A stretch of DNA of 64,000 nucleotides, from positions 3,534,001 to 3,598,000 of the forward strand of contig JAYWIR010000013.1 of assembly GCA_036172245.1 (NCBI GenBank), given 5' to 3'. The stretch comes from Raillietiella orientalis. Its lineage: Eukaryota. The position numbers and the translations under genes are program-made. Of this stretch, positions 1-64,000 are shown in pieces (positions within the stretch are counted from its first letter, which is position 1; each line of letters opens with the position of its first letter). The notes under the pieces were generated by a model. It did not search any database, was not told the DNA's origin, and saw only the letters and a program-made list of their open reading frames with translations.

Positions 1-2149
1 GTCCCGGGGAGGAGGGAGGGTTGCTGTTCCCTCCCCTTCCGGGCCGCTCGCCTTCGGGTGCGTTAGGAAGCGACGGACCGGGAAGAGAAGGGAAGTCTCC
101 CTCCATCTCCGCCGACCGGAGGGGACCCGCATGCTGTCCTCAGAGCGGCCCCTTCCCGTCCCCCCCCCTCCCGGCAGGGCCTTGCAGGGGCGCCGGGAGG
201 CGCGCGCGAGCGCGCCGAACCCACCTGGCGGCAACAGCGTTGTGGTGGTTCCCTTCCGCGCGGTCCGCACGCGCCACCGCGTGCAGCATCCCCTGTGGTG
301 CAGCAGCTTCTTTTCCAACGACGACGGCCGCGGGAGGCACAGCTTCCAGGGCGCCGGTTCTCGCGGACTCCCGAGTAGGACGCGGGCGCGGCCGAGGAGC
401 CTCCGAGCGATCGATACCGCCGCCGCTCTGCCCCGCGCGGCTGCCCAGTGCGGCGGGCGGCGCGCGCGCGCGCTCCTCGGCGGCGGCGGCGAGGCGAACG
501 TCCTCGCGCGCGCGCGCGCGGCTGCTGCTGCTGCTGCTGCCGCCACCGCACCTCCGGGAAGAAAAGGGTGAGCCCTCCCCCCCCCTTCCCCCTTCGGCGC
601 TTCGTTCGGGGTCCGGAGCTCCGTCGCCCCCGCCGAAGAGGGACGTGCGACCAAGTGCGTAGCCGCAGCGGGGGAAGGAGGGGGGGACCACGGGCTCTTT
701 TTTTCCCTCCAAGAAGAGGTCCCGCAGCACCTTCTCCCCGTCCTCAGGACGCCAGGTTGGTTCCAGGCAACCATCCCCCTTCGCGGCAGGGAACGTATGG
801 CGGCGGCGCATGCGCGTGGGAGGCGCGTTCCCCGCAGCCGGAGACGCGCAGAGAACGTGACCCGGACCGCTCAAGGGGGCCTCCGGGCGAAACTCGGGAG
901 AAGCTCATCCCCGCATCCTCTCGGTTTCCGATCGTAGCCCTTGGGAGGAGAGGAAGCGGAAGTCCTGGTGCTCTCCTTCCGCGACGAAGAACAGCGCTTC
1001 CCTCCCCCCTCCCCCCAGTCCGCCGTCTCCCTGGGCACCCCATCATCGTCCTTCTCGTTCCGCGAAGGACGATGCCGGCCGTCCGACGACTTCCCCGAGG
1101 TCTCTGCGGGATGGGCACTCCTTTTCCCCGCGTGGGCGGCTCGGGCCCATCATGCTCACAGGTCCCCTCGGAGAGGAAAGGGCAGCCTCTGCCTGCATCC
1201 GGAAGTAGGGGCCGCGCGCGTTCCTGGGGGACTATCGGCGAACTCTTCCTCTTCTGGCAGCTCCGACAAGCACCTGTTGCCGCGGAAACCGGTTCCGCGG
1301 CTTCTCTAGTCCGTTCGCGCTCGGGAGGGAGGAAGGAGAGTTGGGGAGGAAAGGGGCTCCCCTCTCGGCGTCACCTACCCGGAGGCGAGGAGGCGGGGCA
1401 TCCTGCCCGTCAGCGCCCCCGGCAAATCTTCCTCCAAGACGGGCTCCGCGCCGTCGCGGAGCAGCGCAGGCAGCCGAGCGTGCGCGGCGGCGGCAGGGGT
1501 CGGGAAGGAATCGAGGGCTCTCCCCTCCCCCCCCCCCGGGTCCTCTTTATGCCGGCGCCACCCTTTGGAGCCTGTGGTCGAATCCTTGCGGCTGCTCCCT
1601 GGCCGGCTTCCTCAGACGTCTCCTTTCCACCCGCCACCGCGCGGGGGTCCGGACGCACATGCGCGAATCGATGCCGTTTCCTGGAGGGAGGGAAGTGGGG
1701 AGGAAGCGCCACTCCTGGCGCGGTCATCCTCCGCCGTCGCCGGGCCTTGAGGCGGCTGCCCGAGCGCGTCGCTCGGCTGCTGCAGCGGCCGGCCGAGTCG
1801 AGGGAGGTCCGAGAGGAGCGGCAGGGTGTGTCGCGCTTCGCGGCCGCGACGGCGGCTGGACAGCCGACCCCCTTCCCCCCTCATTCTCTTTTTCGTTCTT
1901 CCCGTCGCGGTCGGCCGGCCGGCTCGAGTCGCGCGCGCCCCCGACCGACCGCGTTGCCCCGCGTGGGGCGACGCGGGGCCCGGGATCGCCGCGAAATCGT
2001 CCAGGAAGGGAAGAGGGGAGGGGAGGTGCAATTTGCGGAAGGTGCCGCAGCAGTCGGCGGTGCAAACTCCGCGCCGCTGGGCGTCGGCCCGCGGCGCAGA
2101 TGCGGGCAGCCCCGTAATCGGCAGCTCGGCGGCGCCGAGAGGACTCCAT

Positions 2150-2570
2150 GAGCGTAAAAATGGCGGCGCATTACCAAACGCCTATCGTCTGTTGCGGCAA
2201 TGGGAGCCGCGCATCGGCGGGAGACGACGGACTTCTATTTATGGAAGGCAGCCTACGAAATTCCCTACGTACTTATGGAGAGTATTTTGGTGGATGCGAA
2301 TGGCGTGCCGAATTCGACTTCGCCAAGGGTTGTCAAAAATGAGGTGAAACGCGTTTTATCGGGGGATATTTATTACTGACGATGAGATGCCGGGGGAACG
2401 GAAGGAAGGAAGGAAAGGGGGGGGGGGACGAGGAGGGAAGCCACCGGAATCGACGTGTGCACTCCGAATTTATTTAATGGAGAAATGCGATCGGAGTGTA
2501 TAAACGCGTAAAGTACGTGACGCTTCGCGCGCGCTCCGCAGCGAGCGGCGGCGCATGGCGCATGCGCCTG
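2150..2570. promoter_or_regulatory. Promoter-like region
   Basis: YY1-type AAAATGGCGG at 2157-2166 and NRF1-type GCGCATGCGC at 2558-2567 (also 806-815). ETS-type CCGGAAGT at 1199-1206. Local AT-rich dips. Possible first exon MESILVDANGVPNSTSPRVVKNE|GTGAAA at ~2275-2343. Confidence 0.4.
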
Positions 2571-3866
2571 CGGGCTCCTTGGGCCCGCGGCTGATAGCGC
2601 GCATCCCATCTCGTCCCTCCCTGATTGATTTGCGTTTCGCTGGCGTTCCCGGCCCTGCCGCCTGGCGGCGGAGGAGCAATCGGGGGAGAGGGGCGCCGAC
2701 GCAGCAGCAGCTCTCCCCCATCAAATCCCCGATGACCGCCAGCTCCGGAGGAAGGGGGGGGGGGGAGAAGGTATCATCCTCGCTTTCCCCGGTGGGGGCG
2801 CACGCGCGCGAGATCTTCCCGGGGAAACTCCGGCTCCTCCCCACCCGATGTAGGTCGGCGAGGAACCGCTCCACCGCCACCATCCCTGCCACGGAGAGGA
2901 GCGATGGTCTCATCCCTGCTTTCGCTGCTGATCCATCACCCTCGGAGACATCCTCTGGATGATGGATGTTCGTGAGCTGGGTTCGGGGGATCCATCCTTC
3001 ACCGGGAGGGGAAGCAGAAAGGGGGAGGAGGAGTGAGATGCAGATCCGAGGTCAGGTCAGGTCGCTCTGTTCCAGAGCTGGGGGAACCCCGCGCGGAAAC
3101 GGGACGAGTCGGAAGAGACGCATCTCTGGATCCTGTGCCTCCGCAGCAGCGGGCCGGAGCTCCGGCGAAGGGTGTGGCGGCCGCCGTATCCCTCGAGAGG
3201 CTGCGGAGGTCGAGCCGGGAGCCGGGCGTCGCTTTCGGGCGATGCGCCTCAGCGACAGTGGCGCCGACGGAGCTTCCCAGCATCCGCCCATGCTGCACCG
3301 TCGGCCTGCCTTCGCGGCGTGCCCCCTGGCGACAAGGTTCGAGTTCCGAGGGAGAGGAGGGTGAGACCTTGGAGGGGCGTTTGCGCTCGTCGGCAAGGCG
3401 GCGGAACCCCCTGCGATCCCTCTTGTCGCCCGCCCTCTCCGGAGCAGGAGATTGTCTCCCTTTGGGGAGAAGGAGGTCCTGCGTACCGAGGGGGGTCGGC
3501 GCTCTTCCTTTCTCCTCGGGACAGCGGAGAATCGAGGTCGAATCGGGTGGCGGGAGCGCCCTCGGGCTGCCGGCGAGGAACCAAGCAGAGAGAAACCCGA
3601 CAGGGAGGAGGAAGAGGGAGCACGTGGTACAGGGAAGGGTGGCTCCGCCCTTACCCGTGGCGGTCAGACGGGAGGACGGGGGGCGCACTGCTCGCGACGC
3701 CCTGTCCCACTCTGTGGGAGGGGCAACGGTTTCCGCTTTCCCCCTTCGGAGCGCTGTGCTCCGTCCGCGCGGGCCCCCACCCCTGGTCCACTCGCGCCCG
3801 ATGCTGAGCCGGGCGGGGGGACCTGTCCGCGGATTAGCCCGCGGGTTTATTTAGCACAGGAACCCC

Positions 3867-4651
3867 TCACTCCTCCTCACTGCTCTTGTCCTTGCTCTTG
3901 GAGGGCCGCTTGCTCTTTTTCTTCTCCTTGGACTGCTTCCTGGGCGCTTCCTCCTTCTCCTCGCTGGCTCTCCTGCTGCTCGCTGGCTCGGCAGGACTCG
4001 CACCCCCGTTGGACGTAGCGGAAGGTTCGCCCCCGGGAAGCAGGGGGGGCCTCCTCCGCTCGCCCATGTTGATGACGATGATGGTCGGGGAGGAGCAGGA
4101 ACCGCAGTAAGGGCACGGCATTTGGGACGTGGCGGGGGCTGCGACCTTGCACCTGGAGCAGTGGGCCACACCGCACTCTCGGAAGGGAATCCCCTGAAAC
4201 GGAGCGCACTGAGCTCGCCGCTCTCTCGTGACGGGGACGTTCCCGGCAGGGGCGAGGCTGCCCTTTCGTCCCTGCCGGTTTCCCCTCTCCCCTCCCTTGC
4301 GCTCACCTCGTTCTCCGCGTAGAAGGCGCGCTGCGGCACGCTGAGTCCGGAGAAGGAAGCGGTCGGGAGCGCCTCCTGGGGGTAGCCGCCGCCGCCGCCG
4401 CCGCCGCCGCCGCCCCGGGGGCAGCACCAGTCGATCGGGACGGAAGTGGTCGCCGCCGCCGCTGCCGCTGCGGCGACAGCGGCGCATGCGCCGACCTCGC
4501 CCTCTTGCTGGCGGTCGTCGCACTGGCACAGCACCTTCACGCAGGAACGCCCCCCGGCGGTGGCGGGGCAGCAGTCCCCTCTGTACACGCGGATCTCGGG
4601 CAGATCGCAGCCCCCGCCGCCGCCGTCCCCGGGCAGGTCGTTCGCGCGCAT
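3867..4651 (-). CDS. Two-exon gene, unknown 223-aa Cys-rich protein with Lys/Ser/Glu-rich C-terminus
   Basis: Exon 4651-4307 (MRANDLP...QRAFYAENE, GC3-rich codons) ends at donor GTGAGC. The 113-nt intron ends TTTCAG. Exon 4193-3867 (GIPFRECGVAHCSRC...CPYCGSC...KSKDKSSEEE*) continues in phase 0. AATAAA lies on the minus strand at 3851-3846. A pyrimidine tract plus CAG near 4693 suggests an additional upstream (UTR or coding) exon. Confidence 0.75.
4385..4414. repeat. (GCC)10 microsatellite encoding poly-Gly in the minus-strand gene
   Basis: Direct reading. Confidence 0.9.
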
Positions 4652-7600
4652 CGGGGAGAAAGAGGGGGGGATCGAGGAACTGGATTTTGTTGCTGGGGGG
4701 GGGGGAAGAGGGAGGAGAGCAGGGTACGACAGGAACGGGCGAGTCCAACAATGGGAGAAGACGTAGAAGAAAAAAAATTTTTTTTTTCTTTTTTTGGTCA
4801 CCATGGTTGTCAGCGTGTGTTTGGTCCTTCAAGACCTCCGGAAGCAGCAGCAGAGAGCGCTGACGGGGGAGGGGGGTAAGGAAGGACGATGGCGTCTGAA
4901 CCGCTGCCTCCTCGTCTCTCTGGAAGCGTCCCTCCCTCGAGGAAAACGCGGATCACGTGACACGCACCGCTGCAACGGCGCGGCGACCCTCTCCGAGGCG
5001 CTCGCTGCGCCGACCTAGACCGGTGGGACGCGCTACCAGACCAGCTTCCCCTTAGGGGCATGTCCCTTATCCCCCACCCCCTGGAGACGAGGAGCACGAT
5101 ACCAAGGAGGGAGGGCGGCGCATCGATCGTTCCCAGAAGCACCGCCGCCGCAGTTTGCGCGCACGCGGTCGAAGAGGAGAAGGAAGGAATGACGCGGGAG
5201 TCAAGGATGGGGGCGATCTACTTGGCCATCGGCTTGGGGGCTTTAAAGTGGGGTCAGCGCCGTCACCCCCTTCGCCTTTCTTCCCGCTCCCAGGTGTCAG
5301 AAAGGAAGGGGCGATCGAAGGAAATGACCCGGAGACAGCCTCACCCTTTCCGGCTGCTGTTTTTTTTTCTTTTTTCCTTCTTTCGAGTGCCGCCCTGTAG
5401 GCGCCCTCGACCCCGCGGGCTTCCTGGTCAACGGAGGGCAGAGCGTGGTCCACACCCGCAAGAAGTCCTTCCCTCTCGGCCGCCGAGACCGTTCCTACCC
5501 ACCGCAAAGGTCAGCTCTCCCTCGTCCTCGGTCGCCTCCGTTTCGCTTACTCCTTCCCTCTCGCTGCCATAGAGGCCCGCTAGCCGTCACGCCAGACCTC
5601 TCCCGATAGGCGGAAAGGCAGGGGTCGCTCCTTGGGAACTTCCCTCATCCTCACTCCCGCCGTTCCCTCTGGAAGTACCCCCTCAGTCGCAGTTCTTCCT
5701 CGGTGGTCGCCTCCCCGGTGGAGAGAGGAGGGAGAAAAACTCTTCTTGCATCTTCCCTTTCTTCCCGGCCGGAGCCAGCCTGTCCCTCTAGAGACGAGGA
5801 GCTTCCGGGAGCGTGCGTGACCCAGAGAGTGCTCGTGGTGGCGGAGGAGTGGGCTGCTACGTCCTCCCACCCCACCCCACCCCTCTCCCCAGCCTGCGGG
5901 GAGGCCACGCAAGAGCGAGGCGACCCGCCCTGACCCTTTGGCGTTCCCAACGCCGCAAGACCCTCTCCAGACCCTCCTGAGTGCGCTTCCCGTGCCGAGC
6001 CCCGTCTCCCTCCACGAGGAGCCCTGCTCTGGAGCGGGCAAGTCCCCTCCTCCGCGTCGGAGGTCCCGAGGTTCACCTCAGGTCTTCGAGCCCCCCGGTC
6101 CTGAGGACAAGAAGACTCGCAGCTTTGGGGAACCTCCGGAGCGCCTGTTTCCGCCCGTTGACTTCGACCCCCCTATGACCAGGCTGCTCACTCTTCCTCT
6201 CCCCCCGTGGCATTTCTCATCGTCTTCCCTGACCACCCCTCGCGCGATCCGTACCGCGACCCTGCGGTGCCTATGGCACCGGTCAAGCCTCCGGGCTTCA
6301 AGGAGCGTTTCAAGACGGTTGAGCGTGGCGACAGGAACAAAAGCTGGTCCGGGAGAACGAGGATGATGATGCAAAACGTCCGGTTGTCAAGCGACCGCCT
6401 CCTTTTGTGGGGCTAGACGGGGAGGAGGCCGTCTCCTCTTTCGCTCCTTTCCCTCCCTCCAGCCCTCCCTCTCTTATCTACAACTGTGGTAGGGGATCTC
6501 GGAAGGCAAAGAAGAGACCCAAGCCCATGCCTAGGGCTCAGCACAGACCAGCAAGACGTGGCAACCCTTTAGGACCCCTCTCCCCGCCGCCGCCTTCTCT
6601 TCCTTTCTTCCTCCCATGCTCGGGCGCGGTGGCGCCATCCCTGCTGCCCGACTGTCCGGTACACCCTGGGGATCTCTCTCGGTAAGACTCGGCAGAAGCC
6701 TTCTCCCCACCCCCACCCCCAGGGTTCCAAAGCGATGCTGTCCACAGGACGGCCTCCCGTCCCCCGGTTCTCGCCGGTTCCGCTCGCACTGGGTCGTTTG
6801 GACAAGCTGAGAGCAACCTCGAGCCAGGTTCTCCCCCCGCTATGCCCTCCAAAGAGAGGGTTTGCCTTGCCTCCGCTGCCAAGGGGGTCCCTGGAACCCG
6901 GGACGGCGTGAGGCGCGTGTGTCAACCTGGAATTGGGAGAGCATCCTCCCTCGTGCCAGCGAAACCCGTTCCGGTTTGCTCCAGGAGACTCCTCCTCCTC
7001 CATCTGAATCCCCCCCCCTGAAGAGGGCGCGCACGGCGCTGCCGCCTCCGCATTCTTGGGGTGGATGCACCATTAGATAGTCCTTATGGCTACCAGAAGG
7101 CGGCGGCAGCGGTGTCTCCCAGCGGAGAGGACGCTGTGGCGACGGTGCACACGATGACCACCTGACGGTCGTCTCCACTGCCGCAGTGTGCTCCTTCGTT
7201 CCCCTCCCCACGGGCCGGCTGTTCCCCGGGACCACACGGACCTCGGAAAGGGGATATTCATCCCTCCCTCCGCTGATACCCCCGGGCAGTCGAGGTGGAC
7301 CCCTCCGTGCTGCCGCTGAGTGTCTTCCTCACGTGAGCGAGCAGTCCCCGGAGGCTTCGGCAAACGCTGATGCTGGGAGTCCCACTGTGAGTGGTGGAGC
7401 TGGCGGCGGCTTCGAAGCGGAGCCGATGGAAGTCCACACAGGGCCACACCTTCCCCTGGCCTCCGAAGGGGAGACTGAGAGACGGTAGCAGTATCAGGAG
7501 ACGTCCGCCTTCCGTGCGCTCTTCGAGACTCCCGGGGAGCGTCCGAGGGTGAGATCCAGGAGAGGCCCAGGGAGGTGGACCGCATACTGCCGGAGGAGCC

Positions 7601-8289
7601 GAGAATCAGGTCACTGCAGAAGAGCACCTGAGTGCGGCGTTTCCGAGCCGCGCGTAGACCGGGGGGAACTCCAAGCGTCGGTCATGCGGCCGTCAATAGA
7701 GCGATCGACTACGCCAAATCGCCCCCCCTCCCTCCGCGTGCGCGCTCTGCCGCCTCTCAGCGGGCCGAGGCGAGAGCGTGAGGGGGGTCCCAAGTCACCT
7801 CGTCTGGACCTCTTTCTCATCGAGGGCGGCGTCCCTGCCGTTTCTTCCCAGTCGGTCGGAGCCACGGGGGAGGAGAGCTGTTCTCGCAGAGCGGCGTTCT
7901 TCAGTCCCTCCGGGAGAGGCTGCTCCTTCGCACGTGATGACGCCGCGGGAACACCGATGCTCCCCCAGCGGGCGACGAATCCGGGCGAAGTCGTCCAAAG
8001 GGATGATCCCATCAGAATCCCGCCAACTGCGCCTCCCTGATTCTCCTCCTCCTTCCGAAGAGGGTGCAAGCGTCTCTCCGGGTTACAGCCTGCGACGCGC
8101 AGGAGCGTCTCTGCGGAGCACGCTCCGGCCTTCGGCAGGATCCTGCGCGCTACCCCGTCCTCCCCGCCGGGTGTCCGTATGCGCGCGCATCCCCCGTTGT
8201 TGGGACGTTGTGGACCCGCGGCCGCCTCTGCCGAACGACCGTCGCGCGGAGGACAAGGAGGTACAACCCGCTCGGCCGGATCAACCAGG

Positions 8290-9010
8290 AGAGCACCGTG
8301 CCGAGCGTCACGTAAACAAACCCCTCTGCCTTCCTGCTCATCCCATCTGACCGGAAACTGGAAGCCCAATTCCAGAAACTGTGTCTTCCGCACTGGCGGT
8401 AGCCGCCCATGGCACCGAGAGTCGCGGGTTCGAATCTCCACGTAGAGGATCAACACCGAGGAATGAAGGGGGTTGCGTCGTGGGCTTTCGAGTCCCCTTC
8501 CCTCCCTCCCACAAGGTGACCACGGTCGGCCTGCAGGCTTCGGGTGCCGAAACTGGATGCCCCCGTTGATTGTTCGGAATCAGAAGCTGACCCCTCCGGG
8601 GTCCTTCGAGCACATCAAGGAGTCCTTCGGGATTGCCTTCCGGCTTTGGAAAAAAGGGAGTCGCGCCGTGGGTTGACATCTCTCTAGAGCGTCAAGAAGT
8701 GCGCTGCGCCCTTGGGGAAGCGTCCCTTCAGGGTTCTTTTCAGAGGAGGAGGAAACGAGGAGCGGCTCCCTTGCGGGTTCCCTCCGGAGAAGAGAACGAA
8801 GAGGAGCGTCCTCTACGAACCAGGGGGTCCCTCTGGAGGGAGAGAGGAAGAGGTTCGGGGCTTCCCTCCCTCCCCAACCGCGAGAGGAACGGATCCTTTC
8901 CTCCGGAGCCTCCCCGGATTCCGCGGGGTGGTCCCCTATAACTTGAAGAGTTGACGCGCACACCCTCGGGTGGCGTGGGCGGCGTCAAAGAGCTTCGTGG
9001 ACTCCTAGGC
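8290..9010 (+). repeat. Local diverged repeat, copy A
   Basis: Collinear blocks shared with 12680-13480: gcaccgagagtcgcgggttcgaat / gcaccgagcgtcgctggttcgaat; tgcgtcgtggg; aaactggatgc; acatcaaggag; ggggaagc; acttgaaga. Shared with 12300-12495: ggaagaggttc...gcgagaggaacgga...cggagcct...aagagtt. Confidence 0.7.
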
Positions 9011-10889
9011 GAATGGTCCTCGAGTGCTCAGGGAACCAGAAAAAAGGAAAAGCTGGAAAAGAAACGGAAGAACCCCCAAAGGATTTCCCTTATTGTGGGC
9101 CAGCAGTGACGACCTCCCCGTAGGGCCACCTGCTGCTAAAAGGAGGGGGCATCTCCTCTGCGCCTCCTGTCTTTCGCGTTGCGACGCATCCGACCCGGTT
9201 AGGGGTGGTCCTCGACACTCGCCGCGAGCCAAGCCTCGTCACGAGCACGGGAGACCACTTTTTTTTTCCGGATCTTCCCGACCAGGCTGGACATCCCGTC
9301 GGCATGTTCCGTCTTCGTTTCGAACCCAACAAAGTGCGGGTTTGCCCATTCTGAAGCGGGGATTCTAAAAAACGGGAAGAAAAGGAAAAAAAAGACTACG
9401 CTTCATTTTTCTTGTAGAGCATCGGCGCCTGCGAGTTGGGTGGAAAAGCCAAACTTTGACCACAGTACAGCCTCACGGCAAAAAAAAGAAAAAAAAAAAA
9501 AAGAAACAGCTGACGATGCCACTGCATTCGTACGTACGCGCACACATTTTGAAAGGGCGGCCCGCAAGAGCTTCATAGCAACGCGATTCGGATTAGGGGA
9601 TGCTCGCTGTCTGCGATTAGGGTCGGCGGACAACAAGGATCCAGGAGCCACGGATGCATTTTTCCCGCTGGTGTGCTGCTGAGATGCAGAGCAGGGGGGA
9701 ACGACTAAACAAATGGGCAGATGCCACCACGCAGCGCTCCGCTTCCGTTTGCGTGCATCCCCTTGAATACCGACGAAAGGGTGAGGGTCGGCAATTCTTC
9801 CTCCTCGCATTCAGGGAATGAGATGTTCGAGAAAAAAGAACAGGGGGGAGGCAAGGGGTCGAGGGACCGAAGAACAAGCAGGACCGTTGATCCGGAGCGA
9901 TTCCCTATTCTTCCTCCACCTTCCCTTTGCAGTGTGATCCCCTCCCCCCCCCTCCCGTGCGACAACAACGTTGCTTTCCGATCCACCTCTTGAGCATGGG
10001 CTGTCGAGTCCCCCGTGCGGCACCTTGGTTTCGGGATCGGTTCGGGAGTGCTCGTGTCCAGAAAAGGGAGCCTCGCGCAAGCGCGGGGCCGCTGGCCAGC
10101 AGCTCCGAGGACACATCCATTCGTCTTTCCTTCCCAGGCGCATAGGTGGCACGGTCACGGCAATGAAAGCGTTGACTTCGTGATTGGGGAACCTGGAGAG
10201 CAGTCGCCCATCCTCGACGCGCTCCGCCCTGCCGGTACACCGCCTGGCGAGTTGCCCCGACAACCGCTTCGCGGTTGGACTCCGTTCGTGCTCCTCCTCC
10301 CTTCCCTTCCGTCTTTCGTGCGCGATCTATCGGAAGGCGGGGGGGGAGCAGTGCCAGTCCTGCTCCCGTTGCATGAGGGTAGCGCCTGTGCCGTCTGGAC
10401 CGACCCTCCGAGTTTGTTCCTCACGCTCCACTGTGTCCGCCGACTTTCTTCGATCCTGGAAGCCGGGGGAGAAGGGTAGGGTAAGGGTTGAAGGCGGTAT
10501 CTTGCAGAGACAAGCTGCGTGGCCGTTTCCTCCCTTCCTCTGCTGCTGCTGCCGCCGCCGCCGCCTTCCTGCCCTCCCATTCTTCCTGGCATCCCGGACC
10601 GTGGACACCACCGCTCTGCAGACGACGGAGGGGGGGCTGGGAGAGCAGGGAACCATCGAACGGCTCACGTGGCAAGGGAAAGTCTTCCCCTCCTCTTCAC
10701 CAGACGCATACCTTCGTCACTTCCTTCGAGCGCGGAGCGACCAACGCTGCCATGCCAACGTATTCCCCGTTGGCATGGCAGCGTGCCCGGAACGATCGCC
10801 CGTTTTTCAGAGTTCTCTAACGCGAAAGGTCAGGCGTGCTGCGGACGCGTAGAGCCACGCGGGGGGGGGGGCACCTTCTCAGTTTCTTG

Positions 10890-12495
10890 ATGCATCCGGA
10901 TGAACTCCGGATGCTCCGCTCGCTCGACGCTGAGGAACCGGGCGGCGCATCTGTATCCAGGAGGATAGTCCCGAAGGACCCGCAGAACCGCGAGGGTCTT
11001 TCCCTGCTCCTTCACTTTTCGGATCGGATTTTCTCAGGAACGTCCAAGCACGGATCCATCCGTTTCGCCAGGGAGCATTCATCTTCCCCAGCATCTTCTT
11101 TCTCTGCATCACAGGTTTTTTCGACGTCCCGAAATTCTTCTGAGGGCGGGATTTCACATTTCCATCTTTTCGCTTCTGATTCGATTTCCGATCTTCTAGG
11201 ATGCCAGCCGGCGTTCTGACAAGAATGCTGATCGCTTCCGCCTGTTTCAGAGCTGCATCCGTAGTGCGCGGAACCCTCCTCCATGTTGGATTTCTGGATA
11301 CGGAGAAATCCCAGGAGCTGATCCTTTTCGGGTTCCCTTCGGAGAAGAAATGAGCAGTGGGTCCTTCTGGGAGCTCCTCCAAAGAGAATGGTCAGCAGTC
11401 TCGCGGCCAGATGGGAGGTCAATGCCGAAATCTCCAGTAGGAGAAAAAATTAGGCGAGTGGACGAAGGGCCAGATAACAGGCGTTGCGACCGAGGGTGCC
11501 CCCCCTAGAGGACTGTTGCTCTGGGGTGAGCTACTGGGACTTCCGGTGGAAGATCTGCAGTGGCCCCTGGTGCTCTCGGACACCACCCACATTCCCTCCC
11601 TTTGAAGTGGCAGAAGCCTTGGCTTTGATGATGCTGCACCGGGGCCTCTCGTGCAGTACCCGTCGACATCACTGGACAGGAGCCAGGACATGGGCCAGTG
11701 TGTGTGGACTTAAACTGTGCAAGGTGCGGGAAGCGGGAATCCCTCTCGCACCTTCTAGTGGACTGTGTTGCCATCTGGCCCCTTCGGGGACGCTTTGCCG
11801 CGACCCTTGGAATCCCCGGCGGCAACCCCAGAGATGTTGTGCGGCTCCTCTTTGTGCGGGACACCCCACAGCCAGCCTCAACCCAGCAGTACTTTGCTGC
11901 CTCCGCAGGATCGTGGCGGCGTGGGGCAACGCCAACGGAGGAACCACCGACAGGGATGCCACCCACTTCACTCTTCGCCTTCTACGGATAGCGGTCAGGT
12001 GGCTCTACCTGGACATCTATATAAAGCCAAACCTTTCCGGCATCCTCCAAGGATGCAGAGGACCACCCCCAGCAGACTGTGATCCCTTTCCAACCCCCTC
12101 CCCCCCCCGCCCAAATTGTTTTATTTTTATTTTGATTCTTTTCCTTTTTGTTTGGTTCCTCCCCTCTGCTGCCGTCGTGGACCTCACCGGTCTGAGAACC
12201 GGTAACACGGCAAGGTATATACAAAAAAGGACATTGTTGGACCACCAGTCCATCCACGCAAATAGCAATGGTTTATTTTATTTTTAAATAACTGCCCCGG
12301 CGAACCCGGGTGAAAGTTCCAGAGAGAACAAGGAAGAGGTTCCCTTCAGGGTTCCCTACCGATTGCGAGAGGAACGGACTCCTTCCAGCGGAGCCTTCCT
12401 GGCACGGTCGCCTCCCAGGGCATACTCCTCATCTGAAAGAGTTAACTCGCCCCCCGGGTGACGTAGAACGCTCTCCTATTCGTAGACCGCTCTAG
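10890..12495 (+). repeat. Local diverged repeat, copy B (appears split by the LINE fragment)
   Basis: The left part ends gggttcccttcggagaag...gtccttc (11330-11370), aligning with 8775-8812. The right part resumes at 12301 (cgaacc...ggaagaggttc...gcgagaggaacgga), aligning with 8816-9010. The left boundary is weak. Confidence 0.5.
11390..12230 (+). mobile_element. 5'-truncated non-LTR retrotransposon (L1/Tx1-like) 3' fragment
   Basis: At 11713-11770 the plus strand reads CARCGKRESLSHLLVDC, the C-x2-C...E-[ST]-x2-H-x4-C zinc motif found after RT in LINE ORF2. It is preceded, across a frameshift, by ALMMLHRGLSCSTRRHHW. It is followed by a T-rich 3'UTR-like stretch and a short A-tail (TATATACAAAAAA, ~12216-12228). 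Boundaries are approximate and I found no TSD. Confidence 0.7.
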
Positions 12496-12679
12496 CCTTT
12501 GTTGACGGGAAGAAAGAATCCTCAGCGAGCGTCCTGCTAGGAGAAGATCAAGCAGTTTCAAACCGGCGAGAATGGAAGGGGGGGAGAGAGAGAGGAAGAC
12601 GGAACGAGACCGTCTCCCTCGCCTAAGAGGGCGAAAGTTCTAGCTCGATACGCTCTCTTTCTGTTGGTCCGCCTTCCCG

Positions 12680-13480
12680 CGAGCGTGCCGACATACCGAA
12701 AAAACGAGACGTCTTCGACCCCTGGCTCCTGCTCGGGTCTGAAAGGCGGGCCCCGCACGAAGGATGCCCCGCAACTCCTCTTCTCGAAGAGTGCCCGCAC
12801 GCCGGCACTTTGAACATGCAAATCCACAGGGCAGGAACCTGTCCCTGATGCACCGAGCGTCGCTGGTTCGAATACTCGGAAAGAATCGACGCCGAGGGGT
12901 GCGTCGTGGGTTCGAACTCATTCTGCGAGATGACGCTGCTTGGACTGCATCCAGGGGCAGCACCCGGTAGTGGTTCAAACTGGATGCTCCCGATGAGGGC
13001 CAGGACAATGGGAGTCGACCTCCGGGTTCTTCCAGACATCAAGGAGGGGGGAGTTCCCCTCCGGTTGTGCGGACCTCCATTCTGGGGGGAGGGTCTCCTT
13101 GGAGTAGGTGTGTCGCCACCTCTCCAGAGTTCAGAAGTCTCGGAAGGGTGCTGCTTCCTTCGGGGAAGCACCCTTCTGAGAAATTTCGGAAGTTTCTCTT
13201 CGAGGTTCCCTTCAGAGGAGTAAACACAGGAGGGGTTCCCTTAGGAGAAGGGAAGTGGAGCGGGTCCCTCCGAAGAGAATAAGGAAGGAGATTCCCTTCG
13301 AGGTTCCTTTCGGAGACAACCAGGGTGCAGGGGAGGGGGAGGATCCCTCCCCAGGCGTGAGGGGAACGGACTCCGAGTCCTTCCTGGACTCATCAGGCGG
13401 TCCCCTCCCGGGGCACTTGAAGAATTGAGGGAGAAGCTGAAAGAAAGCTCGGCTTGGAGACTCCTCTGTAGACCGCGTGG
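12680..13480 (+). repeat. Local diverged repeat, copy C, containing a degenerate ~29-bp minisatellite (13204-13320)
   Basis: Collinear with 8290-9010 (see copy A). A GGTTCCCT-like core recurs at 13204, 13234, 13262 and 13290. Confidence 0.7.
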
Positions 13481-15828
13481 AACTTCTTGCATCCCCCCCC
13501 GTCTCCTCCCAGGAAACCTCTCGGGATGGTCGGATGCTGGTTCTCGTACCGAACAGCCCCAGTGCCAGGTGGCACCGAAGGCTTGCCCCGTGCTTCCGGG
13601 TAAGGGGACTGAGGAGGCTGCCGGCGGGAGTAATCGATCTTCTCACACCTTACCAGGCTACTGAAAGGAAAAGCAGTCTCGGGCGAGCCATCCTCCGGGA
13701 TCAGCTCCTCGGCAAAAGGGACAGTTCGCTGCAAGTGCTTCTTTGCAGAAGACACGCGCCGTCTTCACGTCCCGTGCGTTCTCAGTGGCGTGGGTCTTTT
13801 CCCCTCGGCCGCGGAGGCGGTGGCTTTCTCTTGGCACCGGGGCGCAGGAAACGCAGCAGAAACATCAGCAGGACGAACCGCTTGGGCGTTCCCGAAAAGC
13901 TTTCGCTTTTCGACGGAGACAGTTCAGCTTCCAGGAGACGGATGTCAGGTGCGACGCCCCGCGGGCCCGCGCTTTGTTAGGGAGCGACCCCTAACAAAGG
14001 AAGGGGATGACCCTTTTTCTCGAGCGGAAGAGCCCACGCTTCCGGCTCGAGGAGGCGACTTGCGACTCGGGAGGGGAGCAAAAGACCACTAGGAGACGAG
14101 GGAGGGAGAGAGGATACGTGCTGCACACATCCTCCTCCTCCTCCGATCCCTGAGCTCACGCATCCAGCATCCATCCCAGCACTCCGCGTCATGCACCACA
14201 TAAAGCGGACGGCGGCAGATCAAAGGTAGCGCGGGAGGTGCAGACGAGGAGGCGAAGGCAGAAAACGGGGACTGTCTTTTGATCATCTTGTCTGTTTACA
14301 GCCAAGAGATTCGCGGCTGTTGGCCGCCTTCCTGCAGCGCCTATCCGGGGAACGTTGGCACCTGAGGAGGTGGGAGAGGCGGGATTGGGTCGGAGGAGGC
14401 GATGCACGTTTGTCCCCAATGGAAGTGGGGGTGGGGGGGTTCCCAAGCGCGCGCGCGCGCGCGGCGGCAGAGGAGCGTTCCCCATCCTCGGACCCAGTCC
14501 GCACCTGCGTCCCCCGAGGAGGTCCTCGAGCAGGTTCCCCCCACCGGCACCCCCTGTGGCGAAATCGGAGGAGCCCACCGACAGACAGCAAGCAGGCAGG
14601 GAGCGACGGGCGAGCGAGCGAGCGAGCGACCGGCCCGCACGCGCGGAGCGGCGGCGGCATTCGATCACGGCAGGCGAACGAATGAAAATAAACGGCGTTT
14701 CCGGAAGTCAAACAATCGGTTCCCGCGAGCCAAAAAAAGCCGAAACCGGAAAGGAGACGATGTGCAGGCGGGAAAACCTTTATCGGGTCCTCCCTGCCTC
14801 TCCCGTTCGTTTCTCCTGCTATCGTGTTCTGCCCCGGTTTTCCGGGATCCTCACGCGCCCCTCTCTCCCGCCTTGGTCGGAATTGTAGTGTACACACACG
14901 AGCACGGTTGCCTGCAGGCTTCCTCCTCTTCTCGTCCCCCCTCCACGACCACATTCCGTCCGGAAAGTGGCCATGGAGGAAAGCTGCTGCAGTGCTCCCC
15001 CCCGCACATCCGCATCGATTGCAGAAACCATTCCCGATGGTAACCGTCGTTAGGTATTTTCGACTCGATGACTAACGCGTTCTGTTTTACTTTGCGTGCG
15101 TCCGTGCGTAAGCGGCTGTTCCCTTATTCGTTGAATGCCGTCGAGTTCCGAGATGCGGCGAATGCAGCTTGTAGGTGTTTTGGGAGCGACAGGGCCGATG
15201 TTTGTTTATTTATTTATTTCGAACAACTTCCCCCTCCCGCTCGGGACGAGTCTGTCCCGTGGCGTTCTCGCACACGGCACGTTTCCGGAGGTTCCGCACC
15301 CCGCATCCAAATGAGAACGCAGGAAAGGTGCTGCTGCGCTTTCTCGTCATTCCGTCTCCCGCCTCGCACTGGGAAAGCAAAAGAGGAACGGTGGCAACGC
15401 ATCCCGAAACGATCGATCCCCGATTCGAGGAGGAGTTCGCAGATCGGAGAAGTCGGATCGCTTTCTCCCCACGTGGTTTCCCGTGCGTGCACAGCTCGGC
15501 GGCAATCCTCACGGATTCGGTTTCACAGGAAAACCGCACGCTCTTTTTCCTTTTTCTTTTTCTCTCTCTCTCTTTGTTTTCGTCAGCGGGTGGAGGTGGC
15601 AACACTGCTGTCGAATGGAGGAGGCGCACGCACAACAATGGCGCTCCTCTCGAGCCGCCATTATCGAACCCAGTCGAGCTTCAGTTCTTAGCAGCCTTCG
15701 ACTATTTTCAGTTCGTTTCTTCGTACACTGGGAGAACCAAACGGGTGGGGACACAAAAAAAAAACAAAAACAAAAAAAAGGAAAAAGAAAAGAAAAGCAG
15801 GATTGCCAGCCGTGTTTTCCGCAAAACC

Positions 15829-16770
15829 ATGGAAGCTCCATTCGCTCCCATTCCCCTGTTGCGCCCATCAAATCCACTGTACATAAGCGAAATGCACCAT
15901 TCGCGTTGGCCCGTCGTAACGAGTACTGATCCCAACGACCCTCCTGACGGGGAGTTTGGGGATTGGTGGGCCGAAGTGTGGTCCACGGAGATTCGGAGCA
16001 GGAAAGCCCCTCCACGATCTGCAGACGACCCCACACCCCACAGCAAAATGCCGGAAAGCTGCTGCTGCGGCCGCGCCATGGAGACGCCGGGCGGAGAGGA
16101 CGATATCTTACTCTACCCTGGGGTCCCACCGGTGGAGGTGCACTACGTGGACGGCTTCGGCTCGGTGGACGAGGTCGAGGGATCCACGTCCTGCGAAGAA
16201 CGTGGGAGCGGTCGATCGAGGGAGCGGGACGTGTCGTCCGTAGAACAGCGCTTCTGGAGCGCCGCCTCCGAGCAATTGATGGATGGCCAGGACACCGCGT
16301 CGGCCCAGGGATCTTTTCGCCACCTTGGGTCATGCCGAGGCGGAGGCCCGGTAGAGCGCTGCGGCAGCGCGGCCTCGGAGGGTCGCAGAGGCGGACGGGA
16401 CGGACGGGGCAGCATATGCCGTCGCGTCTTCTCCCTCCCGGGGAGCGCGGCCAACGCCGGACTCTTCCGTTTCGAGGAAGGTGTGCAGCCGCCGCCCGAT
16501 GAGACTCCGGAGAGACGACCCGGTGACAGAAGACGGAGGCTGTCCCCCGACCCTGGGAAGCGTCTGACCCGCGGCCGGACGTCCGAGTACGTCATCTGCA
16601 GCCTCCTGGCCGGGGACCTGGAGCTCCATCGCGTCCAGGGATTAGCACCGTACCTCCTGCACGCATCGGGCAACGGGTCGGCGATATCCCTGGAGCGGGT
16701 GGGGTTCGCCCAGAAGGCGGAACGGCAGCCGGGCTTCCCTTCCGTCCGGCGCACGGGAGCCGCGCCCTGA
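15829..16770 (+). CDS. Single-exon ORF, unknown 313-aa protein
   Basis: ATG in a good context (AAAACCATGG) inside supplied ORF 15175..16770, after an A-rich leader. Composition and codons look protein-like (GEFGDWWAEVW, ILLYPGVPPVEVHYVDGFGS, SEYVICSLLAGDLELHRVQGLAPYLLH). No family recognised. Confidence 0.55.
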   Translation: MEAPFAPIPLLRPSNPLYISEMHHSRWPVVTSTDPNDPPDGEFGDWWAEVWSTEIRSRKAPPRSADDPTPHSKMPESCCCGRAMETPGGEDDILLYPGVPPVEVHYVDGFGSVDEVEGSTSCEERGSGRSRERDVSSVEQRFWSAASEQLMDGQDTASAQGSFRHLGSCRGGGPVERCGSAASEGRRGGRDGRGSICRRVFSLPGSAANAGLFRFEEGVQPPPDETPERRPGDRRRRLSPDPGKRLTRGRTSEYVICSLLAGDLELHRVQGLAPYLLHASGNGSAISLERVGFAQKAERQPGFPSVRRTGAAP

Positions 16771-19313
16771 GAGCCCGCCCCGCAAGCCTCTAGTGGTCAT
16801 GACGAACGACGGAAATACACGACCCGTGATGTGCCCTGATGCCCCTGGGGGATCTCCTCCCCCGTCAGACGCCTGGCTGGGAGCCCCGCTTGCCTGCTCC
16901 CCCTGCAGGAGGCAGGACAAACGCGGAGCGGCCCCTCTCGACCGCAGACCAGTCCGGAGGGATGGAAAGGGGGGGACATGCGTCCGACTTTCAGGGTTTT
17001 TCGCCGCCGTCCGTGACCAAGGCGGCAGCGAATGGCGCCAACGGTCCGCTCCGGGGGGCTGGAAAAGGTTCCCAGCCCTGGCGGTTCCGTCTCTCCCAAG
17101 GAGGCACCGTGGACACAGCTCGAATGCTCCCAGGGCAGGCGATGGTTGACACACGTTGATGATTGATCTCTTGCTGGGGCCCTACCGGAGCATCCTGGGG
17201 AGCGGCCAGGGTTCCCGTCTTCCCGGAAGCCTCCGAGGGCTGCTGCTTGTACCTTCTCACGGGTGCTGGTGCTGGCGCCAGCGTCCGCGCCCTGCCATCC
17301 GCCCACGACGCGCACATCCGCTCAAAGGCTGGGAGAGCCACCGTGGACTACCTCTGCGGCAGCAGACCGTCGACCGTCCCGCGAGCCCCGAAGGGCGGCA
17401 ACCGGACCGCTCGTCTTCCCGGAGAACTTCGTCGACGTCCCCGGGGCTGCTCGAGCCACAGACACGGCGCGGTCTCCAGCAGGCGACCGAGAGTGCCGGT
17501 GACGGGTCGGTTCCTCTCAGCGGCGCCCGCCTCCCTGACCCCTAAGGGCGGTGGTCACCTCGCCGAGTAGCGACCCTGAGTCACGCTAGCGGACTTCCGC
17601 TCGGGGAGCGACGCGCATTGTTGAGGGCAGGAATAGGAGGTGGAAGGGTGGCCTGATGTGGAGGCCGACCGAGGACCAGGGGGGCCAGGACCGTGCCCGC
17701 CGCGTCGGCTACTCCCAACTGGAGCCTGAGGTGACCAGAGAGAGGGCGTTTCCTCGCCGGAGCGCCGTGGGGGATCCTAGTTCCAGAGAGGTGCTCGTCG
17801 TCCGGGGGAGCGGGCTCCTCGAGAGGTGGTGGCGTGCCCGAGCTCTGCCGCCCTCGAGTCACCAATGGCGCCAGAGGGCACTCTGCACCCCCAGCTCCAC
17901 GCGATCTTTCCCTTCCTCAGGTCCACCCCCCCTTTTCCCTCCCCCTTTTCCTCCCTGCTTCCCCTTCCGGGAATTCCTGAGACCGACCGCACGCCCCGGA
18001 TGCAAAAATAAATGGCGGCGTCGCAGCGAGGCGCAGTTACAGGAAGACAGGACGTTTTGCCTGGAACGGAGCGCCAGCGCGCGCGAAGTTGGCTCCCGGG
18101 AAGCGAGGGGAGACAGGAGAAGGGGGCGCTGCCGGGGACGTCTCTTCCCTCCCCCCTCTCGTTCCCCTTTTCCAACTTCGGTAAGTGCCAGGGAAGCTCC
18201 TGACCTTGAGCCGGAACGAGCAAGGACGGATGCGGACTTGCCAGCAACATCCCTGCTCCGGACCCTACGCACCTTCATCCCGGGCCCCCTTACTGGGAGG
18301 TTACCCCGGCTCGCCCGCCCTTTGCATCCTGCCTCCAGCCACGGGAGAGAGGTTGCTGCTGAGCCCGCATACCTCTTGCGTGGCGGCACCACCCTTCCTT
18401 GAAGCGCAGGCGCTCCCATGGCGCTCTCCCCTATCCCAGGGGAAGAGGGAGCAAAAGGCGCTTCCGAAAGGCCATCCCTACCGAAGCTCTCGGGCGCTCG
18501 AGAGGAAGATCCGGGAGGAGTCTGTGGCGCCGATGGGAGCGCCACCGCTGCCGCCCTCGTGGCATCCCGGGGCACCCGGGAAGAGGGGCGTGGATGAGCA
18601 GGAAAGCTTTCCTTCTCCCTCTGCGACCACGGGATGCCGGGGGGGAGGGGAGGATGGGCGCTCGAGAGACGCGTTCCCTGCCGAACGCAGGAGGCTGGGA
18701 GTGCGTGGGCGTGGCTGCTGCAACCGGGCCTCTCTCGCGCCGGGCCGAAAGTGAAAGCCGCGCGCGGCTCGTCTCGCCCGGCTGTGGCAGCACGTGGGGT
18801 TCGAGGGGAGCGGGAAAGGAGAAGGGGACGACGGGCCGGATCGCAGGGAGGGCGAGGTGGACCCTGGCCGGTCTTTCCGGCAGGTGCCTACCCCAGATGC
18901 GCACGTTGCTCCGGGGGATACGCGGTGGCCTTGACGAAGGGCGCGCGCTCCCTTCCCCACTCCACCGGAGCTTCAAGTCCGTGCTGCTGCGCGCGAGCAC
19001 GCGCTGTGGCGCGACCCTGCCGACGGGCTTCTTCGCCACTCCCTGCGTCTCTCCCGGAGTTCCTGGCACCGTCGCAAGGTCGGCGCGCGCGCTCCCGTCC
19101 TCCGCGCGCGCCGCGCGCGGGAACGCCTGTTAAAAATACCGCCGGCCGGAGCCGCCCCCATTCGGCAGAAGAGCCGGGCGACGGGAGCACGCGACGACGA
19201 GTCCCCACTTCTACTGCTGCTCCTCTTTTTTTTTTTCCCCCTCCTCTTCTCTCCCATTTCCGGAAGAGGCAGAGAGAGTGTGAGCGCAGCCCAGGCAAGG
19301 AAGTTCCCCGACC

Positions 19314-22300
19314 ATGTATGACCACTTCGACCACGACTGGACGTTGCACAGGCGAACGTACGCACCTGCGCGGATCACGCGGATCTACCCGACGGTGAGT
19401 CCTTGAAAAGTCCGCGCGTCGCTTACGCTAGCGGTCAAGCAGCGCCTACCAGCCGGCCGGCGGTGAGCAAAGGAACCCTTCCCTAAGGGGCGCGGTTTCG
19501 CAGTGAGAGGGCGCAGCGGCAGGTTCTGCCCGACGCGATGCGCCCAGAGGTGGCGTCCGCCCTCCCTACCCCACTCTCAACTCCCCCCTCTCGCGCGGTC
19601 GACGGGAGCAGGAAGTCCGACCGTCTGGTGGACGCTCCCGGACAGCGCCGCCCGCGCTTTCCCCGCGCCGACGGAAACGTTTCTTTCCCCCTGCTATCTG
19701 CCTGCCTCCGCGCCGCTGCGTTCGACCTGCCCCCTCCCAACCTCTCCGTGCGGCAAACCCAGCGACCTCTCCCTGAGTCTCTGCGCCCACTGCACGTCGG
19801 CCGGCCGGCGAACGGAAGGATGCCTCCGCGTGTGCCGGAGGCGCTGGCTCCCCGCAGACTCCTCCACGTGGACACTTCGAGGCGACCATGATCGATGGTA
19901 GAAAGGAAACGAGAGACGCTCGCGGGGCAGTCCCTCGTATGGAGGCGGTCGCGGAGGGGTTCTTCCCTCACCCCCACTTTCTCGGCGACTACGACCAATC
20001 GGAGCTCTCTGCGCTGATGGCGCGCCGCAGCAGTGCCTGGTGGCCCGAAGATCGGCTGACCTAAGTAACCACGTGCCCTTCGGGACACCAGGGGGAAAAA
20101 ACTCCATCACTGCCCCCTCCTGCCTATTTGGTGCCCGTTAGTGGTGGCTCCCGCGCGAAAGCATGCGGGAGAAAATTTGGGATAGTGGCTCCACCGCATC
20201 GATGCGCAGCTAGCGACGAGGATAGGGAGGAGAGAGATGGAAGGGGGGGAGCAGACGCATTGGATTGCTCTGTTAAAATTGGATCGCATTGACTGTTCTC
20301 TCCTTTCGACGGAAACCTCCTGGGAGAACGCACGCCCGTCCCTGTCCACCACCCTCCTTCACTTCCCCACTCTTCTCCGAGGCGGACCTCGTTCTCGCTC
20401 CACACCGAAGATGGCAGCAGCATCTCCCCGCCTTCGGGAAGCCTTCCGCTCGTCCCCTTAACGGTCTGGTTGTTCCCTCAGGATCCGTGTGCGACCAGCT
20501 CCTACCAGGGAATCCTCGTCCCGCGCTACCGCAGGATCCTCTCGGACGTGCGCCATTCGGCGAAGGTGAGCACCCCACGAGCTGGGAGCGAATAGGGCGG
20601 GCGCAGCTGCTCCGCAGAGGTGCTTCCTGGTGGAACAGCGAGCCTTTGGGGGTTTCCATCCATCGGTCCAGTAGTCCTGCACCTCCTCCTCCAAGCCGGT
20701 GCCGGTACCCCGAATAGCCGCCGCAGAGCCGGTGAATGGGAGATGCAGCCACCATCTCTGATCACGCGGACGAACTACTCGGAGCTCTGCGGAAGGTCTC
20801 GAGTGTTCGAGAGCTTCGCGCCCCTTGGCTTCCCCTCTGCCGCAATTTTCGCAGTCTTAGTTGGTCTCTGCTAGGAGATCTCGTAGGGAGCTCCCATTTT
20901 CGCATCTATTTTAAAGCAATTGTCTCCCCTTTTTTTTGTGAAAACACTGGCGACCGAGGGGGCCGGCGGGCAGCCATTCCAGGATCCCAGAGGCCTTGGA
21001 GATGACGAGGACTCAGGGAGTGCTCCCAATCGCCCCTTCAAGAGGAAGGACAAGGGAGGCAGGCAGGAATGGCCCTGCTGCGCCTTCATGTGCCCCGCCC
21101 ACCCATTCAGCCCTTTTTCTCATCTTCCTTCCGTCCTCTCAACCCCGTTCTTCCCCGCTCGTTCGCGCGCTCCCTCCCTCGTTTCCCTCTTTCCCGTGCA
21201 GGGGTCCCTGCGCGTATCGATCGGCGCGTCCGGAAGTTTCCACCCTTGCCACTCTTGCGAGTCTTCTTTCCGATACCGGCGTGGCTCCTGGGGAGTGGGG
21301 GGGGAAGGGGGAGGGGGGAAGGAGCCCCGCCCCCTCAGTGCGCTTGCGCTCCCGGACGGCCTCGACGCGAGGCGCGGAGGAATGCTCCGCGCGTTCCAAC
21401 TGCGGCGCTCGTGCGCAGCGCGGCGCTCCACTTTTCCTCCTCCGGGATCGCCCGTGGGCTAAAAATACGCGCTGTCGCGTCGTGCCTCCTCTCGAGATCC
21501 GCGCCCGGTCCGGGAGAGACCCAGCGCCATCTTGCCTTCTGATCTCGTTGCTGGGGAAGCGGGTGAGGGAGGGAGGTGAGGCGGCGGAAGGACAGCTTCC
21601 CTCCCTCAACGCAGGCGCTCCTCGATGTGCCCGGGGGCGTGCGCGCGGTCCAGAAGCTGCAGCATCCCTGGGAGGTGGCGACGTCTCCGGATCGTTCCGA
21701 GTCAGGGAGGGGTGCGTGGTGGTGCCACTCACGCGAGGGTGGCGCGGTGGCCGGAGCGAGACGAAACAGGCGTCGCTATTCCCCTCTGGAGGTGGTGAAG
21801 GAAGAGAAGCACTCCAGAAAGGGGAGAAGACGGAGAGGAGGAAGAATGGACTGATGGTCGATGAGGGGAGGAGAAGGAAAGACTGATCGACGACTCCCGA
21901 CTCCATCGTCGCACCTTCTCTCTTCCCCATTCCTCCGAGTTGCCATGGGAACCACAATGGGACCTGCTCGCGCAGGGTGTCGCTGCGACCAGCCGAGGAG
22001 GGGGGAGAAAAGAAGGAAAAGATGCTCGTGCATCCGCGAACTATCTTGACCGGAGGCTTCAGAAAGATTCCGGCACCTTCCGAAGCGAGTCCGGAAGCCG
22101 TCTGGAAAGGACGCGGTCGTTGAAGGTGGATTGACCTGCCCTTCCTCCCCTTTCATGTCGCTCTCGGTCCAAGATGTTCCCTCAAACGGCCGCGAGGTGC
22201 GCGCGCGCTTCAGGCACGTCGAGGGAGCGCTCGAGAGAGGTCTCCTCCCTGCCCGCTTCTTGCCATGGCACCCGCCCGCCACTGGAGCCTCCAGCGCGCG

Positions 22301-25300
22301 CGGTCGGTCCCCTCAGGCGGTAGCCCGGCGTGAGTGCGGGTGTGGCGGGGGGGCAGCAACTGGACGTTCGCCTGCTCCCTGCGGCGGGCCCAGCAAGGCA
22401 AGAAGTCTTCCACAGTCCGACCCCTCCGCCCGGATGACTGCGGGGCGGATGCCATTGGGCCGGACCCTCGAGAGTCACCCGCCCTTTCCTTCACCCCTGA
22501 GTCCCTCCCGGCCACTCAGAGCGCCAGTTTGTCCTCACAGGGAGGCTGCGGGCGCTCCCGCCTGCCGAGGTGAAGGAGGCTCAGCCCCCGACCCTTCCTT
22601 TCGATAACTCGGGATGCCGTGCGCTCCGTCACCCGGGTCGCGGCGCCATCAGGGAAGGGAGAGTCCGAAGGCGGACCCTGCGACGACCCGCTCCCCCTTC
22701 CCGCCTTCACCCTTGCAGGACGTTCCCCGCCCGCAAAGAGCGCGCGACCCACCCATCGCGTGCGCTGATGCACGGCACCAGTCGCTGCCACGGCGTTCCT
22801 CATCCGCGACGATGACGGTGAAGCGTCGCCAACTCTCCTTCCCTCCGAAATCCACCTCCTGAGAGAGGGAGGGGGGGGGCGTCTCTTTTTCCCATGTCCA
22901 CGCGCGTGTCATCCACTCCCGGGCACCTCGCCCAGGAGCGGGGGAGACTCCGGCGGCTGCAGGGGGCGTGGTGCAGTCCCACGCTCGGGGCAGGTGCGTG
23001 GCAATTTTCCCCCTCCTCGCCCTTGTCACCACCACTCTTTCCTCTTCCGTCTCTCCTCTCCCTCCTCTCTTGCTCATGGCCACCGTCTTCACCACCAGCA
23101 CCGTCATTCCCATTCTCCTTTCCTTCCTCTTCCAGTTCCTTAGCTCCTCTTCCCGGCTGCACTCGCCTCAGGATGACCATTTCTCGGGACAGTGTGATGG
23201 TGCTCTGGCGCCGCAGCGGTGGCGAGGTCTCGTTGCCGAGTCTTCTCCTGGAAGAGCAACACGCACGTGCGGGTTTCCCCCCTCCTCACGACGGATCAAC
23301 TTTGCTGCTTTCGATGCCCGGGGGCGCACGACTTACGAGGGGAGAGGAGGGGACTCCGGCTATGGCACATGCCCTCGGCTTTCTGCGCCTGGGCGAAGGG
23401 GGGCAGGAGGAGGCCGCGAGGACTCACGCCGGAGGCACCACGCTTGCTCGCTCAGCGCCCAGCGTCGCCCTAGGGGAGACCGACGTCTCCGGACTTACCG
23501 TCCGTCTGGAGAGAGGCAGTTCAAGATGGGGGGGAGGGAAGGGATCTCCTCCTCTCCAGCGAACCGAATCTGCGGAGGGGCTGCTCCCCATGCTCTGACC
23601 CCCCTCCTCTCTCTCTTTCCAGGGACGCATCCTGTACCACCTCCCGGATTATCCGTACCGGAGGGTGGCGGTGGAGCCTCCCCTCGGTGTCCACGAAGAC
23701 GCCATCTCGTCCAAGTATCGCAGCGCGCTCTCGGACTACGCGGCCGAGGATTATGCGGTCAGTACGTCTGCCCCCCCCTTTTACCTCGGGTTGCGTGGAG
23801 CCTGCACGCTGCGTTCGGGCTCAACCGCCCTGACGCGCGCCTTCAGGGCGGGGTCCCCGCCGCTTCTTGCCCCGAGGGCGCTTGGTCCGGGAGCACCGTC
23901 GGAAAGGAGCAGCGCCGCCGCAGCCCACCGGCGTCAAAGAACCGCGGAGCCGACCGAGTCGTCTGCAAGACTAAAAATGGAACCGCGCGGTGGCCACCTG
24001 TCGTCACCGCGGCAGTTCCTCCTGAATGCTCTGGAACGCCGCCAGCTCTTTCGGGTCTGCCGCACGGGGGAGGAGCGGCGGAACGGAGAGGCTCCGCACT
24101 TCCTTGAGGAGCACGCAGTCGCCCGAGGCGGATGCTATCTCGCGTAACCCCGGGCCGCACGGCGAGGGCTACTGTGCGCCAGAGAGCAGTAGCGGCTGGG
24201 GTTGCTGCGGTTCCCTCCCCCTCCCCCCATGCGCATCCTGGAATCAAGGAGGCTGCCGGTTTCGCGCGGTGTTTGCCTTGGAGAGGGGTCACGGAGACTG
24301 GCGAAGAGGGGAGTGCGCGCCCGGACTCTCGCAGGCAGCGCCCGTCCTGCCGCCCGCGACGCCTGACCTTGCCTTCTGCTGCCTCAGAAAATCGAAGACA
24401 CGATGGGCGAGCTGATGCTCCAGACACACTCGCTGAGGGATCGAATCGGCACGATTGGCGACAGGACCTCAGGCTGGACCATGGACAGGACCCCGGGATG
24501 GAGGCACAGCCCCAGTTACGTCCTTGACCACCACTATCCGTCCTGGACCAGCTGCAGGTGATGTGCGCTCCGCTCTTCCTCTTCTTCGAGGCAGGCAGCG
24601 GAGGTCTCTCCGTGACCTGCTGAGTCTCTTTCGGGTGCGGGAAGGGGAGAGGGGTCTACTGATGGTTGCCTGCGCGGCCTGTTTCTATCTTATTTGCCGC
24701 GGGGCCCTGCGGATCGGCTGGCGATCTCTACGGGCGCGCGCCCGAGGCCAACCACGCGGGTGGGGATTGCGACCCACGGTGTCCTCAACTGTTCTAAGTC
24801 GAGGACTCTCTTCCTCCACCCCCTTCTTTTCCCAGCACTCACCTTAGAGATCCGCGCTCGTCCTGCACGAGGGATTCCCCCGCCCCCTCCCCCCAGCTTT
24901 GCGACCGCGGGTTGCTGGATGCAGGGCCACCTTCTGGTTTCTTCGACGGATCGCCCAAGGTCTTCTTCCTCGCCCCCTCTCCCTTGTCCCCTCTGCCTCT
25001 CTTCATCGACGCGCAGGAGAACCAGACGCCCCCCTCCCTTCCTCCCCACCTGACAGCTCACCCGGAGGAAGCGGGCGAGGAAAGGATTCCAGGGATGCGA
25101 GCGGCAAGGTTTCCTCCACTCGGAGAGGAGCGCCGGAGGCTGCGAGCAGAACCCGAGCCGCGACAGTACAATGTAGCCCTTCTTCCCCTGCCGCACGCTC
25201 CTCATGGCTTGTGAAAACAGCCATCTCTTCTCTCCAGGGACTCCGACGGGGGCTGGAGGAACAGCGGCCTCCTTCCCGTGAAGAAGCTTAAGCACTACGT

Positions 25301-26287
25301 CTACAGCATCCCGAACTTCTCGGCGCCGCTGTACCACTACGAGTACGCCGACTCACCCCTACCGAGGACCCAGCATCACGGTAAGAAGAGAGAGAGCGCG
25401 CACGCATCTCCGCTGCGAAGGTGGCGGCGTTCCCGTCGGAAGGGCGGCGGCCGCGGCGTGCGATTTTCCCTCCTGGAGGCACGGCTTGGATGCCGCGGGC
25501 AAGGCCGTTCTCCTCCTTCTCTTCCCTCTCCGATGCAGAGGGGGGGGGAAGAAGCCCTTCCCGGTCTCAGAAGACGAGGGGAGCAATGAGGATGAGCGGC
25601 GGGGGCACGATCGGAAACCCTCCGCCGCCTCCAGGGCGCTGCAGCAGTCCTGGCGGACGGGGTTGCCCCGCGAGGACTGCGGGGGCGGCACGAGCGTGGC
25701 ACGGCGCCTCGAGATGCCCCCGGGAGCCGGGTCCCCGAGGGAGAAGAGACACGAGGTTTTCCTCCTTCCTCCGCAGGGGAAAGAGCGGGATTTTCTCGTT
25801 TTGCGGGCAGCCGCCCCGCCATCAGCCGCGCGCCGGGCGACGCGCAGCTCCGGCACGAGCAGAAGTCGTCCGCAGAGGCGATCGAAGTTACGGACGGGGG
25901 AGGAGGGGGGAGAGGGGTGCAGCGGCACGGCAGCGTCTGCCGCGCCGTAGTCACGGAAACGTCGTCGTCGTGCTCGGAGGGGGTGGTGCTCGCTCTGCAC
26001 GGTTGTGAGCTCTGCACCTTTCCCTTGGTGGGAGACGAGGGAGGTCCACTTCGGTCCCTCAGAACATTCGCTGTCCGTCCGCGCACGTGCGATGCCTGTG
26101 TCCAGGAGGAGGGGAAGGGAGGGGAGGACCGCGCGCGCGATGGGGCTGCCGCTGTTGGGGGGCGGAACGAGGCGACCTTGAGGGAGAGGGCGGTACTGCT
26201 CATCCGCCTCTTTTCCGGGATCACATGGGGCTAAGCAGGGCGAGGTCACGCGTTCTGCTTCCACCAGCACCGACCAGTGCGACGTAG
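19314..26287 (+). CDS. Multi-exon gene, unknown ~210-aa Tyr/Arg/His-rich protein; last exon uncertain
   Basis: Exons 19314-19394 (ACCATG; MYDHFDHDWTLHRRTYAPARITRIYPT; donor GTGAGT), 20482-20565 (DPCATSSYQGILVPRYRRILSDVRHSAK; GTGAGC), 23623-23757 (GRILYHLPDYPYRR...SDYAAEDYA; GTCAGT), 24388-24557 (KIEDTMGELMLQTHSLRDRI...; phase 2) and 25238-25380 (DSDGGW...KHYVYSIPNFSAPLYHYEY...; GTAAGA). All phases match. CTGAC branch-like motifs plus pyrimidine tracts precede exons 3 and 4. The final exon probably starts at 26268 (APTSAT*, stop at 26287) or at 26278. AATAAA lies at 26751. Confidence 0.75.
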
Positions 26288-26869
26288 ATATGCAGCCACG
26301 AAAGTCCCTGCCGCCGCCGGCACTGGCACTGCTCGTCGAAGCGTCCTCGGGAGTCGGTGGAAGAGAGTCGGGAACTTGGACGAAGGCGCCTTCGTCTGTC
26401 CCTCGGACGCGACGCCTCCCTCCGCCGGGACATCCATCGCCTTCCTGGATCCCCGAACCCTCTCTCCCTTACCTCTTCTTCTCCCCTCCGTCCTACCGGG
26501 AGAGGTCCGCGCGACCCCTGGGTGAGCGATATGAGAACGTTGCCCGGCAACTCCCGCGCACGGCCCAGACAGCTGCTCGTGAGGAACGGAGAAAGATGGG
26601 AAGCGCTCCAGTCGGGATCTTCTCATATCCCTGAGAACACGCAAGGCTCACGAGAGACCCTCTCTCCCCCCTCCCTCTCCCCCCCATCGATCCGATAAAC
26701 TCTTCCTTCTCCCTCCAGAGTCGTCCTTAAAGTTCTCACCGAGGTCTAAAAATAAAACCGTATTAATTTCCCCGCAACCCTGAAAGTTCCCGTTGACCAT
26801 GCAGCGCCCTTCCTCCCGCACGCTCTTTCTGGGAGCGGGCTGTCGCTTCCTCCCCCTCTTCTTCCTTTA

Positions 26870-29650
26870 CCTGGGACCGGTCGAAGAGTCCTTGGACCAC
26901 ACTTTGCAGCTGGCGGGAACACGGATGCGGAAGTCAGGAGCGCCACCTGCCTTTCTCCGGCCACCTTGCACAAGTGCGGGGGGGTGGAGTGAGGGAGTGA
27001 ATCGGCTCATTGGCGGCACGATCGGCCGGGTCCTCTGATGGCTGCTCTGGGCTCGAAACCGCATCGAGGTGAAGTTCAAAGTCCAGGAAGAGGAACAGAG
27101 ATCCGCTGCCGCCGAGAGGCGTCGACTGGGCTCTTCTTGACTGGGATCTTCGACCCCTCCAAGGACGCGAGTGTGGGCTGCCTTTCCGTCGACGTGGTCC
27201 GCGGAAGAGCGTTTGGAAGAGGAGCGAAGGCAAGGGGGTCCTGGATCTTGACTGCAGGGGTCCAGTGCAGTATGCCTTCCTCCGCAGCACGCGAAAGCAA
27301 AATCCCGAAATCCCTGAGGAAAGCTCTCCTGCCTCGCGCAGCCAAGGGGAAGATTCTTCGAGGAAGAACATTCGGAAACCGGCTCCGGATCTGGACTCGG
27401 GAGCGTCGCCCATCTCTTCCGCGCGAGAAGAGGGGGAGTAGGAAAGCTGGACCTCTCGCCACGGCACGCTTCCGGGAGGAGGGATCGTCATCTGCATATC
27501 TGGAGCCGTTTGTGCGGTCGCCCCTGGTTGGAACCTGAGGAAGCAGCCGCCTTCTCCCCACATGGACGACCAAGAGACCAGAAGGAAGCGCACAGGCACG
27601 CCTCCCGGTCGGTCTCTGGATGTGCCCACGCGGCGAGGGCGCTCCGCCGCTCCCGGAAAATCTCCAACCTGGGACGGGATCTCGACGTGGGAGGGAGGGT
27701 ACCTGGTAGGGGCGCCTGGGGACCGACTGTTCACGCGGCTCCCGAGACGGGCGGACGGACAAACGTAACTCCAGGCGTCCCCGCTGGTCACGTCGACGGT
27801 CCCTCCAGAGGCGGAGACCGCAGTCTCTGTGAAGAGACTCCTTCTACTCCGGCAGCGGTGTGGAAGGCGTTCCCGGACTCTGCGCCACCTCGCCTTTAGC
27901 TTTCCTGCCCCCGGGGCGACAAGTCCGGAGAAAGGGAGCGACTTCCGTTACGACTCTCGCACGTCTCCGTCTCCAGGCTCCTGCCGTCCTCGCTTCGAGG
28001 TCGGCTGCTGCTCCCTCATAGGCACGGACGGGAACCTGCAGCTTGCGGAGCCACTCCGCTGCCCTCTGTTCCCGTTCGACCATTCAGGACACTTCCGGAA
28101 GTCCAACCACGTACTCATCGAGGGTCACTGAGGTAGCATCTCCCGTTCGCCTCCGTCCCCTGGATCTCCCCATTCCGGATGGGATGGTGAGGTGGGGGGG
28201 GGGGGGGGGAAGCAGCGTGTCCCTTCGGAGAGGAGGAGGAGAGGGAAGAGGAGCGGCTCCTTCTCGGCTTTCGGTTGCCTCCCGAACTGCTGAATTCGAG
28301 GGATCTGCTCCAGGGAGTGGATGACCCCGGTGGCTGCTCTCTGTGGACTCCTCTAACTCGGCAAGGCTCCGCGGAGCAGTGCGGGGCGAGCCAGGCCGGG
28401 AAACCCCAGAGTTCCTGGTTCCGCACGATCACCCCCTGGTCACGCGAGCGCACAGTGCCCGGCCGGCCCGAGGCACCACCAGCAGCCGCTGTCGGCGCAG
28501 AGCCTCCCCCTCCCTCTTTGGCGCTCCATGGGCTCCAGAGGAAGGAATAGAGATCCTGGTAGCTCGGACAGGGAAGGGGGAAGTAGTTGAGGGGCTCGGA
28601 TATCGAGGAGGGCAGTGAACGTGGGAAGGAATCCGGGTAGGGGCGCGGCATTCGAGTGCCCTTCCCACTTGGTCTTCTGGGACTCTGCGCTGGAGAGGAG
28701 GATGGTGAAGGAGACAAAAAGGAGGAGGAGAGCAGATTGAAGACGAAGAGGAAAGGGGGAAGGGGGGAAAGAGGAGGAAGAGGAGAGAAGGAGAGGAAGA
28801 GGAGGAGGAGATATGTTTCGGGAGCTGAAGGATGACCGCACCGTCTTGCGGGACAGATGTGCTACGCGCTCTTGAAGAGCACGTAGCACATCTAGGGGCA
28901 GAAGAGAACGGGAAGAGGCTGCAGAAGTGCTACCTTTGCACGTTCTTCGAGGTCGATCAGTCGCTGCTTCTGCCGCGGAAGCGGAGGGGAGCTAGTGGGT
29001 CCCCGCGCCACCGGTTTCGAAGGCGAAGCTACCCCTTGGGCAATCTGGAATCCTGTCCTTTGTCCACGCCGTGAGAGACGCTGGTCGTCACTTCCTTTCT
29101 TCTCCCTATGCCTCCAGCGCCTTTTTTTTCCTTCTTGACACCACATTCCTTGCACTGCTGCTGACCTCTCCCTCTCCAATGAGTCACCCCGCAGGCACTA
29201 GCCTCCCGATCCGCTTCGCGCATGACCCCTTCGTTCGTGTGTCACGGACCTCATCCCTCAGCGCGAGAGACTCCCGATCACCGCGTGCTAAGGGAGCTGA
29301 TGGGCGGTAACCAGGTAGCCGGGGAGAAGCCTAGGCGGTCCTCGGAGTCCCTCCGCTTCTCGAAGTGCGGACCGACATCGGTGAGGGGCCACCCTCCCGT
29401 GATCGCGCGCCTCCTCCCTTGTGGCTAGGAAGGAGTTGGGATCGTCGGGACAACTGCTTCAAGCCATTCCTCCCATGAGAAGATCTGTCATGACTGTTGT
29501 CAGGAGACCACCGGCTCTCGCAAGGCTGCCGATGTTCATCTTCCTTCCAGCATACCATATGGCCGCTTCTCCGGAATGAAGCTTTCCGGAACTTCTCGTT
29601 TTCGCTGAATTTCCGCTCCTGAACCATCCCGTCTCCATGCGACGAGGTCT
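26870..29650 (-). CDS. Probable multi-exon gene of unknown product (model unresolved)
   Basis: Coding-like segments on the minus strand, some bounded by splice signals: MVQERKFSENEKFRKASFRRSGHM|GTATGC (~29627-29556); a 42-nt GT..AG intron at ~28933-28892; DVLRALQERVAHLSRKT|GTGCGG; EPLNYFPLPCPSYQDLYSFLWSPW (~28600-28525); REQRAAEWLRKLQ; AFLRDFGILLSRAAEEGILHW...SKIPVKKSP. I could not join the frames uniquely. Confidence 0.4.
28855..28893. repeat. Near-perfect 39-bp palindrome
   Basis: agatgtgctacgcgctctt-g-aagagcacgtagcacatct: 19-bp arms, 1-nt spacer, one mismatch. Confidence 0.95.
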
Positions 29651-30747
29651 GCCTAGTCTCTCAGGGCGGGGAAAACAACATGGAGCTCCGCTCTTCGTGA
29701 AAACAACATCGAGCTCCTTTTCCGCCGACGCTCTTCTATCACTCCTCTAGGAACGAGGAAGGCGCGTCCAGGGCATTCCTGTGCACACACCCGACCCTTG
29801 GGACGGGCTGCTGTGCGTCCAAAGCTCCCCCATCGGAACTCGCGCGCTTGTCGTGCCACCGTCACGGTTGCGTGGCGCGGATGCGGCTCTTCTGGAGTCT
29901 GGGCTATGCGGGTGCGAGCGCTGAGACCGGGTTCTCTTCGCTCTACGTCCTCGTCCCGCCCGCCTGCTGTCCGTCGCCGCGAGGCGACGAGCTCGGGTCG
30001 CGCGGCAGTCAGGCAGGGCGGGCGCAGGGGCATCTCGCGGCATCGCTGCCAATCAGCGGTGACAGCACTCCGCGTGCAGGTTCCTCGGCATGTGAGCGTG
30101 TCTGGGGAAAGGGAGGAGGGTGAGGGTGGGGGTAAAAGATCCATCCTTCGTCCTACTTGGGATAGAGAGAGGCAGAGAAGTTCTGCGAGTCTTCTCTCTT
30201 GCCATTCGTGGAACCTTTCCGGAACCGGGTCGGCCGCGGGAGAAGCTCAGTTGTCCGTTTAGGGAGCCATGACGGGAGAAGTCAGCATCTTCTCCGGCGG
30301 AAATGCCGAAATCGACATCAGGAAAGTGGGAGGGCTTTTCCGAGCTCGGTCGTGAAAATGGGAAAGAGGCCTCCCGAAGATTTTTCATGGAATGCGCTTT
30401 CCTGCCCCCACCCTCCTCGTCTCTGGCTGAAGAGGAACCGGGGAGCACATTTCGGGGATTCCGGGTTTCCCGCGCCTCCCTGCCGCCACCGTCGCCGCCT
30501 TCCCTTTCGTCGTTTGTCCTCCCGCTGCAGTCGCAACATGGGTTGCCGCCGGGCCGCTGTCGTTTGGCGTGCCTTGTAGTTGCCGCCGTCGTCACCGTCG
30601 CCCTTTTCCCTCTGAGCCTTCGCCCTCCTCTCGCCGTCGCCCGTGGATCGGGGAAGGGGGGAGGAGGGAAGCCGGTGCGCGCCAGTCTCCCCCCTTTCTT
30701 CCGGGAAGGATGCGGATCAGGGACTACCTCTCTCTACTTCCTTACAG

Positions 30748-32409
30748 ACGTCAGCTCCAAGTACTCTCTGCTGCACCTGACCGATCCGCTCCTGAACTCC
30801 TATGGCGGAGGAGGGACTCACACGAGGGCCTTCGGAGGCAGCGGCGTCCCGCGCCTCTCGGACGAGCCTCACCAGGTGGGCCCTGCTCTGTACCGCCCCC
30901 TCCGGGCCTGAACTCTCCCTTCTTCCCCCAGAGGGTCCACAGGAGGTTCCGGCCATTCAGGGATCACGCTAAGAGGAACGTCGACCTGCATCTTGGGAGC
31001 TCCTTCGTTCCCGCTCCGAGGGATTTCTCTGCGACGGTCCCCAGCGTGACCTCCGTCTCTAGGGCGGCACCTCCGAGGACGTCCTACGAGCCCAGGGAGG
31101 CGGCGACCCCCACGGAGCCACGGGAGACGCTGCCGCCTTCCCCCTGCGAGGAGCGCCCGCCGCGGGCGCGCTCCGGGGAGAGGGAGGAGGAGGCCGTGGA
31201 GAGCGCTCCTCCGGCCGCCGCCCGGGAAGACGTGGAGGCTCCCCTCGAGGAGCGGGAAGTCTCGGAGAGACCGCCGTCCCCGCAGGAGGAGAAGGAGGTG
31301 ACTCGGGCCGCGCGCGCGCACGCTGGAGCGCTGGCGCCCGAGATTGGCTGCCTGGCGCGCCGGCGGTCCGCTGCCGAGGGGCGCGCGACCCCCTTCCGGG
31401 ACGAAGATGTGTCCGTTCTCAGGTCAAGAAGGAAGAGTCCGTGGAGGTCCTTCCCGAAGAGGTCAAGGCGACAGAGAAGGAGGTCAGCGATGCGCCTCAG
31501 AAGCCGTCGCCGCCGCCCCCAGCCAAGGACCCCGTCGAGGCGGCTCCTTCCAAGAAGGCCAGTAGCGCGCCTGCTAAGGCGAAGAAGAAGGCGGGGGTGA
31601 AGTCCAAGAAGGACGCCGAGGAGGAAGAGGGAGGACATCCCTCGAAGAAAGGTCAGCTTGACCCCCCCCTCCCCACCCGAGGGGTTTGAGTGAGATCATC
31701 GCCGGGTGCAACCTGAAGGAGGGAATCAATCCCCAGAAGCCGCGAACGCCAAGGTCACTACCTCCGGAGTCGTCAGCGGGGCGGAAAGCAGCAGCGCCGA
31801 GAAGACGAGCGAGGTGAGCAGGTTCAACGAGGTGGTGGTGGTCAGCTCCGGAAGGTCTTGTTGCTCCCCCTCCTTCCTTTTCGCCTTCAGAAAGGTGCAC
31901 TGCCGGAAAGTTGTCCGCCCTCTTCGGTGCCGGCTGACTCGAATGCTGCCGCTGACTCCGCACCGCCGACCGCCCGGGGTGTGCCGTCCCAGGGAACCAC
32001 CACCACCGGTGGCGGTGACGACGACGAGGAGGCTGCCGCGGCGGCGGCCGCCGAGAAGGCGGCGCTAGAGGCGGAGAAGAGGCGCCGGTCCATCCTGCTG
32101 GACGACGAAGACCCCTGGAAGGACCTGGACGAGGGAAACGTCTCCCCCCAAAAGGAGGGCGAGCAGGAGGGGGAGAACAAAGGACCGAGCCAGGAGAGCC
32201 CCCCTCCCCCGGGAGCTGAGCCGAGTCCGGCGGCGGCCGAGCAAAAGGCGCCGCCTCCAGAGGGCACCAACTCCGCGTCGGACGCGGTGGCCACGTCCCA
32301 GGCGGACGAGATCAGCACCGAGGAGGACGCGGAGAGCATCCTCATGGAGGAAAGGATGAAGAAGAGGAGGAGCACGGTCTTCGAGGAAGATGAGAATCTC
32401 TGGGGATGA
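30748..32409 (+). CDS. Multi-exon gene (5' end unresolved), acidic Pro/Glu/Lys/Ala-rich disordered protein
   Basis: Exons 30748-30875 (DVSSKYSLLHLTDPLLNSY...), 30932-31297, 31423-31651, 31719-31813 and 31891-32409 (stop TGA). Introns of 56, 125, 67 and 77 nt are all GT..AG and phase-consistent. Codons are strongly GC3-biased. The start exon is probably within 30270-30675 but I could not resolve it. Confidence 0.8.
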
Positions 32410-32924
32410 CCTCCGGGGCTGTGACCACCCGCGTTCGAAATAGAGTTTTCCTTATCTTTCTGGCATGCGAACGGGTCGTCTATGTATCTTCTGCTCTTTC
32501 CCCCTCGCCTCCCGGGCGGCGGCAAGGACCTCCGTCCTGGGAGCGAGGAGGAGGTTTCCCGTGGTGAACGGGTATGCAAGGGGAGGGGAGGGAAGGGTGT
32601 CGCTTGGAGCACCCCCTTCCCTCGACAGGGCTGCCGTAGGAGGGAGCGTCCGGTCCCCTATCCTACTGACCTGGTTGCGGGGAGGAGGGGCCCCAGATCC
32701 CGGTCAAAGCAGCAGCGGGAACAGGGGGCGGGCGGCGGAGGGACCGTCATCCGCAGCATCCTCGCGGCAGACTTCTATCTTTGGATCCATCGGAAAGAAG
32801 CGGAGGATCTGCCTACAAGATGGACACGGAGGCAAGAACGGGGGTGGGGTGGGAAACGGAGGGACGCCACATGACGTTTCCGCTAGCGTCCTGTGGAACT
32901 CCCAGTTTCTTCACGTTCCTCGAA

Positions 32925-33125
32925 CAGGTACCACCATCACCACCACCGCTGCTGTTTACCGTTACTGGCACCACCGTTGACACTGCGATTTTCGTCACGG
33001 ATATTCTTCATCACCGTCATCACCACCATGAGCATCACAGTTGCCATCGCATTTACTGTCAGGGTCACCGTCGCCGTTGCTGTGACCACCGTTCATCATC
33101 ATCTTCATTGTCGCGGTCTTCGTCG
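32925..33125. repeat. Cryptic, degenerate (CAY/ACC)n trinucleotide repeat
   Basis: Runs of caccatcaccaccacc, catcaccgtcatcaccaccat and catcatcatcttcatt give His-, Thr/Ile- or Ser/Pro-rich translations depending on frame. Confidence 0.7.
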
Positions 33126-36100
33126 TCAGGCAGCCGCTCAGTGACGGTCACCGGTCCCCCGCCGATCCAGGAGGAATCTGCCCGAGTGGCACGCACCATG
33201 CGTTGCCACTGCTTCCGCCTGCGGTTTCCCCGCGGGATCCTACAGCTTGCCGCATAGATCCGAAAGGTGATGCGAAGAGGGGCTTGTCCCACAGGTTCCC
33301 GTAGCCTCTCTCCGGCCAGGTCAGGGCCATCTCCTTTCCTTCGGACCTGCGGCAGCTCCAGCTGCCGCAACTTCCCCTTGCGGTGACGCCGAAGAAGAGT
33401 GCTCGAGGAGGCACGAGAAGAGCCTACGGGGAACAGGGAGGGTGGGGAAACCCAAGTGATAGAATCGAAGATGCCGAAAAAGCCCTAGGAGACAGGAACT
33501 TCTGGGGAACCGCACCTTCAGGAGACGAGACAGGGCGGCGGAGTTCTGCTACCGGAGTCTGGAGACACTCTCGTGCCCTGAAGGCAGCCACCGCCACCTC
33601 CCTTCCTTCGAACCTCCCCGCGAGTCTTCTTTCCGGTCCCGACGACGCCGAACGGGAGCAACGAGCGCAGTGAGATCCGAAGCGGATGCTGCTGCCTCAC
33701 AGGACCGCTTGCTCGAGACGAGATGAAGTCGACGACGAATCGCCTTCCCCCTCCTCCTAATCAATGCAAGCCATTTACGAGGTGCCCCCCTCCTCTCCCC
33801 AATAAAGGACGTTCTGAGCGATCCGTGGCGGTTGCGTAAGGTCCAGTAGATTTACGTTTCTCCGGTCTCGCGACCGTGAGCCGCTTCGGCCTTTCTCCAA
33901 GAACTGCGTTCAGATCTCTAGTTCCCCTCCCCCTCTATCATCAATGGAGTCGTCTCGGTGCAAGTTCCTGTTTTTTCTCTCCCTTCCTCTGAAACGCGCA
34001 CCAAGAAAAAAAAAAAAAAAAGGATCGGAATGAGAGCACCGCTTCGCCATCTAGCGACACTTCCGGAAACCCCAGGAGCATGGGATTACAACGCGTTCCT
34101 GACCGTCCTTAGAAGCGCCAGGAAGCAGTGCCGGCCTCTGCAGAAGGGGCACCTCGTCATGCACACCCGACGCTCACCCGCGTGAAGAGGGAGGAAGAAG
34201 AAAAAAAAACTGCTTTTTTTGATGCCGAAATCTGTACGCCTTCCACAGCCGCGTGCCACTCATGCCGCACCGTCAACGATGATTTATCGGAAAACGGAAG
34301 CAGACCTCATATCTCCTCCTTTCAGAACAAAAGTGCCAAATAATAAAGACCGATTACCGAAGAGGGTTCCTATGGGCACGGCGTCACGGAACGGAGCAAA
34401 TGAGTCGTTAAGCCTTCGCCCGGAATCCTTCGTGCGGAATTTTCCCCCAAAGACCGGTTTCCCGAAGTCCGCGTTCCACTTGCTCGTGTCTTTATCACTC
34501 CGGGAGCGGCTACGCGGACATCAGTCGGGAGCAGTTCGCAAGTGTGCGGTTGCTTTGGGGAACACCTTGGCAGATGCATCTTCCACTGTCAGCGGATTTT
34601 GGCACCTTCCCGACTCGCGGAATTCACGGAGAAATTTCGTGCGCTGCTAGAGATGTCAGAGGCTGATGCTAGGTGCAAGAACCGCGATAGGCAGCCGTGC
34701 GTGCCGGCGAATCGACACCTTCTGTGCGTGCCGCAGAGGAATGCCTGCTCCGTTCCGTCAATAGATGGCAATGGCTCAGCAAGGAAACGACCAGGGGCCT
34801 CGGAGCGAAGAAGGGCAGCGTTCCAGACGGGATCACTCGAGAGAAGCAGGCAGCGGCGAAGGGGACGAGCGGTTTCTGAAACTCCTGGGAAACCTGTCCC
34901 GACCTCCCCTGGGCATCGCAGAGAGGACACTGCGTGCCATGGAGAGAGAAGAGTTTCCGCATCCTTCCTTGGCGCGGGGGCTTTGCGGTCTCGCAGCCGC
35001 GCGGAGTCAGCTCTGACCTCCTGCCGTGCAGCAGGTCAGACATAGGTCGCACCTATCTTCCTCTAGGCCCTTCCATACAGCGGTGTCGTCTTCCGACTTT
35101 TCTCCCCGATCGATTCGCTCCCGAATTCACTCTCCGAGCGCTGCAGCAGAAGGGAGCAAAATGGACGACCACGCCGCTAGCGCTCCTAGCGAGCGTCCCT
35201 AAGCCGGGACGCCGGAGTCCGCAGGGAGAGCGGGCAGTAGCCGACGACGCCACTGGAGAGTGGGGCTGTTGCGCGCCTACGATACCGCATTGCTGTGGTG
35301 AGTAACACCCCTCCTTCTTCCTTGAGAAGAGAGAGAGAAAGAGACGTTCTCGCCTCTCCATTCCTGGAGAGTCCTGCAGACAACCTTGGAGAAGATCTGT
35401 GCCTCGCTGCGCCATCGCACTACACTGAAGTCCATGTTTCTACCACGTAGACGATGCTCTGCGCCAGCGCATCCTGTCAAGAGGGTGGATGAGGGGGCGT
35501 AGGAGCGTGCGCGCGTAGGAGGTGCGCCAGCCCACCTGCCTGCCACCTGCCGGCGAGCGACGTAGGCGGCGCTTGGGGCGGCCTCCTCGGCCGCCCGCGC
35601 GCGGGAGAAGGCTGTCCTCTTCGGAGCGGAACCGCAAAGGCTCCAGGAAAATCGCTCCCCGCCCCTCCGGTCCCAAAGGGGCCGAGTTTGCGTTACTGAG
35701 AGGCGTCGTAGCGTGGACATTTGGAAGAGGCCCCACGCGCGCACATTCTTACCCCCGTAGCCCTCCTCCTGCTGTCCAGGAGGCCCCCTACCAGCCCCGT
35801 CTGCCCGTTCTACGCACCACCATTTTATCCCGCCGCTCACCGCCCTGCGTATGTGTGAGGACGGATGGTTGGCCTGCCATGGGGCTGTGCTGCTTCCTGC
35901 CCGCCTGCGACGGCGCCCGGGAGCGACCGTTCGAGGTGCTGCTCCCAGGAGTACGCGAGCGACACCCGCAGGATGACCTTGGGCGGCAAGGGCGAGGACT
36001 CGCCCGCTGGGGCCGCGCGCCTGTCGCGGCACAGCGCCTTCGCCCGACTCCTCCCCCGGGTAGGTGGCTCCACGGCTCCCTCGTGCGCGCCACCGTGTCC

Positions 36101-38699
36101 GCGGACCCACGCCGCGAGTTTCCCAACCGCCCACCGGCCTCCTCAAGTGGCGCGGCAGCGCCAGGTTCCCCCTCCTGAAAGGTCATCATCGACCCCCCCA
36201 TATCCGGAACGCCTCTCTTGCGCGGAGCGCCCGACCGTGGTCCTCAACCGCAGTTGACTGACGAGGACGCATCCGACGGATGGCAGGTCATCGACTGCTG
36301 CGGAAAACCAGGAGCCGCGGGAAGGCGCACTGGCCGGCGATGACGGAGATCACCCATGCTCCTTCCCCCCTTTCCCCGTCCTCCCATCCGACATCCGGAT
36401 CCCGGTTGGCACCCTCCTCAAGGACGTTTCACGGCTCCTCTTCGTGCGGGACGCCCTGCATCCGGCCGCGGCCCGCCCTGGAAGCAGCCCTTCGCTGTTT
36501 CCGCGGAGTCGAGGCCGTCGGAGGGATGGAGAAGAAAAGCGAAACCGACGGAGGAAGAAGCGGACGGGACGCCGTCCAGCTCGCAGTTCGCCTTCCGCGG
36601 ATACCGACCGGACGGCCCCACCCGGCACCTATTCGGACGGACCTAGGACCTAGGACGTTCCAGGATGCCGGAACGAAATCCTAGAGGACTTTCTCCAGCG
36701 GCCGGTGGTCTCCTCCCCTTCCCTCCCGAAAAGGTTTTTATTTATTTTTATTTACTCTTCCTTTTTCCTTTGTGTTTTTCTCCCGTTCCCGCACCGCTGC
36801 CGAGGTGACCTTCGCCGGTCTCGCACCGGCGATCTGGAAGGTCCGTGGACAAGCGGAGTGTGGTAGGGCCGACACGCACGTCCTACGAGCTTCTTCTTGA
36901 AATTCTGAGCAACGCCCTGGCGTGTCCGGGTGGAAATCGAACTTCCGGGAAGGAACTCTCTAGAAACGGGGGGACACCAGCGCTTCTCAGGCGCTCCGGA
37001 GGATGATGCGAGGCCCACCCAGGAGGTCAAGCGGATCGCCCTCTCCTCCCAAAAAAGCGACTGATTCGAGCTAGAAGAAGGGTACGAACTCGATCCAGGA
37101 AGAGCAGAGACTCCCTTCTCCCTTTTCTTATGCAGCCTCTCGGTCGGTAGATCTTAGCCAGAGATCGACGAGGAGGAAAACTCCAGTGATTGGCGTGGGA
37201 ATCGTCCCGTGGGGTGAGAGGGTGTGCCCCGGCCTTTCCGTCGTCCGACGGTGCTACCCGACGATCGACCGGCAGTGTGTCGACGACTTCGATGAAGGGA
37301 TGAAGGGCAAAGTATCGCTGGCTCTCCGCGAAGCTGAAGAGCGCTGCTGTCGCCCTCATTTTTCCTCCTTGCTCCAGGTGGTCTCATTAACCACGACTGC
37401 CTCTTCCCCCGACCATGAGAAACAAAAGGAAGAGGAAGAAAAAGAAAATCAGTTTGCCTCAGCATTTCTGAATCTCTCCGAATAACGGAGGCGGCTTCCA
37501 GGAGGCGGGATCCTTCTCGATGAGACACGAACTCGCTCGCTTGGTCCTGGAGAACAGTCAGAGAAACCGAGGAGGCCAGCGACCACAACATCGCGCGGCT
37601 TTCCCAGCAAGTCCGCCATTGCGGATCTTCTGACCATCCTTGAGATCTTCTGATCCATGAAAACCCGGAATGTGGTCCTCGAGAGGTGAAGAAAGGGATT
37701 CCCACCCTTCCTCCTCGCAGTGGGGTTCCTCCAATGAGCTTCCTCGTAGCTTCAGCATCTCTTCGCAGCATCACATTCGCGGCAGCTTGATGCCGTGGAT
37801 GAAGAAAAGAAAGGAGCGGGAGAAGACATGCACGCTGGAGCCTCACAGATCATGGCTTACGCTACTGCTGCGACAAGGAAGTCAGCGCGCTGGGACCCTT
37901 TCAGGGTCCTTCATCATTTTAGAAATCTCACGAAGACCGTCAATGCAGCGCTCCTCCTTCCGAGGAGCAGAGCCACGAAGCGGCCGTTCGCAGCTGCTGT
38001 TTGGTTCGTCAGTGGAAAATGCGCACACGCACACTCCCCTGCGACCTGTAAAGAGAATTTGCAAAGAGCGCACAATGGCGATTAATAATCGATCCCTTGC
38101 TTGCAAATTGATGGGGCCGGCGCCTCCAGCCCCATCGGTTTAAAGCAACAGGTGGAACGTCCAATTCCCACGACTTCGGACGTGTGCCTCTTGCTGGCGG
38201 GTGGAAAGCGAGTCCGATCCGTCCTGAGCGTTGCCCCCGAGCTGCTCGGAAGCTGATGACTTTCAGCCGCGAAGGCGAGCTTACAAACTTGAGCCAAGGG
38301 AGGGAAAGAGACAGGGAAAGGGTGTGAGGGCGGCGAGGTCACTTCGAAACTTTCAAGGTTCACCCATGTTCTCTTACTTCTGAAAAGGTCGTTCCAAAAC
38401 GTGTTTGTCCAATTAGCTACAAGCGTTTCTCTGCTGCCCATCCACTCAGTGACAATTTTAAACAGAATAAAGATCTCTTCAGCTTGAAATACCTAACTGC
38501 AATCTCCTGGACCGTCGCCAATGGCTTGACGAATCCCCAATCTTTCCCAAGTGACAGAACAAGGATTCTCTACTTCATCCCTACGAAATCAAGCTGAAGT
38601 TGGTACTCTCTTCCATCCAGTTGAATTGATTGGTTCTGTTACTTTCAAGAGGTATAGTAACAACATAAATGGTTGTCGTCAAAGACTGGATGAAGGAAC

Positions 38700-41370
38700 A
38701 GGATTTTGTTTCAAACAACAGGCCATGAAGAAAGCAACTTTATTATGAGAATCGAGAAAGTGTCTTTGTCCTATGAGATGGTCTTCGACTTCCTGGAACC
38801 CTGCGCCAATGAGAATGGCACTTGATCGACAACCTGGTAGAAGGAAACGGGGAAAAGGAAATGCTTTTCTTCGTCCAATTTCTCATTCACAGAACCCAAG
38901 AGGATTCAGTTGACAAAACTTATGCAGGCATGGAAAACAAAGCAGGTCTGTGTCTCAAGCTCCGTGAAAAGAATCTCTGACGATGGCCCTCTTCAGGAGT
39001 GGATCGAGAGTGGACCACGGAAGCGATCGGTGTGTTTACGACTCCTGACCAACGAGCCATGGTCCCAGCAGCCACTTCGTGATTGTGAAACAGCATTTCG
39101 ATGTGGCATTTCAAAGTTTCGAATGGTGAATTCAACCCCAGAAGGCTTACGAAGAATCCTCCCCCCTCCCCCTCCCTTGAAAAAAAAAAATGAAAAATGA
39201 AAATCAGAAACGTAATGTGGAGATTTGGAGTTCGTTCTGCCACAAGTGCACGTGCACACGCAAACAGCGACTTGAAATCCTCAATGCGTGAAGATCTTAC
39301 TAGGAAAAAAAAAAAAAACCCGATTTTTATTGCGACATTTATACCAATTTACTTGAATATTTATTCCGGATAATTTTACCTTGCTACTCATTTTAATGCT
39401 TATCTCGATAATGTATTCCTCTATGATATCGGAGGCTTCTTTCCCTCCGAAAGCTGCAGTTACCTTGCAGAATGTTCGTTCTTGGTATAGGCGCCATTAG
39501 AAGATAATGATGGTATGCTGGTTTTCGGGAAGCAATGATCACCTTTTTTTTTCTTTTTTTTTTTTTAGGAGGATGAATGATCTGTTGTTCCTTTTCGACA
39601 AGTGCCCGGATTCATTTGAGAACTCGTATGAAAAAACAGCAAAAGGTTAAAAAATTAGGTCAGAGCAATCAATCGTATGCGCCCCCTATTCCCTAACATA
39701 AACTCTTAGCATAAACTTTTTACTTTAAACTTCATTGACTTCGAAAAAAATCGATCCTGTCTCTCCGGGACTATGAAAACAATCAAAAAGGAAAGAAAGA
39801 AGATTATACAATAACAGGAACAAGATCGATTTCGTCCAATTCCATTTTCGTTTTCAGCTTCCGCTTCCGATTCTATCCGACCTATGATTTTCGTAACAAA
39901 TTATTGCCTATTTCAGCATGGACGCGAGGAAGGTTCGTTTGTGAATTGCGCCAGCGCGATTCTGCTGCTTCCGGGGTCCTCGGCCACACCCTGGCAACCA
40001 AGCTCTCTCTCCCCCCTTGCCTCCACCTGAGGAGCCGCCCGTCCAGCAACGGCGGGGAAGATTCGGACAACCGAAAATACGGTAGGAGATGTCCATTCCA
40101 TGGAACGACGGTTCTTGTGATTCCCCAAAAGAGTCCAGCAGCTTGAGAAAAATGCCAAATTAGAAGGGAAGAAATAAGCATGTTAAGAGGAAGGCAGAAA
40201 ACTTTCGCTCATGGCATCAGTCGATGATTCTGATGACACTTTCCCATCTCATTTTTCCTAGTCGTAATATTATAGGACTTTTCTTTTTTCTTCTTATTTG
40301 TTTATTTATTTTTTTGAAACGAGAAAACGAATTGCATTTCGTTAAGGCTGTTGTTTAGAGTATAGTCCTGGGCTTTCTCATGAATCTTTATTTCATTTAT
40401 TTATTTATTTTTCTTAGTAATTATCCTTCAGGTTTCTTATGGACCTCATGGACAAGTAATGAGCACTTCTTTCTTCTCCGTTTAACATTGGATTATTTCC
40501 CAGCATGCCGCCGACCTTCGCAGCTAGGAAAAACCGTAAAAGGAAAATGAACAGTATCAAAAAAGAAGGAATTGAAAGAATTTCAGGATTCATCACGGTG
40601 CTGCTTCATCAGGCACAGGATGGAGATCCCCGAGGCAGTCTGCCACACGAGCGGAAAAGGGGCAGCTTCCTTCGGATCCCGTTTTCGGGACAAGCAGCTT
40701 GGGAGAGGTGCTGCTTGCTCTTTTGCAACCAAAACAAAGAGGAAGCAAAGAGGAAACTCTCCCTTGTATGGGACCGCTTCAGGCTGCTTGGCACGACCCG
40801 ATGTTCTTCATCCATTCGAAGTTCACGAATCGTAAAGGACAGCACTCAAGACCGGAGGAAGAGCAGCAAGGTAGAAAAGGTCACGATGTGTGCCAGAGGT
40901 GCCAGACGCTTCGAAAATCCAAATTTCGAAGTTTATGTTTCAGATGCATCCTAAAAATTACTCTGCGTACTGCGCGGTTGGTATACTGCAGTTTTAAGTG
41001 CGTGGAGGAATTTGGTTTCTGAATCGCATTCAAAACTCAACGACAGGCTCTATGAATCATCCACTCGAAGTGGAACCTCCCATCGCTTCTCGTCAAATTT
41101 TTTGGCTAACATCAATGTGTTGGGAATACAAAACAAACTCGGCAAAGTGTTCTTTCAAAGATTATGCGAGGTTCCAGGTTTGGTCCAGAGGCCGAAGAAT
41201 ACGTCATCGCAGGGATTCCTCTTTCCAACTTCCTGGGTCCAGAATTCCGGTCCAGCAAGGAAATCGCGTTACCTTATTTTCGTTTCCTTCGCTTCAAGAG
41301 TTTCCTAAGAGTACCGTGGAGGAAAAGTGAGTATTGGAAAATTACCAAAAGAAACCCAACTTGTGTGTAA
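38700..41370 (+). CDS. Candidate micro-intron-rich gene or pseudogene, unknown product
   Basis: A series of GT..AG segments of 42-51 nt (38946-38996, 39030-39071, 40082-40131, 40456-40503) separates short open exons, e.g. PKRIQLTKLMQAWKTKQ / EWIESGPRKRS / PLRDCETAFRCGISKFRM and FLMDLMD / NMPPTFAARKNRKRK. No complete model and no family recognised. Confidence 0.3.
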
Positions 41371-41964
41371 TTCGAGATCGAATCTTTTGATCGTATTTGG
41401 AAGATCAGCTCAGCAGCTGTCCAAAAAAAAAAAAAGAAAAGAAAGGAGGAAAATCCCGTTTGCAGCCTTGGGGGTGTCACGGATGCATCAATTAAAGGAG
41501 TCGCCCATTCCTTACGTTTCTCGGGAGTGATGCAAGGGAATAATTCCCTTCAGCCACCTGCCTTAATTTTCAACATCCTCCTCACGTTTCAGTCCTTCGG
41601 CCCCATCGCTCGTGTTTCGTAGTGAAGTGTTTACTGTTTACAAATTGGAATCGGTGTACGGCATATTTTTTTTTGCCCCCATTTATCAGGTTGAACCTTC
41701 AGTTAGGCACACCGTGGACGTGGTGTTCTTTGCAAACAACATGTACACCAACGTGCATACGTGTGAAATCATAATAACGTGTGTTGTTGGAATTTTCATC
41801 CATGGAAAATTATTTGAGTACAGGAGGAATGCCTTTGCCACAAAGGAAATGCTGCAAAGTTGTTAACTTGAATTAATAACCGAATAAGAGGCATGCATTT
41901 CCTAATGCGTGTTGTACATATATGCACATGTGCGTTTGTGTATACATCTGTGTGTATGTGTATG

Positions 41965-42033
41965 CAACTGGGAAAATTGCATACCAAGTTAGATGGGAGT
42001 CCAGCTCCTCTGTTTGTAGTTCTCCTGCGGTGC
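41965..42033 (-). repeat. Inverted copy of 42653-42720 (CCDC9 exon 2 / intron 2 junction)
   Basis: caactgggaaaattgcataccaagttagatgggagtccagctcctctgtttgtagttctcctgcggtgc is the reverse complement of 42653-42720, with 2 substitutions and 1 extra G. Confidence 0.95.
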
Positions 42034-42362
42034 CTATACCTAGCAGTTACACGTTGTGTGTAACCCCTAAGTATAAGTTGAACATTATACGTACACATAC
42101 ATACACATGACTCCATTTGTTGTTTACTTAAATACACATGCCCATGCATTCCAGTGTGTGTGCATAGTTCTGCCCATGTTAATATTCTAAAAATTTGTTG
42201 AAATTTCGACGATTGCATGCAGTGCATCTTCACCTTCGAAGCATGAAAAAGTGTAGGGCTGTGTGTGTGAAAGAGTGGATGAAGTGTTGATATTTTTGCA
42301 AAAGATGTTATTTTAGCTGCTGTACCAAGTCCCAGAAGAAAATAAACAACCTTTCCTTTCAG

Positions 42363-44033
42363 ATGGATTCAAAAGAAAAAGAAGCATTTCTGAGTGCAAA
42401 GATAGAAAAAATTCAATTACAAAACAAAAGAATCGAAGAAAGACGCAAAGTGAGATATATATAAAAAGAAAAATAATAACAAAGAAATTTCAATTTATTA
42501 TTCATTCTATTTCTTTTTTTTTTCTCTGGAAGGAAGTGTTGGATGATATTAAAAATGCAGAGTCCATTAAACCTATGAGTCAGAGTCCCTGCAAATTTAG
42601 AACTGAATTCAATGTAAGAACACCACATGCTAATAAAGCAGCATCTAGGCATGCACCACAGGAGAACTACAAACAGAGGAGCTGGACTCCATCTAACTTG
42701 GTATGCAATTTTCCGAGTTGAAATGAATGTATCATGATTTTCAGAGTGATATGCCTCCTCCAGATCCAGGATACAATTTTTTGTATGATCCATCAAGAGT
42801 GAATAGTACTCTTAATGCAGAAGATAGAAGAAAAAATAGGAAGCATCAAGAATTGTCAGTAAGATACAATGAGAGAGGAAGATATCAAGCAGTAAATAAG
42901 AGGTAAAGCTGTTACTTACATAGGTCAAAAAAAACTATCACAAAGGAAGGAGCACTCGCAAGGACATGGAAAAGGAAAAGCAGTGGAGGGAAGAAAGAGA
43001 ACAGTATGATAGTGAGCGTCTGCGGAGAAGTAGAACCCAGGATGGCCAGTGGAAGAGAGAGTGGGATGCAAATAAAGAGTTGCCCTTCTCTGATGAAGGA
43101 TGCCCTTCTGAATTCAATAGACCCTTAAGAACATCAGGTATTGTTGGAGACAATGTGTAATTTTGAGGTGCAGAATGCTCAATTTTTAGTGATACCACCT
43201 GAAGTGAAAAACCCAGAATATCTTACAGTGCAAGAGGATCAAGAAGAAAGCAAATTTGCATCTCATGTGATAGGAAAGCAAGTAAGGATGTGTCCTTGGA
43301 TGTGATCATGTCCCTGTGGGATTTCAGGCAACAACATTTAAGTTCCAAAAGAGCAAACTAAAAAATATTAAGAAACCACCAAGTAATGAATCCTCCTTAA
43401 AATCCAGAGAATTTTACAGGCCAAGTCCACATCAGCAAACCACTTATCAGCATAAGGGAGAGAGATGTGAGATGCAGAAGGAAAGAGAAACTCAGAAGTC
43501 TTTATGGAATGCATCAGAGGAAGAGAGTACAGGAACACAAAAGGATAAAGGTGTAAGCAGGAAGAACACTTCCATCACAGTACTGATGAGCTACAGGAGA
43601 AAGGAACCACATGACTGAACAGCCTTCAGTGATCAAAGCTGAGATTATAGAAGCAAAAAGTGGTGACGAGTCAGAGAGAGAAAGTATGGATGGAGATGGA
43701 GAGAAGCAGAACCAAGAGTGTGCAGGAGACAGGCTAGAAACCCAAGATGCTGTAGCAAACTGTGCATTTTTGGAATACTGTGCTTCACTTCAAGACATGT
43801 CTGCATCTTTGGTATGACAGCATTTTTCCTGATGGTTGAACTAAAATGTTCAGGAGTTGCAGCATGGATTGTCCCCGAGTGCAATAGAATTGGGAGAAGA
43901 CGAAAAGATTATGAAAACTGATGTAAGGGAAGTGATTCTGTCAGAAGCAACTGATATGCAGCAAAGTGAACAGCTTGCTGTAATGGCTGAAGAGAAGCAG
44001 GTTTGGGAAACAGAAGATAAGAAGGACATTTGA
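42363..44033 (+). CDS. CCDC9: CCDC9-like coiled-coil protein (DUF4594 family), 8 coding exons, 430 aa
   Basis: Exons 42363-42449, 42533-42700, 42745-42858, 42924-43137, 43190-43281, 43328-43550, 43597-43811 and 43854-44033. All introns are GT..AG and all phases match (1293 nt, no internal stop). Motifs match CCDC9 as I recall it: N-terminal MDSKEKEAFLSAKIEKIQLQNKRIEERRKEVLDDIKNAE (cf. SKEEKDAELDKRIEALRRKNEALIRRYQEIEEDRKKAE), PPPDPGYNFLYDPSR (cf. NFLDDPRR) and WREEREQYDSERLRRSRTQDGQWKREWDANK (cf. WKQEREKIDQERLQRHRKPTGQWRREWDAEK). The 3' exons are acidic and low-complexity, and are supported by splice phase only. Confidence 0.85.
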
Positions 44034-47000
44034 ATACATGGTATGTTCTCAATAGATTTCAATGAATTGTTAGTAATAATGTGTAAGCAAAAATCAGAAA
44101 TGGATTTATAACCTCTGAAGAAGGCAATTTTTCGTTGGTAGCCATACTCACATCATACAAGTGATTGGAGTTATGCTCCCCAAGTTGTGGAAATCAGTTC
44201 ATGTGACTGAAGATATGCACTACATACACAGAGGTGCTTAATACACAGAATGGAACTGAGGTGTACAGCTAATCCCCTGATATGTTCTTGAACTGCTGAA
44301 TTGTACAACTATTGCTTTGTGTAATGAGAAACCACAATAATGTGCAACCACAGTCATAGCTGCCTTTTGTATCAGAGATTGGAATTGGATTTTATAATTT
44401 TGCAGGATGGCATGACATGCGTGCCCCTTTCATCCACAGTCGCGGTTTTACCGCGTTTCCATACCGAATTCGGCGTGAGGCTTTGAGGAAGCGGTCATTC
44501 CAAAGAACTCGGTTCAACTTCACAACGGGCTCTCATTGTGCTGCCCATGATGTACGAATGCTGTTGAAAATTGCATTCCTTAGGTTAGAAATAACCGGAA
44601 TTTGGGTCCTGTCATTGGCTCGATGCCCACAATTTCGGCGGATGCTCAGCTTCAGGATGGCCTTCGGTAAACATCTTCGGCTCGGTATCCGAGCGGTTCG
44701 ATTTGTTTCCTCGAGGAAAGCACGCCGAGCACTCGGACGCGTGTCCACGGTCGCTTGCGCCGCGCAGGGTTCTCAGATCAGGGGAAGGGCTTTTAATGGG
44801 TCCCGGAGAGGTGAGGAAGGCTCCAAGTATGTATATATAATACTCAATTAGCGTGGAAGGTAAACGAATCTATCGGGCGAAATAACCAGGTGTTGGCCGT
44901 TGAGATCCGTTCGAGATTGCAAACGGGGAAAATCATTACGAAAGCAGCAACACCCAAGCAAACGGCAGAAATAGTGCGTGAGCTGTCACGCTCTCTCTGT
45001 GACGTTTTCATCCGGAGCACTCGATACACTTTTGTTATTCTTTGCCTCCACAGTTTCTATTTTGACACAGCGCATCTGTCGGCATCAGAATAAAAACTCT
45101 TACGTGTGGGATTGGTAATTCCCCTCGGCAGACAGTTCTATAGAATAAAACACGCAGGTTCTTGGCAGGTTTCTTGGGATGAAGACAGGAAACAACGAGG
45201 CCACGATGAGTGCAGAATTCATGCTGCACCAAACTCAATCTGAAGCAATTGAGCATCTCAAACATGACTGCCGCACTTCAGTGAGTAACCGTTGAAGCAA
45301 AAGTCTTATCTGCCATGTAACGAATCGGCTACAATTAATCAGAAAGACTGTTTATTGAACAGTGATTGCGAGCCTATTTGTAACTCTCGGCAAACACACA
45401 CACACAAACATACAAAAAAGACGCAAACGGCTGCCTTATTATCTGTGGAAATCCCACGTTGCCTGGACATTTACAAGGCGCACATAAGTGATGTCTGACC
45501 GTATACGGTAGACATCACTTGGCATTTCCGGTTTTTTTTTCCCTTCCCTTCCAACCAGGGGAGGGCTAGTATCTTGAACCCTTTTATCGGGTGCTCTCTG
45601 GACCACATTATCCATCAAAGGAGCGATTTCAGCACCGGGAGGGGAAGATTTCCGCACGACACGCGTTTCCATCTCGAAGACTTGCTGGCGTGATTGATGT
45701 TGAGCGGTTCCATCAAGGAGTTGTTTGCTCGTTCGGTATTTTGAGGGAACTGATGCTTCCGAAAATTTCTGAAGCATCTAAAGAGTTTCTTTTTTTTTTG
45801 ATTCCACCCCCTCCCCCTCCAAGTCGTATGCCACGTGACGCCGCGGCATGCGAAAATACGCTGACTTTGTTGCGCTGATGCTGCGGAGGAGGGAGGATGC
45901 AGTGCCCGTGCGCTGCTCTGCTCTTGTCGCGAAATCTTAATTCAACCGCACCATTTTTTGTTTTTTGTTTTGCAGTGGAAAAAACAGCAGCAGCCACGAG
46001 TCCACGTGCGCCAGTGAGTTCCTCACATCTCTGGTTACCCATTCTCGAGATGCACAGCTCTTGTCACTGACAAGGGTAGGGTTGACAATAGCCACAAAAT
46101 GCCCACTGGGGGACCGCGGGAAGACCAGAGGCGCGCGCGACTCTGCCTTTACCTTGTGGCTTCCCATCTCATCGCGTGCTGAAAATAATGGGGATGGAGC
46201 AGTCCCCGGCTGGAAGCTGCTCGCTCCTTGTCCTCCTCCCAGTTTGAGCGCCGCCGCCGCCACGTGGGTGTGCTCTGCCGCCTCTCGACCGCGCGGAGGT
46301 GGGGCATCAAAACAAAACACACACACAAAAAAGGACAGCACCTCCGCCAGCGGCTAGAAGGCCGCGCAGGTTTACCAGTCGCGGGTGGGGGTGCGCCACT
46401 GGTGATGAACGCTTTGCTCCGAAGTGTAGGAACAGCAATGGGTCGACGGACCCATTGCTGTTAGGGATCAGCAGGGCCGCAAGCGATTCAGAACGGAAAC
46501 TGAATGGACTCGCAGGTGGAGGACTCCACGCCACTGCACGTGGGAATAGGAATGCCGGAGGCGAAGGGACCACGGGGGCATCTCGCAGAGGTGGGACGGG
46601 GAATCCGCGGTAGCCGGCTACGCCATGAACCCGCCCTCAGAGACCGAAGGAGGAGTGCGACATCCGGTCGGCAAGGAGAGAGGGAAATCAATGACCAGCA
46701 TCCGTGAAGGAGCGGCAGCCGGGAAGGCGCGACCTCCCCCTCTCCCCCCTCCCGACGGGGAAGGGGGCAGCCGACCGCGGCATCTGGCGGCGGCAGTTTA
46801 TCTAGCGACGCGCGAACGAGGAAAGCGGACGGGAGGGTGCGAGAGAGAGGGGAGGGGAGATAAATCGGAGGAGGAGGAGAGCGTTGTGTGTGCTTGCGAG
46901 GTAGGAATCGCGCGCGCGAAGGCATCCGAAACGGAGGGCGGCCAGGCATTCGCGTTCGACGGAGCTCCTCGGTCGACCTCAGGTCGCACGGCGACGGGTG

Positions 47001-50000
47001 CGCCGGTGGGTGTTGGGCGGGCACCGCCGCGGATCGAGCCTTCCACCTCCAGAGGTGGCGCGCATCGCATCGTCCGTCGTCGTCGTCACAGCAACATCTC
47101 CTCCCTCCGTCCATTCTTCTTCCTCTCCTCCTCCTCCTCCCTCCCTGTCTCCCGATCAGGATGTGCTGCGTCTGGAGGTGCGCCGCGACGCACATCTCCG
47201 GGAGATTTGTCGATTCCGTCCGCTGCAGGGCTCGCCCTTCCGCTCGTCCGCGTGGCCGTGGCAACAAGACAAGGAATATGCCTGAAAACAAAAAAAAAGA
47301 AAAAAACAATCCAAACGGAGAGGGAGAGAAGTGAGGAAGACGAGGGGGAGAGAGTGCACGCCATTCCCCATCGCTCGAAGGGCTGCCCGTCGCGGGTCCG
47401 CGTCGCCTGCAACGCTCCCGCGCGCCTCGGCGGAGCAGCCCGGCAACGGAAAGTCAACACGAGGGGGAGACGGAGGAAGGGTCATCACATCCGGGAGCAG
47501 GGGATCCCGGGGTCTTCCGCGAGCCAAGAGCGTGCGGAAGACCCTATCCCTATCCGCCTCTGCGCGGATGTCGCAGCGGATTGTCGGCAGGGCAAGAGGG
47601 GTGCCCTGTGGCGATTGCGCGGCCGTGGTCCTCTTCGCGTCCCTCTTCTCCTTCCCCTCCCCTTCGTCCCGGAGACCAAAGAAGAGGGTCCTCGGCCGGA
47701 TCTTCTGAAAGGAACGAAGGGGAAGGGCTGGAGGAACGAAAGAGGCAATCCGTTCGGGAGAAGGAGGGGAGGAGGCGCAGCATCGAGGCCGTTGCGGGTC
47801 GCTCGGAAGGCCTTCCCTCGGGCAGGCGACCAGGACAAGTACCGTGGGAAGGACCAGAGGCCGGCAAACTACGTCGCCAGGTGACAATCGATGAGAGCTT
47901 GCCCGTAGCCAATCCCCCTTGCCCGTGAGAGGAGGCACGGCGACCGCAAGCCAAGGAGGCGATCCGCCACGAAGATGTGGCCTTCTTGGGGCAGATGATG
48001 ATGCTGAGGATGTGACTTGCATCTCAACGGTAGGTCAGCATTGAAAAACGATAAAAAAGATGAGGGTGAATGCATAGCAGCAGCAATCGCATCTCACTCC
48101 GCGATCTTCAACATCAGACAACATTTTTGCAATTTCTTTTAAGGCTTTTTTTTTTGCCTCCTTGTGGATCCTTAGCAATGCGGAGCACGGGTGTGCATCT
48201 CCGCACAGTGTGCTGATACTGTGACAAGCAGCAAAAATAACGACTCTGACCCAAACATCTCGGTGACCTGGGCGATGGTTCGCGCGATGCTGACTCAGTC
48301 TTTTGGAGTTTCGAATGATCTCTTCGCTGCAGGAGGCGAGAAGCTCGCCGAGGAAGGTCTCTTGGCAACGGCCCCGTGCTGCTGCTGGGTGTCTGCTGGC
48401 ATCACTTTTAAGGAAGGGAAAGAGGAGGAAGGGCGCAAGGGAGGAGGAGGAGGGATAAACATTTGGAGGAAGTTCGCCAAGATGGGCAGCCACTTCGCCG
48501 CAAGATCCACCTTGGGTGCGCCCGACACGGCGAGATCGATTTGCTCGAGGGGGCCCCAATGACCACCCGAACAAGCGGGAGGATTCCGCTTCTTGCAAGC
48601 TGCTAGACTTTCACCCCCCTTCCCGCAACGATCTTCTGCCCGTACCTCGACTCGTATGCTCAGAAGGGTTTGACCAGGGCGCCGAGGAGGGGCAGATGAT
48701 TTCTTCCTCTCTTCCGAATTTTCATCTGACGGCGGATGCGGCGGGGATGAAGCAGCAGCAGGAGGATTCGAAGGTACCCGGCAATCTTCTTGACGTAACG
48801 TTAGCGGCTTAAGAGGAGAGTGCTGACATCGGAGGGAAGCGGAGGGAATTTTTAATCCCCCCCCCCCTCTTCTCTCCACGATGAGTAACCACAGTCCTCG
48901 GAGTTTTCGTCGAGGGCTACTGACGCTCTTCTCACAGTCGAGGACCTCGTACTTGCTGTTGCTCCCTACAGAACACCGAAGGTCTTGGCTGAATGCCCTC
49001 CCGTTCGATCCGAACGTTCTCGCGCCGCTTTGAATGGCGCCGCAGCTCAGTCTCGCTCTAGAGGAACTGCACAGGCGCGCCAGAAACGCGGAAGTGAATC
49101 CCTGTGGGTGAGGCGCCGGACGGGCGGTGGTGGGCGGGCGCGGAGTGGCCGGACCCACTGCTGCCCTGAGCCGTGCGCGACGGAGCCCGTCGGGCCGAAG
49201 AGAAACGGGAGGCAGCCGGAGAAGAAGCGACGAGGAAAAGCGGAAGGCAAAGAGTCACCGGAAGCAGCGGGGCTGCGAGGAACACGGCGGAGCCTGCAAA
49301 GAACGAGCGGCCTTGCTGGGCGGCAACCGTGCACTCCAGACACATGGGTTGACACGGAGACTGCCTGGAAGAGGGAATGGAACTAGCGAAGGACTTCCAT
49401 GACCACCACCTCGCGCCGACGAGCTCAACGCGCTGGACCTGTTCGAAGGGGCAGCTCACCGCCTCCTCCCAAACACTCCCTCCCTCCTCGTCGGGTGGAG
49501 GTCGCTCGCCCCTCCCTGCGTGCCTTTAGCCAGCCACGGATGCCTCCGGGCGCTCCTCGCGGCTCCGATCCTTCGTGGCAACCGGATACTGCGGAATAGA
49601 AGGGGGGGGGGGGTCGGCGGGGCACCAGAGAAAGCAAAAATGCAGCCCTGGGCTGCAGAGACTGCGTCAGGGTGACCGAAAACGCTACCCCCTCCTGATC
49701 TGTCCGCAACGCTGGACTTGCGCGGGTTTTCGCACGAGGGCAGCATCAGCGCCTGGAAGGGTGCAGTCGCCTTCTCGCTAGCCCGGAGCACTAGTCCGGA
49801 GGAACGGCCCGCGAGCTTTCGGGGACTCGCAAAAGATAGGAAGCTGGAAGAGGAAAAGGAAGGACAGCAGAGGTCAGGTCACAGAGACATCTGCAGCAGC
49901 GGAGGGTCACCTCAGAAGCAGAGGAAGTTGGAAAGGCGCCCGCCGCCTCTCCAGAAGATCGCGGTGACCTGTGACGATCGGGTCCGCGGGGAAGCGGCTG

Positions 50001-51942
50001 GGCAGAGTCGGGCGCGAGTGCGGGAGAGGAGAAGGACGCCTTCCGAGGGCAAGACGCCCTGCAGCGGAAGAGGGGGCGACCACTTCTCCATATGCGCGAC
50101 CAGGTCAACTCGCTCTTCGTCCTACGGAGAAGTGGCCTGCCCTCTTTCTACCCCCCGGGGGATATCCGCCTGCCCGCAAAGCGGAGAGAGCGGGTGGGGA
50201 GGGTCACGACGGACGGCGGCACCGCAGCGCGATGATCGCGACCCCAGCGAGCGCTTGGGAGGAAGGGGTGGGGAAAGGAGGGAAGAGAGGGGGTCATCTT
50301 CCGTGCTCTCCACAGAAACACGCGTCCGCGGAGCGATCCGGGGAAGGCGCCTCCCCGATGGGGCGCAGAGAGGTGCCTCCTTCCCACGAGGGGGTTGGCG
50401 CGCGGCAAGAGGTCGGTCGCGCGGGACCTGGTCAAGGATGGCGCGACACCGTCAGGGGCGCTGGAGGCGACATCAGGAAGGCCGCGGAGGAACACGTGAA
50501 AGGCGGTGACCTGCAACAGTGTCCAACGGGCAGCTCTGCGGAGGCAACCGCCGCGACCCCAGCAGGTGCATCCCGGAAGAAGCACCGAAATCGGGGCAGA
50601 CCCGCAGTCCCGCAGGACGCTCTCGGGCTCGCGGACCGCTGGAAGCCAGACAAGAGGAGGTTTCCCAGGCAACCGAGGACCCCGCCTGGCGGCCGGCGAA
50701 CGGACCCACCCTCCTCGGCACCACTGCGCGCTCCGCGCGCGCTCGTGGTTTCCGGTTCCCGAACGGTTAGGGAGCCACCTCCCAGCTTTCCCGCCCTTCG
50801 CTCCGTCCCGCTCTTCATCCCCCCCAACCACCCCTCCCCTGTTTCTCAGGAGACTGGGAGCAGCCGAACCACCTTCGGTTCCGTGAGGGCCGACGACGAG
50901 AGCGGGCAAGAGGCGCCCCCAAGCGCGCGTCCGCGAGAGACGTTCGCTGCCGCTCCCGAGGTCGCTGCCGCTGCGTGGGTGGTCGCCATCGGCTACTGCC
51001 GCCGCGAGCGCGTCGACCAGGCGTTCCCTGCGACAGCAACGACGACGATTGGAACCCTCTCCCCCTCGGGGGCAGGTGAGGAACGGTTCCCGCGCAGCTT
51101 CCGGCAGACAGTGCCCTGCTCGCGACCTCCGGAGGCGCCCACCGGCTCCGCCTTTCCGAGACTTCGCCCGACGCGTCTTCCCCCCCTTCGCGTCCCGGCG
51201 GGAACGGGAAGGTGGGAGGGAGAGACACCAGGAAGAGCGCCTTGCGCGAGGCCGTTTTGTCCCCACGCGCGCTCCCCGAGGGGAGGAATTGGCAGGGCGC
51301 ACGGGTTCCATCCTGTCCCTTCGCTGGAAGATCCCTCTCGTTCCGACCTTGCGGCAGCGAAGCCGGCCGACCGGCAGAGAACCTCTGGGATGAGTGGGGT
51401 GGTCCTGGGGGTAATAGAAAAGAAGAGGAGAAGGCGGCAGGAACGAAGAGCGGCGCGGGAGGCTGAGAGTCTTCCAGCGGCAGTCGCCCCCCTTCCTCCC
51501 CTCCGCCCTTAGTTCCTTGCCCAGGGCTGCACAGTCGCCTTCTTCCCCTGCCGGCTCGGCCCACCACGTTTCCTCCCGGCTTGCCCGCAGAGCCGCGGAC
51601 TGGCGGCTGATTTTCGCACGCGGACGGGCACCGGAGCCGGGAGGGGCGGAGTCACCTCGAGCGGCTGCACGCCAGCCCAGAGGAGTGGCCCGCGAGCTTC
51701 CGCCGGTTTCCCGGGCAGGGCAGCGTGCGCGTGCGAAAAACAAACAAACAAACCATCTGCTCTCCTCACGGTGTCCGGGATCCATGGCGGCGGGAGGTAG
51801 TACGCGCGTTAACCTGCGCCTGGGGTGGACAAAGTGCCCACTGACTGACTCTAACGGCGAGAGAGCCGTTGTTTCCCCCCGCTCCCCTCCTCTTCAGACG
51901 AGAACCGCGATCCTTTGCGTTGCTTACAAATTCTCCCGCTAG

Positions 51943-52347
51943 ATGACTCGAGCGAGTGAGGGCTCAGATGTATGAGTTCATCAGCTGATTCCATCTCCTC
52001 CACAGACCGAGAAACTGTCGCTGCGCCCGCGTCTAAAACCTCCGCTCGTCCCTCCCACCACCACCACCACCACCACCACACGTGCGATCCGGTGCTTCCA
52101 CTGATTGCCACCATCGGCCGGAATGGACCAGGACTCGGGAGATCAGAAAACACAGAGTGCAGTAAACGAGATTACCGGGAAAGACAATTAAAAAAGGGCA
52201 CTGATGCAATGCGATCAGCGAAAAATCCTAATCTCAAAAGCAGCCATGGAAACACAGTGGTTTCAGCAAGGAAGATACAGAATCCTTTGTTTTCACCAGA
52301 TTATTTGGGGCTTTCGGCTTCGAGCGAACTAGCCAATTTGGGAGCCG
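51943..52347 (+). CDS. Candidate exon(s) with a poly-His tract
   Basis: Lower-GC open frame (RETVAAPASKTSARPSHHHHHHHH...SSELANLGA) ending at donor GTACGG. It is preceded by TAG|ATG at 51943 and a possible ~50-nt GTGAGG..CACAG intron. Confidence 0.3.
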
Positions 52348-52610
52348 GTACGGGGAAGGAGGGACGGAAGGGGGGCGGGGGCGATGGGAAGCGCAGGTCG
52401 TCCAGCGAGGGCGAACCACCGTGGCGCTCAGCTGAGCCACCGTGACGCTCAGCAGACGTAACAATGCTCGCGTGTCGACGGCGGCGCGCGCGTGATGCGC
52501 AGTGACGCTCTGCTGCTGCCAACGACGCACATTCGGAAAAGGCGCTGCTGACGCGCGGTCCGTCGCACGCAGCCGCTGCAGCAACTTGGAATTTCACTCC
52601 GCTGGCTTTG

Positions 52611-52635
52611 CTCTCTCTCTCTCTCTCTCTCTCTC
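52611..52635. repeat. (CT)n microsatellite
   Basis: Direct reading. Confidence 0.9.
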
Positions 52636-55600
52636 GCGAAACGCACGCAAGTGGTTTCTAGGACGCCAGCGTTCCGTCGGTCGAGGGCTTCCTGCCGTGT
52701 GGGGAGATAACCTCCCCGTTTCATACGACGAAACGCGGAAAAGACACGTTTCCTTGGGAAGCGAGAGAATTTCCTGCACGGAGACATCCAGGCGGCGCCT
52801 CAATAGACGAAAGGCACAGATGTGCGTGCGTGCGTTTATCACGGGCCGTCTCCTTGGCGGCGCAATGCCTGGCGTCGGGGCATCCGAACTTGGTGCTCGG
52901 TTCCGCCGCTAGATGCCCCTAGCAAGCGGCGTTCCCGATCATCTCCTGCGCGCCCTCCCTCGATTCCTTTTCTGGCGCTCATTACTTGCCGAGCTGTTTC
53001 CTTTTCCTTTGTTTCCTGGCATGGTTTCGGGATGGGTGTCGGGGATGGGTTTTCTGGAGCCCGGGACGTCCGGCCGGCAGATCCAACGACTCGCGTGCAC
53101 CACCGTCTCCCTTCATCTGACGACTCGCGCGCGGGTCTTTTCGGGACTGCGATCCAACGGGAGGGAGGATTCGACTCGGGACGGCTACCGCAAGGACGGC
53201 TGTCATCGCACGGGAACGCTGGAACGGAAGGCACCAAGCAGTCTGGCGAGTGCACTGGAAGAGCGGGGGGACGCTTCCTGTGGCCGACACGGTCGCCCAC
53301 GAAGCGCTGCTGCTGCGCCGGCGCGGCGACCCTGCGCTCCGCCCTGGCGCCACCAGCACCTCGTCGCCGGCTCACCGAGGTTCGGCGTCGGTTTGCTGCC
53401 CGGGGCGCACGCACAACCGCCACGACCGTCCCGCGGGACATACCGGTTCGCCGCCCTCCTGTGCGAGGAAGACGGCCTTGACGGTGACGTCATCCCCACG
53501 GCGCCCCCGCCCTCTCCTGACTCGCGGCGCGCGACACCTGCGCAGGCTGCCGCAGGCACCCCTCCCCCGCGACCCTCTCCGGGAGGCGGCGGCGGCAGCG
53601 GCGGCGGCCGCGAGTTCCTTGGCTTGGGGACGGGCGCGATGCTGCCAGTGCTGCGACCTGCGGACACCCCGGCAGGTGGCAGCGCTCGCGTGGCGCGGCA
53701 ACCCTCGCGGGTTCCTGCCCGCCGCCTCGGCTTTCCTTCCGTTCTTCCTTCCCGTCGCCATGGCGCCCCGTCGCGGACAGCCTGCCTGCCAATTTGGAAG
53801 CCGACATGGAGAGGAACGGAGAGGAGGGCTGGTGGAAAGCGGAAAGGGCGAACCGCCCCCGCCTTCCCCGGATGCCCGCTTCGTGGGCTGCCCCCGCAGA
53901 CCGAAGGAGGGCAGCCCTGACGCAGGAAGCGCGCGCCGCTTTCCCTAAGAACCTGGGGGAAGGAGGGAAGGCAAAGGGACCGACTGACCCGGACTGACCC
54001 GCCCTGCGAGCGAGCGCGTTCCGGGGCACGGGTTGACCCTTCGACCTTGTGCGCCCTTACCGCGCGCGCGCGCGCGGGGCGGATGGCGACGAAAACGCGG
54101 CCAATTCCCCGCCAGGGAAACGGAGAGAAGGCCCGCATCTTCCAGGGAGACGGGGGTTGCGCCTCCGCGCCCGCTGTCGCCGCCGCCGCCGCCGCCGCCA
54201 GAGGGCTCGAGGGGCGCGGGCACCTGTGGAGGCGGCGTCCGCATCCGCGAGCGCCCTGCGCACGCTCCGCGGGGATTACCCCGTCCCCCACGGCTGGAGC
54301 ACAATGGGGGGACCCTCGCGGGGGCCAGTAATCCGGTCAGGTGGGGCCGCGCGCGCGGAAGCGTCCGTCCGCGCGTGCGCGGGGAGATCCCCCCTCCCCC
54401 TTTCTTCTCCTCCTCCCAGGGCTCGCGCAGTTGCCACGGGAACGTCCCCCCCCTCCCGTCCTCTTCCGGGAAGAAGGGGGGGAGGAAGGGCAACGGGTCG
54501 CGGCGGGGACTGCCTCTTCCCGCCCCCTCGCGGCGTTTCCGGGGATCTTGCGCCTGCAAAGGCGGTGAGGGCAGATCCGGGGGTGGATCGCACGCCCCCG
54601 TTCGGGGAGCGGACGCTGGGAACGGGGGGGGGGGAGGGCCGCGCTCCCGGTCCTCTTCGGAGGAGCAGCAGCGTGCCGCCCTCCCACTTGAGCGGCGGCG
54701 GGAGCGCCTTTTCAACAGCCCTCGCTCCGCGGGTGATGGAGGAGGCGGTTGCCGGGCAACGGGGGCCACGGTGGGAACAAATTAATCCCGACGGTCTGGC
54801 GGGGATCGACCTCTCCTCGGATAAAGGGGGAAGCGCGCGAGGCGAGGGGAGAGCCGGGAGCGAGGGGGAGAGGAGGAAGGGGGGGGAGGGAAAACGCAAA
54901 CAGGGAGAGGAGGAGAGCCGAGGGCAATAAACACGCAATAATGGGGGATAAGCCGCAGGGAACATCTGGAACCACGTGACGCGCGCGCCGCCAGGGGATG
55001 ACGTCACCAGCAACGCCCCCCCCCCTCCCCCCGATTCCCCACGGTCGACGCGTCCTGCGGATGTGCGAGGGAGGAGAACGGCGATGGTCTCGAAGACACG
55101 AGCGCGCGGGATTGACGGTGGGGGTAAGGGAAAGCGCGCGCGCCTACCCCCCCTACCCCTATCCCCTGCCGTCTCGGCTGAAGGCGCCTCGGAGACCAAA
55201 TATTTGCCGACCCGCCACCGCCGCCGCCCCGCCCTTTGTTTGCACGCCGCCCGCCCCGTCCTGACACGTTCGGCTGCCGCGCGCTGACGGATGGACCAGG
55301 TGTGGTCCTGCTCGGATGGGAGAGGACGGAGGCTGCGGGCGCAGGGAGGGAAGTAGCGGAAGAAGGGGGGGGGGGGCGGGAAAAAAAACATCGACTCGAG
55401 GGCGCTCGGCGACCCCGGCGGGCACGGAGGACGCGGCTGGGGCTGCCTTAGGGGAGCTCCGTCCGCTACTCTTCTTCCTCCGGGACGCCTCGGGCGGCCG
55501 ACGGGTGCGCCGCCACCGCGAGAGCGGGCGTTCGCTCCGCGGGACGCAACGCCCGCCCTGCGAGGAAGAGAACCCTCCTCGTTGCCGGGAGACGCGCGCC

Positions 55601-56999
55601 TCTGTCCCCCCGGAGAGATGGATCAGGGACTCGGGAGAAGGGGGGAGGATGGGCCCTGCCGGAGCTGAGGACGCTCCAAGGCATGGCGGGGTCAAAGGAC
55701 GACCCCCTCTCCGCCTTTCCCTCCTCACGCAGCGCCCCCCGAAACGGACGAGAGTGACGAGTCCACCGCTTCCAGGGGAGCGCCGCCGCAATCGTCAAGG
55801 AAACAAGAGTCAGGAGGAGGAGGAAGAGGAAGGAGGGAGGGGGACGGAAGAGGCGCAGCACCCACGCTTCCACGCCTTCTCTCCCCCCACCCCACCCCCG
55901 TCCTCTGCAAGCCAGGGAGGGGTCTTTCCTTTTGCTCCTTCTTCCTGACGACGAGAAGAGCGCGCGACCGTCAGATAGGAAAGGCAAAGGCCACTCATCG
56001 CGGAACGGAAAAACGGGGAGGGGAGCGTCGACCCCCTCTCCCCTCCGCCTCGTTAGCGCCGCAGCTCGCATCCTCCCCGTTCCCGCCACGTCCCTCGCCT
56101 CCGAGCGGTTGCCTGGGAGACCGCTTCCCAGAAGCTTGAGGAGCGATTTCTCGCCCGCGAGGGGAAAAGTCGAGGGAGGAGAAGCGTCGCTCCGGGGGGC
56201 CGCGCGAGGGGGATGTCGGGAGAGCCCCGGGCGGCCGCGAGACATCCGCAGCCTCGGGGGAGCTCCCCATCTCGCCGACAGGAAGTAGCGACCGCGCTGC
56301 CCCCGCGGAGGCACCCCTCGCACAACCCTTCCGGACGTCACCCCTCCCGACAGCGACCGAAAAAAGGATGCGGAGGCCCCTCTTCTGGGCTTCCCTCGTC
56401 CACGCGCGACACCCCCGCGGGCAGCCGTAAGACCGCGCCGGGTTGGGGGGCGCCTCCGGAACTCCCGAGTGCGAGGAGGTCCCTCCGCAGGCCTGCAGAT
56501 CACCGAGGGCCCCAAGAGGGAGAGGCCGCTTTAGGCCCCCTCGGAGGAAGAACAGGGACTCCGGGAAAGCGAACTGGGGGGAAGCTGCTCTCCCGCTTCT
56601 CTTCTGCCCCCCCCTCCTCCCGCCTTAGGGGGCGGTGCGGAAGCTGCCTCCGCAGCAGGGGTAAGAGCTTACTCTGGCTCGGTGCCTTGGATCTTCCCCA
56701 GTGGAGAGAAGGTGGACAGGGAGGAGGCCCTTCGTCAGCGAGGCAGGCGGGGCGGGGCTGCCGGGACGCTCCGCCCTGCGGGGAGCGCCGGGACTGCCTG
56801 CCTGCGGGCGGGTCGCGAGGATCGTTGCCGCCGCCGCCGGAGGTCACGCAAGCGCCCGCCCTGCCAAAGGGTCCCGGCGCTAGAGAGCACCCCCTGCACC
56901 CCACCCACCCCCAACGCCGGCAAGGCAGGGTCTAGGGTGCCCTCCGTCGAGCCCTCGCTCCCTGAGGAGCAGGGCGGGCGCCCCCCACCTAGGGTCGGA

Positions 57000-59900
57000 A
57001 AAAGTCGGGGAAGGAGTCTGCCTGGGAGCCTGCAGTGGTCACCGGGGATCGCCGACCTCCCCAGAGGACGTGGGCTGCGAGAGCTGCAGTGGCACGGAGA
57101 AAGGTGCGAGGAGGCCCTTCGTGCCCTTCCGCGCCTGCCAATCCGAACACTACCTGGAGCCCCAGGGCACCTGCCCCTTGACCCACCGCCACTCGCGAGG
57201 GAGATAAGTCGCGCAGCGGGAGAAGCTGCGGCAGCGGATGACATCCCGGTACGAGGCCTCCCTTTCTCCCTTCTTATCTTATCGAGCCCGGGCGACCTCT
57301 TCCCGAGGCGTCCCGGACAAGCTGCGGGAAGGGCGGGAGAAGATGAGGGAGAAGAGACGACGAAGAGGGGGGAGAGGAGAAGGAAGACGCGGACTGTCCT
57401 TCTCGGAGAGACCGTCCCCCTCCCCCCCAGTTGGAGAACCCACCGGAAGGTCGTTCGCGGCGAATCCCCTCCTCCGACCCCTTCCTCGAATACCCGGTTC
57501 CCCGCCGACCGGCCTCGGGTCCGCCTTTGGCTTCAGGGAGGTGCGGTCCTGTCCCGCCTGGCCTATAAACCCCACGGGCAAGACCTCGTGTTCCACAGAG
57601 TCCTTCTCCGGGCCGAGTCCCCCTCCTTGGTCTCGCTGCTTGCCTCCTTGTCCTCCCACGTGAGGGCCCGGAACAAGGCGGCGCCGGACACCGCGCGGAG
57701 GATACGCGGACCTTCTCCTCCCCCCTTTCCTCCGGTGGGAGATCCACCCAAGGGAGGGGTGAAAAGCCGACCGAAGGTCTTCGTCACCCGGAAGGGCTGG
57801 TCAACCAGAGCAGCAACTGCAAGGGGGGTTGCCGTCCGCTGTACCTCTCGTGCCCGCGTTGTTTTTTCCGCCCCCCTCGCGCTGAGGAGAGCGGGATGCT
57901 CCCCCCTCGCGAAACCTGGAGGGCGCAAAGAAGGAGCACAAGCGGAGACCGCGCGCCCCTACCGAGGACCAACCGGAGAGCGCTTCCTCTCCCAGGCGCC
58001 ATCCCCTCTCGCCAGGAAACCCTTCCCGTGTCTCCTCCCTCCCCTTGCTGCATCCCGTCCGGGCATGCACCTCGGTCGGCGCAACCCCGGGTTCCCTCCT
58101 CCTCCCTACCCAGGCCGTGCCCTCCCCGAGTCGTTCACCTTGACAACGTGCACGGGCGAATCGCGCGCGCGCGCCGCCGAAACGAATCCGCCCGTGGTCG
58201 AGCAGAGACACTGCTGAGCTGGTTCTTCTTGCGCACCTTGGCGGACGCGCCCCCTGCCGGCGCACCACGGAGACGCAAGGCCAAAGGGAGCGACCAGTTC
58301 CCAGTGAAGTGGAACGGGGAAAACTTCTTCCTTGTCCTTCCTCAGAGCGCCCTGGACGTCCTCTAGCAACGGACGCTCCGCCGACAGACGTCCAACCGCC
58401 ACCCCCACGGCAAGTCCCTCGGTTGAGAACGAGGAACTCCTCCTGAAAGCGGATGGTGGGCGCATCTGTGCTCGCGAGGGTCCACTTCCGAAACCGAAGA
58501 GGTGGCGCTGTGATTCGCGCGTTCGAGTGAGGTGCAAGGAAGAGTAGCACCTCCAAATTTCGAATTTTCTCCTGCCTTATTCTCCTTCCTGGTCCACCTC
58601 CTCCTTCCAACACGAACGCCTTCAAGTCCTTCTACCAGCACCTCTTCGAGTACCGACACCCTCGATTCCTTCTTCTTCTTCTTCTTCCTCGTCCGTCTCC
58701 TCATTAAAGCACCTCTTCAAGCACCGTCACTTCTCCTTTTCCTTCCTCGTCCGCCTCCTCCTTCCAGCGCTTCTTCAGCTACTGCCACTTCTGTTGCTGT
58801 TTTCTTTTACTGGTCCGATTCCCATATTCTTCGGGGTTCAGAAACAGGGTCGGAAATAGAATTTTTGTTTCGACGAAAGGGAAGAGGCTGTCCTTCCGCC
58901 ACAAGGGTGGACGGACCTTCTGGTCTCCGGATCTCGAAGACGCAGCCAGCGCAGCCTTTCTGGTGGCACCGAGGACGGGGGCAGCAGCGTTCGGCGCGCT
59001 TTCTCTGCGCGCTCGGGCAGGCGCGCGGCGACAGCGCGGAGGCCCGGGGTGAAGAGCATGTGTGTGGGGTCTTCCGCTGGTCGAGGCCAAAGGCGCCCGC
59101 GTGGTTCCCTTGAGAGCAAGGAGTGGCCAGGCGTGCAGAGATGCTCTCTGCGCGAGCCACGAGGGCCGGACGTGGCGCCTCCTCCGAGGGAGGGAGCGGC
59201 ACGGAGGGAGGTGGGGTTCTGCTGGTCGGCCATCTTCGATAGACGCCGCGGGCGGCCCGGCTTCCTCGATTCCGCGCCTGCCTTTCGCGACGCTTCCCCC
59301 TGCGGTCACGCAGCGCTCTCCGCAGAGTCAACACTTGGCCTCGGTGTCCGGGCGCTGTGTACACACGGGCGGCCCTCCCCGCTGGCTCGGCGCCTCGCGC
59401 GTCTCTCCTTCGGCCGAGGACGGCATGTTGGCGAGAGGAATGCGGCCGCCTCTCGCGTCCACCCCCGCCCCTTCTCATCTTCCCATCCTCCCTGCCTCCT
59501 CCCTCCCTCCCTCTTCCGTTCTACCGCTGCGCCTCGCTCGCAGCTCAGCCAGCCCCGTCCTGGGGGAAGGATGGGGGAGGGAGAATTCCGACCGCGGAGC
59601 GAGGGGGGAGGGTACGCCGCCAGCAGAGAGAGGAGCTGCCCTCGCCACCCTCGGGATGCGAGGGAAGTCAAGCGTCCGGAACGCGTCGGGGATGCACGCG
59701 CGTACATCCCGTTCCCGCTGCTCCCGCGAACGGCCCCAGAGAAGGCGATCCGAAATCCCGTGCCCACTGACCCGTCTGAGAGCACAAGGAGGGATCCCCC
59801 GGAGCGAGAAGGCCGGAGGGAGGCGGTCATAAACCTGCCGCTGGCCGTCGTCGCCCACCCTCCCGCCCGAGCGCGGCTCGGACCCTCCGACCTGGCGCGC

Positions 59901-62900
59901 TCCTCGCACCCGCGCTAACGGCGTGGCTGTCAGCCTCCACAGGATGGAGCTGCGCCTCGGCGCGACTCGGCAGCCCTGGGAGCATTCCCGTCGGACGCTC
60001 GGGGGAAGCGCTCCGGTCCGCGACTTCTCCCGCAGCCATGGGGTCGCCACCAAACTGCGTCTCGTCGCGACCTCTTCCCCCCCCGTCCGAGCGTTCCTTT
60101 CGGGGAAGTGTCGCCCCTGCAGCGGGACATTCCCTGCGACACAGCACCGTCTTCCTCGAGCGCCTTAGCCAGAAGTTGCCACCCTGCCGGAGTGGGGAGG
60201 GTCAGAGGGCTCGGCGAATGCGCTACCCAGCCTAGTTGGCACCACCAAGATCTACTGGGTCGCCAACTCACTTAAAAGGGACAGAAGCAGGAGAGTCTCG
60301 AGATTGTGTGGACACCGCGCTGCCGAAGAGGACCATCGAGGCGGTGACTCCTTTTCGGTGACACCGCGTCATGCCGACCCTTCGCCTTTTTTAAAACAAG
60401 GGAAGACGGGTTAGGTCTCGCTTCCTCCGGTCCCTCTTCTTCCTCGTTCCCCGCCAGGTGCCTCTCCTGCCTCTGTCTTTCCTCCTCTTTGTGTCCCACC
60501 AGGTGCCTCTCCTGGCAGAGACAGAGACCGGAAGAAGACCTGTACCCTGTTGCTCCAGGTCTTCGCCTCCGCTCCAGTCCCCGGAAAGTGCTTTTTGCTC
60601 TTCGCCAGCTTCGCTGTACCAAGCGTCCCGAGGACTTCTGCGAGGAGGTAGAGGGCCCGTTGGGGTGACATCTACCGAGCCCCCCGGGCAGGAGCGGAGC
60701 TTGGACGGGGGCAGAAGGCCCGCACGCGCCCTTGACGGCTCTGGAGCCCTGCATCGGCGTCGGCGACGGAGGGGTGGCGCTGCGATGCCGAACGTCGAGA
60801 TATGGGCCGAGAGGGGTAGCGGCGAGGCGAATCCTTACCGGAGGAAGGGAGAGAGGCTCGTGCTGCGGCCTTTTGCGCCTCGTCCTTCCCCTTGACGCCC
60901 ATCGTCAGGGTTGGCGCAGGGAACCCATTCGCTCCCTCCCCCCCCTCCTAGCGCGCGCGGGGTGCTCGTCACGAGTGGGGCGTGCGCACGAAGAGGGATC
61001 GGCAGCCACCGCTCCCTCTCGACTTATCTGCTACCCATCTTGCGCCTTCTCTCCCATCCCGCGTGGGCGGTCTGTACACATTAGCCGAGAATAGAAGAAG
61101 AAGAAGAAGAAGAAAAAGGAACGCAGTCCGCGCGCCGCTGGTGCCGTTGGCGTCGTCATCAGAACGGAAAAGACGCGAGAAGGGAACGGGAGCAGATTTG
61201 CGGGGATCTACGGGAAGACGGTCACCCCTGACGACGGCGCCTGTGCGAAGGAAGGCGTCCCTCGGCCGCAGCAGGCCGACCGCCGCCACCAGCGGCTGCG
61301 GAGCGCCCGAGGTCACGTGATGCTGCCGGGAAAGAAGGGGGCAAGGAGAGAGGAAATCGTATCCTCCCACGCACGGGCCGGGAGTCGAGCGAGCAGCGGC
61401 TTCTGCCCGGGTGCTGCCGTGGAAACATCCAGGCGCCGGGCGGACGCGCGCCCTTCGCAGGTGCCACGCCCTCCCACGGTCCTTCCCGGTGGCGGCCTCT
61501 CCCGGCTCCAGAGCGAACCCGCAGGGAACTGCTCTCGTCCAGATGAGGACGCCCGGACAGGGAAGGCGCGAAGGAGTGGGCGCAGGGTGCGGTGAGGGCG
61601 GCGCCGCCGTCAGCTAGTCTCTTCCGCAGACAGCTCCTGGGAACGAGGTCGGACGGCGCTCTCCCCTCCTCCTCCCCGCGAGGGGACCCTCGTTGGCTGC
61701 AGGGACTCCCGGACGACCAGCACGGCTCCTACCTTCCCGTGGAACGGGTGGGAGGAGAAGACGGGGAGGGGTCGCGGGTCTTCCTCGCCTCCCCTGCCGC
61801 ATCCCCGGAACCGCGTCCGCTGGACCCACGAGGCGGCCGAGCGCCCTCGCATCCGGCAGGAGGGACGGAGGCGCGGACGACGCGCGCGGATGGTCGAGTG
61901 ACTGACTGCGGTGACGACTGGCCGCGTGACCTCATTCTCCTCCTGCGCCCCCTCTTCCTGGGCAGTGCCTCCAGGGAGACGGCGATGGGGCGAACGTCCT
62001 TCCGCGAGCGAGGAACGGGCGCGTGCCGCTCCACCGCCCACTCGAGGGTCGGAGCGAATCGATTTTTTCCGCCCTCCTCGCTTGGAGGAGGAGGAAGAGG
62101 AGGGAGGAGGAGGAGGGAGGAAAGGAGAGGAGGGAGGGGAACGTGCCAACCTTGCGTGGGAACGCGCAGGAAGCGGCGGCGTGCGCGGACGGACCCCCCT
62201 GCCCCCCACTGACCGGAAGGGAGGGACGAGATCCGCGCGGGATTGGACGACGCAGGGAGAGCGCGCGCGTAGGGCAAAAGAGGGACGGACCCACGGGCGG
62301 GGGCGTCGCGCGGGGGCACCCGCCAAGGAAAAACCTCCTTCCCTCGGGGGCTCGCCCCCGCGGGAAGAGGAGGGCGACTCCGGGAGCCAACAATGGCCGG
62401 CCACCTGGCTCATTCAGGTTGCGGACCTAATCGATCAGAGAGGGTCGCGGCGCGCGTCAGCGGGCGCGGGGACTCCCCTCTTTGTGCTGCCGTTGCCGCA
62501 GGGGGGAACCGCCGCGGTGCGGAGGCGATGATGACGGCAGCTCGCGGGAACCCGCGCGCGCGTCTTCCGGGACGTCTAGCGCGCCCCGACGCCCCACAGT
62601 CGTCCCACATTTTTTTTTTTTTTTTATTGCGTCGGCCGTCCACGTGGACGGGCGACAGAGGCGTCATTAACGTCATTATAAACAGATAACTGTCGCGAGC
62701 CCGGCGAGGTCAGGTGCCCCCGGGATAACAAATGGCACAGCACGGGAGAAAAAAGGGGAGACAAGGGAGCGGAAAGAGGAGGAAGGAGGGAGGTGGTCGG
62801 CTGAGAGGAAGGGAAGGAGGGGGCATATACGCCCAAGGGGAATTTCCGTCTGTGGGCGCGAGGGGAGAGGCGAAAACTTCCTGAAGGGCGGGCGCGCTCC

Positions 62901-63278
62901 TCTGATGACGAGAATCCTGGTGCGGCAACGGGGGGGGGGAGGGGGAATAGGAAGATCCTCTCCTCTTCCTATGTTTTCATTCCACTCCGTCCGTCATCCA
63001 CCTCCTTTTCCTTTCCTCTTCATCTCTCCCCCTCCCCTCCCCGTGCCCTCTCCCGGTCCTTGCCCTTCGACACGCTGTCCTTTGGCCTCTTCGCCACTGC
63101 AATGCTTCCCCCGAATCGCTCTGGTTGGAAGCTCGAGGGTTCCGAGGTCCTCCCGGAGCGGCGAAGCTCCCTGAGGAAGAGCTCGTGGGATTCTTCCCGT
63201 TTGCGTCTCCCTTCGGTCCAGGTCTGCGGCCGCATTTTGCGCTTCGTTCCGTCCCGGAAGGAAGAGAACGATCCCGGC
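57000..63278 (-). CDS. Candidate multi-exon gene(s) of unknown product
   Basis: Scattered coding-like, charged segments on the minus strand: acceptor CTTCCCCTAG near 63278 then ...RKREESHELFLRELRRSG; ERHLVGHKEEERQRQERHLAGNEEEE (~60510-60435); RFRKWTLASTDAPTIRFQEEFLVLNRG; WEDKEASSETKEGDSARRRTLW. Promoter-like motifs lie upstream at 63610-64000. Not assembled. Confidence 0.25.
58580..58780 (-). repeat. Degenerate purine-rich tandem repeat (3 units)
   Basis: Minus-strand units ...ggaaggaggaggcggacgaggaagg..., ...gaggagacggacgaggaagaag... and ...ggaaggaggaggtggaccaggaagg.... Two of them are followed by cggt(g/a)ct(t/c)gaagaggtgct. Confidence 0.55.
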
Positions 63279-63609
63279 TAGGGGAAGAGGAGCAGCAGCA
63301 GCAACAGAGGAGCGCCTCTCAGTCGCGACCACCCCACCTTTGCTTCCCGTCGGGGGAGGGAAGGAGGAGAAAGAGATTTTCCTCTCCCGGGAAGGAACGC
63401 TTCGGGGGAGAGGGAGCGGAGGCGCTTCCCCCTCAACGCCGCTTCCCGTTCTGCTTCTCCATCGCGAGGAGGGTCGGAGTCTCGGCTTCCCACGGAGCCG
63501 GGGCAGGGGAGGGGAAGGGACGCGGCGGGAGGGAGGGAGGAAAAGTGTGTGTGGGGGGGGGGAGGGCGAGAGGCGAGGGATGTCGCCGCTTAATTGAGAA
63601 TTTTCCTTC

Positions 63610-64000
63610 CCTCCAATGACCACTTCCGCTCAGCGACGGCAATTTCCGATCGCCCGAATGAAGCCGTCGCGCTGGACGACAACGCCGCCGCCGCTTCCGA
63701 GTCTCCTCGGAGACGACCGAGCCACACGACGTGGCTCTTGACGTCAGCTCCACGCCGCGAGCGCCCCCGCCGGTTCCATCACGGCGGACGTTCCGTGTCT
63801 TCGCCTTTTTTTTTTTTTTCCTCGCGATCGGCAGGAAGGGGAAGAGGCGGCGTGCGCTTGTTGACCGACTGCCACCGTCCGTGCCCGTCAGGACGTCGAA
63901 TTCTTCTTCACGCGGGGAGGGTCGCTGGTTCGGTCTTCGAAAGGAGGAGGGGGGAGAGGGGAAAGCATCACGAAACTGTCCGCCCGGACGCCATCTTCAC
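63610..64000. promoter_or_regulatory. Promoter-like motif cluster
   Basis: CCAAT at 63613, ETS-type ACTTCCG at 63622, CRE palindrome TGACGTCA at 63739-63746 and YY1-type GCCATCTT at 63990-63997. Confidence 0.4.

What the first reader, a model, noticed from the sequence alone, without database searches (positions are those of the whole stretch)
41965..42720. CCDC9 carries an upstream antisense copy of its own splice donor: possible built-in splicing or dsRNA switch
Seen: a 69-nt inverted copy (41965-42033, 3 differences) of 42653-42720. The copied segment is the last 48 nt of exon 2, the GTATGC donor at 42701 and 20 nt of the 44-nt intron 2. Because it includes intron sequence it is not derived from spliced mRNA. 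The ATG is directly preceded by an acceptor (TTTCAG|ATG), so the upstream DNA is probably transcribed as an intron or outron. Inference: the pre-mRNA could fold into a ~68-bp duplex that masks this donor. Retaining intron 2 gives an in-frame TGA at 42719-42721, before the DUF4594 motifs, i.e. a truncation or NMD switch. The duplex could also be an ADAR or Dicer substrate. A neutral local inversion-duplication is equally possible.
Basis: partly seen in the sequence, partly recalled or inferred. Interest (0 to 1): 0.7.

Follow-up and report, generated by a model that had tools for sequence, protein, structure and literature searches.

The report
Backwards exon-end copy upstream of CCDC9
A 69-base backwards copy of an exon end and its splice site lies 330 bases before the start of an animal CCDC9 gene; it could fold onto the original in the RNA, but it looks like a young DNA-copying scar of a kind that is common in this genome, and nothing shows that it is used.

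Summary
Observation confirmed. 41965-42033 is an inverted copy (2 substitutions, 1 extra base) of 42653-42720, the end of exon 2 plus the intron-2 donor of an intact, single-copy CCDC9 orthologue. Predicted duplex: 66 pairs, -124 kcal/mol; in equilibrium folding it buries the donor.

Best reading (0.68): a young templated inverted insertion, tolerated but not selected. Five other local inverted duplications lie in 1.04 Mb sampled from this genome. A random 69-nt piece of this gene covers a donor 27% of the time. All three differences break pairing. One junction looks like snap-back synthesis.

Whether the copy is transcribed is unshown. Modal introns here are 42-50 nt, so the acceptor before the ATG implies little; an early CpG decline and nine upstream ATGs weakly favour transcription.

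No RNA run, no reads over the arms and no close relative were available. The scan already noted six similar intragenic inverted exon copies elsewhere in this genome (unchecked AI notes).

The parts
41965..42033 (-). Inverted copy (upstream arm) of the last 48 nt of exon 2 and first 20 nt of intron 2
   Evidence: unique in G000
42034..42043 (-). Ragged extension of the copy (5-nt match after a slipped spacer); possible re-priming scar or chance
   Evidence: blastn extends the match to 42043/42645; mechanism is inference
41960..41984 (.). 8-bp perfect hairpin (9-nt loop) spanning the left junction, with 5 of its 8 stem bases outside the copy; snap-back-like
   Evidence: the 5-mer occurs twice in the 35 nt before the copy, so chance is not excluded
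42046..42064 (.). 7-bp hairpin just right of the copy
42653..42720 (+). Source arm: end of exon 2, donor at 42701, start of intron 2
42345..42362 (+). Acceptor-like site directly before the ATG (score 7.0; median of 129 heuristic introns 6.4)
42363..42449 (+). CCDC9 first coding exon (29 codons)
   Evidence: likeness to the N-terminus of vertebrate CCDC9 seen by eye, no significant tblastn hit
42533..42700 (+). Exon 2 (168 nt, phase 0/0); no match to vertebrate CCDC9
42614..42619 (+). Candidate alternative in-frame donor (GTAAGA, score 5.4) outside the duplex; use would delete 29 codons
   Evidence: use is inferred
42701..42744 (+). Intron 2 (44 nt; donor score 6.1, near the median 5.9); in-frame TGA at 42719-42721
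42745..42902 (+). Exon 3, carrying the motif that aligns with vertebrate CCDC9 (42763-42846); 3' end uncertain (42858 or 42902)
42950..43137 (+). Exon 4 with the DUF4594 (PF15266) match at 42978-43097; 5' end uncertain (42924 or 42950)
   Evidence: (43.3 bits, cut-off 27)
43190..44033 (+). Predicted exons 5-8 to the stop at 44031-44033; the whole model is open for 430-441 codons
   Evidence: boundaries predicted by hand, no RNA

Best explanation
A young, local templated insertion. During break repair or a replication template switch, a DNA end about 620-690 nt upstream copied 68 nt of the CCDC9 gene body and inserted it backwards, probably through a snap-back step at the left junction. The copy has since drifted by three changes. 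It probably lies in the 5' intron or outron of CCDC9 (about 60%, inferred). If so, it can pair with exon 2 and its donor in the pre-mRNA and may perturb splicing as a side effect, most cheaply through the in-frame donor at 42614 or a small retained, decayed fraction. It is tolerated, not a selected switch. Shown: the copy, its uniqueness, an intact host gene, the background rate, the predicted duplex. Inferred: repair mechanism, transcription of the arm, any effect on splicing, neutrality.
For: Background: 5 other local inverted duplications (40 nt or more, 80% or more identity, 100-5000 nt apart) in 1,039,266 bases of G000, at 86.5-100% identity, i.e. of various ages. Of the 5, I searched 4 against the genome: 3 are two-copy only, 1 is a near-identical local pair inside a diverged family. 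That is about 5 per Mb, roughly 1000 per genome (Poisson range about 330-2400). 427 of 1602 69-nt windows of the CCDC9 body (27%) cover a whole donor, 45% a donor or acceptor. Short near-perfect palindromes are in excess: 9 observed vs 0 in one local shuffle of 200 kb, consistent with fold-back activity. None of the 3 differences keeps a pair in the + strand RNA. The exonic one fits ordinary methyl-CpG decay at a synonymous Pro third position in a gene body with CpG o/e about 0.1. The junction hairpin fits the snap-back model (PMC5728401 passages); templated insertions occur in natural isolates (PMC4032859 passages).
Against: The duplex is far more stable than chance and buries the donor in the model. 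Human inverted exon duplications do cause exon skipping (PMC8756506, PMC6549551 passages), so survival beside an intact single-copy gene may mean the copy is untranscribed or that its effect is accepted or used. CCDC9 co-purifies with the exon junction complex (PMC8111494 passages), and splicing-related genes often self-regulate through unproductive splicing (recalled). Three differences are too few to test selection. The background sample is not random (contigs and gene neighbourhoods were chosen by me), and none of the 5 background events was shown to involve an exon. The junction hairpin could be chance in a TG-rich flank.
Confidence: 0.68

Rival explanations
1. Functional RNA switch. The arm is transcribed in the 5' intron or outron, pairs with exon 2 and the donor, and sets CCDC9 output by shifting splicing to retention with decay (stop at codon 92), to the in-frame donor at 42614 (29 residues shorter) or to exon-2 skipping; selection keeps it.
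For: Duplex -124.3 kcal/mol; donor unpaired probability falls to 0.001 while the 42614 donor stays at 0.52. CpG o/e falls 500-750 nt earlier relative to the ATG than in 9 pooled housekeeping genes (0.82, 0.61, 0.34 in the last three 250-nt bins vs 0.84, 0.93, 0.90), and 9 ATGs lie in 41965-42362; both fit a long 5' intron or outron. Long-range stems that mask splice sites are known (PMC2724269 passages). CCDC9 is linked to the exon junction complex.
Against: Such copies are common here. No compensatory or G-U-keeping change among 3. The Drosophila precedents are marked by near-complete conservation over 40 million years, which could not be tested here. No RNA evidence was available.
Confidence: 0.12
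2. The copy lies upstream of the transcription start (the acceptor before the ATG belongs to a short 5' intron or short outron), so no intramolecular RNA duplex forms. It is a DNA-level relic; at most a divergent promoter transcript carries it. This is the no-effect extreme of the neutral reading.
For: Introns here peak at 42-50 nt. Donor-like sites lie 102-110 nt upstream of the acceptor. The host gene is intact although the predicted duplex would block a constitutive donor. The copy keeps a CpG that the gene lacks, which fits a less methylated position.
Against: Early CpG decline and 9 upstream ATGs. The nearby donor-like sites score below the median, and similar scores are frequent by chance: 22 donor-like sites scoring 5 or more in 40300-42362.
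Confidence: 0.13
3. Assembly or amplification artefact (a fold-back chimera written into the contig).
For: No raw read spans either arm. One difference is a one-base homopolymer change. One background event is 100% identical over 433 nt.
Against: Two substitutions separate the arms, one being a CpG-type transition at a synonymous site. The sequence returns to the forward strand after 69 nt, which needs two switches. The background events span 86.5-100% identity. The gene model has no frameshift.
Confidence: 0.07

Closest known systems
Templated insertions from polymerase theta-mediated end joining / synthesis-dependent MMEJ, and fold-back inverted insertions at breaks (PMC5728401, PMC4032859, PMC11724301)
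   Same: Short insert copied from nearby DNA; inverted orientation; includes intron, so DNA-templated; an inverted repeat spans one junction as in the snap-back model.
   Different: The template lies about 620-690 nt away and the insert is 69 nt, whereas the yeast fold-back duplications are mostly 5-34 bp and adjacent to the break (abstract). The pre-insertion allele is unknown, so deletion and microhomology cannot be read.
Intragenic inverted exon duplications that cause skipping in human CHM (PMC8756506) and MANBA (PMC6549551)
   Same: A backwards copy of exon and flanking intron in the same gene, predicted to hairpin with the original; origin ascribed to template switching.
   Different: Those are much longer (13.1 kb in MANBA), whole-exon, disease alleles with exon skipping seen in RNA. 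This is 69 nt, covers only an exon end and donor, lies before the start codon, and has no RNA evidence.
Long-range intronic stems that mask splice sites in Drosophila (Atrophin, CG33298; PMC2724269)
   Same: A distant complementary element covers a splice site and could shift choice to an alternative site.
   Different: Those were found by near-complete conservation across species and tested with minigenes. This duplex is a long near-perfect recent duplication with no conservation or functional evidence.
Intronic editing-complementary sequences of ADAR substrates (recalled; no call)
   Same: Uninterrupted helices of 24 and 32 pairs, and an A-C mismatch at 42658, a context recalled as favoured by ADAR.
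   Different: Editing that A would be synonymous (Pro). No editing data exist here.

Membership tests
CCDC9 (host gene) | DUF4594 (PF15266) domain over the curated cut-off | tested here: met
   43.3 bits vs cut-off 27; the only match in G000
CCDC9 (host gene) | Collinear similarity to named CCDC9 proteins outside the DUF4594 core | tested here: met
   The exon-3 motif and exon 4 align in order with vertebrate proteins; 5 of the 8 looked-up clusters are named CCDC9 or CCDC9-like, 2 are hypothetical, 1 unnamed
CCDC9 (host gene) | Intact reading frame | tested here: met
   3 of 6 tested intron combinations give one open frame of 430-441 codons; the other 3 use an out-of-phase donor. Predicted, not confirmed by RNA.
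Templated insertion / local inverted duplication | Insert copies nearby unique genomic DNA, including intron | tested here: met
Templated insertion / local inverted duplication | Junction microhomology or snap-back repeat | tested here: inconclusive
   8-bp hairpin across the left junction, but the flank holds the needed 5-mer twice in 35 nt
Templated insertion / local inverted duplication | Comparison with the pre-insertion allele (deletion size, breakpoints) | not testable with these tools
   No relative of G000 is held; run X1 does not cover the site
Functional long-range splice-masking stem | Stable pairing that covers a splice site | tested here: met
   In silico only
Functional long-range splice-masking stem | Both arms in one transcript | tested here: inconclusive
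   Indirect CpG and upstream-ATG signs for; short introns and nearby donor-like sites against; no RNA run listed
Functional long-range splice-masking stem | Conservation or compensatory change across species | tested here: inconclusive
   Only distant loci were available; 2 of 23 reach the N-terminal exon and neither has an inverted copy there. 0 of 3 arm differences keep pairing.
Functional long-range splice-masking stem | Measured change in splicing when the stem is broken | not testable with these tools
   Needs a minigene or deletion
ADAR editing-complementary sequence | A-to-G edits in RNA over the duplex | not testable with these tools
   No RNA holder listed
Transposon with terminal inverted repeats (MITE or similar) | Multiple copies in the genome, with arms as element termini | tested here: not met
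   Arms and flanks are single-locus; one arm is coding sequence of a conserved gene
Known Rfam RNA family (miRNA precursor or other) | Match at gathering score | tested here: not met
   5 matches at E up to 1 in 38000-48000, all below gathering; 2 are on the TG-rich flank 41912-41966

The most novel reading that the evidence does not exclude
A recent DNA-repair accident has given an exon-junction-complex-associated gene its own cis-antisense splice switch: an arm in the 5' intron or outron hides the intron-2 donor and shifts CCDC9 between full length, a 29-residue-shorter form (donor 42614) and a decayed form. Together with the similar inverted exon copies noted elsewhere in this genome, this would be a lineage in which template-switch duplications repeatedly create new RNA-structure splicing control.
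Probability: 0.12. Interest if true: 0.62.

Novelty: new member of a known kind. Interest (0 to 1): 0.2.

Why it matters
As a neutral scar it is minor: one of perhaps a thousand local inverted duplications in this genome, useful only as a sample of its mutational process. If the arm is transcribed and shifts splicing, it would be a compact natural test of how splice-masking RNA stems first arise: a 69-nt element, one 44-nt intron, three distinguishable outcomes, all within an 800-nt minigene.

Tried and rejected
RNA evidence: no RNA holder listed; this is no evidence either way. The one DNA run (X1, share 0.13) gave 8 listed pieces of 11 laid: four exact pieces elsewhere in the locus and four short mismatched matches to the TG-rich flank; none spans an arm.

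Homolog searches: the word-indexed protein search found none among 16 candidates; the Atlas gave no usable hit; the profile search gave 21 hits, some spurious.

Conservation: 23 metagenome loci with DUF4594 relatives are too distant (38-61% identity) and mostly lack the 5' end. Inverted repeats occur in 6 of 23, none overlapping the matched coding segments.

Transposon termini: rejected, single-locus. Rfam family: none at gathering score. Neighbouring upstream gene: 37 frames (35 from 37030-41367, the minus-strand frame over the copy, and one frame downstream of the gene) gave no Pfam hit over cut-off, so an operon or head-to-head layout is neither shown nor excluded. Core promoter motifs (recalled Drosophila consensus): none of DRE, Ohler 1/6/7 or TATA in 39500-42400, three Inr-like words; not informative.

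Genome-wide acceptor-before-ATG test: 3 of 9 housekeeping genes have an acceptor scoring 7 or more within 60 nt of the ATG, vs 10% of 252 control windows; suggestive of frequent 5' introns or leader splicing, too small to decide. The 9 were those of 23 LSM/proteasome loci where I could place the ATG by eye. The splice-site matrix comes from 129 heuristically picked introns (of 166 clusters) and scores two accepted CCDC9 acceptors near -1, so it is a rough tool.

Literature: searches for CCDC9 with 'exon junction complex' and with 'intron retention' listed no title on CCDC9 autoregulation or an antisense self-copy; I saw listings only, 15 of 19 and 10 of 25 papers, and some hits are other CCDC9x genes. 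No supplements were read.

Full report
OBSERVATION. The repeat is real at the stated coordinates. 41965-42033 is the reverse complement of 42653-42720 with a G-G mismatch (41970/42715), one extra G (41995-41997) and a C-A mismatch (42028/42658). blastn extends it raggedly to 79 columns at 92%. It is the only inverted hit in a self-comparison of the 64-kb window, and a search of G000 (210 Mb, 491 contigs) finds it only here; the upstream 1.66 kb is also single-copy. Folding of 41940-42760 gives z = -9.25 against 20 shuffles.

HOST GENE. The frame at 42924-43157 matches DUF4594 above cut-off, the only such match in the genome. Homologs from a profile search include vertebrate proteins named CCDC9, and both the exon-3 motif and exon 4 align with them in order. 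Exon 2, the copied exon, has no match to them. A hand-built model with seven GT-AG introns is open for 430-441 codons, depending on intron 3. A 44-nt intron is normal here: a vasa-like gene has 45- and 48-nt introns by eye, and 129 heuristically picked introns from 30 DEAD-box loci peak at 42-50 nt. The gene body is CpG-depleted (o/e about 0.1), which I read as gene-body methylation in an invertebrate animal (inference). Human CCDC9 co-purifies and co-elutes with the exon junction complex (PMC8111494, passages seen).

WHAT THE DUPLEX COULD DO. The two arms form 66 pairs in helices of 5, 24, 32 and 5, at -124.3 kcal/mol. In equilibrium folding the donor's mean unpaired probability is 0.001 with the arm and 0.30-0.47 without. 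This ignores co-transcriptional splicing and proteins. Two other outcomes keep the frame: a donor at 42614 (GTAAGA, the commonest hexamer in my intron set, 7 of 129; score 5.4 vs 6.1 for 42701) lies outside the duplex, stays accessible (0.52) and would delete 29 codons; and exon 2 is 168 nt, phase 0/0. So masking does not imply decay. Editing of the mismatched A at 42658 would be synonymous.

IS THE ARM TRANSCRIBED? Not shown. No RNA run is listed. The acceptor before the ATG is good (7.0) but needs only a short intron; donor-like sites lie 102-110 nt upstream. In favour: CpG o/e declines from 750 nt before the ATG (0.82, 0.61, 0.34) whereas nine pooled housekeeping genes stay near 0.9 up to the ATG, and nine ATGs lie between the arm and the start codon. 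Counts per bin are small and the flank is TG-rich, so this is weak; I put transcription of the arm at about 60%. Three of nine housekeeping genes have a strong acceptor within 60 nt of the ATG against 10% of control windows, and an unchecked note from this scan reports leader splicing in this genome, so an outron is as plausible as a cis intron.

HOW UNUSUAL IS IT? In 1,039,266 bases of G000 (window and neighbours, four 100-kb blocks, twenty 10-kb stretches near DEAD-box genes, 53 short gene loci; chosen by me, slightly overlapping) a self-comparison gave 14 rows. Besides this case they reduce to 5 inverted events (89-1373 nt, 86.5-100% identity), 4 dispersed direct events and 2 tandem arrays. 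Four of the five inverted events were searched genome-wide: three are two-copy, one is a near-identical pair within a diverged family. That is about 5 per Mb, on the order of 1000 per genome. I did not show that any of the five involves an exon. Because introns are dense, 27% of 69-nt windows in this gene cover a donor, so hitting a donor needs no special explanation. Short near-perfect palindromes are also in excess (9 vs 0 in 200 kb, one shuffle). The scan's own notes list six further intragenic inverted exon-fragment copies in this genome, each read by its agent as unproven or neutral (AI notes, not checked by me).

ORIGIN. The copy includes intron, so it was templated on DNA or on unspliced RNA; DNA is simpler. 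An 8-bp hairpin spans the left junction: read on the minus strand, the copy's end can fold back on itself and extend by five bases that match the flank. That is the pattern of snap-back synthesis-dependent end joining (PMC5728401, passages seen). Templated insertions are found in natural nematode isolates (PMC4032859, passages seen), and fold-back inverted insertions at breaks in yeast (PMC11724301, abstract and outline seen). The flank contains the five-base word twice in 35 nt, so chance remains possible, and without the empty allele the mechanism is inference. Three differences in 69 columns point to a young event. None keeps a pair in the sense RNA; the exonic one is CpG in the copy and CpA in the gene at a synonymous Pro position, as expected from methyl-CpG decay in the gene.

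COMPARISON. It works like the inverted exon duplications that cause skipping in human CHM and MANBA (PMC8756506 and PMC6549551, passages seen) and like Drosophila long-range stems that mask splice sites (PMC2724269, passages seen). Membership of the functional class needs co-transcription, conservation and a measured effect; the first two are inconclusive here and the third untestable. Of 23 distant DUF4594 loci only 2 reach the N-terminal exon, and neither has such a copy; this says little about close relatives, of which none is held. Other papers were seen as listings only.

VERDICT. A real, young inverted self-copy beside an intact CCDC9 gene. Tolerated templated insertion with at most a side effect on splicing 0.68; untranscribed relic 0.13; selected RNA switch 0.12; artefact 0.07. 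New member of a known kind; interest 0.2. The switch reading is cheap to test and would deserve about 0.6 if true.

Noticed in passing
L085:728-1160 and 2157-2589 (G000:C19:1655728-1657589): 433-nt inverted duplication, 100% identical, 997 nt apart, two copies in the genome; very recent event or assembly artefact.
   Followed up: partly
G000:C1:2049917-2053790; C2:3067012-3070548; C9:1508407-1511536; C9:1567438-1568375: Four more local inverted duplications (1373 nt 99.8%, 224 nt 94%, 467+88 nt 95%, 89 nt 86.5%); the first lies in a diverged multi-copy family. Coding status not determined.
   Followed up: partly
L012:5209-5309 and 6087-6245: Split direct duplication (49+49 nt, 88-92%) in AT-rich DNA between exons of a minus-strand gene that looks neurexin-like (name recalled, not tested).
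   Followed up: no
window 35906-37428 and G000:C13:3663279-3664798: 1.5-kb sequence repeated in inverted orientation 92 kb away at 98.9% identity; possibly a mobile element or segmental duplication.
   Followed up: no
whole window and sampled loci: Two-compartment genome: GC-rich (60-70%), CpG-rich DNA interrupted by AT-rich islands (30-40%) holding compact, CpG-depleted housekeeping genes with 42-50-nt introns.
   Followed up: partly
L101, L108, L116 (LSM and proteasome genes): Strong acceptor-like sites within 60 nt before the start codon in 3 of 9 genes checked; fits frequent 5' introns or leader trans-splicing.
   Followed up: partly
window 42859-42949: Intron 3 of CCDC9 has three frame-compatible readings (32, 47 or 65 nt); possible alternative splicing just before the DUF4594 core.
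   Followed up: partly
window 38000-41500: AT-rich stretch upstream of CCDC9 without a Pfam match over cut-off in 35 frames from 37030-41367; a minus-strand frame at 38085-38492 looks protein-like by eye, and 38501-39000 has lower CpG (o/e 0.55).
   Followed up: partly
L005-L024, L078-L097: Many short near-perfect palindromes (30-84 nt) in unique DNA, above a shuffled control.
   Followed up: partly
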